Origin: Phoronis australis
Lineage: Eukaryota; Animalia; Phoronida
Direction of reading: 5' to 3'
NCBI GenBank assembly: GCA_002633005.1
Contig: NMRA01000862.1
Span: 1 to 64,000 of the forward strand
DNA length: 64,000 nucleotides
In this document: one piece after another, positions 1-64,000 of the stretch
How positions within the stretch are numbered: the first letter of the stretch is position 1
Layout of the letters: every line of letters begins with the position of its first letter
The notes under the pieces: generated by a model
Database searches by the model: none
What the model was told of the DNA's origin: nothing
What the model saw: the letters and a program-made list of their open reading frames with translations, nothing else
Program-made: the position numbers and the translations under genes

Positions 1-3000
1 ACTGAAAAAATACCGTTGTTGCCAAGTGGTTTCGGGGTTTTGTAAAAACCTTAGATATAGAGACTTTGTGGTCCGGGCCGGTAATTTTATGCCCATAAAA
101 TGCTACCTACCCTGTAGCTAGCCATGATCTTGAGCAATAACGAACTCGGTGGGTGTCAGTTCTTCGACAGCACTGAAATGACCATTAATTTGATTAAGGA
201 ACAGTACGAGTATAATTACATTACGCAAGTGATCTACATAAAATGTTTTGTTAAATAAAATGTTTTGTGACCGAAAGCGCTAAGATATCTGTGGGGGTTG
301 CCCATCGTGAGAGTTGTGGTTAACCTTAATGCCATGTGGTACGGCTTATTCCTTTCAGTGAGTTAAATCTTGTTCAGTTACTGCAAGAAACCTTATACCG
401 GTATTATTTTGTTTATTGTGACGTCGAATGGGAAACTGTGGAGGCATGCTCTACTGCGTTTTACCACATGGCCTTGTACCATGACATGCTAAAAAATCCA
501 AAACAGAAATAAACACTATAAATTACAGCACTAAGTGTGTCACGGACTGCTGCTTCGTACCAAGATGACCTGAAGCCAACTGCGGAAAATGAACCTATTG
601 AGGTAATGTCGCTTTCAATGAGCGGGGGGACTGCTGTTCAACATGAACTCGCCCCATAATGCCCCATCTTCAAAAAGATGATGGAATTTGGAACGAAGTT
701 CGAGACACGTAGTTCTCAGTGGGTCCCTGGCTCCATTTAGTGTGTACTTCACGTCTTAATTTCGGCCAATAAGCGAACGTTTGCCAATCTCTATTTAACT
801 TTACTCAATGAATTTGCCCTCGAGACGGTCTGCGCTTGGAATGACGCGCTGTGACTGGACCCAAAGTTAAACCACGCGAACTGTCAAATCTTTTCTCGAA
901 TCCCTGAACTGATCGCCAATTAATTGAGGAATAATTCAAGACTTGTTTCGTAAACTTAAGTGGCCTAAATCATTTTTGTGATGGAAATCCGTGGATTCGC
1001 TGAAATGTTATTCAGTCCTTTTAGAGAAGTTTAAAAATTATCCTCAGTAATCAGTTTAACATTGGAAATGAACCTCGGGTAAAATCTCCCCGGCGTTCAA
1101 GATTTAGTAACACTATACTCTGTGAGCTCTCTCGTGTACGTAAGTTCAGTTACCCCCAGTTTCAGCAAGGAATCATACAGGTAAGTCCAATTTAGCTACT
1201 CAAAGTTGCCCGAGTAAGTCAAAACAGTCTGGTTACATTAGGCGTAGCTTCAATGAAACTTGAAAAATTGTAGTCTGGACTATATGACGCAACATGCATC
1301 ATTGAAAGCCACTTTGCGTCCGCTTTCCATCACAAAAAAAAATATTTAGACCACAGATAAAGAATTGGTCTCGTATTTTTCTTTTGACAAAATATCGACT
1401 TTTGGGACTTAGAAAGAATGAACTGATAAGTCGCCTTTTGCTTGAGGGCGCAATAGGTTCTACAAGATGACTAGTGTCACGGCGTGGTGTCAACGGTTTA
1501 GACTGAAGGAATACTACATGTGATAAACTATCATTTTCTTCCCCACACCTAAGACCTGCATTGGCGTAGTGGACTTAGAGTTCGGGGACAAACGTGGCGT
1601 CACTGAACCTTCAGTTTTCACGGCGGCTGTGACATCCACAGCGTTCAGTTAGCCATGGAGATTTCGCAAATATTTTTCATTGAATTAGTAGAGGATCACG
1701 CAGCCCTATGCTTCTCAATGTGTCCAGAGGCATAAGTCAAGTCAGTCATACAAGTTTTATATGATTGTTTTAATAAAAAACTTTAAAATTTCGAAAAATA
1801 TACCCTGTTTATAGGAAGGTGAAACATCAGCTGTACAAAGCAGTCCAAAATGGCATCTCAGGTCAACAGTTGTAACAATCTGTTTGACTGGCATACGACT
1901 TCCCAAACTATAGTTGATTTTGACACAACTTTTCTGATATTGCGAAGGGTGTGGGTCAATCATTTTGGGCCCTCCTGGGCCTTTACTAAGGTCGGGAAAA
2001 GTACGACACTTACATTGATAGAAAAGGAGAGACAAGACCAAAATAATTTTGGTCCCAAAAAGGACCCTTGGGTGAGTCTCTTGGGTGGCCACTGTGACCT
2101 TAATTAGATTGCTGATCAAGCTGTGCATCACTCCATGTTATACTCCTGTGGAGAGCAAACTCACACTTGTTTTTACTTTTTCCGCACGGACACTACCAGT
2201 TATTACAGGGTTTTGGCTGTCGACACACGCCCAAGTAGGGATTTTTTCAAGCAACGCCCCTAATTTAAGGACTGGGTCCCTAGATGTTTTGACTGATTTG
2301 AAAAGCTCAGTCAAAAGAAGAGTTCGTAAAAGGATAAAATGATAGAAAATATTAATTTCTGCATTTTTATCTACCTTTCATTTGCACCTTTTTAAAACTG
2401 CTTTACTTACTATGTGAGCCAAAAATGGACTATTTTGGGCCAAAATGTTGATGATGCTCTCTAAAAATATTCGCCCAAATAATTTGAAATAAAACCTTCT
2501 GAAAAAATCACCAGGATGTATGAACACGCATTTTTTCAAGATCTGAGTCGGTGATCCTAGAATAGACCACGTAGAACGGCAGTTAATAATGCTAAGAAAA
2601 TCCAGTTAAAGCGTACAAGGCAAATTTATCACCGTCAGTGAGTCCTCGTGAAACACTTTTTTCATATCTGAAATGCTCCACCATATGAAGGAATTTTCTT
2701 GCCCAAAATTTTCTTTCCTAGCCAACGTTTTCCCTGTTAACTACTACTGCCTCCCCCTCAACTCGCCTTACAGTTATACTTGTGCTATGTAAATAATCGC
2801 AGCACCCATAAGTGATCTGACACATGAATAAACCGCACAGTTGAAGTGAACTTAGAAGTCATCTATGAATGGGCTCCATTCCCCTCTTCCCCCGAAGGCC
2901 TTTTGTGATACTTTGGAGCCACATCAGGAACTCAGTGGGACTTCGCAACAGGTAACTATGGTGGGCGTGGCCTAACTGTGTTTGTCGGCACTCCCCATTG

Positions 3001-4785
3001 AGCGCTTCTAATAGAACAACGGGGAGTGAATGCGAGAAGCCTCTTGTCACGTGACTTTTGTATTTCCCGCCAATGAGATTCAACTGAATCTTGCTATTCT
3101 CTGGCGTAACACAAAACCACTGCTGTTTGAAACATGAGAGACGGGCGATTACTACTGCGATATACGAAACCTTCAGTTGATTACTACTAGTACTACTACT
3201 ACGAGACCTATATATATATTGTGAAACCTTTATTATTACTACTACTAAGAAATCTATAAAATATATTGTGAGGAGTGCCTGAACAAGTGAGAATGCCTTT
3301 CATAGATTACCTTAACAGCTTCTGTGGATCCATCACCCAGTAAGTACTCTACTTTTATAACATGTATTAAGTTGACGTTATGTTGTTTCGAAAACGGTTA
3401 TCAGGCAAACACCGATAATTGACAGCAAAATGCATAACGACGCAGGCCATATGCTTGGGGGTATTTGGGATGTGCCTTTCTCTTGACGGGATTTTCTTAT
3501 CACTATTAAGTTTTGTTGTCAATTCCTTCGGTAACTATGAAGATCGGATGAGCCTTTTAATGTTTTTAAACCCCGAACGCTTCGGAATCCAACATTAATG
3601 GCTAAATGTTGGCGTTAGCTTTAAAATATAACGTGTTAGTTAATTATCGCTGAGTTGTTGAAACGGCAGTTCTTTTTCAAAATATTTACTAGCTTGAGGT
3701 CCCGCAAAATGTCAATGGTTTACATATTTTGGTAGGACTTCGATCATCGCAAAACGTGAACCAACACAGTAGTTTTCAAGTGTTAGTTTTTACACCGCCG
3801 TAATGGAAACCATCGTGAAAACCACATTTAGAATACATGTTATCGCTCGTGAGCATTCTAGAGGTTTAAATAATCCTTTGTGACTAAAGTTTAAACGAGA
3901 CATGACGACTGTTGGACTATACGTCAGTGCTAAAAGAAGAATTAATCCGGGGCTCTCAAGTCCAAAATACACGAAAGACTAGGCAAAAATGCAGAAAATG
4001 ACGTCTGCTCAAACTTTTTGTAGAGTAAAAACAAGAATTAATTCAACAATAATAAAGTCTCTGATAATAGATTCCGCGATGATTTAAATTAAGGCTAAAA
4101 AGGCCAAGCAGAACAAAATCTTGAATGGGCAAAAATGTTTAAATTCATCACGTCACGACGATAACTTATGATTTAAATCATCCTCTGCCATTGGTGCAAT
4201 CGTATGAATGGGATGCTAATGGTAGTAAGTGTCAGTGAAAATTTCTTATGATCATGCCGTAGACAATTTTTATTTTCACTGAAACCTGATCCGGAACCCT
4301 AAACATCTCAAAATGCCGTTGTTTGAAACCAATTGTTGTTTTTATAGTTTCTTCTGTCTTACTAAGGTTTTACTTTTTCGCCGGCATACTTGCTCCGCAA
4401 TAGTCAAGTTGTTTGGAAAAGCGCACAGGGTGATACCTAGTAACGAGCACATACTATTGATAAAACAGTTGCTCTCAAACGTTCAGAATCTCTTCGAACT
4501 TTGTATCACCCCATAGCTAAGAGGCTATCGAAACCTGGCGGGAACTGAGAACTAAGACCCGGCCACGCTGAACTTCCGTCACTGAGCCACAGCCGGCGGA
4601 AAAATAAGACTTCCATACTGGCTAATCTCTCTATAGACCGCTGGGCACAGAGATCACCACACTTAAATTTATTACCAATTTTCTACTCACTGTACTAGAA
4701 TTTTTTTCAAGAAGCCCGCGGCTATCGTTTCATTTGGACACATGCTGTAGCTCATGGTTTGGACCTCAACCTTTCCCGGATACCA

Positions 4786-4925
4786 AGGTAGCGTTCAATA
4801 ACGCTAGGGCCAGTATAGGGGACTCACTAAAAAGTAAAACTTCGCGAGGTTACGTGAGATGTTATCATGAATTTTAACTTAGAACACTCGATTTTGGCTA
4901 GATTTTCAGCAGCAACTAAGGTCCG
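4786..4925. mobile_element. MITE copy (PIF/Harbinger-like family, copy 1 of 3, inverted and degenerate)
   Basis: Begins gcgttcaataacgctagggcc; internal ttcgcgaggttacgtgagatgtt...ttggctagatttt is the reverse complement of the interior of the copies at 49291 and 57869. Confidence 0.55.
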
Positions 4926-4987
4926 AGCTTTAAATCACCTGAACCCGGATGTGAACGATTTTCAAAACTTGAAAGATGGCGCCCCAC

Positions 4988-5028
4988 GTGGCACCATAGA
5001 CTATAGATACTAATATCTATGGTGGCAC
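4988..5028. mobile_element. 27-bp CATAG...CTATG element with 7-bp target-site duplication (P-element-like footprint)
   Basis: gtggcac | catagactatagatactaatatctatg | gtggcac; inverted termini CATAGA/TCTATG. Confidence 0.55.
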
Positions 5029-5189
5029 AGAATATCGTTGGGTACACGCTATAACGATTTTAAAAATGTATCTGGGTCATATAGAACACACATTCTTGAA
5101 TACATGGTGTCCGTTTGTCCTGCCCGTCCCCACTATACTAAAGGGTATCACACCACTGAGCCCGCTAAAACAAGTCACGCCGCAGGTGT

Positions 5190-5313
5190 CGCGTGAAATT
5201 TCTTCCCCGTGAAATTTCTTCCCACTCTGACCCTTTTGCGCATCCGCGGTATTGAGGGGAAGTTATTTCACGTCTAAGGCATGAAATTTCTTCCCCCGTG
5301 AAATTTCTTCCCA
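5190..5313. repeat. Clustered GTGAAATTTCTTCCC motifs (MULE-type terminal repeat remnant)
   Basis: Four direct copies of (g/a)tgaaatttcttccc plus one inverted degenerate copy (ggggaagttatttcac). Confidence 0.45.
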
Positions 5314-6925
5314 AATGAAGAAGGCAAAGCACAGCTGTAAAATAAGCCTAAAAATATAAATTCACTACGTGTGTGATAATGTAACGATTTTAGTCAATTG
5401 CCATTGTTATGTTAGACATTGGTAAATGAATTATAATTAGATTTACTTCAATTCAGTCGCCGGTCAGCCTAGGCTTGCGCACGGATGGCCTATACTTTGC
5501 GGGTTGTGAGCTTTTGTTTGTTTTATTGTACTCTGTAAACTGTATTATGAGCTAATATTACTTATGTTAATAAACCTGTCACCCTCTGTCTCGCTCTCTC
5601 TGTCTCTTTCTCTCTACTTGCGTGGAGGAATCCAGTTAGCTAGGTAGGATCGTGCCCCTGCTGCCGTGGAGTGCATCCGGACCGGGGAGTCCTCTGTTGA
5701 AAGGCAAATTAGTAAAAAGCTCTTTCAAAAAAGTGACATTCTGTAGACTATATACTTATAATTGATTCATAAGATTAAAATATTTCTGAATTTCATTTCC
5801 TGGCCTGGGCGTCGCCCGACCTTAGGCCCGTCGCGGTGAAGACGCTCTTCGATCGTCGTCAGGCTCCGATCTGAGTGTTCTTTTTCGCTTGTACTGAATT
5901 TCCTTCAAGAATATGTTAGAAATACTCGAATGGGTAAAAATACTCGGTTGGGTGTATTGCCAGTAAGGCATTATCATTTGTTGTGGTACGTAATAAGTTA
6001 AAATAATCGACGCCCACCTGTATGACCGAAGGCGATGATCCCGGAGAACTGAAAAAGGTGTCCTGTGTGAAATAGCGTTCCTACATCATCAAACGCATCT
6101 TTCAAAAAAGTCTTACAAAAATGTACACTAAAAGAAAACACAGAAATTGGAAACCTTGTTTTTTCCAGGAAATTCAGTTCATAAGATTCGGAAAAAGGGA
6201 AATTTTCAAAATCGGTTTAGTGAGGAAAGCTCCAGCAAGCGAAATTCAGCGAGAATCAGGAAACGTATTAAAAACTCTAAGATCATTTTACAAAATCACA
6301 CGCCGTGGGAAAAATGGACCATCAATGTAGTAAAATATTTACACTTTCTTGCTAAGGAAACTGAATTCACAGATTAAAAATCTTTGAATGCGCCCTGAGC
6401 GCGTGGAGCGCTCCGAAAATGAAGCCGGAGATCAATCCTTGATAAACAAGACTATTTTAGTCTGTTATATTCCATAGTGTTGTAAATCAAGGAACTTGCA
6501 AATATATGTGTAGTAGGAATTACTTACTTCATGCGGGAACAAGACGAACGAGTATCCTGCGTGAATTGAAATAAGGTGCACATCAAACCATATAACAGTT
6601 TTCAATTCGTAGGCCTATCAAAAATGTCTTGACAATTCGCAAAAAGTAAAAATGTCCAAGAAAATTATTTCTTGACCAAAGAAATTGAAGGCCTTGGTAT
6701 CTTTAGCAAAACTTGAGAATACAGTTCCCTATTTTTAATTAAACGTTTTTGAAAAATCGCAAAAAATGTCAAACTGAAAATAATTCAACGTATTCGAAAT
6801 GCGATTTTATTCTGGCTGGCACCAGAGAGACTGGAACTGACGCTTGTTTTTTTTTATACACCGAAGGCACACTGGCCTACTCTTTACGTATATACGGGTG
6901 TGTGTGTGTGAGTGTATATTTAAAC

Positions 6926-7173
6926 ACTGCACTATTACAGACCCCTAAATTAGTGATATTCCATCGATTTTGGATTAATATTTAATGTTTCCCACTTATT
7001 TTCGGGTTACCAATCCAGTTTAAACATGTCCTTCAAGGAATTATCTCAGTACTGCTTTATTACAGGGCCCAACATTAGTGATATTCCATCGATTTTGGTT
7101 TAATATTTAATGTCTCCCACTTATTTTTGGGTTATCAATGCAGTTTAAACATGCGCCTCAAGGAATTATCTCA
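6926..7173. repeat. Tandem duplication, 125-bp unit x2
   Basis: actgc...attagtgatattccatcgattttgg...aaggaattatctca starts at 6926 and again at 7051. Confidence 0.9.
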
Positions 7174-7529
7174 ATGCATTTGCCAATTTATATACATCAC
7201 TGTAAAGATAACTGATTTTTCTAAGCCCAGAATTCTTTGTAGGCCCATAAATGAAATGAACCTTACCTGAAAATGTTGTGTGACATAATTGAAGTTGAAG
7301 AATTACTATGCCCTCAATTTTCTGTGTGGAGGTTAAGTTCATTCATCAAAGAATCCCAATCAAACGTTTAAATTACCTATATATTTATTGGTTGGCAGTG
7401 AAACATGCACAGACAAGTTTTCATTTACTAAGAACATATTTTACAAGAAAACAGGTGTTCTATAACTTGATAAAATATGCAAGCCAAAAACCTAGCATAG
7501 GAGTCACAGTTAGAATTTTTCTAAAAACT

Positions 7530-9420
7530 TAGACCAAAATCGATTTCAAAATCTCCCAATTTTATAGCACATCTACGAAACTTGTAACAATACATACTCA
7601 CCATATCTAATCAAAGTCTTGAAGATAAAAACGCATGGTCTTTAACTTGGTTAACTATGAGAAGCAAAAAGCTAGCCTGACTGCGGCCAAAAATGGAATT
7701 CGCACAAATTTTTCTACATTCTCAAACCAAAATCGCCTTCAAAATCTACAATTTTTGGAGCACATCTGAGAAAGTTACTAAAGTATATATTCATCATGTC
7801 TAATGAAAATCTTTAAAACAAAAACACATGTTCCTTAACTTGATTACCTTTGAGAGTCAAAAAACTAACATCACTTAAGCCGATAATGAAATTCGAAAAA
7901 TTTTTTAGTACATACTAAAAACAAAATCGCCTTCAAAATCTACAATTTGTGGAGCACATCTGCGAAAGTTGGTAAAGTATATATTCATCATGCCTAATGA
8001 AAATCTTGAAGACAAAAACACATGGTCTTTAACTTGATTAACTGTGAGAAGCAAACAGCAAGCATGACAGGGGCCAATAATGAAATTCGCACAAATTTTA
8101 CTATATATTCAAATCAAAATCTCTTAAAATCTACAATTTTTGGAGCATATCTGCGAAAAATTTTACAGTGCATATTCATCATGTTTAATGAAAGTCTTTG
8201 AGACAAAACCACATGTTCCTTAACTTGATTACCTTTGAGAGCCAAAAAACTAACATCACTGAGGCCGGCACTGAAATTCGCACAAATTTTAGTACATACT
8301 CAAAACAAAATCGCCTTCAAAATCTACAATTTGTGGAACACATCTGCGAAAGTTTGTAAAGTATATATTCATAATGTCTAATGAAAATCTTGAGGACAAA
8401 AACACCTGGTCTTTAACATGGTTAACTGTGAGAAGCAAAAAGCTAGCATGACTGAAGCCAATAATGAAATTTGCACAAATTTTACTACATAATCAAACCA
8501 AAATCGCCTTCAAAATCTACAAATGCTGCAGCACTTCTGCAAAAGTTGGTAAAGTACATATTCATCATGTCTAATGAAAATCTTGAAGACAAAAACACAT
8601 GGTCCTTAACTTAGTTAACAGTGAAAAGCAAAAAGCTAGCATGACTGGGGCCAATAATGAAATTCGCACAAATTTTAGTACATACTCAAAACAGAATCGC
8701 CTTCAAAATCTACAATTTTTGCAGCACATCTGCGAAAGTTGATACAGTACATATTCATCATGTCTAATAACAATATGGAAGACAAAAACACATGGTCTTT
8801 ACCTTGGTTAACTGAGAGAAGCAAAAAGCTAGCATGACTGGGGCCAACACTGAAATTCGCACAAATTTTACTACATACTCAAACCAAAATCTCCTTCAAA
8901 ATCTACAATTTTTGCAGCACATCTGCGAAAGTTGGTACAGTACATATTCATCATGTCTAATAAAAATCTGGAAGACTAAAACACATGTTCCTTAACCTGA
9001 TTACCTTTGAGAGCCCAAAAACTAACATCACTTAAGCCGATAACGAAATTTGCAAAAATTTTACAATATATTCAAACCAAAATCACTTTCAAAATCAACA
9101 ATTACTAGAGCGCATATGCGAAACTTGAAACAGATCATGTTCAAATTGTCTAATGAAAGCCTTGAAGACAAAAAGCAAATAATCCTGAACTTGGTTATCT
9201 GTGAGAAGCAAAAAGCTAGCATAACTGAGGGCGCAATTGAATCCAAAAAGTATTCCAATACGCAACTGCTTTCAAAATCTACAACTCTGGGAGTCTATAA
9301 AACTGTACAGAATATTTTTCTCAAAGTGTATTGAAAAATTAGGGACTATACATACATGTTTTCTTATTTTATTATATACAAGAGCCAAAAAACTGGCATT
9401 GTTAGGTAGCAGTTTGAAAA
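7530..9420. repeat. Tandem satellite/minisatellite, ~192-bp unit, ~10 copies
   Basis: Anchor motif aaaatcgccttcaaaatctacaattt recurs at about 7537, 7730, 7923, 8115, 8306, 8499, 8692, 8885, 9077 and 9265; the outer units are more diverged. Confidence 0.95.
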
Positions 9421-9539
9421 CACCAGAAGCGTGTGTGTTGTAACCTTGAAGATGACTTGTCCATACAACAACGCAGCTGGAAACAAAAAAAATCAGAAGT
9501 TAAACAGTACACAAGAAATCAGCATAATATCTTGTTATG

Positions 9540-10643
9540 AATTTCTGATAATGGAACAACTTCACAATTCTCTTGAAAGAGTCAAAAGATTGCTCGTCAA
9601 CAATTGCTAACGTCTAGTAGAGCATTTCACTTTAACATGTGAGGAAATTTTCAAAAAACATCCACAAAATTCACGATTTTGAATGATATACGTGATGGAA
9701 AACTCTGCTGTTTCCACAGAATTTCTAATGTCCGTCAAACTTATGACAAATGCACGCATCCGCTTCCAGTCAGTTTCTTCAAGTTGCTTGAGATCAAGAT
9801 CACAGCCCCAAGTACATCATTTACCGATTCCAATCGGCCATTTTCACAAACTGTTTTCCTCCCACTAATTTCCCAGAATGTAGACTTTTAATGCGTCATC
9901 AAGAAATCAATTTCGTACCAGAAACTAAATCTAAAATCTATCTTATCTAGGTATGCACCAGCAACTCCTAAATGCACACACAAATAAGGAAATTGTATCA
10001 TCAAAGCTGTCGGTAAAAGGTATTGGTTAGTTATAGTCAGAATTAATCTCACCTATTATTTTTTACTCCAAGTATGATGGTAAGACAGTGACAAATTTAT
10101 GCAGGTGTGTAGTATAACGCCTAGACACACACATCAAACTGCCATAAAAAGTTTGCAGTATTTTGTTGGACATTAAACCGACATGTAGGTATAGGAACAT
10201 CTTTGCATTTGAATCCAAGATGTCTGCTGCGCTGAAGTACCTGCTGTGTGCAGATGACATGGACAATGTTGCGTGGACACGACATTACAACTGCATGATG
10301 GATGAAGCTACAGCCTATCAAAAAAATTCACATGCATAAATACAAATAATAGATATTCACACATACCTTGATGGTCAAAAAAGTTGGTGGTGTAACTCAT
10401 TAAAACACATGTATAACAAAAGCACATAATTAAAACTACTTCATTCATCATTATCAGTCAGATGTTTCATTTCGATTGCTGTAAAATCGCGGGTACCTTT
10501 CTGTGTTAATACCCAGCCTGTCAGTGACATTCGAACCAAGCAGTTATAGCAGGCCGATATGCTTGTTTCCAATCCACCATTTGACTTTGGGAAAACTGAC
10601 CAGGCCATCTGGCAACTCCTCACCTCTCAGCATTTGAATCATT
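9540..10643 (-). pseudogene. Possible highly degenerate hAT-superfamily transposase C-terminal relic
   Basis: Minus-strand fragments VKWWIGNKH, SAHSRYFSAA..AKMFLY and WKRMRAFVISLTDIRNSVETAE loosely resemble hAT C-terminal motifs; many stops and frameshifts; truncated by the gap. Confidence 0.3.
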
Positions 10644-11296
10644 NNNNNNNNNNNNNNNNNNNNNNNNNNNNNNNNNNNNNNNNNNNNNNNNNNNNNNNNN
10701 NNNNNNNNNNNNNNNNNNNNNNNNNNNNNNNNNNNNNNNNNNNNNNNNNNNNNNNNNNNNNNNNNNNNNNNNNNNNNNNNNNNNNNNNNNNNNNNNNNNN
10801 NNNNNNNNNNNNNNNNNNNNNNNNNNNNNNNNNNNNNNNNNNNNNNNNNNNNNNNNNNNNNNNNNNNNNNNNNNNNNNNNNNNNNNNNNNNNNNNNNNNN
10901 NNNNNNNNNNNNNNNNNNNNNNNNNNNNNNNNNNNNNNNNNNNNNNNNNNNNNNNNNNNNNNNNNNNNNNNNNNNNNNNNNNNNNNNNNNNNNNNNNNNN
11001 NNNNNNNNNNNNNNNNNNNNNNNNNNNNNNNNNNNNNNNNNNNNNNNNNNNNNNNNNNNNNNNNNNNNNNNNNNNNNNNNNNNNNNNNNNNNNNNNNNNN
11101 NNNNNNNNNNNNNNNNNNNNNNNNNNNNNNNNNNNNNNNNNNNNNNNNNNNNNNNNNNNNNNNNNNNNNNNNNNNNNNNNNNNNNNNNNNNNNNNNNNNN
11201 NNNNNNNNNNNNNNNNNNNNNNNNNNNNNNNNNNNNNNNNNNNNNNNNNNNNNNNNNNNNNNNNNNNNNNNNNNNNNNNNNNNNNNNNNNNNNNNN
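10644..11296. other. Assembly gap
   Basis: Run of N. Confidence 1.
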
Positions 11297-14200
11297 CCCC
11301 CCCCCCCTTAAAGCCGCCTGTGATTTTGTACTTTTTCCAAATTGTCACCTCTGTGGTCACAGGTGATTTTAACCATTGGAAAGAAATTTTCAATCACAAA
11401 GGGAATTTTTAGGCCTCGTGGCCGGGAATTTCGCGTGATTTTTCAATATTTTTGAGAGGGGAATAGGGCCGATATTTGGCCCCAAAATTGAGGGATTGAG
11501 GGCCCTGTCCTTTTTGTAAAGAAAAATACATCGCGCTTCAACCCATAGTCATGAAAACACAGCCTGGCTGGCCGAATATTCTCCGGTCCTCGTTGCTAAG
11601 GCGGCATCAAGTCCGAGATGTGACAAATTATGATTCGAAAATAGTTATAAATTTTACACGGACATATTTTCCTTCGTCGCGGCGTATGGCAAGGTCCCAC
11701 GCTTCCGAATCCCAACGTCCTTAGGGATTGTAAAACAGAGTGTCCGTATTTTTTCTAGCTGTTCGAGCAACGCGGAGTACAACCACGCGGATAAGCCCTC
11801 AGAGCTATCGTAGCGAGCCTCGTTTTGGAACGCGCCTCCTGTCGGCGTGAATAGGGTCTATGACGACAGGCAGGCCAATATTATCTACCAGGCGTATTAC
11901 AGACCACGTGTGAACACAGTCAAAGCGAGTTGGTACGTTCGGAAAGGATTGATTGTCGTATATTCAGTTGTAGGTGGGCGATTTTGGCGATTCAAAAACT
12001 AAACATGGTCACCATTTGATGAGGATTTCAGAAATGCTATTAGAATAGGCCTACAGTTACACGCGGGCCTAAATATCCGAACATACGGTAGTTACAGCAA
12101 TTGTCTTGGTGAATTATGGACCAGTGATGTTAACGTGTTGTGTTTCAGATCCACCATGCAGCGCCACGTCAACCTTTTCTGTCTGTCCTGGCTTCCGGCC
12201 TCGCATAAGCTGGGGAACCGTAGACGTGTGGCAACCGTCATCAACAGTCAGCGGTGAGTGAGTTGCTACGAACTTTTACGATTTCTCTTACGCATGCCTA
12301 TAATATATTATACGGTCACGTGGACGGGAAAAGAGCAAGAGGACGACAACGAGGGATGACATCAAGACATGGACAAGATCAACGATGACAGAATGCACAA
12401 GAGTGGCAAACAACAGAAAGAGATGGAGGTCCATTTCACGTCGACCTCAAAAGAGATGACACCCGATGATGATGAGGATGCCTATAATGGCAAATCTTGG
12501 GAAATATGAAAACAACGTGCATTGTGTTTCAGGACAATCGTTCATTTTGGACATGCCCAAAAGCAGGCGTAAACGTCAATTGAAATAAAGCAAAATGAAG
12601 GAGAAAAAATGTTACGCTAAATTCTCACTAGATAGAACGATAGTCAAAAGGTTGATTAAAAAACATAAAGATAGGCAATTCTATCAATAACTATTTTTGA
12701 ACGAAATAAGAGAATACTTGCCATACCGCGCTGTAAAAGTTGTTGGTAATTCAAAAGTAGATGGTCGTGAACGTGCGTTTTTTACATATACTGCAATGGG
12801 GGTCGAAGAAGCACATTTTATGGACTTGAAATACCAGCCAGGTTTCACTTCGTCCCCAGTTTGGCTTCAGTAAGAGCAGTCCGACGACGTCTCCGATAAA
12901 TTTGATCTATTTTACCCATCCTTTTAAGGACTGAAATTGAGAAAACAATGACACCTTGACTTATTTTCCATATACATTTGCCCCGTTTCAGGCACGAAAA
13001 ACGATTTCCTGGGGGCTGTTTCGAATATTTTTCCGATTGAGCCCTCCGTGGGGGCTTGACGTTGGAAATTTCAGGTACCGATTCTAAAACTGCTCGAGGT
13101 TATTTTACAGAAAAAAGTAAGTCTAAACACCATTTCGCTCGGCATACCGTCAAATCCCATAGTTTTATTTTGGAAACAAACAGTTTGTTGGAAGCACTTG
13201 AAATGTAATGCCTTTTAAGGATATTTCCAACCTTATTCACAAAAATTGGCCATTTTTACAATATTTCATTTGTGTCTAGCAAAATACCTTATCTTCATTC
13301 TCGAGGAACTTCAAATACGAAATATATACTGCGTAGCGAGAAAAAAAAAGATTTAGCAGAACCACCTTGGAACCGCACAACCGCGTGGATATTTGTTTAC
13401 CACTTATCCAAGGTCAAAGGTTAAAGGGCTTTCAAGTAAATCGAGTCTCCCGTCAGGTACAGAACAGCGTCGGTATACCCTCAGTCCTTTCATTCACAAA
13501 TTCGCCATAACATTGAACCAACGAGGTGTGGCTATGATAGAATGGTGCCGGGGNCAAATATCGGGTCAGTTGGGGCGTACTGAACTGACTGACATCGAAG
13601 CATACGTCATAGCTGACCAAATGACAACGTCTTATTGGTCCCACAGTAATGGGGCGGTAACTTGACACACTTGGAAAGTACATTTCGAGTCAACTCTGAC
13701 GCGCCTCGATGACTCGTAACGTGTCTGAAAAGACCCGTCAGAAGGTGACGCTAGGGGCGTTCCATAGAAAACAAATGGTACGAGTTGCCTCAGGCCTCAG
13801 TCTGGTCATGAACACAGAAAGTTGTGAAAAGAGATAAATCCTCCCCTTATTCCTTAATTCAATTATTAAGTTAACATTTCGATGTTTCGATTTCATGTTA
13901 ACGACTTACTTAAACCACCAATTCAATTTTTGTTATCCATTTCTTACTTGGCTTGCCGGGTATCAGTCTCCCAGCACGTGACGTGTACAGGCCATGAACT
14001 GTGACCTACTTTTCTATGTACAGTCAGTTGCCATCTATCAGATATTTGGCTTAAAAGCACCAATTATGGTTAATCAAACAATCCATCTCAGAAATAACGC
14101 AAACATTTTTATAGTATTAGAAATTGTCGGAAATAAGTGTCAATATTCATTTCTTTCCGATGCTATGCTACCCGTTTCATGAACTTAATGAGGGTCAGCC

Positions 14201-14621
14201 TCCTCAGGGAGCGATTGCTTCCCTTACCCAGTTGCCCGCTGTCCCTCATGACAAAGCCTTCCTAACAATAGCTCAGTGGAGAGCCAGCCAACCACACCAA
14301 TCGCTTGTGCAGTATTACGTAATCATTGACAAGGACTTGAGAACACATCGGTGTAGAATTCACCTTTATAACTACTTAGGAATTTATTCAAAAATTTAGT
14401 TCCCTGTTGCTAAGTCTTGATTAAAACCGATCATATACAGTCATCGATTGGCAAAAATTGATGCACAGCTCGCGAGAAACAAAGAACTTGTGACAATTTA
14501 GCGTTGAGGCATTAGTACGCACGTTACACGGCTTGAGTCATATTTTTCAGTTTTGTTGAATAAACGTTTCAAACGTGGACATTCTCCATTTAGATCCCTT
14601 GAACATCATTCTCTCGATAAA

Positions 14622-15020
14622 TTTGCCAATTACGGTAATTGAAAGAATGTCGACCATTTTTAATTGTCTGAGAACTCTTTCCGCGCGAGCATTTAAAGTC
14701 GGGTAATAAACTTCAGCGTCGACTTGTAATGTCAGAACCTGTCCGAAGTTTTAGAAATAGGCAATATTGGCCGTCCGAAACTCGTGAAATGTGCCGAGAA
14801 ATTCGGCAAAAATTGACGGTNTTTGCCAATTACGGTAATTGAAAGAATGTCGACCATTTTTAATTGTCTGAGAACTCTTTCCGCGCGAGCATTTAAAATC
14901 GGGTAATAAACTTCAGCGTCGACTTGTAATGTCAGAACCTGTCCGAAGTTTTAGAAATAGGCAATATTGGCCGTCCGAAACTCGTGAAATGTGCCGAGAA
15001 ATTCGGCAAAAATTGACGGT
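14622..15020. other. 199-bp near-exact duplication across a single N (probable contig/haplotype overlap artefact)
   Basis: 14622-14820 equals 14822-15020 except one substitution (aaagtc/aaaatc); the copies are separated by n at 14821. Confidence 0.85.
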
Positions 15021-16631
15021 GTCCGAAATCTTAGCATTTATGCGATCGGATGTCGAAAAATTTTCGATTTGCCGTTTTAGACGGCTTGAACTTGCGCGCA
15101 GATTTGTGATAGTTATTGCTGACGCGAGCATAAACAGCGATGTTGCTGACCATGAACAGAAGCGACTCTCCAAACTTTGTGATAGGAAATAAGGCATATA
15201 TTTGTCGTGTAACACGCCTTGACTGATTATTCGTAATATCCTTTGGTGCGCAACGAAGTTCCCGTTACAAACACAAAAGACTGCAGGTGATATATCATAT
15301 GTAACCCTGTTTTGTTTCTGGGGCAACGCGTGCGACATACTTATGAGTCGGGATAGTTTCCGACTGATGTCTTTGATGACAGGTTCATGTATGTAGCACG
15401 CGCTTCCTGGCCACGTGCGTTTAACACCAAGTTATTTTTATTCATGAGACCGTCGATGTGTCTGTACTGAAAGGTCAGAGTAGCAACGCTGTTGCGTTTT
15501 TTTTGAAGCGTGGCGTTACTTTGGAACGTATAGTCACGGTTAATTACAAACGTAGCAGTGCCGCTGGTGGTCTAGAAGACCAGCGCAAACATTTTTGATA
15601 AATTAAAGACGTTACTGTAACCGAGTTTTCGGACTTTGCGCACGTCATTGTTCGCATGTACACGTTCATGGACTGGGTGCTTATTTCAGCGAAGTCTGAT
15701 AACGCGTGGGGGCGCTTATAGGGCATGGGCTGTTATTACGGCGAATACGGTAGTACCGCCTCACCCACCCCGCTTGCACGGACTCGGCCAAAAGAAAAAT
15801 GGAGAATTTCGAGACTACGCCATGGAAATACGCTCTGTGTTATGTCCATATGCCATGGGCCCGGGGAAACTGAATAGCGTGCCTGACCTTGGATGCGCAA
15901 TTTTCACATCATATACCATGTTCAAACTTAGCTAACTTTTAAAATAGTACCTGAGACACAGCTGATTTGCTTTCTGTTAAGTATATTGCAGGCTTCTTGC
16001 ATATATTGTCCAAATCGCTATTTTACGGAGTTTTTAAGATTCTCCACTCTTGTGTGAGCATTTATGGGGAAATTTTCTTCCTTACACTGATCACCGCTCA
16101 GATTCTCTTAGCCCCAAACAACTTTAACGATGCCTATTGAGGTCGCCCTTTGTATTGATGTAGACCTGAACTAATGAAGTCTAAAGGTAATAGCTTACAC
16201 TACTGTCTCAACAATCGTGTTTGTTATTACACCCAAACAGGTTTTCTCTGGCATTATCACAGAGTTACATCCTGCAGCTGTGGAGTTTTAACTTGGTACA
16301 CAATATGACTAAGAATGTTAATTCGTTTTTATCTTCACAAAAAGACACTTCCCAAAAGTAACGATGGTTTTGTTTATCGTAATCTATTTTGCCCGGGGTA
16401 CGCCACGAGCTATGTTGCAGAGTAAAACAAGAGGAGGATTGAGAATATTGTCATTTATTATGACGTAATAGATAAAACTAACTAAGACTCTGCAAGATGG
16501 GCATGCAAAAAACGCCATAATGGCAGCACGGAATGCTGACATCGCCCATCCGAGGAAGCGCAACCCGGGCAATAACAAGGTTAGACTATGATAAAATATA
16601 GGTACTAAACAGGATAACAGGAAATTAGAAT

Positions 16632-17051
16632 NNNNNNNNNNNNNNNNNNNNNNNNNNNNNNNNNNNNNNNNNNNNNNNNNNNNNNNNNNNNNNNNNNNNN
16701 NNNNNNNNNNNNNNNNNNNNNNNNNNNNNNNNNNNNNNNNNNNNNNNNNNNNNNNNNNNNNNNNNNNNNNNNNNNNNNNNNNNNNNNNNNNNNNNNNNNN
16801 NNNNNNNNNNNNNNNNNNNNNNNNNNNNNNNNNNNNNNNNNNNNNNNNNNNNNNNNNNNNNNNNNNNNNNNNNNNNNNNNNNNNNNNNNNNNNNNNNNNN
16901 NNNNNNNNNNNNNNNNNNNNNNNNNNNNNNNNNNNNNNNNNNNNNNNNNNNNNNNNNNNNNNNNNNNNNNNNNNNNNNNNNNNNNNNNNNNNNNNNNNNN
17001 NNNNNNNNNNNNNNNNNNNNNNNNNNNNNNNNNNNNNNNNNNNNNNNNNNN
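16632..17051. other. Assembly gap
   Basis: Run of N. Confidence 1.
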
Positions 17052-18334
17052 GTACGTTAAAAACAGATTCTTTTCATTGTGTTTTAAAAAATTCAATAAT
17101 TTTGGAAATATTTGTCTAAATGCACAAAGTTGTCGATGGGGTTTCAACGCACAATGGTTCTCGTACATTTCACGTTATTTCACAGTAGTGTTTTAAAACA
17201 CGTTTCTTCCAACAATGTACGGTGTGCTATAGATAACGATTGGACCGGCGCTTGTTGACTTTAGTGGCGCTATATACGACCATGCCGTAGGCTATACCCA
17301 CGAACCCCTACTCTGTGTATCATTGGTCTAGAATTCACCTTATTCGTACGGAGGATCTGTAAGAGGCCGCGTTTTCGGCGCACGGTCAGATTTCCCCCTA
17401 CGTGTATAAAGTAGGCCTATAACTGCGGGTCAGTTGATCAATATTGCTTTTGTTGTTGCTGTTGATAAGATCCATGGCCTAGTTTCTTTGTTGCAACTGT
17501 TGGTATTCATGATGACTTGCCTATTAAGCACTTTTATTGATCCAGATTTGTTACTACACGGAGTGAAGGACAACGGCTTAAGATCCGATCGTCTTTATAA
17601 TTTAATAATTATTTGACCAGTTCCCTCAAACTCTACACGCACACCTCCCTATCTATTGTAGTGTCGCGATTTAAAGAAAAAGAAAATATCAAAACTGAAA
17701 ATAAAAATTGTGAGATTTGCCTATTGCACTATATAGTCCGTGGTACAAGAGTAGACTTTTTTTTTAATTTACACCACGTCTGTTTTTCTTCTCGCCATTG
17801 ATCTGTGTTAAATTTTTACAAGGCAGAAACATTACTGGAGATGAAACTAATAAGTAAACTGTGACGGGGATGCCGTTTATGCAAAACACTTTCAAAATCA
17901 TCTATCTGGAAAACAAACTACTGCACTTTGTCCAAAGTACCATATATGCCATGTGCCAAAGAAGTGAGTTGTAATAATTATTTTATTAACCACTACATAT
18001 TGTACATGTACGCCTCTCACACACAACTCAGCCACACGCCGTTATAACTACTACTGACTCAGTCTGTTAACTGAAAGTTCAATTATGAAATAGCGATCAG
18101 GCCCGGAGATCAGGAAAGGTACAACGTCGATGATACTGGCTATACGTCAGATTAAAAGTAACGAATTAGTAACTTTACATATCCCACACGTTCGTCTATA
18201 ACCCCGACCGAATTAAATCTGATAATGAACTGTTGTACAATGTGCCATAGAACATTTAATCGCCTCATTATACGCTTACTTACAGTAACCCCCCAGTATT
18301 TCCAGCTTTCGGAGCGAAATAAAAACAAAGCCAA

Positions 18335-18445
18335 GGCATAGCACGGACGCGACTTAACTTCGGATTAACCGTGGTCAGATGAAGTCCGGACTGCGGCTAG
18401 CCTCGGTTCAACCACGGTTTGGAACCCGTGTCCGGACGCGGCCTA
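18335..18445. mobile_element. Small GC-rich inverted-repeat MITE remnant
   Basis: Short GC-rich island in AT-rich DNA with an internal aaccgtggt / accacggtt inversion and cggacgcg motifs near both ends. Confidence 0.35.
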
Positions 18446-18544
18446 GCCGCGTTCGATAGGAAGAGACTTTCGATCAGTACTGTATACATATATGCTAAGG
18501 AGTTGAATATACATACATGTACATGTACATATATACATATACAT

Positions 18545-20593
18545 ATCATCGCTGATAAGTCAAAGTTTGAGAGTATAAAAATCGTAACCCCAATAATAAT
18601 CTTAAGAAAGAGCTAAACTGTTTAATTAAACTAGCTAATGTTCATAAACAGTATTTCAAAATTGTTGAGGGTGATTTTTCAGAAGGATACTTGTACGGTA
18701 ACCCTAAAACACACAAGCAAGGGTACCCACTAAGACCCACCATTTCTCAAGTGTTAACCCCTACCTATGAAATTGCTAAAACATTAGATAAACTTATTAA
18801 ACAATACCTACCCTATAAGTACAATGTGAAATCTCGTGATGAATTTTTAGATTTATTGAGATCTATTGACGCAACACCAAATTCCAATCCTGTATCTCTT
18901 GACGTCGAAAGTTTATTTACTAACGTCCCTGTTGTTGAAACTGTAGAAATAATAATATCTTCTATGTACAACCATGTATCAATGGCTCCTCCCAGTATTC
19001 CTAAAGAGGTAATTCGAGATTTGTTGTTACTTTGCACTACAGAAGTACCTTTTAGGAACATCGATCGCAAACTGTATTTACAAACCAATGGTGTATCCAT
19101 GGGATCACCTCTTGGACCAACTTTTGCTGATTTTTACATGTGCAACATTGAAGCTAAGGTTATTGATAGTCTTCAGGAAAAGCCGAACATGTACTGCAGG
19201 TATGTTGATGATTTCTTTATGATTGTCAACCATGATAAGCTGATGGAGATCAAACTCTCTTTAGAGCAAAATTCTGTATTAAAATTCACGCATGAATTAC
19301 CAGTTAACAACAAGCTACCGTTCTTAGACGTGCTTATTGATTATGATGAATCTGGCATTAAAACCTCAGTATACAGGAAACCTACATATGATGGGGTTTG
19401 TTTACATGAAACTAGCCAATGTCCTCTGAGATATAAACTCTCTGTTTTGACAAGCTTTTTGAAAAGAGCATATTCCGTTTGCTCAGACTGGAAAACCTTC
19501 AACACCGAGTGTAATCGCATTAAGCAAATTATGATAAATAACGGTTACAGCAATAAGTTTGTTGATGAGAATGTGAAGCTTTTCATAAGCCAGTTGCAGA
19601 AGCCTATGTGTTTAAAACAAGCAAGTGGTTGTACCAAAAAACTATTCTATCGCAACCAATACCATTCACGTTATATTGAAGATGAACGAGTTTTAAAACG
19701 GATCATCCATAATAATGTTATGACCGTTAAGCCAGAAGACAGCTTTAACTTAATTATATATTACCAAAACCACAAAACTAAAGATCTTGTTGTTAAAAAC
19801 AATATGTGCTCAAAATCTGTCCGAGTGTTAGCCAAAACTGACTTGATTTATCAGTTCAATTGTCCCCACCACGAATGTATTTGTTCAAACACTGATTGCT
19901 CAAGGTACGTTGGTTATACAACTTGCACTTTATCTCGCCGGTTATCTATGCACTTACAGAATGGATTAATTAAAGATCACTTCCAAACACTCCACAAACA
20001 GAAAATTTCTCGTTCAGATATTGTTGATAATACCATCGTCAGGTATTTCGAACGTGACCTCTTTCGTCTGAAAATACTCGAAGCTTTAATAATAAAAACT
20101 GAAACACCTTACATAAATTCTCAAGATACTGGGTTCCATCGTACCTTGTCGTTATATAAATAATGTCCATAAGTTGTATCACCTATGTATTTTAATAAAT
20201 TTTACTACGTTACATAGTACAGTGTACATTTAATTTAATTTAGTTTCCATGACATTTCCTTCTGTAATTGCGCTCTTATGTATGCAACCTTATATTCGTG
20301 TTTAATGTCATTGTTCTTGTTTCATGTATCTTACACGATAGCGTTTATGATTTTTTAAATTTATTTGCCTTTGATGAGTGATGTATAGTCAAAGTACTGT
20401 TTTATTAAGATATGTTTTGTACAGAGTTTTATTATATATTTACTCATATATATATATGTGTTCGTGATGCCACTTACACTGGGCGATCTATTATATCAAC
20501 TACCATCCGATGAAAGACACTTGTGTAGACACTACGAAAGTTTGTTGTACAAACTAATTAAAGCAAAGAACAGCTTCCTTTTCAATGCAACAT
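18545..20593 (+). mobile_element. Penelope-like retroelement (PLE), 5'-truncated, with 3' pseudo-LTR and tail
   Basis: RT-EN ORF followed by an AT-rich 3' region, then a short restart of a PLE-type N-terminus (MPLTLGDLLYQLPSDERHLCRHYESLLYKLIKAKNSFLFN, 20467-20590). Coding homology extends upstream to ~18545 (IIADKSKF) across a 1-nt frameshift. Confidence 0.9.
18691..20163 (+). CDS. PLE reverse transcriptase + GIY-YIG endonuclease (N-terminally truncated)
   Basis: YGNPKTHK..PLRPTIS, SLDVESLFTNVPV, GVSMGSPLGPTFADFYM, YCRYVDD, LPFLDV, VYRKPT; C-terminal LIYQFNC...YVGYTT..LSRRLSMH...LEALII...P.IN.Q. Confidence 0.95.
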   Translation: MYGNPKTHKQGYPLRPTISQVLTPTYEIAKTLDKLIKQYLPYKYNVKSRDEFLDLLRSIDATPNSNPVSLDVESLFTNVPVVETVEIIISSMYNHVSMAPPSIPKEVIRDLLLLCTTEVPFRNIDRKLYLQTNGVSMGSPLGPTFADFYMCNIEAKVIDSLQEKPNMYCRYVDDFFMIVNHDKLMEIKLSLEQNSVLKFTHELPVNNKLPFLDVLIDYDESGIKTSVYRKPTYDGVCLHETSQCPLRYKLSVLTSFLKRAYSVCSDWKTFNTECNRIKQIMINNGYSNKFVDENVKLFISQLQKPMCLKQASGCTKKLFYRNQYHSRYIEDERVLKRIIHNNVMTVKPEDSFNLIIYYQNHKTKDLVVKNNMCSKSVRVLAKTDLIYQFNCPHHECICSNTDCSRYVGYTTCTLSRRLSMHLQNGLIKDHFQTLHKQKISRSDIVDNTIVRYFERDLFRLKILEALIIKTETPYINSQDTGFHRTLSLYK

Positions 20594-22812
20594 ATTTTTA
20601 TGTATACCTATTTGTACTTGTATATATATGTATATATAATTGCCAGTTTTGTACTAAGTGTTACGTTGACTTGATCGCAAGTTGAGTGTTATTTATACAG
20701 CTCCAACTTTTTTACAATTTTGTAAATTCGGATGACCAAACTGGCAAACGACGCTGAGTAGACATTGGTTTGCCTTTTGAACTGTTCATGCTATACGGCA
20801 TTGTTAAAGTAGTTCTCAAGTGCAATACGGAAAACAACAACACATGGTCATCTTGCACTCAACTTATCCAACTAGTATGGGACAAAAAGATTGTCCACGT
20901 GATTCTAGGCACGGAAATTATTCAACGGAGCCCCACAGTTTGTGACGTCCTACCAATTTTCGGTATCTTTGAACGGCGTGGATTTCGTGTGCATACATGT
21001 ACACGAAAAAAGCTCTAACGTTTGTAGAGAGGTATGGTAATCAAGTTTTTAAGGCACGTAGCTATGTACAATGACTGCACGACAGCTTTGATATGACATA
21101 AAAAGCAGGCTGAATTCTCCGGGTTGCTAGACCTACATTTGAAAGAATACCAAACCCTATTTCATCCTATTTACGGATACTAAAAACGATTTTTTCACCC
21201 AGTTCCCTCTAACAGAATACTGCTTTGTAACTGTCGACAACTTTCAAACGTTTGGAGGAAAATTTAAAAACGCTTTTCGAGTCTGCTATACGGGTATGCT
21301 TCTTTGAATTTCTCGCAACAGTGGGAAAAGACTACTCATCGAGGACCATAATGTCCAGTTTGTGAGATGAGGGGTATGTGTTTTTTTGGTTGTTTCCTAA
21401 GTGTGTCTTTCAAGATTGACGCCAGTGATGCATTAGCATGTGACAGAACGCGGATTGGTTGAAATCATCAAAACATGGTTTAGTATACTTTTAAGTTCCG
21501 TGCTCAAATATGCTATGTTTCAGTAAATTGTGAATATGCAAATGAAGTACTACTTTACAAGCAACTCCTGGTCTTCAGGTGTGCCCGAAACCATCCGAAA
21601 ATCAGTTGCCATTACAATCTCGTTAGAGTCTCGTTTTGCGAAACTAGGAAATGAGAATTCCCAAAGGCACATACACTTCAAATTGTCGTAGTGACGAAAG
21701 TACCAAAGCCTGACATGCCGTCTGTTGAACGACGATTTGTCATGCTAAAAACGCAAACCACGCTTTCCAAAAATCGCTCAAGTTTGCACCCTTTTTCTTG
21801 GACACATAATTAGTTATGACTTCACACCAGTAACACGTTAATGGACCATTCTCTTTTTTACAAACGCCGTGTACAGTTTCAAGGAAACATCAACAACCAT
21901 GACTTGGTAATTCGAGGACTCCGTGAGAATTAGGCCCCTCACATATCAAGGATGGAAAACCTTGCGATTTGAAGTATATGAATTCCCTTACGGCAAGTGC
22001 CTTTTCCTTTTAATTTGGAGAACATTTACATATTACGTCCTACAAAATTTGCCGTTTCCCCCTCCCCCTTCTGTCATCACCCGTCATCAGTGATGCAAGT
22101 TCCCCCTCCAGCCGACAATTACGTCATCACAGCCAAACCCTGTTTTCGAAGAACCGACCGTTCGTGGGAGATTCCGTCTTAATGAATATAATAACAAACT
22201 GATGTTTCTTTATAAACATTATAATGCATTTGCCGCTGTTGTATTCAGCAGTGAAATAAAGTACACCACTCCAATTATAAGATTTTTAGTTTTCTAATGT
22301 TTTGTATATTATTGTATCAATCAAATCAATTTCTTCAGAGTTTTAATACGTGATTTATGAGCCTGAATGACCACAGCTTTTCCTCCAATATGTTACGTGA
22401 ACAATCAAATACGTGTTTGTAATCTGGCAATTTATAAATAGAAATGCTTTGGCGCAACAAAGAATTCAAAGTCTGATTTTCACAATACCCAAGACGTAAC
22501 ACTAAAATGTTTATTGGTGTTTATTGTTGTTGACTTGTGGTTCATGTACTCAATTGTACATTTTTACGTTTTACGTAAACTGATTGTTTACCGGGGTTCG
22601 ACGTAAGCAATTAAACACTCGAAAATACTTGAAAAAAGTAAAATACGTTTGGAAAATTGACTTCACCTAATACGACTACTGAGTCGCTATGAAAAATTAT
22701 CTTGGACAATTACAAGTAATACTGGAGATGTGTCCGGTGCGAACGGTCCATTATTTCGATGACGCTCATAATGTTGACGAATAAATTTTGCAATATTTTC
22801 TTGTGTCTACAG

Positions 22813-22989
22813 GTGGTGAAACCTTGTTTTCCCCAGACATTTATGGGGGCTGGTCACAGTGGACCAGCTGGTCGTCCTGCACGGTTAATTCTAGTAGCAG
22901 TTACAAAACCAGAAATTGCAGTGAGCCATCTCCCCACAAAGGACGCTTCTGCCTCGGGAAATTTCGTGAAGAAACGTAATGCAGTCCAG
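22813..22989 (+). pseudogene. TSP1-repeat gene exon with in-frame stop
   Basis: ctacag|GT...CCAG|gtgagt splice sites; encodes IYGGWSQWTSWSSC...TRNCSEPSP..GRFCLG...EET*CSP; TAA at 22977-22979 lies inside the domain. Confidence 0.8.
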
Positions 22990-23326
22990 GTGAGTTTGGA
23001 TTGACTTTATCCTGTCCATAGAACTGTAGAACTGAAATGCCAACTACGATCTCGCGCGGCTGAGGTAGCTCCATCCATGCGTGGGCTTTGTTTGCATTGG
23101 TTTGTTAGTGTGTTGTTTTTTGCTATTGAATACGAGGTATATAATGGAATGCTTGTTTTAGTACATAAGAGATCAATTTAGAACAGATTGTTAGCACAAA
23201 AACTTCTTCCAAACAAATTCCTCTGTAATTTTGGAATATTTTTGTGGTTTTTCACGGTTGCTGTGAGGAATTTAGACAAGTATTCATATAAAACCATTCC
23301 CTTTCATAACTTAATCGGACTTTTAC

Positions 23327-23515
23327 TGCCGTTTGATACAATTTTACTTTGAGTAAAAATACAGGATGCAGTGACATTCTCAGAAAATGCATTAAACTAA
23401 ATCCTTCAATTACGTATCCGAAATTTGTAGATAAAACCTTTCTGATAGATAAAAAGAGGAAAAAGTCGATTGTTGTATCTTTGAAATGTTCTGTGGATAG
23501 CTCCTCACATTGGTT
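23327..23515 (+). repeat. Dispersed repeat, homologous to 34574-34767
   Basis: tgccgtttgatacaa...gcagtgacatt...gaaaatgca...ccgaaatttg...tggatagctc.tcacattggtt present at both loci. Confidence 0.8.
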
Positions 23516-25687
23516 ACACAGTAGATAATTATGTTATTACAGGAGGTAGACTTTGGAAATTAACAATACTGATTACAAAGAGACAATGTTATTTTGAACG
23601 CGTGATGCATAATTGCAAACATTCGAGAATGAAGAAAAGAGGGGACCGGGTTGGAAAGCGGGACATCTGTTAGACATCTGTTACAATCCGTTTTATGCAG
23701 TTTATAACTAAACTTAAGCGGGGAAGTATCTTTCAGCAAGTGTTTGACCGGTGTTATGGATTTCACTTTTACGACTCCGAAAGGTGTAATTAAACCAGGC
23801 AATGAAACACGATTATTGCACTGATTCACTATTCGACGACTGCTTTAGGTTTACTTTGCACTGCCGTTGGCAACCTAGGTAGTAACGGTTGATTGTATCT
23901 AGAGGGTGCTTAATCGAATTGTTGTACTCTTGATGTATGTAATGCACAGTGTTTAAAGGCAAACAGGGGTTTCAAAGATTTACCCAGATAGTTTTTAGCG
24001 TAAATTGACCTATCGCAAGCTCCGCCCCTCTGCGAAAAGTCACGCAGCACCCGACAAACAAACAAGATGTCAGAGGAAAATACATGTACACTGTCGCTAA
24101 ACGACGTTCCTGGTTGTATCAATGAATGCTTTTTTTGCACTCACCGAAAACGCCTCGACAAAAGGCAACAGCCTATGCATTTCAGCAGAGAATCGTACGT
24201 TCATGATGTGGGAATTTGTAAAGGCGACGATGAAAAAATAAGTGTTCGAGGATAAGTATTTCGGAGCCAGCGACTAGATGAGCCCTGCACGTCTCCTACA
24301 CTGACAAATGACAAGGCCACTGATGCGATATGTTCATGTAAAGCTTTAAGTCGAATTATCTGCACGATGTCATAGATTTTAGGATCTTTCGAACATAATC
24401 AGCGAAGATTCACCGACAATTTTCTTCTGCCGTCTGCTAAAGTCCTCCAAATTAAAAGTAGGTCACAAGTGGTGAAACTTCCCAAATTAAAGTAGGTGGG
24501 GTTGATCGATGCCATTGTTTAAGTTTTTCTAATCTTCGGACGAATTATTTTGATTAAATAAACTCTAGTTCATAGCCCAAGTGCACACTCGTCTTGTGCT
24601 AGGCAAGCAGTTAGCTCCGGTAGGTCTAGGGCTGTGTCTAAGTCAAATTAATACATGAAATGGCCATAATTACAGTACACCATTAGGCATTTACTTAGGC
24701 CTACATTGTATTTTCTGATGAACTTCGCATTTTTGTAGTTCCATTGCATAAAGGTAGCTTTCACTTAATGTTAAACGTATCATGATCACTAAGCTGTGGT
24801 ATGGTTGCAAAATATGACATCTGGTGTAGTGGCAAAAATGGCTATTTACAAATATCAAACTATTTTTCGAAGCTTCATAAATCAAAATATCGAGTTTGAA
24901 CAACTTCAAAATGAGATCTCGCTAACTTTACAGGCGAAGTAGAGGTTCTCATCAAAAAGTAATTCAATTGTTTATTTTTTCGGGACAACAACTCGAACAA
25001 GTCTTTGAGTTCAGTCCAGTGCCCCTCCCTGTGCCGATCAATTTTGGAGGAAAGTTCAGATCAACGCCAGCCTACTGGCAAAAAAAAACAAAAAAATCCT
25101 CTGCTACGAAACAAAACAATGCCCATTTGGTCGAAATAAACGAAAAATAATAAAAATGTTCTTAAAAACAACAGTTTCCGGGGATTACCGTTAGATAGCG
25201 CTGAAGAACTAAGGTGGTCAGACGAGTGAAACTCCGATATCAAAATCAGATCGGCCTACACTATAGCTACCAAAATGAAAAGTGCGTATCTTGGAACAAA
25301 TATATTTGTGTTTGACCTTCGAGTAATCAAGCAACATTGCTAAGTTCGGCTTACAAGATGCCTAAAAAATGACGGGATATTCTTCTCGAGCTGCATGACG
25401 GCTGTCGGAATTACACACGCATATAATCACCGTTTCACCATTCTTATCACACAGTTTCTTGAGCTATACACCAAAATACGTTTTACACGACAATTACTTG
25501 TCGTTTTTCGGGTAAATGGGCAGCTTGCAAACGCAGACCATGGTGTGTCAAGAATGCTGCGTTCTAATTGGTCAGTTACGCCGTCAATCGTAATCTTGGC
25601 GATAGGCCAATTGGCTCAATGCACGTATTGCTGTCTGTCTTAATATGGCTGAGATCAATGTGTGAAACTATACAATTTATAATTTAG

Positions 25688-26354
25688 ATCTCGCTATCTG
25701 GAATGTCTGGTCGCCATGCTCACGTTTGTGTCGGAGGTACCGAAAGACGGACAAGGAACTGCACGAACCTTCTGTCAACCATTTTATCTCTAAACAATGC
25801 TTTCAACGTTTCCCAAGGAATTGCTTGCTATAATTCCTCGTCCCCCATAAATGGCAGCTGGTCAGAATGGAAAGTTGCTGTTCAGTGCTCCACCCCTTGT
25901 GGCAATGGAGCACAACTACTCATGCGAAACTGCACGAACCCCCCGCCATCTAACGGTGGATTTGACTGCATCGAAACAAGATATTTAGTGACAACCTGTA
26001 ATCTTCAGTCTTGTTATGTTAAAGGAAATTTGACGGCTTGGTCTCAGTGGTCGAATTGCTCAGGGGAGTGTTGGAATTCTTCTAGGAACAGGACACGGAC
26101 ATGTTCAAACCCTTCTGGAAGTCGAATACTTGAATGTACTGGAAACGCCACTGAATCAGCCCCGTGTGTATGTCCTGTCAAACGCGGCTGGTCCAAGTGG
26201 TCCCGGTGGTCTAACTGCTCGAGCGCATGCGCATGCGGAGTTGCCTTCCGTAACAGAAGTCGGACCTGCTGTAGTCCGGTAGAGGTCTCTGAGAGAACAG
26301 ACTGTCAGGGAAACTACACGAAAGCAGTGAAATGTTCTTTGTCATCGTGCGCAC
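25688..26354 (+). pseudogene. TSP1-repeat exon (4 TSP1 domains; hemicentin/coadhesin-type repeats) with frameshift near the 5' end
   Basis: tttag|AT acceptor (phase 1, matching the previous exon) reads DLAIWNVWSPCSRLC, then shifts frame into GGTERRTRNC..., NGSWSEW..CSTPCGNG..RNCTNPPPSNGG, WSQWSNCS..RNRTRTC, GWSKWSRWSNCS; donor C|gtacgt. Confidence 0.85.
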
Positions 26355-26481
26355 GTACGTAACAGTTTCATTCTAGCATAATTTGGAATTGTTTCTAGAA
26401 GGGAAGCTTATGAGATGCACAAAACCTCAATTTGATTTACTCTGGAATAATTGATAACAACACGTCGTCAGCAAACACGCT

Positions 26482-26616
26482 CAGTGCTGTAGTGGGGCGT
26501 AGGCGAACGTAGGCGCAGCCAACTACCTTTTAGCACCATAAGTCACGCTCAGTGCTCAAGGTGATACGGTGGGCTTTGGGCGCTTACTTACCTCTAATTT
26601 TACCACTACAGTACTG
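26482..26616. mobile_element. hAT-type MITE
   Basis: TIR cagtgctgtagtgg / ccactacagtactg; 8-bp flanks aacacgct / cgcacgct (degenerate TSD). Confidence 0.65.
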
Positions 26617-27569
26617 CGCACGCTTATTTAAATTCCCTGAATGAAGTTAATGATGTAACTTCTTACCCATGTAGCATTGATCTGAGTTCATTAACGAGGC
26701 ACTTCATGTTAGTTAGCTGACAAGGATTTTCATGTTATTTTAATTAAGTGTATTTTAACTTCAATTTTTGCAGGTCTCTTTATTTACTACGCACCTCTGG
26801 TTTTTCATTGTTTTCTTCCTCAATTTCTTTGCATTTAAATCGTAGATGTGAAGGGATACACCAACGCTCGATACCACGAACCCAAAAAATCATTGGCATG
26901 TCATTTGACTTGAGTCGTCAATTTATAGAGTCGTGTCTCATTAAGTTTTGGTTATTGTGTGCACTGGTTTGCAAACACGGATCTGCTATTCCGGTTTCTT
27001 CTGAAGCTTTAAGTTCGTGAATGTTTATTCAACATGTGTTGCGTGTGGTGAATGAGAGATTTCAGGTTTGAGCTGTTACCACCGGCAGCACACAACCACA
27101 AGCAAGCTCTTGGGAATTCTTGAACAGTGAAGCATCAACTTGGAGTCATGCTCGAGTCTGCCGCTACAAACTACATAGAGCCAGGATGCTTATTAGGCAT
27201 GTAGCTGATGGCACCAAATATTCCTCTCAAGATTACATAAAGGCGCCGTTTTGGGACAAACGGAAAGGCTACATCTACATGTACGTTGGGCATTGACGCA
27301 ATCAGAGGTGACAGTCAAGTAAAATAGAAGGGAGACTTAAGCAGCAATTTCTGAGAGTACATATGGAATCAAAAAATCTACACGAACCGTCGCACAATTG
27401 ACTGAAATGTTACCAGTGGATTCTCATCCACCTCAAACGACACCAACCATCATAATACACTCATTGACCTCTTCGTCTATTTTCTGTACGCCATTAAATT
27501 TTCACTTGAAACATGCAAAATTCTCAGCTTAAAAATTACCTCTTTTGGTAACTAATCCGAGTGGGTAAG

Positions 27570-28895
27570 CGACTTTCGTGGATTTTAAGGCAGCTTATGA
27601 CAGTATATATAGAAGCGCATTGTATTTTAAATTAAGAAACAATCGCATAGAAGGTAAGATGTATAAGATAATAAAAGCAATGTACGCTGAAGTAAAAGCG
27701 TCCGTGAGAATGAGTAACGGAAGCTACACGGAGTTCTTTGATTGTCATAATGGTCTAAAACAAGGCTCTCAGCTATCACCGTTTTTGTTTATTTTATTTA
27801 TAAACGATCTCGAACAAGAATTAGAATCCGGGGGAGGTGAAACAATTTCCATGGGATCAGCTGAATTATTGCATCTGCTGTTTGCTGATGATTTGGTTTT
27901 ATTNNNNNNNNNNNNNNNNNNNNNNNNNNNNNNNNNNNNNNNNNNNNNNNNNNNNNNNNNNNNNNNNNNNNNNNNNNNNNNNNNNNNNNNNNNNNNNNNN
28001 NNNNNNNNNNNNNNNNNNNNNNNNNNNNNNNNNNNNNNNNNNNNNNNNNNNNNNNNNNNNNNNNNNNNNNNNNNNNNNNNNNNNNNNNNNNNNNNNNNNN
28101 NNNNNNNNNNNNNNNNNNNNNNNNNNNNNNNNNNNNNNNNNNNNNNNNNNNNNNNNNNNNNNNNNNNNNNNNNNNNNNNNNNNNNNNNNNNNNNNNNNNN
28201 NNNNNNNNNNNNNNNNNNNNNNNNNNNNNNNNNNNNNNNNNNNNNNNNNNNNNNNNNNNNNNNNNNNNNNNNNNNNNNNNNNNNNNNNNNNNNNNNNNNN
28301 NNNNNNNNNNNNNNNNNNNNNNNNNNNNNNNNNNNNNNNNNNNNNNNNNNNNNNNNNNATATCACTTTTTAAACAAAGATGCAAAGATATTGATCAGCAA
28401 AAATGGCAAGATATTTTGAACAATTCGATTAAGCTGGAAACTTACAGAACTTTTAAGTTAAATATATGTTTTGAAAACTATTTAGATGTAATTGACAATG
28501 TAAATGTTAGATCTGATATGGTGAGATTGAGATGTTCAGCGCATGCACTAATGATTGAAAAGGGTAGACACTTGAAACTTAACAGAACAGAAAGGTTACG
28601 CCCTCTCTGTGTTAGGACATATATCGAGTCAGAATATCATTTTGTTATCGAATGCCCATTCTACGATGACCATAGGAAACGATATTTGCCTGCTACAACA
28701 ATCCCAATGTTACAAAATTCAACAGACTCATGACTATGGAGGAAAAAGATCTTATATGGTCAACATGTAAATATGTTCATTTCGCATTCAAGCGAAGAAG
28801 AATTCGGTTTACTTCTAGTGTTTGACACTTATCTTTATTGTATTTGATGATTTGATTGTAACAAGGGCCGGAGGCCTAGTTATTGAATAAAATAT
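27570..28895 (+). mobile_element. 5'-truncated non-LTR retrotransposon (RTE-X-like LINE), spanning a gap
   Basis: RT motifs DFKAAYDSI, GLKQGSQLSPFLFILFINDL, LLFADD; after the gap KLETYRTFK..ENYL..RLRCSAHALMIEKGRH..IESEYHFVIECPFY; 3' end gggccggaggcct...aataaa. Confidence 0.85.
27904..28358. other. Assembly gap
   Basis: Run of N. Confidence 1.
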
Positions 28896-29274
28896 ACATA
28901 TATAATATAATATTATTAGATATTGTAAGTAAGTATAATATTCATTCCACAGTCCAAAGAAATAATTTTCAAAGAAATAAGATCACCCCCTTCGTGGGGA
29001 TACTCGCTTTGTCATACCTCCTTATTCGAACCAAAAAATTGGTACGGTATAACAAGCTTTAACAAAATCAATCTTGATCTTTGTAGACAATGAATCAAAG
29101 TTACAATAATAGAGGTCAAGCGTTTGGTCTTTTTTGATTTCACGCATACAAATTCAACTAAAAATACGCATTTTTGGCTGCCAAGTGTCAAGTACTTGTT
29201 GTAATTGCTCAGTAATATAAAATACAAACAGTGACTGAATGTTTTTAATAGGCTGTAGAAACATTTTTAGATTA

Positions 29275-30152
29275 CAGAATTACCTTATTTACAGTTTCTT
29301 TGCTCTCAGACTGGTTGGTTGTATCAGAGTTGTCAGACTCTTAGTGCAGCGGGTATTTTCATCAAGTGACACCTTGTGGCGCTGCAGTGCTTGATCTTCC
29401 TGTTTATGGAAACATGTCTGCTGTAGTGGGCAGTTTTAAAGGTATTCCCCATGACAATGCTCATATGATGAGGTCTTTATCAATGTGGGAAGCTACGCAA
29501 GAAGTGTAGCAGAGCATTTGCAATCTGCTAGACAGTAATGTGAGTTAGCCAGATTTTGAATATGAAGTTAACCTGTCCAGAGTGGGCGCGTATGATATCT
29601 TGCTCGGAGCACACATGCAGAAGTGCACCTTGACCAGCTCTCTTCATAAGAAGCCGGTGGATGTGCTGATGCTCCAAACACATTCGGGGCAGACACCCCA
29701 TGCCACGAAATGTCACGAATTGCACGTTTCCCTCACGAGATCGCACGTGTGTGTGTCAATGCCCGAGAGAGCATTTATTTCAAAAAAATAAAGCGAACAA
29801 TATGTTGTGAATCCGTGCATCGAACGCTATATCAAACACGCATAATCTGGATAGAGTGAGTTCATATTCAAAAACTGGCTCACTCACATCATAAATATAT
29901 CGTACATGCTCGGATGCACTTGTTGTGCATCTTCCCGCTATGATTGACAACTCTTCATTTGAACAGTTTCATAGAGAATTCCTTTTGAAGCTTCACACAA
30001 CAGCAGCCATATTTTCATGAACAGGAAGTTCTAATAAATGTAGCTCCAAAGGTTTTACTTGTTGCAATTACCATGTAGACTAAGAGTGTGATGACAGCTG
30101 CGATTCAACCAACCAGTCTGAGAGCAAATGAACTGTAAACAAGATAATTCTG
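29275..30152. mobile_element. Foldback MITE with ~340-bp imperfect inverted arms
   Basis: cagaattaccttatttacagtttctttgctctcagactggttggttg at 29275 is the reverse complement of caaccaaccagtctgagagcaaatgaactgtaaacaagataattctg ending at 30152; homology continues inward (atgtgagttagccagattttgaatatgaa vs ttcatattcaaaaactggctcactcacat). Confidence 0.85.
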
Positions 30153-30415
30153 CACACTAAATTAAGTCTCCACTGGCAATTAAGAAACTGTCGCTATTTT
30201 TTACTTTAAATTGTTGAGCAATTACAACAAGTACATTTTGCAACCGAAAAGGTGCATTTTCAGTTGAATTTATACATGCATGCATGAAATCAGAAAAGAC
30301 CAAATGTTTGACCTTTATTATCGTCATTTTTATGCATCGTCTAAAAATTTCAAGAGTCATTATGCTACAGGTGTACAGTTTTCTATATCCTAACCAATAT
30401 TTATTTTGAATTTGG

Positions 30416-30745
30416 GTACTTAAATTACATGCGAGTGGTACGACAAAACGAGTGGGCTAATTTCATTTCTTTGAAATTTGTAGTTTGGGACTGGGAGATG
30501 AATATTATATACAGTGTATGTCTACACAGTGTAAAATACATGTATCAATCCCTTATATACACGGATTAATGCTATTTCAAAAAGATTTCATTTTGAGCTG
30601 GAATTTTTCCACCTTTCAAGTAAAAATTTCAGGATAACGTAGATGACAATGAGTGTTTTATGGTGGTTGTTGTCGTTTGAGGTGGATATGAATCCACTGT
30701 TAAATTTTCAGCCAAATCCTTGATGGGTCATGTAGATTTTTTTTA
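30416..30745 (+). repeat. Dispersed repeat, homologous to 36943-37270
   Basis: gtacttaaatta...tacgacaaaacgagtg...tttctttgaaa...tgaggtggata...tccactg shared by both loci. Confidence 0.75.
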
Positions 30746-32046
30746 TTCCTTAGGTTCTCTCAGCAACTGCTTCTTAGCGACTGGTTGCCTGTACATGTGT
30801 ATGGACATCACTGTTCATTTGCAAACAAAACTAAATGGTTGGTGGGACAAATATTGGTACACGGATACCTTGATCGGTCTCCATAAACAACATGAACATT
30901 AGTGTTAGTATATTGTGTGGCGCCGCAACTTTTCTTAAGGTATGTCTATTGGGTAATATTGGTCGGGGTCACATCTGAGAAATGCATGATCGAGAATCAA
31001 CTTGACCTGCTTGGCGTGAGCATTACTTGTTGGGATGGGGATGCCTAAAGCTAATTTCTCGCGTGCTTTGCGAGATCATCTAGTCGTCCCATGTCAACAA
31101 TGCGTCTATGTACAGTAATCGAGAATCGACTACATCTGCTTGGCATTTAAAGGGTACTTGTTTTTACGGCAAAAAAGCATTTTTGGAATCATTGTTGCAT
31201 GGGTAACACTTCTTAAATTCATTAGCTTTGACCAGATTTTCAGATATTATTACAAATCACCAATTCCCTTCCGGACTTACGCTGAAGTCAAGACATGTGT
31301 ATTTACCAGCACTCAGCTAATAGTAAGACGTGGCCTTGGCGGCGAACCATAAGGGACTGGAGGTTATAGCCGCCACTTATTTCAATGCTGCGCCTCCCAT
31401 GGTGGGGAATGATTCACCATTTCACCTTAGTACAAACCATATGACAAAAACATTGCTTGACAATTCAGTTCCCATATTTCCCTGACCTTATCATGTAGCC
31501 AACTCTTACAGTGTTCCCTCGTGCATTTTGGGGTTTGGCAGTTAGCTAATGTGAAATGTATACCACAAACGTCTAACTGAATGAGCACTTTTTATGCCGA
31601 ATAGTCTGGATTTTTTTTAATTTTGAAGGAAAACTTCCCGCAAAATTGATGTAATGGGTGGAAGACATTTGGTCAAGTGACAATCAATTGCAATAGCGAA
31701 CTGGCCAATTATTATTAAGACAGGGAGGAGGGAGGATATGGGCATCGCACTCTAAGCACTTGAATAATCAAACAATGAGTTCGATTTCCAAGATAGCGAA
31801 CTTTCGTCGGTTTTGAAGCCGTATAAACTCGACACACTTGCACGGGAAACGCTGCAGACACAACCAACATTACCCAGGGGTGGCCAATATTCCCAAAATA
31901 GAGCTTAATAATCACTGACAAAGGTCACAGTAAACTTGGGCTACTCGTATTCGCTATTGCCATGATGGAATGAGCTCGGTCTAAACACAATGCATACGCC
32001 TACGTCGTAGCAGTTGATCTGGGCCTGGCATCATTCGCCCTAGAAT

Positions 32047-32560
32047 TAAAGGAAGCAGTTTGTTCATTATTAATGGTATTTGTGAGTACACTTACAAGGT
32101 GACGAGTCTTTCATCGTAACTCCATTTTTTATGTTTGGTCGAAACACGATTCCTTGAAATGAGCCGAATAAATTGTGGCTCCCGACTGAAAATCGTACGC
32201 TCCACAATGAAATTCCACACTCTCGTGTGGAGGACAAACCGATGCCATTTCTGTGCAACTTTCACGCATTTAGGAAATTCAAACAAAGAAACGTTCTCAG
32301 TCAAGTTTCCGTTACTACAGCCTCCACAAAAGCACATTTTCATGTCTGAAAAAGGCGGCTCTCCGCGGACTATGCTCACAACTCCTCAGTATCGCTCTGG
32401 CAAAAACAACAACGGCGGGGACGGTGTTACACCCATTACGTACAACCCCGATAACAGAAAAAAAATATATTTGTTTTAAGTTTTTGGCTTGTTTCTTAGC
32501 AACAGGTATACTAAAGGCTATTAGATCACCTAAGATGTATTAATAAAATTCTTTTTGAGA
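32047..32560 (-). mobile_element. Non-autonomous THAP-bearing DNA transposon relic (Kolobok-like)
   Basis: Minus ORF 32092-32379 contains CFCGGCSN...VSLFEFPK...KWHRFV..R.W (THAP zinc finger); left edge ttaa|AGG terminus; right boundary uncertain. Confidence 0.5.
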
Positions 32561-33829
32561 CACAGGTTCATGGTGGGAACTCTTTGAAACTTAATGGGCT
32601 GTGCGCTTCTTCAGTTTCCCATCCGAGAAAACCAACAATGTACAAAGCGTCATAGAAGAAAGCGGGTGCCAGCGGCAGAAACAACGATACTTGTGCAGCG
32701 AGACTCTGTGCAGATACGTCGAAGGGAACGTCGTATACGTATACGTGTAGGTACCTAAAAGTTTGCACAGAGATTTAACAATGAGGGATTGTGTGCAAAT
32801 GATATGTAATTCACGTTTCACGTTGTGTCTTTACAGGTCGCCCAGACATTGCACACCAACTGTCCAGTATTTTGCGAAGGTTCAGTGCTGAGAGTTCAGC
32901 AGATCCTATCCACTATCTGGCTGCGATAACTTAAATCATATTTCCCAAGGTGCCTGATTGATCGTCGAGGTCACCAAGATTTCAGTATCCACCTCCTTTG
33001 AATTTTATCCCGTCATTTGCAAATGCTCGATGCCAGTTGCTTGACCTTGACTTGTACAGCATGATAGCGGAAGTGCGAGTAAACCATACAATCCTCTGTG
33101 GAGGGAAGAATTATAAGTTCTGGTGAAATTATATATTTACCCACACACACGAACTCCATGCAGAAATCTGCGTACTGTATTTATGTGTAATCGTTGCATT
33201 GTGGGTAAAAACGTCACGTGGATATTTTGTGGGTGTAAGACTGTAGTTGAATTTTGTCAACATTTATTTTGATGTTTAAATATATGTGACTAATAAATAA
33301 AACCAAAAGATTAGGATACTGGTAAAATGTTGTCTAGTTTCATTTGCAAGGTATTCAAAACTTCCCGAAATGGTAAAAAGAAAATTCAACAACTTTAACG
33401 GTCTACTGTGCTGGCCATTTACTGGCCTACGTTAATGACTACATTGGGTATCCTGTCAAAATTATGTTGCTTTTGGATGAACGAATTCTGTATTCGTATG
33501 AACATGCACGCGTTCTGTCAAAGCATTACATTTCCTTCGTACATATACATGTAGAAATACCATTAATTAATGATGGAATTACAGTACAAAAATATATACA
33601 AGTATTTCAAATGTAAAACAGTTACGTAATAACATTGCGTCATTTAACCAAAGGCTAGACATCGCTACAGATAAATGTAGGTCTTCCTCGCAAACGGATT
33701 ATGAAAACAAAGTTTCTCCAATTTTGGGTACACCAAGCTGAACTCCGGAAATATTCCATAATTAACCCGAACAATTCACCTTACAGTGCCCAGAGACAAA
33801 ATATCAGGTATTCCAAGCTGCTTTCATGT

Positions 33830-33978
33830 TACATGGCGAAAAAACGACAACTCAAAGTACCTTGGACGGCAGATGTGATTTTACAATTCCAAACTGCTTT
33901 CATACATGTATTACATGTACATGGAGAAAAAACGACAACTCAAAGTACCTTAGACGGCAGATGTGATTTTATAATTCT
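33830..33978. repeat. Short tandem duplication (~60-bp core, ~88-bp period)
   Basis: tacatgg.gaaaaaacgacaactcaaagtacctt.gacggcagatgtgatttta.aattc occurs twice. Confidence 0.85.
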
Positions 33979-34879
33979 CAGGGGTCTTTTTTATGAAAAG
34001 TGATCGAAGTCTTAAGACAGAAATTGTTTTTTTTTTGTAAGATAATAATTTGGTCTTAAAGCTCTACTTGAATTTTTCTGAAAAAATATCGAATATCATA
34101 TGAGCAAAAGAGCAGCCCTTGAGATTATACACATAACTGATAGTCACTGATATATTTTTATCGATTATTTCTAAACTGTAATGGGCTCATTATTACATGG
34201 TTAAATTTTCATTCAGTGAAGTGGGAACGTCTGAGTCTTAAATTACTGTCATCAAATAGTCTTTAGGATTCTCACATTAGCAAAATTGAACTTCATCAAA
34301 TTACGCTCTTCAAAACTAAGGTGACACCAAATTTGTTACCAAAATGCAAACCTTAACAGCATATAACAGTACCGTAAAGTTTAAATGAACCAGAGAGGTT
34401 ACGGAAATGACTAGTTCAGCCCTAAGAGAAATAATTTCAACGTTTCAAAAGATTTCTACCCTAAACACACAAAGGTTTTACAATACGGACCCCTCACACC
34501 TGCAAGGATAATTTCTTCGGGTATTCATTAAAAATTATAATTTTTATATATGTATAATTAATTGGATATTTCGTGCCGTTTGATACAACTACATTCTTCA
34601 GTAAAAATTCAGAATGCAGTGACATTTACGAAAAATGCAATAAAACTACTCCAAGTATATAAAGGCTTTCCGAAATTTGCAGATAGAGGTTTTTTGATAG
34701 ATATAAAATGGGCAAACATCAATCACGAGCTTTGAAGTGTACAATGGATAGCTCATCACATTGGTTGTACTGTAAGCCTTTCCATAAAAATTTAGAAATC
34801 AGTACATCCATTCCTTCACGCATGCACACCTCTGGAGAGACCATTCTCGTATCTCGTATATAGTAAACAACTGATTCAT

Positions 34880-36338
34880 GGAGTTAACGTGAACAATAAA
34901 ATTTTCGCAGAGAAGCTGTCATATAAAAAAATTTTATATGCAATTAATTTTTCACCGTTATAGTACTCATAAACATATGTACCAAAATAGTGAATAGGTT
35001 TATTTTTGTGACATCTCTCCTTGTAAACGTACTGTTTGGCTAGTAAAGGCAAAAGTTAAACAGAAAATCATGTGTCTCATAAAGTCCAAGAGTGACACGT
35101 TTGTATAAGAGACAGTTGGGAAGCTGAATGAGACACTTTTGAAGTAGTTTTCTGAATTCCATCAAAAATTCTTATACAGGGCGACATTCCCAAAAAAGGT
35201 GTGACGGCGTCTCTCGAGCTATATTACAAAAGGAACATAAACTAGAATCCCCATCATGGATTTTGACTACAAAATTATCTGTTGCAATAATCCTGTGTAA
35301 TATTCTAAATTGGAACCATTTAATCTTGGGATCCTATGTAATTTCAACCCTTCAAATCTTTTCGTAAGTAATCTCTAAATGCATGGAAAGAGAATAGACA
35401 TTAACACTTTTAAATTTATTTTGAAATAAATTTCTTTGAACCCTCCTTAGAACAGAAACAACACCATTATATTCTACGAATTTGATTTTTACAACGAACC
35501 CCTTTATCAAATGGTTTAAACTAACGAAATCGCCATCAGAGGTATACATGTACATATCTCTGATAAATCTTAAGCCTTTTACAAGACTTATAAAACACTT
35601 GTGCCTCCGATCTTCAAGTTGCTATTAAAACAGGAAAGTTGGTTCAAAAAGTCCTCTGCTCGCAACAATTATTTTCGTATGGAAAGATGTCATACTTTCA
35701 AATGCATCGCGGCAGTGGGAATTATCAAATAGAGTTAACTTCGACTTAATAAAGTCATCTCGAAATGAAGCAAAATTCTTTGAGAACGGGTAGAGTGAAT
35801 GCAGTAAGTCACCGCTTTAAGACACGGGACTTTTAAGATATCGAGTGGCAATTTTTTATTTTTTCCCGAAAGTGCATGTATGTATATTAACCATTTGAAG
35901 TCCCCTTGATCAAGTCCTAAACAGGCCGTAGTTCGTTTAATTTTATCATTACGAGCCTGCCATACAAATCTAAAAAATGCCGTATTCAATTCATCCAAGA
36001 CTTTTACTGGTGGATTTGACAACAAAATTTTAAATTTAAAAATAGCTAACTGTTAAATTCATCGCTTCCAACTTTTTAATTAAATACTTAATATCAAGTT
36101 ATTCTGGCAATAAAGTCTTTATGCGTCATACTATCCAATGCAGTGTCAAAATCCACCCCAAAAAGATTTCTTTGTCCAAGACAGACTTTCTTTTGTAGGA
36201 ATCACGTCATCACTACCAGTTTTACTTCCAAACGATATGGCTTTTGTTTTATCCACATTCACTTGGAGACCGGAGACACTACTAAACAAATGTAATACAT
36301 CCAATGTCTAAGTCAATGACAAATTCGACCCACCCAAC
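34880..36338 (-). mobile_element. Degenerate L1/Tx1-clade LINE ORF2 3' fragment
   Basis: Minus-strand motifs FSSVSGLQVNVDKTKAISFG, SNPPVKVLDELNTAFFRFVWQARNDKIKR, ETPSHLFWEC (C-terminal zinc knuckle) and AKQYVYK; multiple stops and frameshifts. Confidence 0.75.
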
Positions 36339-37454
36339 GTAATTGATGTGTCGCCCGCAAATTGCGAAAGCAAATATTCCTTATTTCCTGCAACTGCACA
36401 GCAGTATTTCTATTATTCTTTATTATATACGCCAAAAAGTAATGTCGTCTGTTCTACGCTATTATTTGGCTACACTCCTTCACAGTGCTGCGAAAGGTAA
36501 CACAGTCGAATGCTGTGTAAGAGGGCATCTCATCGGTTAAAGTAATGAAACTGACGTCATAACAATCAGTCATTCCCAGTGGTTGGAATTTGGGAAACCC
36601 CTTTCAGTTTCCTGTTACGTAGTATGGCGACCACCCCTGACTTGAATAGTTGCAATTTATTTAATCGGACACTGATCGAAGTAACCAAAATCAAGGGAAC
36701 CCTGGTACACTGGTTTAAGCCAAAAGAACTACGATGCATACAGGCGTGTGCAAGTGGTGGCGACCTATACTTCGACCAAGGGATGAGCATTGATGCCCAC
36801 ACAAGGAATTACGTGTGTCGTTCATCATGTTTCCACAGGAATACTTTTCAGTATAGGTGATGCTGTGTCAGAGGATAGCAAATAACCCAGCATTACACAT
36901 ACAAGTAATGCAACGCTTTCCAATTGCTTAGTTTGAGTTTGAGTACTTAAATTAGGTGATACGACAAAACGAGTGAGCCTACGAAGGGGTAATTTAGTTT
37001 CTTTGAAAACTATATTTTTGGACTGCCAGCGGAAAGAATATTTTGCTTGCCTACACAGTATCGAATATTAGTCCCTAATTTACACATATTAGCGCTGTTA
37101 ACAAAAGAGGTCATTGTTTAGCTGAAATTCTTGCATTTTTTAATTAATAGTTTAAGGGAGGCATAAAAGATTGACGGAAAGTTCAATCAGTGTATTGTGG
37201 TACTTGGTGTCGATTGAGGTGGATACGACGAGTCCACTGGTTAAACTTCAGGCAAATCTGTGGATTTTTTTAACCCATAGCTTTTAAAAAAATTGCAACT
37301 TAAATCTGTGGAGCCATAGAACTCAGTAGTGCCAGGACCTCGCTTAAATGAAAGACTTGTGTGAGATATTGTTGTGGATTAAAATGAGGGCACGTGATTT
37401 TTAGCGTGATCCTAGAGCAGGTCCAAGCTTTTCTGAACACTACCGAGGCTAGAG

Positions 37455-37465
37455 TATTATAAACA
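37455..37465 (+). promoter_or_regulatory. Candidate TATA box for the NIDO-sushi gene
   Basis: tattataaac ~170 nt upstream of the signal-peptide ATG at 37630. Confidence 0.3.
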
Positions 37466-37629
37466 GCGGCGTAGTAGGTTTGGCCACGTATTTTACGCTC
37501 ATATGCATACCAAAATGACGCTGTGTGATGACGTCGTGAAACGATACCAGTCAGCGCGTGATTGCGTTTCTGCTCAAAACGCGAGCGTTCTGAAACATCT
37601 GTGCTTAAACAACCAAGACATGAGAGACA

Positions 37630-37839
37630 ATGGCATCAACAGTTATTTGTTGCTTTTTATTGCTTGTCACGTCAATGATTGGCAGTATGGGTGCGCGGTG
37701 TCGATTGCAGCCGTTATCGACTTTTTACGGAATGTCTTCAGACGACGCGACACTACCAAACTTTGGAAGGAGATCTTCTGTATCTTTGGACATTTTTCCC
37801 CCAACGTACTTCGCTGGAAAGCCCGTTTCCACTATTTGT
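37630..37839 (+). CDS. NIDO-sushi gene exon 1 (signal peptide + NIDO N-terminal region)
   Basis: MASTVICCFLLLVTSMIGSMGA hydrophobic leader; DDATLP..SSVSLDIFPPTYFAGKPVSTIC matches the NIDO N-region (DD.SS..I.L..PF.FFG..Y..LY); donor TGT|gtaagt, phase 0. Confidence 0.75.
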
Positions 37840-37869
37840 GTAAGTAGATTTAGATTTAGCAAGTCAGGT

Positions 37870-39035
37870 AGCCAGCCAGTTAGCTGTATGAAAACCATCG
37901 TCAGCTAGGTATCACTGTGTGTTCAGCTCCGAAAAGCCTCGAAAATGCACACAGCCAAGGTAGTTGTGCTCGTCACCTCGCCGTGAAACTCGTATCAACA
38001 TGTAGAGCTAAAGACTGGACGAGGTGCAAGCAAAATCTTCGAATCTAACAACACTCTCCTTGCCCGTTACAATCGTTTAAGTGAAAACCAATCTAACAAA
38101 CGTCTTTATCTTGCTTGATTCTTCACCTTTTGTAACAATGAAAAGTATTTCGTCGTTTTGAAAACAGTGCGCTCGTGTCACGCGCACGTGCCATTTCCCT
38201 AAATTTTGCGACATCTTTCAGGAGATGAAAACAGCTTCGCAGCCATAAAATTGTTTCTGAAATTCGGTTTGCTGGTAATAAAATGCTAAAACGTTGTAAC
38301 TAAATGAAACCAGTTTCTATAACTTTTTGTGACATCTACACGACTTCGTGGAAGAAGAGCAATTGATTGAAGAATTGGCGAAAAAAGAACCCAGCCAACA
38401 GTTGACATAATATTTCATGGCGCCAAAAGTCGACGTAAAAGATTGCTCCACTACTTCAGTAGCAGAGTAACGGTAAAACACCAATTTTTCCAACACCGTT
38501 AAATCGTTTATTTTACTCAACGAAGGGTGTAGTTTTTAATGACAGTAATTTTGTGTCAGATTTTATCTGGTCAGTTTTTACCCATACCGATGAAAAAGCT
38601 GTATATTTAGTACATGTATACAGCTTTGCGTCACGGCTACCAGTCAGCTAACTGCATGAAGACTATTGTCAAAATACAGCTGAAACCACTGTGTACTAAA
38701 CCTCGAAATTTCACACAGCCCGAGTAGTTCTGCGACTCACCTCGTTATGAAACTTACACAATGTTACATCGTCAGGTAAAAATAACAACCGGCGGGGATG
38801 CTTGCAAAATTTGGGAATCAATCGACACTCGCTTTGCCCGGCGCAATCATTTAAGTGAAAACAATGTAGTATCGTCATTTTCTTGCATAATTCTCCGCGT
38901 TTTGTAACAAACAAAAGTCTTTCGTCATTTTTGAAACAGTACACTCGTGACACGCGCACGCGCCATTTTCTATTTTTGTGACATCTCGCGGGATATGATG
39001 GCAATTTAGCAGCACTAAAATTTATTCTGAATGTG
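37870..39035 (+). mobile_element. Helentron/Helitron-like non-autonomous repeat, one full copy (37870-38627) plus a head-to-tail partial copy
   Basis: 5' agctgtatgaaaaccatcgtca; core ctcgtg.cacgcgcacg.gccattt; 3' hairpin aaagctgtata..tatacagcttt; restarts at ~38645. Confidence 0.65.
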
Positions 39036-39459
39036 ATCATAGATTATAGACAACAGATTCGCAACTCCGGCATATCCTTACGTGCTGAGTTGAACTCTCC
39101 TGACCTATCTGCTGCAGTTTCCGGTCAGTTTATTTTGACGAGAAATACTTGCATCTACTTTACTGTCCAAAACAACGAAAAAAACATTAATTAATATTAA
39201 TTTCGGCATTGAAACGCTTTTCAAAGTGTTTCAATAGTAGAAGTGTTGGTATTATGAGTACTTTTGGTTATGCTACTGGTAATTGATTACAAAATTCAAA
39301 CTTAGGTGCCGACTGATTATGTCGTCTGCTTGCCCAATAGCAGCATAGTTATCGGACAGTTTTTGATTTATGGTTCACATAGGCCTACTGAGAAAACTAC
39401 GAAAGCATGTTTATAAATCAGCATTCTCAAGTGAGCAATTCTTCTGGGAAGTGTTGAGT

Positions 39460-39516
39460 GGTCCTTAAAAGGGCCGTTGGTTGTAGCTATAGCGTGAAAT
39501 GGTTCTTAAAAGAACC
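39460..39516 (-). promoter_or_regulatory. Two tandem histone-mRNA-type 3' stem-loops
   Basis: Minus strand reads caac-GGTTCT-TTTA-AGAACC (39516-39501, perfect 6-bp stem/4-nt loop), then caac-GGCCCT-TTTA-AGGACC-ac (39475-39460, one mismatch), then purine-rich agaagaa ~14 nt downstream. Confidence 0.7.
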
Positions 39517-39526
39517 GTTGAATAAT

Positions 39527-39850
39527 TCAACATAAATCACACAGTATACCATGCTCACTCAAGTACTGAAGGTCCTCTCCATTCAAGTTTCCATCTGGGA
39601 AGGTTGGATGAAAACAGAGAAGATGGCAATATCGATGACAGTTGTATCACCTTATATAAATGTTACCGTTCTCCAACGTTATCACGAACTCTGCCTTTCT
39701 CAATTCTTGTTCCTGGACTCAGAAGTAGCCCTGAACCATAGGGTAAAAAGATATGGCTACGAAAACGAATCAAATTTTGAAAATCATCGCCTTCGTCTGA
39801 TTACGTGTTGCTGTCGCCACACTGTTGTTCCTCCCCAACATCAATGTCGA
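39527..39850 (-). pseudogene. Small intronless PHD-finger-like reading frame with two in-frame TGA codons
   Basis: From the ATG at 39739: MVQGYF*VQEQELRKAEFVITLENGNIYIR*YNCHRYCHLLCFHPTFPDGNLNGEDLQYLSEHGILCDLC-stop, giving [*]x2Cx4Hx2C...Cx2C; an acidic segment lies upstream in another frame. Confidence 0.5.
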
Positions 39851-41733
39851 AAATCTACGTTACAAGTGATGGAAATTTGTGTCCTTTGTTTCTAACTTTT
39901 AAGTATCGTGCACGTGTGCACTGTAGCAACACTTTGTATCTTATTCTTATTTGGCCAATCTGTTGATACAGTAAATTTCCTTATTTATGCCCATCCTGAT
40001 TTGACAGCAACTTGAGCTTGTTGGGTTCTATCATATATTGGGTTGGCATTGGGACCCACATGATGCTTACTCGAATGGGCTTCATTTTCCAAGTATTTCA
40101 AATTGAGGTGAAGTAAATAAACAAAGTGGGTGATTATCATCACCAGAATTTCATCATTTGTATCTTTTGCCGGGTGCTCAAATTTTCTGAGACTATGGAA
40201 TGTCAGATTTGTAAGGTAGAAGTGTTTCGCTGGATTTCCAGGTCTGTGGCGTTATTTATGCCGGACCAAAATTAAAAAACAGACCTTTGTTTAAATCAGG
40301 AGCTGCATGATACACATTTATTAGACGTGCGCAGGCGATGCACTGATCACTTGGAACCATTTTTATGCTTTATTAATGTATAGTTAAACCAAGCTGAGGA
40401 GCTTGAAACCTGATTTACGGTAATTTTTGGCAGTCGTATTTTCTGAAAAATGCTCGTAAGTTGACAACAAAGTTTGATAGCAATGCACTGCAGTTTTGAA
40501 GAAACTCTGTTCATAGGTTACAGATGCGTCACAGAGCGTAACTTTGATGAATTCTAGCTTACGATTTCACCTGTTTCGAAGACCAGGTTTCAACCACTTT
40601 TGGGCTATAATAAGTGGATTTTTCTAAGCACCCTGGCCGCTTATTAGGGCGCATACGGTAATATTTCAGAAGGGCAATACTTAGTATCCTTTATGCACGG
40701 GACCCTTATGTTACAACAGGAGTGGGATTGGCTCATTATGTACCCTACATGTGGCATAGGACTTTACAAAACTGGTTGAAGAATTTTGTTTTCGTCATGA
40801 ACGTTCGTTTGAAAGGCTTAAGTTTAGAAATGTTAGGACTTGAACATTGAAGAATAAAAACAACCTTTACACCCCTCTGGTGTTCCTGTTCCATGTTTTC
40901 AAAGAAGTTGGTTGCATTTTCATAGACTGCAGTCGAGAGATTTTGTGCGGCATATATTCGACATGAAATGAGTGTGTAACCTGCTGTTGAATTGCGAGAT
41001 AGATTTTGACTGGCCGGGTGGTTATTTATGAAGTATTACTGTAATCTTTATTTATGTTAAAGGTTTTACCAGCGTTCTATTTATCTGTACACGAATGTGA
41101 ATTTGTTGAAATCGCTGATCCAAATCCTGGCCAAATGTGCGCATTTTGCTGAGACAAACCGTCTGATCAGGGCCAGCGAAGAGTAATTTGGTTAATTCGC
41201 TCACTAGGCTATGGCTGAACTTCCTCGTAAGGACAAGAGTTTACGAAGAAATTTAGCGGATAATCTACGTCAAAAAGTTTACCAGATAGTTTTCATCAAA
41301 ACGGAGAAAACAAAATTGGATTTGTGAAGACAGGATTAAGTAGTAGAGTCCCTTAAAAACATTCATCTTCGAAGTGCCTTGAACAAATGTATAAAGTCTT
41401 ATTGCTGAAACAACTGCCATTCACGTTGACTCAAGAAGTAAGGTTTTCTTCCCACTGCCGATTATGGGGTCTTAGGATGGTATGGAAGCTAACTCCTTTG
41501 CATTTCGCTTGTGTGGCCGAACAACCGGCCACACAGTAGCCGACCATGATTAGCAGACGGCGTACTTGCCGGAAATTGCACCAGATAATTTAGCTAGGTG
41601 TCGCCAGTTAATAATGACGTAAAGGCTTGTGCGCAAGGTCACAGATTTCGTCCATTGAAAGTATACGGAGATGGCGGTCCATGTACTACAGTCTATGATG
41701 TGATCGAGGAGCGGATAAATTTAAGCTTGGTAC

Positions 41734-42165
41734 AAAGCTGTATACTAAATATACAGCTTTGCGCCGATGTGGGTAAAAAGTGGTAAGATAACATTTGACA
41801 CAAAATTAGTTTCATTAAAAGCTACAGTCTTCCTTGAGTAAACCAAATTATTTAACGGTGTTCGAAAATTGGCGTTCTACCGTTATTCTGCTGCTAAATT
41901 TGTCGAGCGATCTTTAGCAACGGCTTTCGGCGCCATGAAATATTGCGTCACCTATTGGCCAGTTTCTTTTACCGAGTCTTCAATCAACTGCTGTTCTTTC
42001 AAGAGGGTGCGTACACGTCACGAAAAATTATTGGAACTGGTTTCACTTCATTACAAGTTTTTAGAATTTCGATACCGAAAAACCGAATTTCAGATCAAAA
42101 TTTGCTGCTGCGAAGTTGTCGCAAAAATTAGGAAATGGCGCGTGCGAGTGACACGAGCGTACTAT
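41734..42165 (-). mobile_element. Helentron-like repeat family, inverted partial copy
   Basis: Perfect hairpin aaagctgtata-ctaaa-tatacagcttt (41734-41760); the body is the reverse complement of ~38165-38627. Confidence 0.7.
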
Positions 42166-43633
42166 CAAGGAGTGTACTACTACAGGATAGTTCACTCCGC
42201 AATTTTACCATTCGCCGCAATGGTTACCGGTCTAAACACTAGTTAGGAGCGCAGTCCGAACAATCTAAACACTGATAAATTCATACTTATATGACATTCA
42301 ACGTGCAATAAATTACTGTGTGATTGAAAATTGTTAGAATACATAAACTAACATCCACATGAGAAAGAAAATGTGTGTATTAATCAATATTAAAGTGAAT
42401 TTGTTTTTATTCTCTTGGAGCTCTCTTCAAAATCCATCATGGTTTTGTTTCATGTTTGAGTTCTTAACACGGCAATTCTCGTTCCTTATAACAGTTCATA
42501 CATCCATGGACTACATAATTTGAATGATTGCCCCTGGGGATTCATAGGGGAATTCCCCCAGGTGCCAGCTAGCAGGGGGTATCAGGCAAAAACCAGGTGG
42601 GCGCCAAATGGGTGTTGACCCCCTCAAAGGGTTTTCACATGGGAGGAGTGCTAAACAGGTAAAAACCAATAGGTATGTATACCACATGGGTGTTGAGCCC
42701 CACCCATCGTCACACATTTTGGTTGCTCCCCTGACCATCGACAAACATGTTGCTCCCAGCTCACTGCTGGTTTCATCTGCACCCAACAATTTCGCATGTG
42801 TTCCCTATTCAATGCACCAGGCTACTAGCAATGCAGACAATTATTTTGTGCAGTGGGTGTTACACAAGTGAGAAGAAGAAAGCAAGGCAATTCATCACTA
42901 CCACAAAATCGTAATACAATTTTAGAACATTCCATTATTTCTTAGACATGCCAGTATAGGGCTCAATCCCACTCTCCCACTCACCAAAAGTTACAAGTTA
43001 CTTGCTAATCTGTAGAATACCTCACAACTTACAAAATGAAGTAACATTGAGTATATCATCACTCGTCATCGTCAAAGTTCAAATTTCATGACAAAAATTA
43101 AGAGGTACTGAACAGCAATCAAAATTTTCACTACCAAAAAAGACTTGGATGATAAAACCAAAATTTTATTTTATATACCCACTGTTCCTATTATCAAAAA
43201 CAGTAAATATTTCAGGTAAGTTAAAGCCAGACCATGAGGTCACACCAGCAACAATTCTTCTTAAATTCGGTTTACTGACATCAAAAGTCTAAAAACTTAT
43301 AATGAAGTGAAACCAGTTCCAATAATTTGTTGTAACGTGTACGCATCCTCGTGAAAGAACAATAGTTGATTGAAGAATCGGTGAAAAAGAAACTTGCCAA
43401 TACATGTTGGTGATGCGATATTTCACGGCTCCGAAAGCCGAGGCAAAGGATCACACCACAATTTAATTTTATCAGCAGAATACATGTAAGGGTAGAAACG
43501 TCATTTTTCCAACACCGGTAAATAATTTAGTTTATACCACAATTTTAGCCTTGAATGGCAGATACAACCGTGTAATAACAAATAAAGTTATCTCACTAGT
43601 GAGATAACATTTTGGCGGGAAACCGAGGCCGAA

Positions 43634-44783
43634 TAGCTCACTTGCGAGTTTCTCGTTAGTCAATGTGACGTCACCGGAAAAGGGGCAAAACCCGCCATAT
43701 TGGTCTTGTTTGGCCCCGAGTCTTTGCTACACACGCTAAATTTTACTGAGTTCATATGGTGAATTTTACGCTTAAAACGTTAACACAACTTAAAAGATAG
43801 TAGATGGATCGTGGAATAACTGTGAATGGACGAAGAAAATGTGAACTTGTTATGTTGTGCGAAGCTGTGAACGGACTGAAATTGGAACTCAACCCGGTCT
43901 AGGCCTGAATGCCGCAAGCATACAGGAGCGATAGTTTATCCCCATAAAAACTTACTCACTTCAAAATACAGCAAATAAAATCAAATGAAACATGCATATG
44001 TGCACATGGACTTATAATTAATTAACACATACCCTGACTCTGGATACAATTTAATCTACAAATAACTTGAACCTATCCATGAAAACCTCGCGGTTCGCTC
44101 AAGTTTCTCTCACAGGGCGCCATTTTGAGAAAGTTACGTGAAATCACGAACAATAAGTCCAAAGAAAACAAATCTTACAAATTCACTTGATACGTTCTCA
44201 TGTTATTTTGCAAGTGTCACGCGCCAGGTCTCGCGCTTCACTCAGTCTCGCGCTAGCCTTTGCCTCATACTCACCCGACAAGTTGAACTACTTTGTGGTT
44301 ATCGCGCGTGCGGTTTAAGTTAACAGTAACCACAATGTGGAGTTGGAATTGTTCGCCAAAGTCACCTGAATTCCCGTAGCTATGCTTCTTCGAAGATATG
44401 TTTAGAAGTAGAAAGGACAACTGGAGAAAGTAAGCGTCTTTTTAGGTGACAATTTTAGATGTAGAATGTATTTTTGACGTGGTGAAAACTTAATCAGTAA
44501 GCGGATTTCGCCTATCGCCCGTTTAAAATACACGAAACGAAATTAGTACAAAACGCGATAGAACGTATTGTAGTGCGAATCTGAATTTCATTTGCCATAA
44601 CAGCAATGCTTGTTTGGCATTTTTCGAACTAAACGGCCAAAAAGTGGAAGAAAATAACAGAATACACTCTGCTAACGTATTGGGCAAATGAGCCAAACGA
44701 CAAGCTTTTGCCCCACTTCCCGTGACGTCACAGTTAAGTCTCACGTAATCTCGCGTTATTGTTATAAACTCGCAAAAGGACTA
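43634..44783. mobile_element. TAG...CTA-terminated MITE (Academ-like)
   Basis: TIR tagctcacttgcgagttt / aaactcgcaaaaggacta; subterminal gtgacgtcac.ggaa..ggggcaaaa inverted at 44706-44731. Confidence 0.6.
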
Positions 44784-45351
44784 TTCGACCTCGGGCCTCA
44801 TAGTTTCGAGTCGCCGACTTTACCACTACACCGCTCAGCGGCTGACGACATCTAACGTGAAAATAGAATACTTAAATGAGCACGCGCAACAATTGCATGT
44901 TCAACAAAGGACATTGCACCGACATTTATACGCTATGAAAAATATGACGCATAATTTCCATAAAGACGATATTTTAATTCAGTGATTTTTTTCTCTCGTG
45001 TTCTCTCACTTGTAAATCACCGATCTCCAATCTGAGCATTATAGTCAGTTACTAGTGGTAACCTACTTTAGCAGACTATATTTTCTCGGTCGAAGCTTGG
45101 CGTGATAAAATGTGTAGTAAGCTATAATAGTTTCTAAACCTTAATTTATAGATTCAATTCATTTCTATTTTGTTTAAATTTCCAATTGGTTTTGAGTATA
45201 AGTAATATTTGACAAAAATAGCTCGGCTTTTCTTAAAAGGTCACGACCTCCGACCTCAGGCCTCTGACATAGAAAGTAGTTACAAAGCCGAGGCGAGTCG
45301 AGAAAGGTAGGTGGATTCAGTGCAATGTTTCTCGTTTAGTATGTGGTATAA

Positions 45352-45474
45352 ATAGGTTATTACATGTTGTCAGTCGTTATCCCCCTTATCTAACGCCCCT
45401 CGGGCGATAATTCTCCAAAATCCACTCGGGCTCTAGATAACGAGGGATAACGACTTCGCCATCTAATAATCTAT
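45352..45474. repeat. Imperfect long hairpin (inverted repeat)
   Basis: ataggttatta.atg..agtcgttatccc..ttatcta..gccc pairs with gggctctagataacgagggataacgact..catctaataatctat. Confidence 0.7.
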
Positions 45475-47055
45475 ATTTACTCAAGGAAAAATAGTTTTTA
45501 ATGACAGTATTTTATCTGGTCAGTTTTTACCCACATCGGCACAGAGCTGTATATTTAGTATACAGCTATAATCTTAATAAGGCTAGCCATTGGATAACGC
45601 TATATCTCATGTCGACAACGCATGAGTCGCTCCACAACTTTAGCAATAAGAATAGCAGAAGAACGCCTATTATTCTAACACCGGTATATAACCGTAGATT
45701 TTAATGACACTAATTTTGTTCCAGATTTTATTTGGCTAGTTTTTATCCACAACGGCGCTAAGCTGTATAATCAATATGCAGTTCCGCACCAAGGCTTTAA
45801 CATTTACCTTGCTCACGTACATGTATATAACAGTATTAAGAAAGCCCATCGCACCTTCGGGGCTATTACTCCGGCTAAAATACAACAAAAATTCATTTTC
45901 AAAAGTCATATATGTATGCTGTAGTGAATCTTATCAAGGAACGCAATGCGCACCATTCACTCGATTAGCTTTTACTCATTTGTCTACGAAAATATCACAT
46001 CCACAGCCAAAGACCCTGACACGCTTCTACCTCAAGCAAAATTTTCAAAAAGGGACGTTAGGTATAATCAAGTAGAAACAGTAACTATTTCAGGCATTGG
46101 GAAGATGAAAACTTTAACTCTCCTTTGTATTATTGAGTATGCTGGGTTCTAATTTTGTTGCCAGGTCTCGAAATGTACACGCGTGGGTGCGATGCGTTTG
46201 TGTGTGTATGTGTGCGAGCATGCAGGATTTAGTGTTGCGGTTATACATATCAGACTTGCATATCATAGCAAATATGACCAGCAAACGATGAAATTGTTAT
46301 CACATGAAATAATTGTCTGCAAAATGATACGGGAACATAACTGCACGAAAATTACGCCATTTAAAAGGACTTCTTCGCCGAAGATTCGATGTTTTAGTGT
46401 TCGTTTGATACTTCGCAATTTTCATCTTTCAAAAATTTTAATTTTGTCATGACTTGAAGACCAGATATTGAGATTAGTGTATAAATTAACTTTCAAAATA
46501 CTTATCCAGAAGTTTTGATCAGACAAGATGTAGCAGTAAACAAGCAAACGAATTAAGATAGCTTTTGTTGGTTCAATATATGACTTCCGAGTATCATCCG
46601 AAACAGAAGTTTTTAGAGACAAAGCTTAACAATCGTGAGACTTACGTCAAAAGATCACAGAGAAATTCGATTGCTTAAGCCGATAAATTTTGGGTATGTG
46701 AGAAACAGTCTGAATTGTGTATCTTGGACAGCCGGTCGAAGTAAGTATCATATGATGTGAAGGACGGAGCATTTAGTTTCTTATAAAGTACCAAACGTTC
46801 AATAAATCTATATTTGGTTTCGAGAAGTGTCACACACAACTTTAGGAATCACACAAGTCTCTCAAAACTTCAGGTTATCTCCACAGTCCTGTTCCTTAAC
46901 AGTCGCTCCACAGCTACGATTTACTTTAACACCCGTGAGCATGACATGGCTGCAACAATACAGCGTAACCGTTGAACCCAGTACAGTCCTGTTATGTGAC
47001 ACCTAACTGTTGTTTGTCCTTTATTGAGTTACTTACTTCCCGTATCGCTCAAGTT

Positions 47056-47057
<2 letters not shown>

Positions 47058-47095
<38 letters not shown>

Positions 47096-47120
47096 CCACA
47101 CATGCACACACACACACACA
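47058..47120. repeat. (CA)n microsatellite
   Basis: Interrupted CA run. Confidence 0.95.
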
Positions 47121-48028
47121 AATAATTCAACAACAGCTCTGGAATACATGTCACATTTTTGCAACTGCTCTAATTGCGCACGTTACTCATACACAAAGCC
47201 GCACCGTATCAAACCATAAGCAGACTGAACATCCTGCCTACATGTACCCGCTGGTTGTATACAAAAGTATTTTACATTCCAAAGGAACATAAAAAAAACG
47301 AAAACAATATGCAGGGACAGCTTTAGCCATCATTCACCAAATAGTGTCATCACATTTTTGACAACATATAAGTACCAAGTTTCCAAAGTAGATGTGTTGC
47401 ATGGAAAGCTCCTTACCCTGCATTTAGTTTCAATTCCGAATGGATGATTTTCAATGTACTCTCGAAATGTATCACACCTAAAAATGACTTAGCTCTGAAG
47501 GTAACACAGTAGGAGAATGTCTGCACATATTTCACAAATATGCTGAAATGTAGGGAACGTAGTTGACTCAATATTGAGACTTTTCCATGCAACCGGCAAC
47601 AGATGTACATTTAAGCATGGACTAAAACCTACAATACAGAAATTGTTAAAATCAATGATGAGAATAAATTCAGCTCAACATTGACAATCTCTTCCTTCCT
47701 ATTTCTTGTCCACCATGCGCATGCTTTGGGTCCGTTCTTTATATCAGAAAGTCGAGTCCTTCTCATTGGCAAACTGAGCTTGATACTTAGGTATGTGAGA
47801 CAAGGAGACAAAGACTTTGAACCAAGACCTGATGATTCCAACGTGAGTGACGGAGTGGATTGTTAAAATTTTAGAGACCTCCTGTAGCCAATATGTTGTG
47901 ATGGCTTGGCTGCACGTGCTTGAACTATCTGAGAGTTCCTCCTATGGCAATTTTTGTCGGACTGGTCAGTAATGCGTCGACGTCATAATCTTCAGTTGTC
48001 TGTGTTGGACAAGGTAATTTCTGTTTAG

Positions 48029-48181
48029 GTAACCAATGATGGTACTGTGAACCTGGGGCCTTGTGGAGACAACGCCGCACCCAGAATCATGGCTCAGGAA
48101 TTCGCAGAAAGCAATTTCGGCAGAACCAGTATGGTGTATTACAGGCTTGTTAATCGCAAGAACGACTCGCCCACTATTCAG
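48029..48181 (+). CDS. NIDO-sushi gene exon 2
   Basis: tttag|GTA...CAG|gtacat, phase 0/0; VTNDGTVNLG...PRIMAQEFAESNFGRTSMVYYRL matches NIDO VNNNG.ISF...IAPFWAD....G.VYYR. Confidence 0.75.
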
Positions 48182-48344
48182 GTACATGTATGTTTTAAAT
48201 GCACTTTTATCGAGTATCCAGTACTCCAATCCGCAATTTAAGGTTTCTGTAAATAAGGTGTAGTGTACGCATGTGTACCTGTAATTGTGTGATCCTTGGG
48301 TTGAAATTTTACATAATGAGACGAATGCACTTGTACATTTGTAG

Positions 48345-48440
48345 AAAATATCACGGGACATTCTTGCGTTGTTTCCGACTGGTACCCGTTCTGTAGTTAA
48401 TGTCGCTCTCATCGCGACTTTGTGTGACGGTGAAGTTGCG
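48345..48440 (+). CDS. NIDO-sushi gene exon 3
   Basis: tttgtag|AAA...GCG|gtaagt, phase 0/0; KISRDILALFPTGTRSVVNVALIATL matches NIDO RA..DI...FP....F.A...FIATW. Confidence 0.75.
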
Positions 48441-48761
48441 GTAAGTTGGACAATTATCATTACTTGAAATGTCAACAAGACCAGCGTGAATACAACAGTT
48501 GCAGTTAATCTTAGAAAACTTTCAACGCAGAAAGCTTAAAAATAATGGACGTATTCCGTTACGAATATTTTGGAAGTGCAACTTCAGCCGGACGATCTGC
48601 AAATGTTAGTTACTTATATAGTTTGCATGAAATCTCGACGGATAACACGGGGCATTCTCATTAAAAGGACACTAAACCCCGTTTTGATGATTCCGACCAT
48701 TCTTCGTTGTGTCACTTATGCTTATGCATCATTGGCGTGAATATTGAAAGATAAAAAAGGC

Positions 48762-49150
48762 ATTTATTTATTTATTTATTTATGTAATATTTACAATGAG
48801 GGTAGCAATATCCGTTCACACTGCTTTCCATGGGGACCCGCATCAACTAATAGTTCATTTTTCCTATGTCACACACTAGACGTTATGGTCCTTTCGGTTT
48901 TGGTCATTCCCCACAGTTGTGTAGTTTGCTAAACGCCTAGGCCACGCTTGCCCATTTAACAGACACTGAAAGGAGATTTCAAATACTCTTACAATTTTTG
49001 GGATGTCGAGGGTTACAGAGCATTGGTTTGTTTCAGAGAATTGAATGGGAAAGTTGTTGTTTAGTGTCTGCGAATAATCCAAAACTGGGTTTAGTAACCT
49101 TTTAAACTCGGAATCCTTGAGAGCGTTACCTAGACAAGAAATCACGATTA
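48762..49150 (-). mobile_element. L2/Crack-type LINE 3' end fragment
   Basis: Minus strand: degenerate LDIPK....SF....AW..L tail, then gggtccccatggaaagcag...taccctc..taaata and a (TAAA)n tail. Confidence 0.5.
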
Positions 49151-49290
49151 TGCTTCACAGATTACTAAGCTATCGTAGCAAAATGGTGACCACTTCAGTA
49201 AAGCACGTACACTGTATACATGTATGAATAGCCAATGAGGCCGAGGTGCTTAAATGTGAGTTTGAATTCGCTGTTTCCGCTCATTAAGCA

Positions 49291-49442
49291 GGCTTGCGTT
49301 CAGTAACGCTAGGACCTACGCTAGGACCTAGCCAAAATCTAGCCAAAGTCATGTGTTCTCATTTAAAATACACGGCAACATCTCACGTTATCTCGCGAAG
49401 TCTTGCTTTTCAGAGAGGTCCTAGTCTTACTGAACGGGCAGC
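49291..49442. mobile_element. MITE (PIF/Harbinger-like family, copy 2)
   Basis: TIR gcttgcgttcagtaacgctaggacc / ggtcctagtcttactgaacgggcagc; similar to 57869-58011. Confidence 0.75.
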
Positions 49443-49851
49443 TGATATCTTTAGGCGGAAATAAAAACTAGTTTCCTGCGGTCTACCGTGCGCAGCCCTC
49501 TTGTTACTCAATTCAATGTCGCATCGTATTTTACGCCATACAGATCTGCCAACTGACGCTGATGCCTGCCAGAACACACGTGTTTGTTCGCATTGCATCC
49601 GAGAATGGTGTGACCATGCAAAAACGACTAATTCAGGTATAAAAAGAATAACATAGATACAAAGATGAATAAAGACAGAGCAAGTTAAATTCGTTTTGCA
49701 TAATTCTGCTGACGACGTACTCTCCCTTAAGAACGATCTGTTCTTCATACAGTGCATCGGCACTATCTCTATTCGTCTTCTAATCTGTTATCATTTGATA
49801 TTTTACATTGGTGACGGCACTTAACTGTTTTTGAAATCTTGATCCTACAAG

Positions 49852-50022
49852 CTACCTTTCATTTAATTATTATTATTTATTCTATGGTATCAAATCAAGC
49901 AAGCTTTACAAAAGCGACATATCTGCAAAAAACAGAAGTAACACAGAAACAAAAAATAACACGTGCAAATGGGAGTTCGGGTACGAGTCCGAGATTTTTT
50001 AAAAACCTAACCATTTCATTTA
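49852..50022 (-). mobile_element. Short retroelement-tail-like insertion with degenerate TSD inside NIDO exon 4
   Basis: ctacctttcattta (49852-49865) and ctaaccatttcattta (~50007-50022) flank ~140 nt that starts with (tta)n, i.e. an AATAAA(TAA)n tail on the minus strand. Confidence 0.45.
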
Positions 50023-50132
50023 CATGTGCGATGGGGGTACATTGTGGCAGATACGTGTACGTGCACTCTGTTTAACTACCAGAAGCAACCGAGACATTTT
50101 ACCTGATTGGCTGAAACCAAGTATCGTTTCAG

Positions 50133-50286
50133 AAAAGACGAGTTGTTTTCTTTAACAACAAACAGTTATGTCCTCCGCCTGACGCTAGTGCATTCAACGG
50201 CACCAGTGTGACAATATGGAGATTCAACTCGTCGTCGTGCATTGAAGCGTTTCCTGTAGCTACCAGAAGACGGCGCGCGGCACCAT
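50133..50286 (+). CDS. NIDO-sushi gene exon 4 (intact 3' part; ends the NIDO domain, RRRR furin-type site)
   Basis: tcgtttcag|AAA...CCA T|gtgag; open frame KRRVVFFNNKQLCPPP...VTIWRFNSSSCIEAFPVATRRRRAAP; phase 1 matches the next exon. The true 5' boundary is uncertain. Confidence 0.6.
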
Positions 50287-51031
50287 GTGAGGCAATTGGC
50301 ATAGCTAGATAGACTATTTGTTCATGCACAACACATACATGTAGCTTGCTAGCATTTAGACACAGCTGATGGTTATTTTATCGCAGTTTTACGTTTTTCT
50401 TTATAACCTTAAACGCGTGCAATGTTTATCCATCGACCCGACACAAAGTTAATGTGAAATCAATGCTTCGGTACAGTTGTGAATTGTTCATACACGAAGT
50501 GATGAATGTACATGTACATGTATTATTTTTAGAAATAAGCCATAGTCGTCAGATGGTCACGCAAAAACAACAACAAAAAATAATACCCTATGATAATAGT
50601 AACAATAAACTGATAATCGTTACACAGCATCATAACAGAAATGCCATTAGATATAGAGAGTACACGTGTTTACATAACTGTAACATATTTTGTTGCACTT
50701 ATATATCCCCGTTACACGACAGTAGTAGTCTGGCATTGCTTTTTAAAATGAATTTCGTAAGCAATTGACTAACAGAACTAGAGGGTGACGTATCTGAATA
50801 CAAAACACGTTCAATTGTATTGTAAGGGTCAATGCAACTGTTGGAAATCAGAGGTTAACGGGATGTGAAAGGGGCAAATCGTGTTTAATACCACAAAACG
50901 TATTTTAGGATTATTCTGGGACGGGGTAGATTTCTCGAAGTTATGATCGTGGGCAATTCTCTACAACACTTAATTCATCCTGATGCATTCCTTTCTGGCA
51001 ATTAAGGAACTTAAAATTAAATTACTTTTAG

Positions 51032-51214
51032 CTCCCTGCAAGTGGCTGAAAAAGACGTTCCACCATTTGGACCCGTCTTTTGCGGATGACATCTACCAAC
51101 CCGGTCAAGTAGTTTCCATAGAATGCAGCAGTGGTTACCAACGCAATCCTTTCGAAAATAAGTACTTGAAATGCATCGATGGTAATTTTAACGCCACACA
51201 ACCTGCGTGTGAAG
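51032..51214 (+). CDS. NIDO-sushi gene exon 5: sushi/CCP domain 1
   Basis: ttttag|CT...GAA G|gtacgt, phase 1/1; PC...YQPGQVVSIECSSGY...LKCIDGNFNATQPACE. Confidence 0.85.
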
Positions 51215-51791
51215 GTACGTACGAGTAACCGTCAGTAGGAACTTCAGGTGTGTTGAGTAATAAGGGAGAACGTCAGTATTGTCCCCATGCATCGGTGCAC
51301 CAGGTAGCGGTAAACTTGGCCGTGAGAGGGAAATGGTGTATTCAAGATGAAGGCAGAGTTATACACTGAAGCATGTTTCATGGAACAGTGAGAAGAATGG
51401 GGCATGGGAACTATGGGTTTGCGTTGAGAAGACAGCGAGACTATTCCTTTTTCCATCAACAAGACGCCCCAATTAATATGCTTTGCTCGGGTTTAGGGTA
51501 CAGTTGTATAATTGCCGGGCGAAAAACAATGAAGTTGCGTACCCATCTTACCATATAGCGGATTGAAATGAGTTGAGCCTACATGTGTATAGGCACGCAA
51601 ATTTTGCCGACTTTGAGAAGGAATGTTTTGCTGTGAACGGAGAGGAGTGCTACACTGTTAACAGTTGTATGCACGCCTTGTGGTCCCGACAGGGGTTGCT
51701 CGAAATGCAAACACGTCCATGCACCACGAGGCACGGTTGGACGTGTATTAGAGTTTAAAAGAACTTGGTGAAACCAAAATTACTATTTCAG

Positions 51792-52007
51792 CCATCAAAT
51801 GTCGCGGACCGGGCAATACAGGCAGCGTTAAAGCCGACGGGGTAGATGTGACGTCTACGAAAATATTCCAGTTCGGTACCAGTGTAACGTACACGTGCTT
51901 AGGGACCAAAAAATTGTACTCCGGTAGTCTTGTATTGACATGTACCGGCCGTACCATGAGCACATTAGAATACGGCAACTGGGACGGCCCAGTTGCAGTC
52001 TGCAAAG
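51792..52007 (+). CDS. NIDO-sushi gene exon 6: sushi/CCP domain 2
   Basis: tttcag|CC...AAA G|gtgagt, phase 1/1; IKCRGPG...FQFGTSVTYTCLG...GSLVLTC...GNWDGPVAVCK, with no stops. Confidence 0.9.
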
Positions 52008-53811
52008 GTGAGTAAATGTATTCTTTGATATTATAACACTTTGTCAGGCTCTTACGTGAGATTAAAATACACTTGTGAAGCATTCGAAACAACACAACTC
52101 GCACTTGTTGGTGGAGCTAATTTTCAAATTGCAGATGCATATTGAGGCTAGTGGTAAACAGCATTTCTCGTTTAACCCTGTAAAGCAAGTGGTTGTGAAA
52201 CTTGCAATACATGCATGTTGGACGTTAAAGAATCATTAGTCATTTGAGCGCACGAGATTCGTTTTTCTTTCGCCAGACTTCACTATATATTAATCAAGTT
52301 GGTCCTTATTGAGAGTGGACGTATGTGTTAATGGATAAATAGTGCTGGGCACGAGGGGACGAATTGGGAATTTGTGACCCGATACAGGGTAAAATGCAAA
52401 CGTACGTTGGAATAGGGCTATTCGACAATCTTAATATTACTAGATGGCGCGCGTGTACTACTGGTTGTAGATTAAGCAGCCTCGATTTTGCGAGCCCTTT
52501 ATTACATGGTTAAATGGCATGCAGCCGTGCCAACTGAAACGGAGATTGCGTGAAAAGGGTGCTTCTACGAGAGGACGTAAGCATGATCTTATAAAAATGT
52601 AAGGTTTGTAATTATTTTAACGATAATCCCATGTTAACAATACTGACGCCTGGTAACTGAGGTAGTGGCCGATGTCGACTTCGAGGCAGTCGCCAGTCGC
52701 GTATATCATTGTTTGTTGTTATGTGATTTACTATACTTGACGTAGCACTCGGGATCTTGTCGTACATGAAAGCAGTATTATCAATGTTTGAAATGATTTG
52801 TAGCAAGGTTTTCAGTGACAGGTAAATGTACATGAGTCAATGCTGAATTTTTATGCTGACAACTCGATATTGGTTATTAGTGAAGTAAGATTACAATCCA
52901 AGCCTAAAGGGTTTGTGACAAATGTCCCTTCTCCTATGCCATCCGGAAATGACATGGAAATATATCATGTATGTTTGCACCTGACTTTTGATTTTTAGTT
53001 TTGAGGGCTAGTACGGTGCAGGGGAGATATGCATCGCTTCTGCAACCGTCCCTGAGTGGACAAAAATTTGTTTTAAGCAATTGACAGCAGCTAACCAGCA
53101 AGATCTTCCTGTCCAGTGCAGATATGTTGTCAAAGCCTACTTTCTATATCGGAGATAAAGAACAAAGCCTTTGAAAAGGGACAGCTATTTTTAAACAAAG
53201 ATACGTAAGTTGCTTTGTTAATTTACTTATTCAGGTCCTTAGCGGAGGTTGCCATAGGGGTTTGGTTTTGTAAAATTTGGTGCAATTGAATGTGTGGAAA
53301 TAACAGTTAATAATGTCTAGGGGAAAGAGCACGGTGAGGTAATTCTTAACCTTCAAGAGGTTCTTTCACGTTTCATGAAATTGTTTTGTTATCTATTATA
53401 AACCCATAAAAATATTACATATTCTAAATTCTCAATGACTGTGCAGTCTTAAATCGTGCCTTGAAATGTTACAATTCGTTTATAAATTCATGACTGTCAT
53501 TTTTCACGAAAATTGCGTACGAATGATTTCATAGTTGAGCATATTATTCTTACTGCTATTACGCAAACAATGGTGCCTGGGATTTTTAATTACTCTTAAA
53601 CAACAGAAAGATTATCCATCATTTTTAAATGACCCAAATATTCACATCTTCTATTAGATGAAAAATGAAAAAATCTGAGAAACGGTTCCCTCAGCCATAA
53701 GTGTGCTTGACACACCAATAAATCTGTAATCGGTGTTTCAAATTGCTGAATGTATCAGAAATCAAAAGGCTTGATAATGGGTAACAGAGGCTTGACGTTG
53801 TCTCAAATAAC

Positions 53812-53819
<8 letters not shown>

Positions 53820-53854
<35 letters not shown>
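53820..53854. repeat. (TG)n microsatellite
   Basis: Pure TG run. Confidence 0.95.
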
Positions 53855-53856
<2 letters not shown>

Positions 53857-54087
53857 TTTGCAGACGAGTGATGCGTTTAAAGAATTGTTATGGCTAGGAA
53901 TGAAAAATAAAGACCCAGTTTTCTACAATACGTAGCGTATACATCCTAGCTTTCTAAAAATAGAAGCAATTTGATTTTGCGAGGAATTAGAGAGCAGTTA
54001 CCATATTTTTTTGAAAAACAGGGGCAACATTTTTACCCAACCTGGAGTACTTACGGTAATTATTCATGTTTCAATATTTGTTCCAGG

Positions 54088-54592
54088 TACAGTGATATTT
54101 TAAGGCCACTTTAAGCTGCAACAGAGACAAGCTTTGTTACTCCTTTCGCTTCCCACAGCCTATCAACTCACCACCAGTGCTGCATGACACAATGTACAAG
54201 CCAGTGGCCCTGGAGAAATGAGAATCGCAGTACAAAGTTACAATAAGAAAATGTGGCAGTGGATTGCTTGTGTGTGAAGAGGAACTATATCTGACTGCTA
54301 CATCAGTCAGCCTCGTTGGTGAGGAACCCCTTTCATAGGAAATGAGTCGTGTGGACAACAATGGCTTATTTGCTTTGGTGGAAGAAACATAAGGACTGGA
54401 GCTAAAGAAGTCCCATTAACACTCTGATCTAGTTTAGGGTCAGATTTGGACACAAATCGAGTCAAGTAATATGCTTTTGTGTTTACATTCAAGGATCTAA
54501 GTGTGGATGTTATTGATGCTAATGAAGTCATGTTAAGGAAAGCCATGGGCCGAAACTGGACCTTTTTTCCAAGAGCCTCTACGGGCCAATGA
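54088..54592 (+). pseudogene. Degenerate YqaJ-like (lambda-exonuclease family) domain, transposon accessory-gene relic
   Basis: HDTMYKPVALEK*ESQYKVTIRKCGSGLLVCEEELYLTATSVSLVGE, LKKSH*HSDLV*GQI, FVFTFKDLSVDVI and PKLDLF correspond to YqaJ motifs G...E..A...Y, CGL.V....P.LAASPDG, LK..H.YY.QVQGQ and PKL..FY. Confidence 0.7.
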
Positions 54593-56244
54593 AACTAGAT
54601 CCCAGTGAAATGAAAGCCGAAAGCATCTGGTATCAATACCTGTCCTTTCTCACTGAGTGATATCAACTTTTCCTTTCTGATAAAAGGCTTTATACTAATG
54701 GTTAAACATTTTCAATTTGGTATACATTATGTGGAAAGGACATTCAGTGACTGCATCAAATGTATTATTGTCAGCAAAAAAGTCCGTTAATGCTACACTT
54801 TGATGATCGAATAAATTTTTCATCAACAGGCAAGTGTGTCACTAATTATTCAAACCACAATATTTCTTCAGTTTTAAAGCCCCATACAGTGAAGTTGTGT
54901 TGCTTCGTTATAAATCTGAAATGATTACCAATTACGCTTGCGAATTGTTATGATCCTGTTGACCTATAGAAATGTCCGGCGATCAAAACGAACTATTCCG
55001 TTTGTTTTTCATTTGATTTGTTTATGTGTGTAACTATTTTTAGAGCTTTTTGAATAAGGCCTTTGAACAGTTTTAAGTTGTGTTCACTTGTCAACATGCA
55101 AGCAAAGCATGTTTTCAATCGTATCTGGCTGTATAAGAATCTGCTATGCACAAGATTCGAGAATAAACAATAAGCAGTGTATTTAAAAACAAAATGGCAA
55201 ACTGAACAACCACATATATACAACGGAACAACATTGTTAAATAGAATTGCAATTTTCCCAGTGAAAGAGAGTCCATAATCAGGGATGTCAAGGGCTGACT
55301 TTTTGATATGACAGATTTAAGTCTCTCAGGTTACTGCAGAAGGACTGATTTTTACTTCGTTGAAAGGTAAAATAGACGGTAAGGCTGCTGGTTTCAGTCG
55401 TTTTCTCTCCCCTGTAACAGAATAATCAGATAAATTCACTGTATTAGCAAATTATAAAAGAAAACACAAGACAAAACAATTTTTGTAAGGCAGACCATAC
55501 TTGGCATTTCATCTTCATGTTCATATGTAGAAACTAATAGTGAACACAAGTCTTACTTAGGATCTGAATTAAAATATGTGAAACAGGATAAAAGTGATTT
55601 AAGAATGTGTATTTTTTGACACCTACAATGTTTTTTTTTTTTTGATCTCAACAAATAAAATTCATTCTTGGTGTCAATTCCAATGCAATGTTACGAATTT
55701 ACTGAATAGCTCATTCATGCCAACTCGATGACTAATCTGATATTCCTGGGGGTGGGGGTCCGCTATAAAATAAGAAAACTAATCTAGAGAATTTCATTGG
55801 ACAGAACATAGTTTTGAAGAGTAACTGCTGTGAAAAAGTCCTCCTTGACTTCTGAGCGGCACACCCACCCAGGACATTATGAGCTGCTACCCAGTTCTGT
55901 TTACATGTTGACAGTGACACGTGCTCTTTCCAATTACCACTAGTGCAGCAGCGACACCACTGGAGAATTTGTCGAATTTCCCATTGGCCACGTCCAAACA
56001 ACACATTCCCGGAACTTTTGAAAACTGTAGCTTGATTCTTTCTGCTGGTACATTATGTCTTGACTTCCCTGTTAGCAATCCAATTTGTTAGCTGCAACGA
56101 TGTCACCTCGTACAGTACGTTACGTCATCGAAACTCGATATCATTTCATGCTTGTCTTTATCCCCCACCCCCACTCCCCAATTCGATAGTAAAGAATGCG
56201 TACGTGAATGTTAGATTCTTAGATTAAATATTCTTAAATTTCAG

Positions 56245-56445
56245 AAACTTGCACAGTGCCACAGGAAACAGCAAAAATGCGATTCTCTTTCCAAGATGAT
56301 ACACCGTTATCGAGCATGGTATTTCTAAACCAAACAATTTTCGGCTTTTGCAAACCCGGATACAAGGGTTTGATGAGAGCCACGTGCGCGGACAGTCAAG
56401 GCAACTTTATCCTCACGCCCAGGTTTCATGACAGTGTTTGTAGAG
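56245..56445 (+). CDS. NIDO-sushi gene exon 7: divergent sushi/CCP domain 3
   Basis: tttcag|AA...AGA G|gtagga, phase 1/1; TCTVP...NQTIFGFCKPGY...RATCADSQGNF......VCR (four Cys). Confidence 0.7.
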
Positions 56446-57131
56446 GTAGGAGAAGAATAAGCTACATGTAGTTTGCACATTGGTTGAACGTTAGTGTCAT
56501 TGAAATGTGCTCATCAGAGTCTGCCTATTTCTTCGTTTTCTTTTTCTTTTGACGACTAAGTATCAGTCCACGGATCCACCGACCACAGTATAGTCACCAA
56601 GCGCCAAGTTGGGGGTCAGCCATTCAGAACCATGTTTAGTCTAATAAATCACAATCGGCATGAGAGAAATTGGGTGAAGTATAACATCACAAAGATTAGT
56701 GGTTAAGGAGATACAACGGTAGTCTACTGGGGGGGGGGCAAAATGAGTCAATTTCTTGATGCGGAATGAGTCATTCTTGACTACATTTCTATTGCAGTTT
56801 CTGCTTCAAACAGAATCTTTTCTGAATAATTTTGATATCATAAGATAGTACAGGACCAATGTAAGCAAAAACGGCACCGACACTAAAACATCGTTTACCA
56901 TGGTAACGCTGGAACTGTTTCCGTGGAGGTACATTTCATGTTAGTGAATAATCAGCAGTAAGTTATACCCTTATAGCGAAGTTGCCCCCACGAGAAAACC
57001 CAAAATATTAACATGGGCATGTGGTAAAATAAAAAATCTTTGTCGGCCCTTCATGCAGGATCGGTAATAGGCGTCTGAATTTCACTATATGTACATGTAC
57101 TTTCAGACTGCACATTTGTGTATTTGTCGTG

Positions 57132-57500
57132 TTAAAGGAAAAGTCACCCTCTTTAATTAGTCTTTTTTACCGTCTTAATCGGTCTATATCCACATCACCT
57201 CGTATACTGTCGATCTTACCTCGCCGAGAGGTGTCGCGTTAACCTGTGAGGAAGATGAGAACCGACGCAGCGACATCAGTGGTTCTTCTGCAGAGTGAGT
57301 ACCGCTGTGGTGATCTGTATCGTTCCCGCTTACACGAAATATGAAGCTGCGAGGAAAGCAGGTATATCGTTTTTTCGATTTCCTCGAGAGCCCATAATGC
57401 TTCGGAAGTGGCTCGCGGTAGTGAAAAATGAAAAGTACGCCGTTAATACCGAGTATGAGGCCATGAAACTTCTCCGTGTCTGTTAGTGGCCTGCATTTTG
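57132..57500 (+). mobile_element. THAP-domain DNA transposon 5' relic (Kolobok-like)
   Basis: ttaa|AGGAAAAG terminus followed by CIVP...ISFFRFPREP..LRKWLAVVK...RVC and a frameshifted LHF (THAP signature). Confidence 0.6.
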
Positions 57501-57868
57501 TCTCATCGGTTGTTGATCAGTTTTTGATCATGGAGAATTGTAGTTGGCCATGAAAACATAGACATTTACAATTAATTCAAGGCGTGAGAGCATACCGTTT
57601 TATACATGTATAACCTGTTTGATGATTGAGTCGTTCGTGAGGTGTCTGTTTGTTCCTCATCTGGGTGTAGGATGGTTTTGCCGTGGTATAATACAACAAT
57701 TAACAGAATTAGTTTGCTTAACTGTTTTTAATTGATTTTAAGAACACAAGCAGCTCCCTCTAAAATATAAAATCATACTAGATTTGTTCATCCAACTCAT
57801 TGAATACCAAACTAAAGCATACACATGTACAATATGCGTTAGTTGAATGATGGCTGATCTAAAGTGCA

Positions 57869-58011
57869 GGCGTGCGTTCAGTAACGCTAGGACCTACACT
57901 AGGACCTAGCTCAAAAGTCACCTGTTCTCATTTGAAATGCACGACAATGTCTCACGTGATCTCGCGAAATCTTATCTTTTAGCGAGGTCCTACCGTTACT
58001 GAATAATAGCC
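57869..58011. mobile_element. MITE (PIF/Harbinger-like family, copy 3)
   Basis: gcgtgcgttcagtaacgctaggacc / ggtcctaccgttactgaa; cag on both flanks (3-bp TSD). Confidence 0.75.
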
Positions 58012-59745
58012 AGGTTTGCGAATTTATCTATTTAACTGGCACTGCCAGATGCGTCAAATATGGTATTTTTGCAAATTGCCAAGAAAAACAGCTTTGAAAT
58101 CTCTTGGGAAATACACAAGGAACTTAGCGATACATTTGAGAACCTTAAAAGTGAGAAGAGGTCATATGAAAGATGTGGAACCTGTCCTCTCAAGAAGACA
58201 CTAAGTACATTCACTGCACACTAGAGGGGAAATACGACAGAAGTCTGAACAATGACCAAAGACGTAAAACCAAAGTTCAACGTCCTTCTTCGTGTGAGCG
58301 CAGGTAGGAATCAACAGACTCCAGGGTCTGTCCATGAGGAATAGTTTTAGGTGTAAGTCATTCGTGCATACTTTTGTTGGCACACCGTGATTGCTTATAA
58401 CTTGGGCCTCATTGCTTAATCATATCTTATTTCAAGTGTCTTGAAGTATATTTAGTGTATACACATTGTTACACAACGATAAAATGACTGTAGAGGGGAA
58501 CAACTGCTCAAAATACCCATGTTAGCAATATCCTGTCTGTGAAAAATGATGTTTAGTTAAGTTCATGAGTTTTGTTACGCGGGTAGGACTGCAACAGGTA
58601 CCCGAAATAACAGAAAGGTTGTGGTCCTTGAATCTTTCTCTTTGCTTCCATTAACGAGAAGCAACATTTAATGGCCAATATGTTTATTAGACTGAAATTA
58701 TGTTCCATTGACATAGAAAATAACCACCAAATGTGGTTAAACATTTTACACGACTTCTGCCCATGACCTACGCTTAGAGACTAGAGAGTATGTTATGTCC
58801 GCTATTGAATTTATGCGATTGAATATGAAATTAATCAAACATGCCAAAGCCGTCAAAAATATTGTGTATTTTCAAAAAGTACATTGATATTAAGTTGTGA
58901 TTTTACAACTAGTGAAGTTTAACAAGGTGGTTAGGCTAAAAATGGAATGGAACTCAAAAAATGGAAGTGATGCATGCCTAATATGAAGTTCACAGTTTTG
59001 CCCTACCACTCATCTCTGAAGAAGACGACAACCGCACATCAAAATGCACCCTCCCAAAATTGGAACAAAAAAGACAGAAAATTCTAATATGTCTCCAAAT
59101 TGGCCCGTTGACTTGAGGACCTGCGGGTCAATTGATCTGATATCCACGTAAAAAATTCCGGTATTGTTTCATGCATGCTGAATTTGCAGTAGAGCTCAAA
59201 ATTCCTGTTTACCTCATATGATTGCCAAGAAGCGGTGTATTTATGAATGAATTTTAGGGTCAACTAACAAAAATAATCATTGAGTGTTGTGAGGGTTCCA
59301 CAATATTTGTCTAGGATCTTGAACCTAGGGTTTCCATGCCATACTTGTGCATGAAAGACAGTGTATGCCGTGTATACAATGGATTACAAAAACACAATTG
59401 CACAAGTCAGATGTTTGTTTGGAAATCTGTTTTGTTGAAATGGTTAACTTTTTTGTGCTCATGGTGAAAGTGGGCTAATGTGAAGTGCAGAATGGTATTG
59501 CTCAACTACTGGGGTCATGTCAGTTGCCATCTACAGTTCTGTGTTATTTAAGGTTACACAAAACCAGAATGGCAGTGAACTAGGGTGGGGAGATCTTGTA
59601 CGGTTGTAAGGGGGATTTTAGTTGGTCTTGCTACATGTAGAAATTGTTTAGCAAATCCATAGTATACAGTGGTTGCTACTCAAGCACGCTAGAGTAACCA
59701 CCTCTGTTAAGACCCTGTTGTTTTCATTTGGGTTGATTCCTGTAG

Positions 59746-60920
59746 CCTATGACTGTGAACATGCAGCAAACGCTATTTCCAATACACCTGATTGAATGTA
59801 ACTATGAATATTCAGAGATAAACAGAAGGTGCCAGACAAAACAGGCAGACTTAATGAAATCTCAGAGTGGGTTAAAAGAAAGCGAGTTGGATTTGGAACC
59901 CATGGATACTACAGTAACAGTAAGTACTTGTAAAAACCTGTAACAAATTCCGTAATTGCATAAAATCGGTCAATTGTTTAATGTTATGATGTTATGAAGA
60001 GAAACATAATGCACAACGACATGCATTTCATAATGACGCCGACACATAGGTAGCGGGGATAATTTAAATCGGTCTCAATATTTTCTTCATGTAGTGTGTC
60101 GTACTTGTTCTGTTTTATACCTTTGTCCTACTGTCAGGTACATAGAAATTCATTTTGTAAATTTATAATCAAATCTGAATGACTTATTTGTGATGCCTTC
60201 ACTTTAGATTGGTATTCATATTTTCTTAGCCAAAATGGTCACATTAAAATTAATGTTTTATTTTTTCATTAACACAATTTTAGGAATCAGGAAAGGCTTA
60301 TGCTGAAGAAGTGGCTTCAGCTGAAGTTGAAGACTTGCCGATTACTAGTAAAGGTTGGGTATGACAAAGTTCAAAACTAGCAAGAAGGCACCCTGAACCG
60401 TTGAAAAAACTCATCCTGGACAACTAATTGATTGAGCTAGAGAGAAGCCGAAAAGTCTACTCCCAGAAGATGTGTCAAAGAGAATTTGTAACTTGAGTCG
60501 GGGAAAAAGTATTTGCCAAAGATTACTGGCTTATACCACAACAGGTCCAAAGCAATTTGTTGAGATAGGATACTCCCAGTAAATGTGGAAAACTGTGTCA
60601 GTTGGATGTAGGTGATGTCACAAAGGAAAAGGAGTAGGCATTGGAAATAGACAATCTGCGCTTTAAGAGTGTCAATGATGTACATGTAGCATTGGATAAA
60701 TTCAAAGGGAGGAGGACAGTGACTGGACCTGTAAATACTCTGGCGGATCTGCTAAATCCAGTGGCATCATTATTATATCAGCACAGTTGTGTAGAGAAGT
60801 AGGCTTGCGTGTTGTTGCAACCTTTGTTTGCATCAGAACTGCTGAGCAAACAGCACAAATCTAAGTTTACTTGGATTGAATTTTTGTCTAGCCACCGATC
60901 ATGCTCCTGTGGATTAAGTT
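59746..60920 (+). pseudogene. Degenerate DNA-transposase C-terminal region (Sola3-like), with an apparent intron
   Basis: Ordered motifs DLMK.LRVG; after gtaagt...ttag, KAYAEEV; KGWV*..KLARR; GEKVFAKDYWLIPQQVQS; QLCREVGL; KFTWIEFL...SCSC. These resemble GWALK..RF / G...F...E.LT..QI.SFFSR / terminal CxC. Confidence 0.5.
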
Positions 60921-62188
60921 GGTACAGCCACATGGCAATGGTACATAGTTCTTCCTGTTTAGCCACTAGATTTTTGATCTGACAGAATTTCTCTGTGTGG
61001 CCATTACATTTAGACGGGTTTTTTCGTGATTCATGACTGTATTGTTTATTTTCCATGAAATTGATTTGAATTTATATTTCCGCAATTTACTTATCATTAT
61101 GGATTTTTGTTTGTAAATTAGTATTTATTACTGACATTTGAACCCCAGTTTGGGTGGTTTTGTTCATGTGTCTTTCTGCCTGCGTTGTAAATACACATTC
61201 CGTCAAGGATGTAAAGTTTTGATTTAGACAATTTACCTGTATAATCTTTTCTCAATTTCGTCCTTATCCAGATTGGAATTGCAGCAAATTGACAGTTTGC
61301 TATTCCTCGAGATCATGTTGAGTGTATAAAGTCACACACTGTTAGACAAGCCATCTTATAGAGCCTGGTCTCTAGCAAATGCACATTGCCAGTTCTTTTC
61401 GAAATTCTGAAATTACTCAAAAGTGACCAGGAAATACTACCTGTTTCATGATAAATTGTCTAAGTCAAAAGTTGTTTTATGTAATTGAAGACGGACTTGG
61501 AATGATTTTTGTTGCAGTACTGAAAAGTGTCGGTGGATTTTTGAATTGACCATTTTATGCTTCCTATGAGTAGTTTCGTAACCAGTCTAGTATGTATATA
61601 CATCTGTAATCGCACGGCAATTGTAATGCAAACCATGTTGCAAAAGTATTTTTCCATGACCATTTCATTGCAAAAATGCCGTTCAGTTGGAACCGACCAG
61701 CCTATTTTTCATTTTGTGGTGGGTGGTTATTTGTTGATCAGAACATTGATGTGTTACATAATTCTCCGTACAAACAGCCACCTCAAATATGTGAAGAAGA
61801 AATTTACAGTGTTGTCAGTGACATTGCGAAATCCGTTTTTGCAGTAAAACTAAATCACTTTGTTGTTCCCTGACTTTATGGGTTTTGTGTGGTTGACTCT
61901 GTCCTGTAGGATTTGGAGTGTTGAAAAGGTCTAGAAGTCATAACATTTGCACTTTTGACTATACAGTCATTTTTGTATTGTATTATTAAAACATATTTTG
62001 TAGTATACAAGTCTCTGGTTGGTGTTTAATATTTTTTCACAAGGAATATTTTCAACTTAGATGAGTTGTCTGTGAGGTAGACAACTTTAAAATGAGATAA
62101 GGAATAAGACTGTCAAATATTATTTTATTTTTAGGTCAGTGAGTGATTACCTTTGAAAAATTAATGCAGAATTTGAGAATAAATCAAT

Positions 62189-62224
62189 ACTAGCCGTTAC
62201 CCTTTCGCACGGGCAGCAGCTAGT
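62189..62224 (+). mobile_element. 36-bp minimal Helentron-like element/terminus
   Basis: actagccgttaccctttcgcacgggcagcagctagt; inverted actagc/gctagt ends; a related terminus actagccgttacccgtgc occurs at 63107. Confidence 0.5.
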
Positions 62225-62401
62225 GGAAAACGCCGAGGGAAATAGTTACACTTAAGAGTGAACCAAGTGTTCATCGCAAGAGACAGGAACACTTCTTGAA
62301 GAGACCGCTATCAAAGCTTCAAGCAGAATTTCTGTCACTGTCAGAAATTAGTAGGCAAAGTATGCGGCTGCGGGAGTCTCATAAATTACATACTGAGGTA
62401 G

Positions 62402-62780
62402 AAAGCCAGCTAGCTGTATGAAGACTATCGTCATCACACACTGCAGCTAGGTAGCCGTGTGTAGAGCTCTGTTAAACACCGAAATTTCACACAACCCGGG
62501 TGCTCAGCTAGTCACCTCGTCGTGGAACTTAGAACTAACAAAATGCAATGGTGCATGCAGAATATGGGAATGAACAAACATTCACATTGCCTGTTACAGC
62601 CGTTCATAGAGCTAAAAAAGCTATAAACGCTAACAATGGAAAATCTGTCGTCGTTTTGAAAACGGTGCATGTTCGTGACACGCGCACGTACGCGCCATTT
62701 CCTAAAATTTCGCGATATCTCTCGAGAGATTCTTCTGAAATTGGGTTTTCTGGTATTAAAATAGTAAAAACTTGTACGCA
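62402..62780 (+). mobile_element. Helentron-like repeat family, 5' partial copy
   Basis: agctgtatgaagactatcgtca start and tcgtgacacgcgcacg..cgccatttcctaaa core shared with the 37870 copy. Confidence 0.7.
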
Positions 62781-64000
62781 ACCTAAATAGGTGACTCAAG
62801 GAAGAGTAATCAAATTTTAATGGGGCATTATTACGTTTGGCGGCGACAGGCGAGTTATACGCGACAGAAGCCGGAGGTAGTGAAATTAAGACGACCGACT
62901 GGAGTCACCAAGGACAGTACGAAACTGGCCACCCTCCCTCCGCGTCCCCGAAAAAACGGCTAGCGAGAAAATATAGGACACCTCGAATCCAAACAGGGGG
63001 CCGGTGCGTTACATAGGACCAAGGAGGTGCTGAAACGGGCGTGACGGATGTCTGTAGTGGAGCGGGGGTGAAGGAGTTTGTGCAAACGATGCATTTTTTT
63101 AACAGACTAGCCGTTACCCGTGCTTTGGCATAGAGAACATTAGATAAGCATCTTCATTGTTCCCGTTGTTATGATAAAGATAATAACAGTCATTTATCAG
63201 TAACGGTCTATTGTACACCCAGTTTTATGTATCCATGCGACCTGTGTTATTTTATCCAACACTGACACAACGAAAACAATGATATGACCGATGGGCGATA
63301 TATATGCGACGAGTTGCCATGGACAGTGGTGGAGTTTGTCTCGCCGTTGGAATGTTTTTAGAGGACTGCAAACCCGGTTTTTTGTCAGGAAGACAAGTCT
63401 TATGCGGTATTTTGTTTTAAGTCGTATGAAAAATTGTGGTTATGCCACTAAATTCATCACACATTTGATATTACAATGCATTAAGTGTACATTTGATTAA
63501 CAGAAAATCTGATTTGAAGATGTGTGAAAAGATACCCAAGAGGAAATTACAATACATAACAGCTATAAATCAAAATAATGTACTTTGTCGAGTTCATGTC
63601 TAACCCTGTTCACTGGGGAGGATATAATCGACTTTTTACAAAAATGGAGCCATGTATGGTACTATAGTCCTAGGTGGTAAGTTGTAAGACATTCAAAAGA
63701 TTCAGGAGGAACAAACTTAATGTAATATATCAAAAAACATTAAAGGCAACCTGATTTACGTGGTGGCGCAACGATCTCAGATATTTGAAAAATTCTCATT
63801 TTAGTGCAATTGAGGTGCCAGAATGATTATTATTATTATTTCATGCAATGAAAGTAATACGTTTTGTCAATATTTTGGCCAAGTTTCATTCTCATAGCAG
63901 TAGGGGTAAATTTGGTATAGCAGTGTATTAAACATAACCTCAAAATGGCATATCGGGGGATAGCGTAGTAAAACTAGTAAATGAGGGTGGTAAATCGGAA

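Follow-up and report, generated by a model that had tools for sequence, protein, structure and literature searches.

The window analysed here, by which we mean the whole stretch of 64,000 nucleotides, contains a decayed DNA transposon that carries, on its minus strand, the remains of a small intronless gene for a PHD-type finger protein and, behind the stop codon of that gene, two tandem hairpins of the type found in histone mRNAs. The features are, by position:

39031-39037, target-site duplication ATGTGAT on the 3' side of the element (identical 7 nt at 41698-41704)
39038-41697, minus strand, decayed non-autonomous P-superfamily-like DNA transposon of 2,660 bp (CATAGA inverted ends, duplication, THAP)
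39038-39077, 3' terminal inverted repeat, short and imperfect
39439-39445, minus strand, purine-rich box AGAAGAA, candidate U7-binding element (HDE), +15 to +21 past stem-loop 2
39460-39475, minus strand, histone-type stem-loop 2, 5/6 pairs (one mismatch), Histone3 27.9 bits
39501-39516, minus strand, histone-type stem-loop 1, 6/6 pairs, 10 nt past the stop, Histone3 22.8 bits
39845-39527, minus strand, remnant of an intronless gene of ~105 codons for a C4HC3 PHD-type protein, now a pseudogene (alignment of P0003 over both frames; family profile)
39896-39905, minus strand, TATA-like word TACTTAAAAG (from sequence)
39955-39960, minus strand, inverted CCAAT-type word GATTGG, candidate promoter word (from sequence)
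40339-40580, fragment of a far more abundant repeat inside the element, limits approximate (from peaks in depth and from loose ends at 40339, 40388, 40438 and 40511)
41356-41547, minus strand, broken THAP zinc finger with one in-frame stop (Pfam PF05485)
41658-41697, 5' terminal inverted repeat, short and imperfect
41698-41704, target-site duplication ATGTGAT on the 5' side of the element (with the C that follows, it could be read as 8 bp)

Two sushi exons (50974-51225 and 51752-52012) lie on the plus strand; between them and a putative first exon (~37630-37839), which has a start resembling a signal peptide and a GTAAGT donor, the element sits in antisense orientation. The sequence-only reading had placed the small gene antisense in intron 1 of a NIDO-sushi gene; of this, the two sushi exons stand and the first exon is a prediction, but no NIDO domain came up in a scan of 67 of the 82 frames listed for the window.

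A P-like transposon with a second gene

The terminal inverted repeats of the element match at 10 of their first 12 bases and at 21 of 40 overall; the 3' end of the element, 39038-39073, is common to another, more abundant repeat, to judge from loose ends at 39073. The THAP match (Pfam PF05485, E 2.8e-7, 31.6 bits, cut-off 23.9) begins 150 nt inward of the 41697 end, shares its strand with the PHD frame and is likely the start of a lost transposase gene. THAP domains occur in other transposon superfamilies too. Pfam gave no match to a transposase core or P-type DDE core in the three minus frames of 39040-41697, and a search via the THAP piece among longer proteins returned no autonomous or longer relative, which is weak evidence; the catalytic core of the element has probably been deleted or has decayed. 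The repeat fragment at 40339-40580 is probably nested in the element.

According to the available text of two sources (PMC3698922, PMC4168063), members of the P superfamily combine a THAP domain with 7- or 8-bp duplications, so the element, with its THAP finger and a 7- or 8-bp duplication, fits this superfamily; its ends and duplication are of the P type as judged on one copy only and, because the catalytic core was not found, we call the element P-like and not a proven P member. With the P, 1360/Hoppel and Galileo elements of the same sources it shares a THAP domain near the 5' end, inverted ends and a 7-bp (or 8-bp) duplication, whereas it differs in having no recognisable catalytic core and in carrying a second gene, the product of which is a stand-alone PHD-type finger; such a gene is undescribed in the portions of those sources that were available.

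The small PHD-type gene is thus cargo, or a second gene, of a DNA transposon. Carriage by a mobile element, one of the origins initially suggested, is borne out by the ends, the duplication, the THAP finger and the multi-copy state described below; the viral or host-gene origin suggested alongside it is not supported for this copy. A Penelope-type origin of the hairpins was rejected, since the RT/GIY-YIG frame lies 19 kb off and no repeat ties that frame to the element.

A broken gene from a family of small PHD-type proteins

Alignment of the protein P0003 to the window covers 39845-39587, with a 1-nt frameshift near 39755 (E 7e-24), and thereby fixes the start and the ~105-codon length of the frame, which ends with TGA at 39529-39527 on the minus strand; a profile of the family matches the frame with E 9e-25. 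All of the motifs originally described are found in place on this strand. The extent given for the frame was correct with respect to its stop, but the start really lies at ~39845, upstream of the frame described and past the frameshift. An intron before the PHD part, in the pyrimidine-rich region ~39730-39770, was considered and dropped, as P0003 aligns through it with the 1-nt shift. That this copy is decayed, as proposed, is evident from the loss of the start codon (now ATT), in-frame stops at 39803-01, 39721-19 and 39649-47, the frameshift and the decay of the first Cys pair.

Two in-frame TGA codons had been proposed to occupy Cys positions, the one at 39719-21 tentatively, with selenocysteine regarded as conceivable but with no space for a SECIS element. 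The proposal is correct for 39647-49, which is a Cys codon in other copies, but 39719-21 aligns to Trp, and neither finding leaves a place for selenocysteine; nor was there a SECIS-type Rfam match at gathering score anywhere in the window. The notion of a live gene in which the TGA codons are decoded as selenocysteine or cysteine draws on the zinc-ligand position occupied by the TGA at 39649-47. Besides the Cys codons of other copies and the alignment of 39721-19 to Trp, a TAA stop, the frameshift and the missing start codon speak against it, and we regard its probability as negligible. Further upstream, the TATA-like word is present as described, but its function is doubtful: its TTAA (39899-39902) holds a CCC-ended insertion in some other copies, and loose ends fall at 39901-39904 in the public sequencing runs X1 (7 contigs), X8 (a run from another organism) and X10 (30 reads).

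With its stops written as X, the frame has five relatives among 1.84 billion representative proteins (best E 2.7e-21), and a length-free search of these representatives found no relative of more than 169 residues. A profile search gave 29 clusters, mostly of 106-111 residues, the sole species-named one being from the mussel Dreissena polymorpha, which contributes DPMN_041554. Judged by sequence, the frame is a member of a conserved, so far unnamed family of ~110-residue C4HC3 PHD-type proteins. The full C4HC3 spacing is present in 28 of 35 family proteins and an acidic S-D-T-E-S-type motif in 29 of the 35, the N-terminus being acidic, and 31 of 32 pattern-matching proteins have Tyr at the aromatic-cage position, at which H3K4me3 readers have Trp. 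The window frame has lost its first ligand pair to decay, and a stop occupies the place of the third Cys. The frame is 37% identical to the protein P0004; the intact proteins form a sister group known from protein sequences alone, and the two proteins closest to the frame are themselves broken or partial. No family loci were found in viral contigs or in prokaryotic genomes.

The PHD-type identity that was first proposed from ligand spacing is borne out through these relatives, by their C4HC3 spacing and by P0004, which passes the Pfam PHD_NSD cut-off (27.7 bits versus 23.9). The check with PHD profiles succeeded for relatives but left the window frame itself unmatched: Pfam has no PHD match in the broken frame, a word-based protein search with it found nothing, the other four of the five proteins scanned pass no cut-off, and PF00628 stays below its cut-off for the relatives scanned. 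A structure model of P0004 (pLDDT 79.8; an earlier model with pLDDT 45 was set aside as unusable) has PHD fingers as all of its top 19 VIA structural matches (best Z 4.4, rmsd 3.4, 65 aligned), although these Z-scores are low and the similarity is weak. Foldseek with the same model gave a best E of 0.24, with none at E 0.001 or better, and Slx1 at ranks 3-5 of its listing; among solved structures, the C-terminal finger of Slx1 gives the best match by sequence (E 0.048, range 0.048-0.072). In the Atlas, PHD clusters occupy nine of the best 10 rows, every score being below 0.9, such that these are leads only. The model has a long first loop and a helix between the sixth and seventh ligands, the latter being a RING-like trait, and the family has Ile two places before the last Cys pair, where PHD fingers usually have an aromatic residue.

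The histone-type 3' end

Two stem-loops and a purine-rich AGAAGAA behind the PHD stop are present just as described. Both stem-loops have a 6-bp stem and a 4-nt, U-rich loop, with G-C at stem position 2 and U at loop position 3; AAC precedes and ACC or ACT trails them, and 25 nt separate stem-loop 1 from stem-loop 2. Stem-loop 1 is without a purine box (3/8 purines at +15 to +22). Nearly all other copies have stem-loop 2 without a mismatch, the position mismatched here, 39462, carrying the other base in 36,616 of 36,898 of summed depth in X1, in 66/67 reads in X10 and in 9/9 in X12. In a 1.5-kb search with the Rfam Histone3 model (RF00032), stem-loop 2 scored 27.9 bits (E 2e-5) and stem-loop 1 22.8 bits (E 0.0018). 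Thus, both hairpins match the model, as had been anticipated, but under its gathering score of 34 bits, and a whole-window Rfam scan at gathering score gave no matches. The outcomes named in advance as telling against the sequence-only reading were no Histone3 hit, no PHD or zinc-finger similarity, and hairpins belonging elsewhere to an unrelated repeat; none of the three occurred, though the Histone3 scores lie below the curated cut-off. A loose hairpin pattern has five matches in the window versus a mean of 0.63 in 60 Markov-resampled windows, a control that flatters the result because the other three of the five matches are not histone-like; the fold of 39430-39530, computed on the single strand, is unremarkable (z -1.26).

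The resemblance to the 3' end of metazoan replication-dependent histone mRNAs (RF00032; SLBP, U7 snRNP, CPSF73) extends over the stem and loop lengths, the U-rich loop, a hairpin near the stop, the flanking AAC and ACC/ACT, and a purine box downstream, and the gene is like histone genes in being short and intronless and in having a CCAAT word. It is unlike them in being a non-histone gene in a transposon, in having two tandem hairpins and in scoring under the Rfam cut-off. The first hairpin is 10 nt past the stop, versus a metazoan median of 30 nt in the available text of a 2026 survey (10.64898/2026.10.14.759114), and the purine box, ~10 nt after the predicted cut, is slightly closer than the purine-rich element ~15 nt after the cut site of histone mRNAs, as given in the accessible part of another source (PMC5435866). 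In the RNA runs X10, X11 and X12, the library type of which is not on record, raw reads fall on both strands, 59-82% of reads run on into unlike sequence, and molecule ends do not accumulate at either of the predicted cuts; the sole accumulation of molecule starts, eight at 39486 in X10, fits a cut after neither hairpin. These reads speak neither for nor against processing.

A pattern of two hairpins 10-40 nt apart found 120 metagenome loci, in 11 of the 64 parts of the collection. With six locus frames as queries, 92 of the 120 have Tc1/mariner-like sequence upstream on the same strand, three have an opposite-strand match only and 25 have none; the match ends within 63 nt of the hairpin in 83 of the 92. 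Of the queries, L049 has matches to Sleeping Beauty transposase (E 1.3e-4) and to SETMAR; the other five were picked by shared motifs alone. The longest upstream frame of at least 60 codons was scanned in 89 loci, and none of these 89 frames encodes a histone; two match DDE_3 (below cut-off), one zf-Tnp_2 (L103) and two P2RX7_C (L038, L070). Positions +15 to +22 past the second hairpin, which are outside the search pattern, are 78-91% purine in the 120 loci. Because 107 of the loci fall in four of the 16 clusters that they form, and because the purine box occurs in seven of the 16 and is lacking in nine, the independent cases of the layout are few. The PHD family is encoded in none of the 120 loci, neither the DNA of the element nor its translation matches any of them, and a stricter tandem-hairpin pattern had no matches in viral contigs.

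Other copies, competing readings and proposed role

The element is multi-copy, every bin over 38600-41000 being covered in all four public runs, although summed depth in these data does not equal copy number. The copies compared were at least 80% alike, with more diverged ones falling outside the comparison, and each aligned piece covers a few hundred bases. The letter differs from that of the window in 14 to 39 X1 contigs at most of the frame sites listed. At 39038, reads of other copies (204 in X10, 158 in X11) leave the window sequence for flanks that differ from one another (agreement 0.58 and 0.56, respectively). The proposed check of whether frame and stem-loops co-occur gave a positive answer, in that the frame end and the hairpins stand together on one X1 contig (39429-39586) and the frame and hairpins on one X5 contig (39418-39694); moreover, in 19 X10 reads sequence like 39095-39124, near the element end, is joined to 39704 inside the frame.

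Among these copies an ATG at 39845-43 is rare (218 of 16,032 of summed depth in X1, 6/67 reads in X10, 3/3 in X12), as is a Trp codon at 39721-19 (236 of 9,788 in X1, 8/71 reads in X10, 5/7 in X12). A Cys codon at 39649-47 accounts for 17,029 of 17,564 of summed depth in X1 and 62/69 reads in X10, and is seen also in X8 and X12. Since most compared copies lack the ATG and carry the stop at 39721-19, they point to descent from an already broken gene; the subfamily of this copy probably lost the gene before spreading, i.e. it spread dead. An intact-looking, more diverged subfamily makes up a minority of the compared copies. Its share is greater in RNA than in DNA, on small numbers from different individuals, a difference that is a hint only.

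The reading that we prefer, with a probability of roughly 60%, is that the window holds a dead copy of a P-like element with a small PHD gene ending in two histone-type stem-loops, and that the active element used SLBP and U7 without polyadenylation. The copy in the window is itself dead and probably does nothing; use of the histone pathway by the active element is likely, as judged from sequence, and we infer both the histone-type 3' processing and histone-tail binding by the PHD protein. A short intronless transcript would begin below the CCAAT word; U7 snRNP would pair with AGAAGAA, and CPSF73 would cut ~5 nt past stem-loop 2 (near 39455), with stem-loop 1, which is without a purine box, serving as a second SLBP site. 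Such a cut is proposed to limit the protein to S phase or oocytes: the message would largely be produced and translated during S phase, or else be kept in store in oocytes, the times at which a cut-and-paste element may gain copies and reach the germ line. By analogy with RAG2, the PHD finger of which serves RAG1, the most likely role of the protein, with its acidic N-terminus and the conserved Tyr at the aromatic-cage position, is to bind chromatin and so assist the transposase.

The gene might instead be passenger cargo, i.e. a host PHD gene or histone 3' end caught by chance, the hairpins of which never served the element. Pack-type elements capture host sequence by chance, and as most copies here carry a dead gene, the near-uniformity of their hairpins may mean recent descent and not selection; further, in the available text on Tm1, its authors took their histone hairpin as captured host sequence (PMC3169594). 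We nevertheless consider chance capture unlikely, because the hairpins begin 10 nt past the stop of this very gene and a purine box stands where it should in relation to them, the tandem layout trails unrelated frames (Tc1/mariner-like, zf-Tnp_2 in L103, P2RX7_C in L038 and L070), and no histone sequence lies beside the tandem hairpins in the scanned frames. It is more improbable still that the PHD gene and its histone-type end are the functional unit of another element, or a free mobile gene, nested in the P-like copy. The element does contain other nested repeats, the THAP region (41356-41547) lies outside both read comparisons so that its link to the PHD frame is seen in this copy alone, and the aligned pieces are only a few hundred bases long; yet depth is unbroken from 39038 to 41000 in all four runs, the 19 X10 reads connect the terminal region of the element to the frame, and the THAP and PHD frames share one strand within one target duplication.

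A different possibility concerns the finger, which, instead of reading histones, could be a RING variant like that of Slx1 and have the transposase or a ubiquitin enzyme as its partner; this is compatible with histone-type processing of the message. The Slx1 matches in solved structures and in Foldseek, the helix in the P0004 model and the Ile near the last Cys pair lend it some weight, against which stand the PHD_NSD match of P0004, the uniformly PHD-type VIA matches and the PHD clusters that dominate the best Atlas rows, and we judge it the lesser chance, though one to be taken seriously. Returning to the reading of an SLBP/U7-using element with a PHD-type helper, a broader form of it is that animal DNA transposons of several superfamilies independently adopted an SLBP/U7 tandem-hairpin cassette, the P-like lineage doing so for a stand-alone PHD reader made in S phase or oocytes that would steer or shield the transposase; we put this forward tentatively, as somewhat short of an even chance.

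PHD fingers are known from cut-and-paste elements, on the second gene of the transposon in RAG2L (PMC4411706) and within the transposase in Rehavkus (PMC6446971), according to the available parts of these sources, and in coming from such an element, on a second gene as in RAG2L, the present finger is like RAG2/RAG2L and Rehavkus. It is unlike them in its size of ~110 residues without a Kelch or transposase part, in its long first loop with a helix, in its S-D-T-E-S motif and in its histone-type 3' end. The only published precedent that we found for the last feature, in a literature search that covered few subscription journals and little of Repbase Reports, is the non-coding Tm1-HH elements of root-knot nematodes, including Cg-1 (Mutator/Foldback; PMC3169594). 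As described in the available text, these too are non-autonomous with a histone hairpin between inverted repeats, but they have no obvious coding frame and 9-bp duplications, whereas the THAP element of the window has a 7-bp duplication and two hairpins that end a conserved protein-coding gene. In the main text of the 2026 survey of histone 3' processing, as far as available, transposons, non-histone genes and tandem arrangements go unmentioned (10.64898/2026.10.14.759114).

Histone messages are described, in the accessible portions of two sources, as the sole cellular mRNAs without a poly(A) tail (PMC4604434, PMC9745837). If the preferred reading is true, a conserved transposon gene with a histone-type end would break this histone-only rule, there being non-histone protein-coding messages without poly(A) tails; transposons could time their activity to DNA replication or to eggs, and poly(A)-selected RNA-seq would undercount such transposon messages. 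In addition, the small PHD-type proteins are here delimited as a family, as yet without a name.

Relatives of the PHD-type protein

Five intact-type relatives of the PHD-type protein taken from protein collections (P0004 and P0007-P0010) are 88-98% alike and lie on one contig each, all different and 0.7-9.2 Mb in length, an arrangement to be read either as dispersed intact copies or as entries drawn from several assemblies.

Other frames ahead of histone-type hairpins

Metagenome loci with tandem histone-type hairpins also carry other frames. A P2RX7_C domain, which occurs in Kolobok-type transposons, is present in a 222-codon frame of L038 (206-940) and of L070, and in both loci two perfect histone-type hairpins start 13 nt past the end of that frame. 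In L103, at least six histone-type hairpins stand in an array behind a piggyBac-type C-terminal finger (zf-Tnp_2, E 6e-7). Two perfect hairpins likewise lie behind the frame in L005 (674-1740), L009, L019 and L106; the purine box is absent at +15 to +22 after the second hairpin in these four loci, and a Pfam scan of the L005, L009 and L106 frames gave no match.

Other elements and repeats of the window

Further features of the window
7514-9230: tandem array, about nine units of 193 bp, 81% matches
14622-15020: pair of 199-bp copies, 99% alike, with a single N between
18571-20163, plus strand: Penelope-like retroelement frame, 530 codons, open, with RVT_1 and weak GIY-YIG matches
25688-26362, plus strand: three thrombospondin type 1 repeats in one frame
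38231-38596, 41726-42163 and 43240-43393: dispersed repeat, copies in both orientations around the P-like element
57259-57483, plus strand: second THAP domain, E 1.6e-5

The second THAP domain, together with a nearby CATAGAC word at 57557, is possibly another P-like remnant. For the retroelement frame, the RVT_1 match has an E value of 7.5e-9 and the GIY-YIG match one of 0.04. The 193-bp units are themselves composed of shorter subunits, and the 199-bp pair may be an assembly artefact. The three dispersed-repeat segments belong to a single repeat, and it is apparently among them that the decayed P-like element (39038-41697) inserted.
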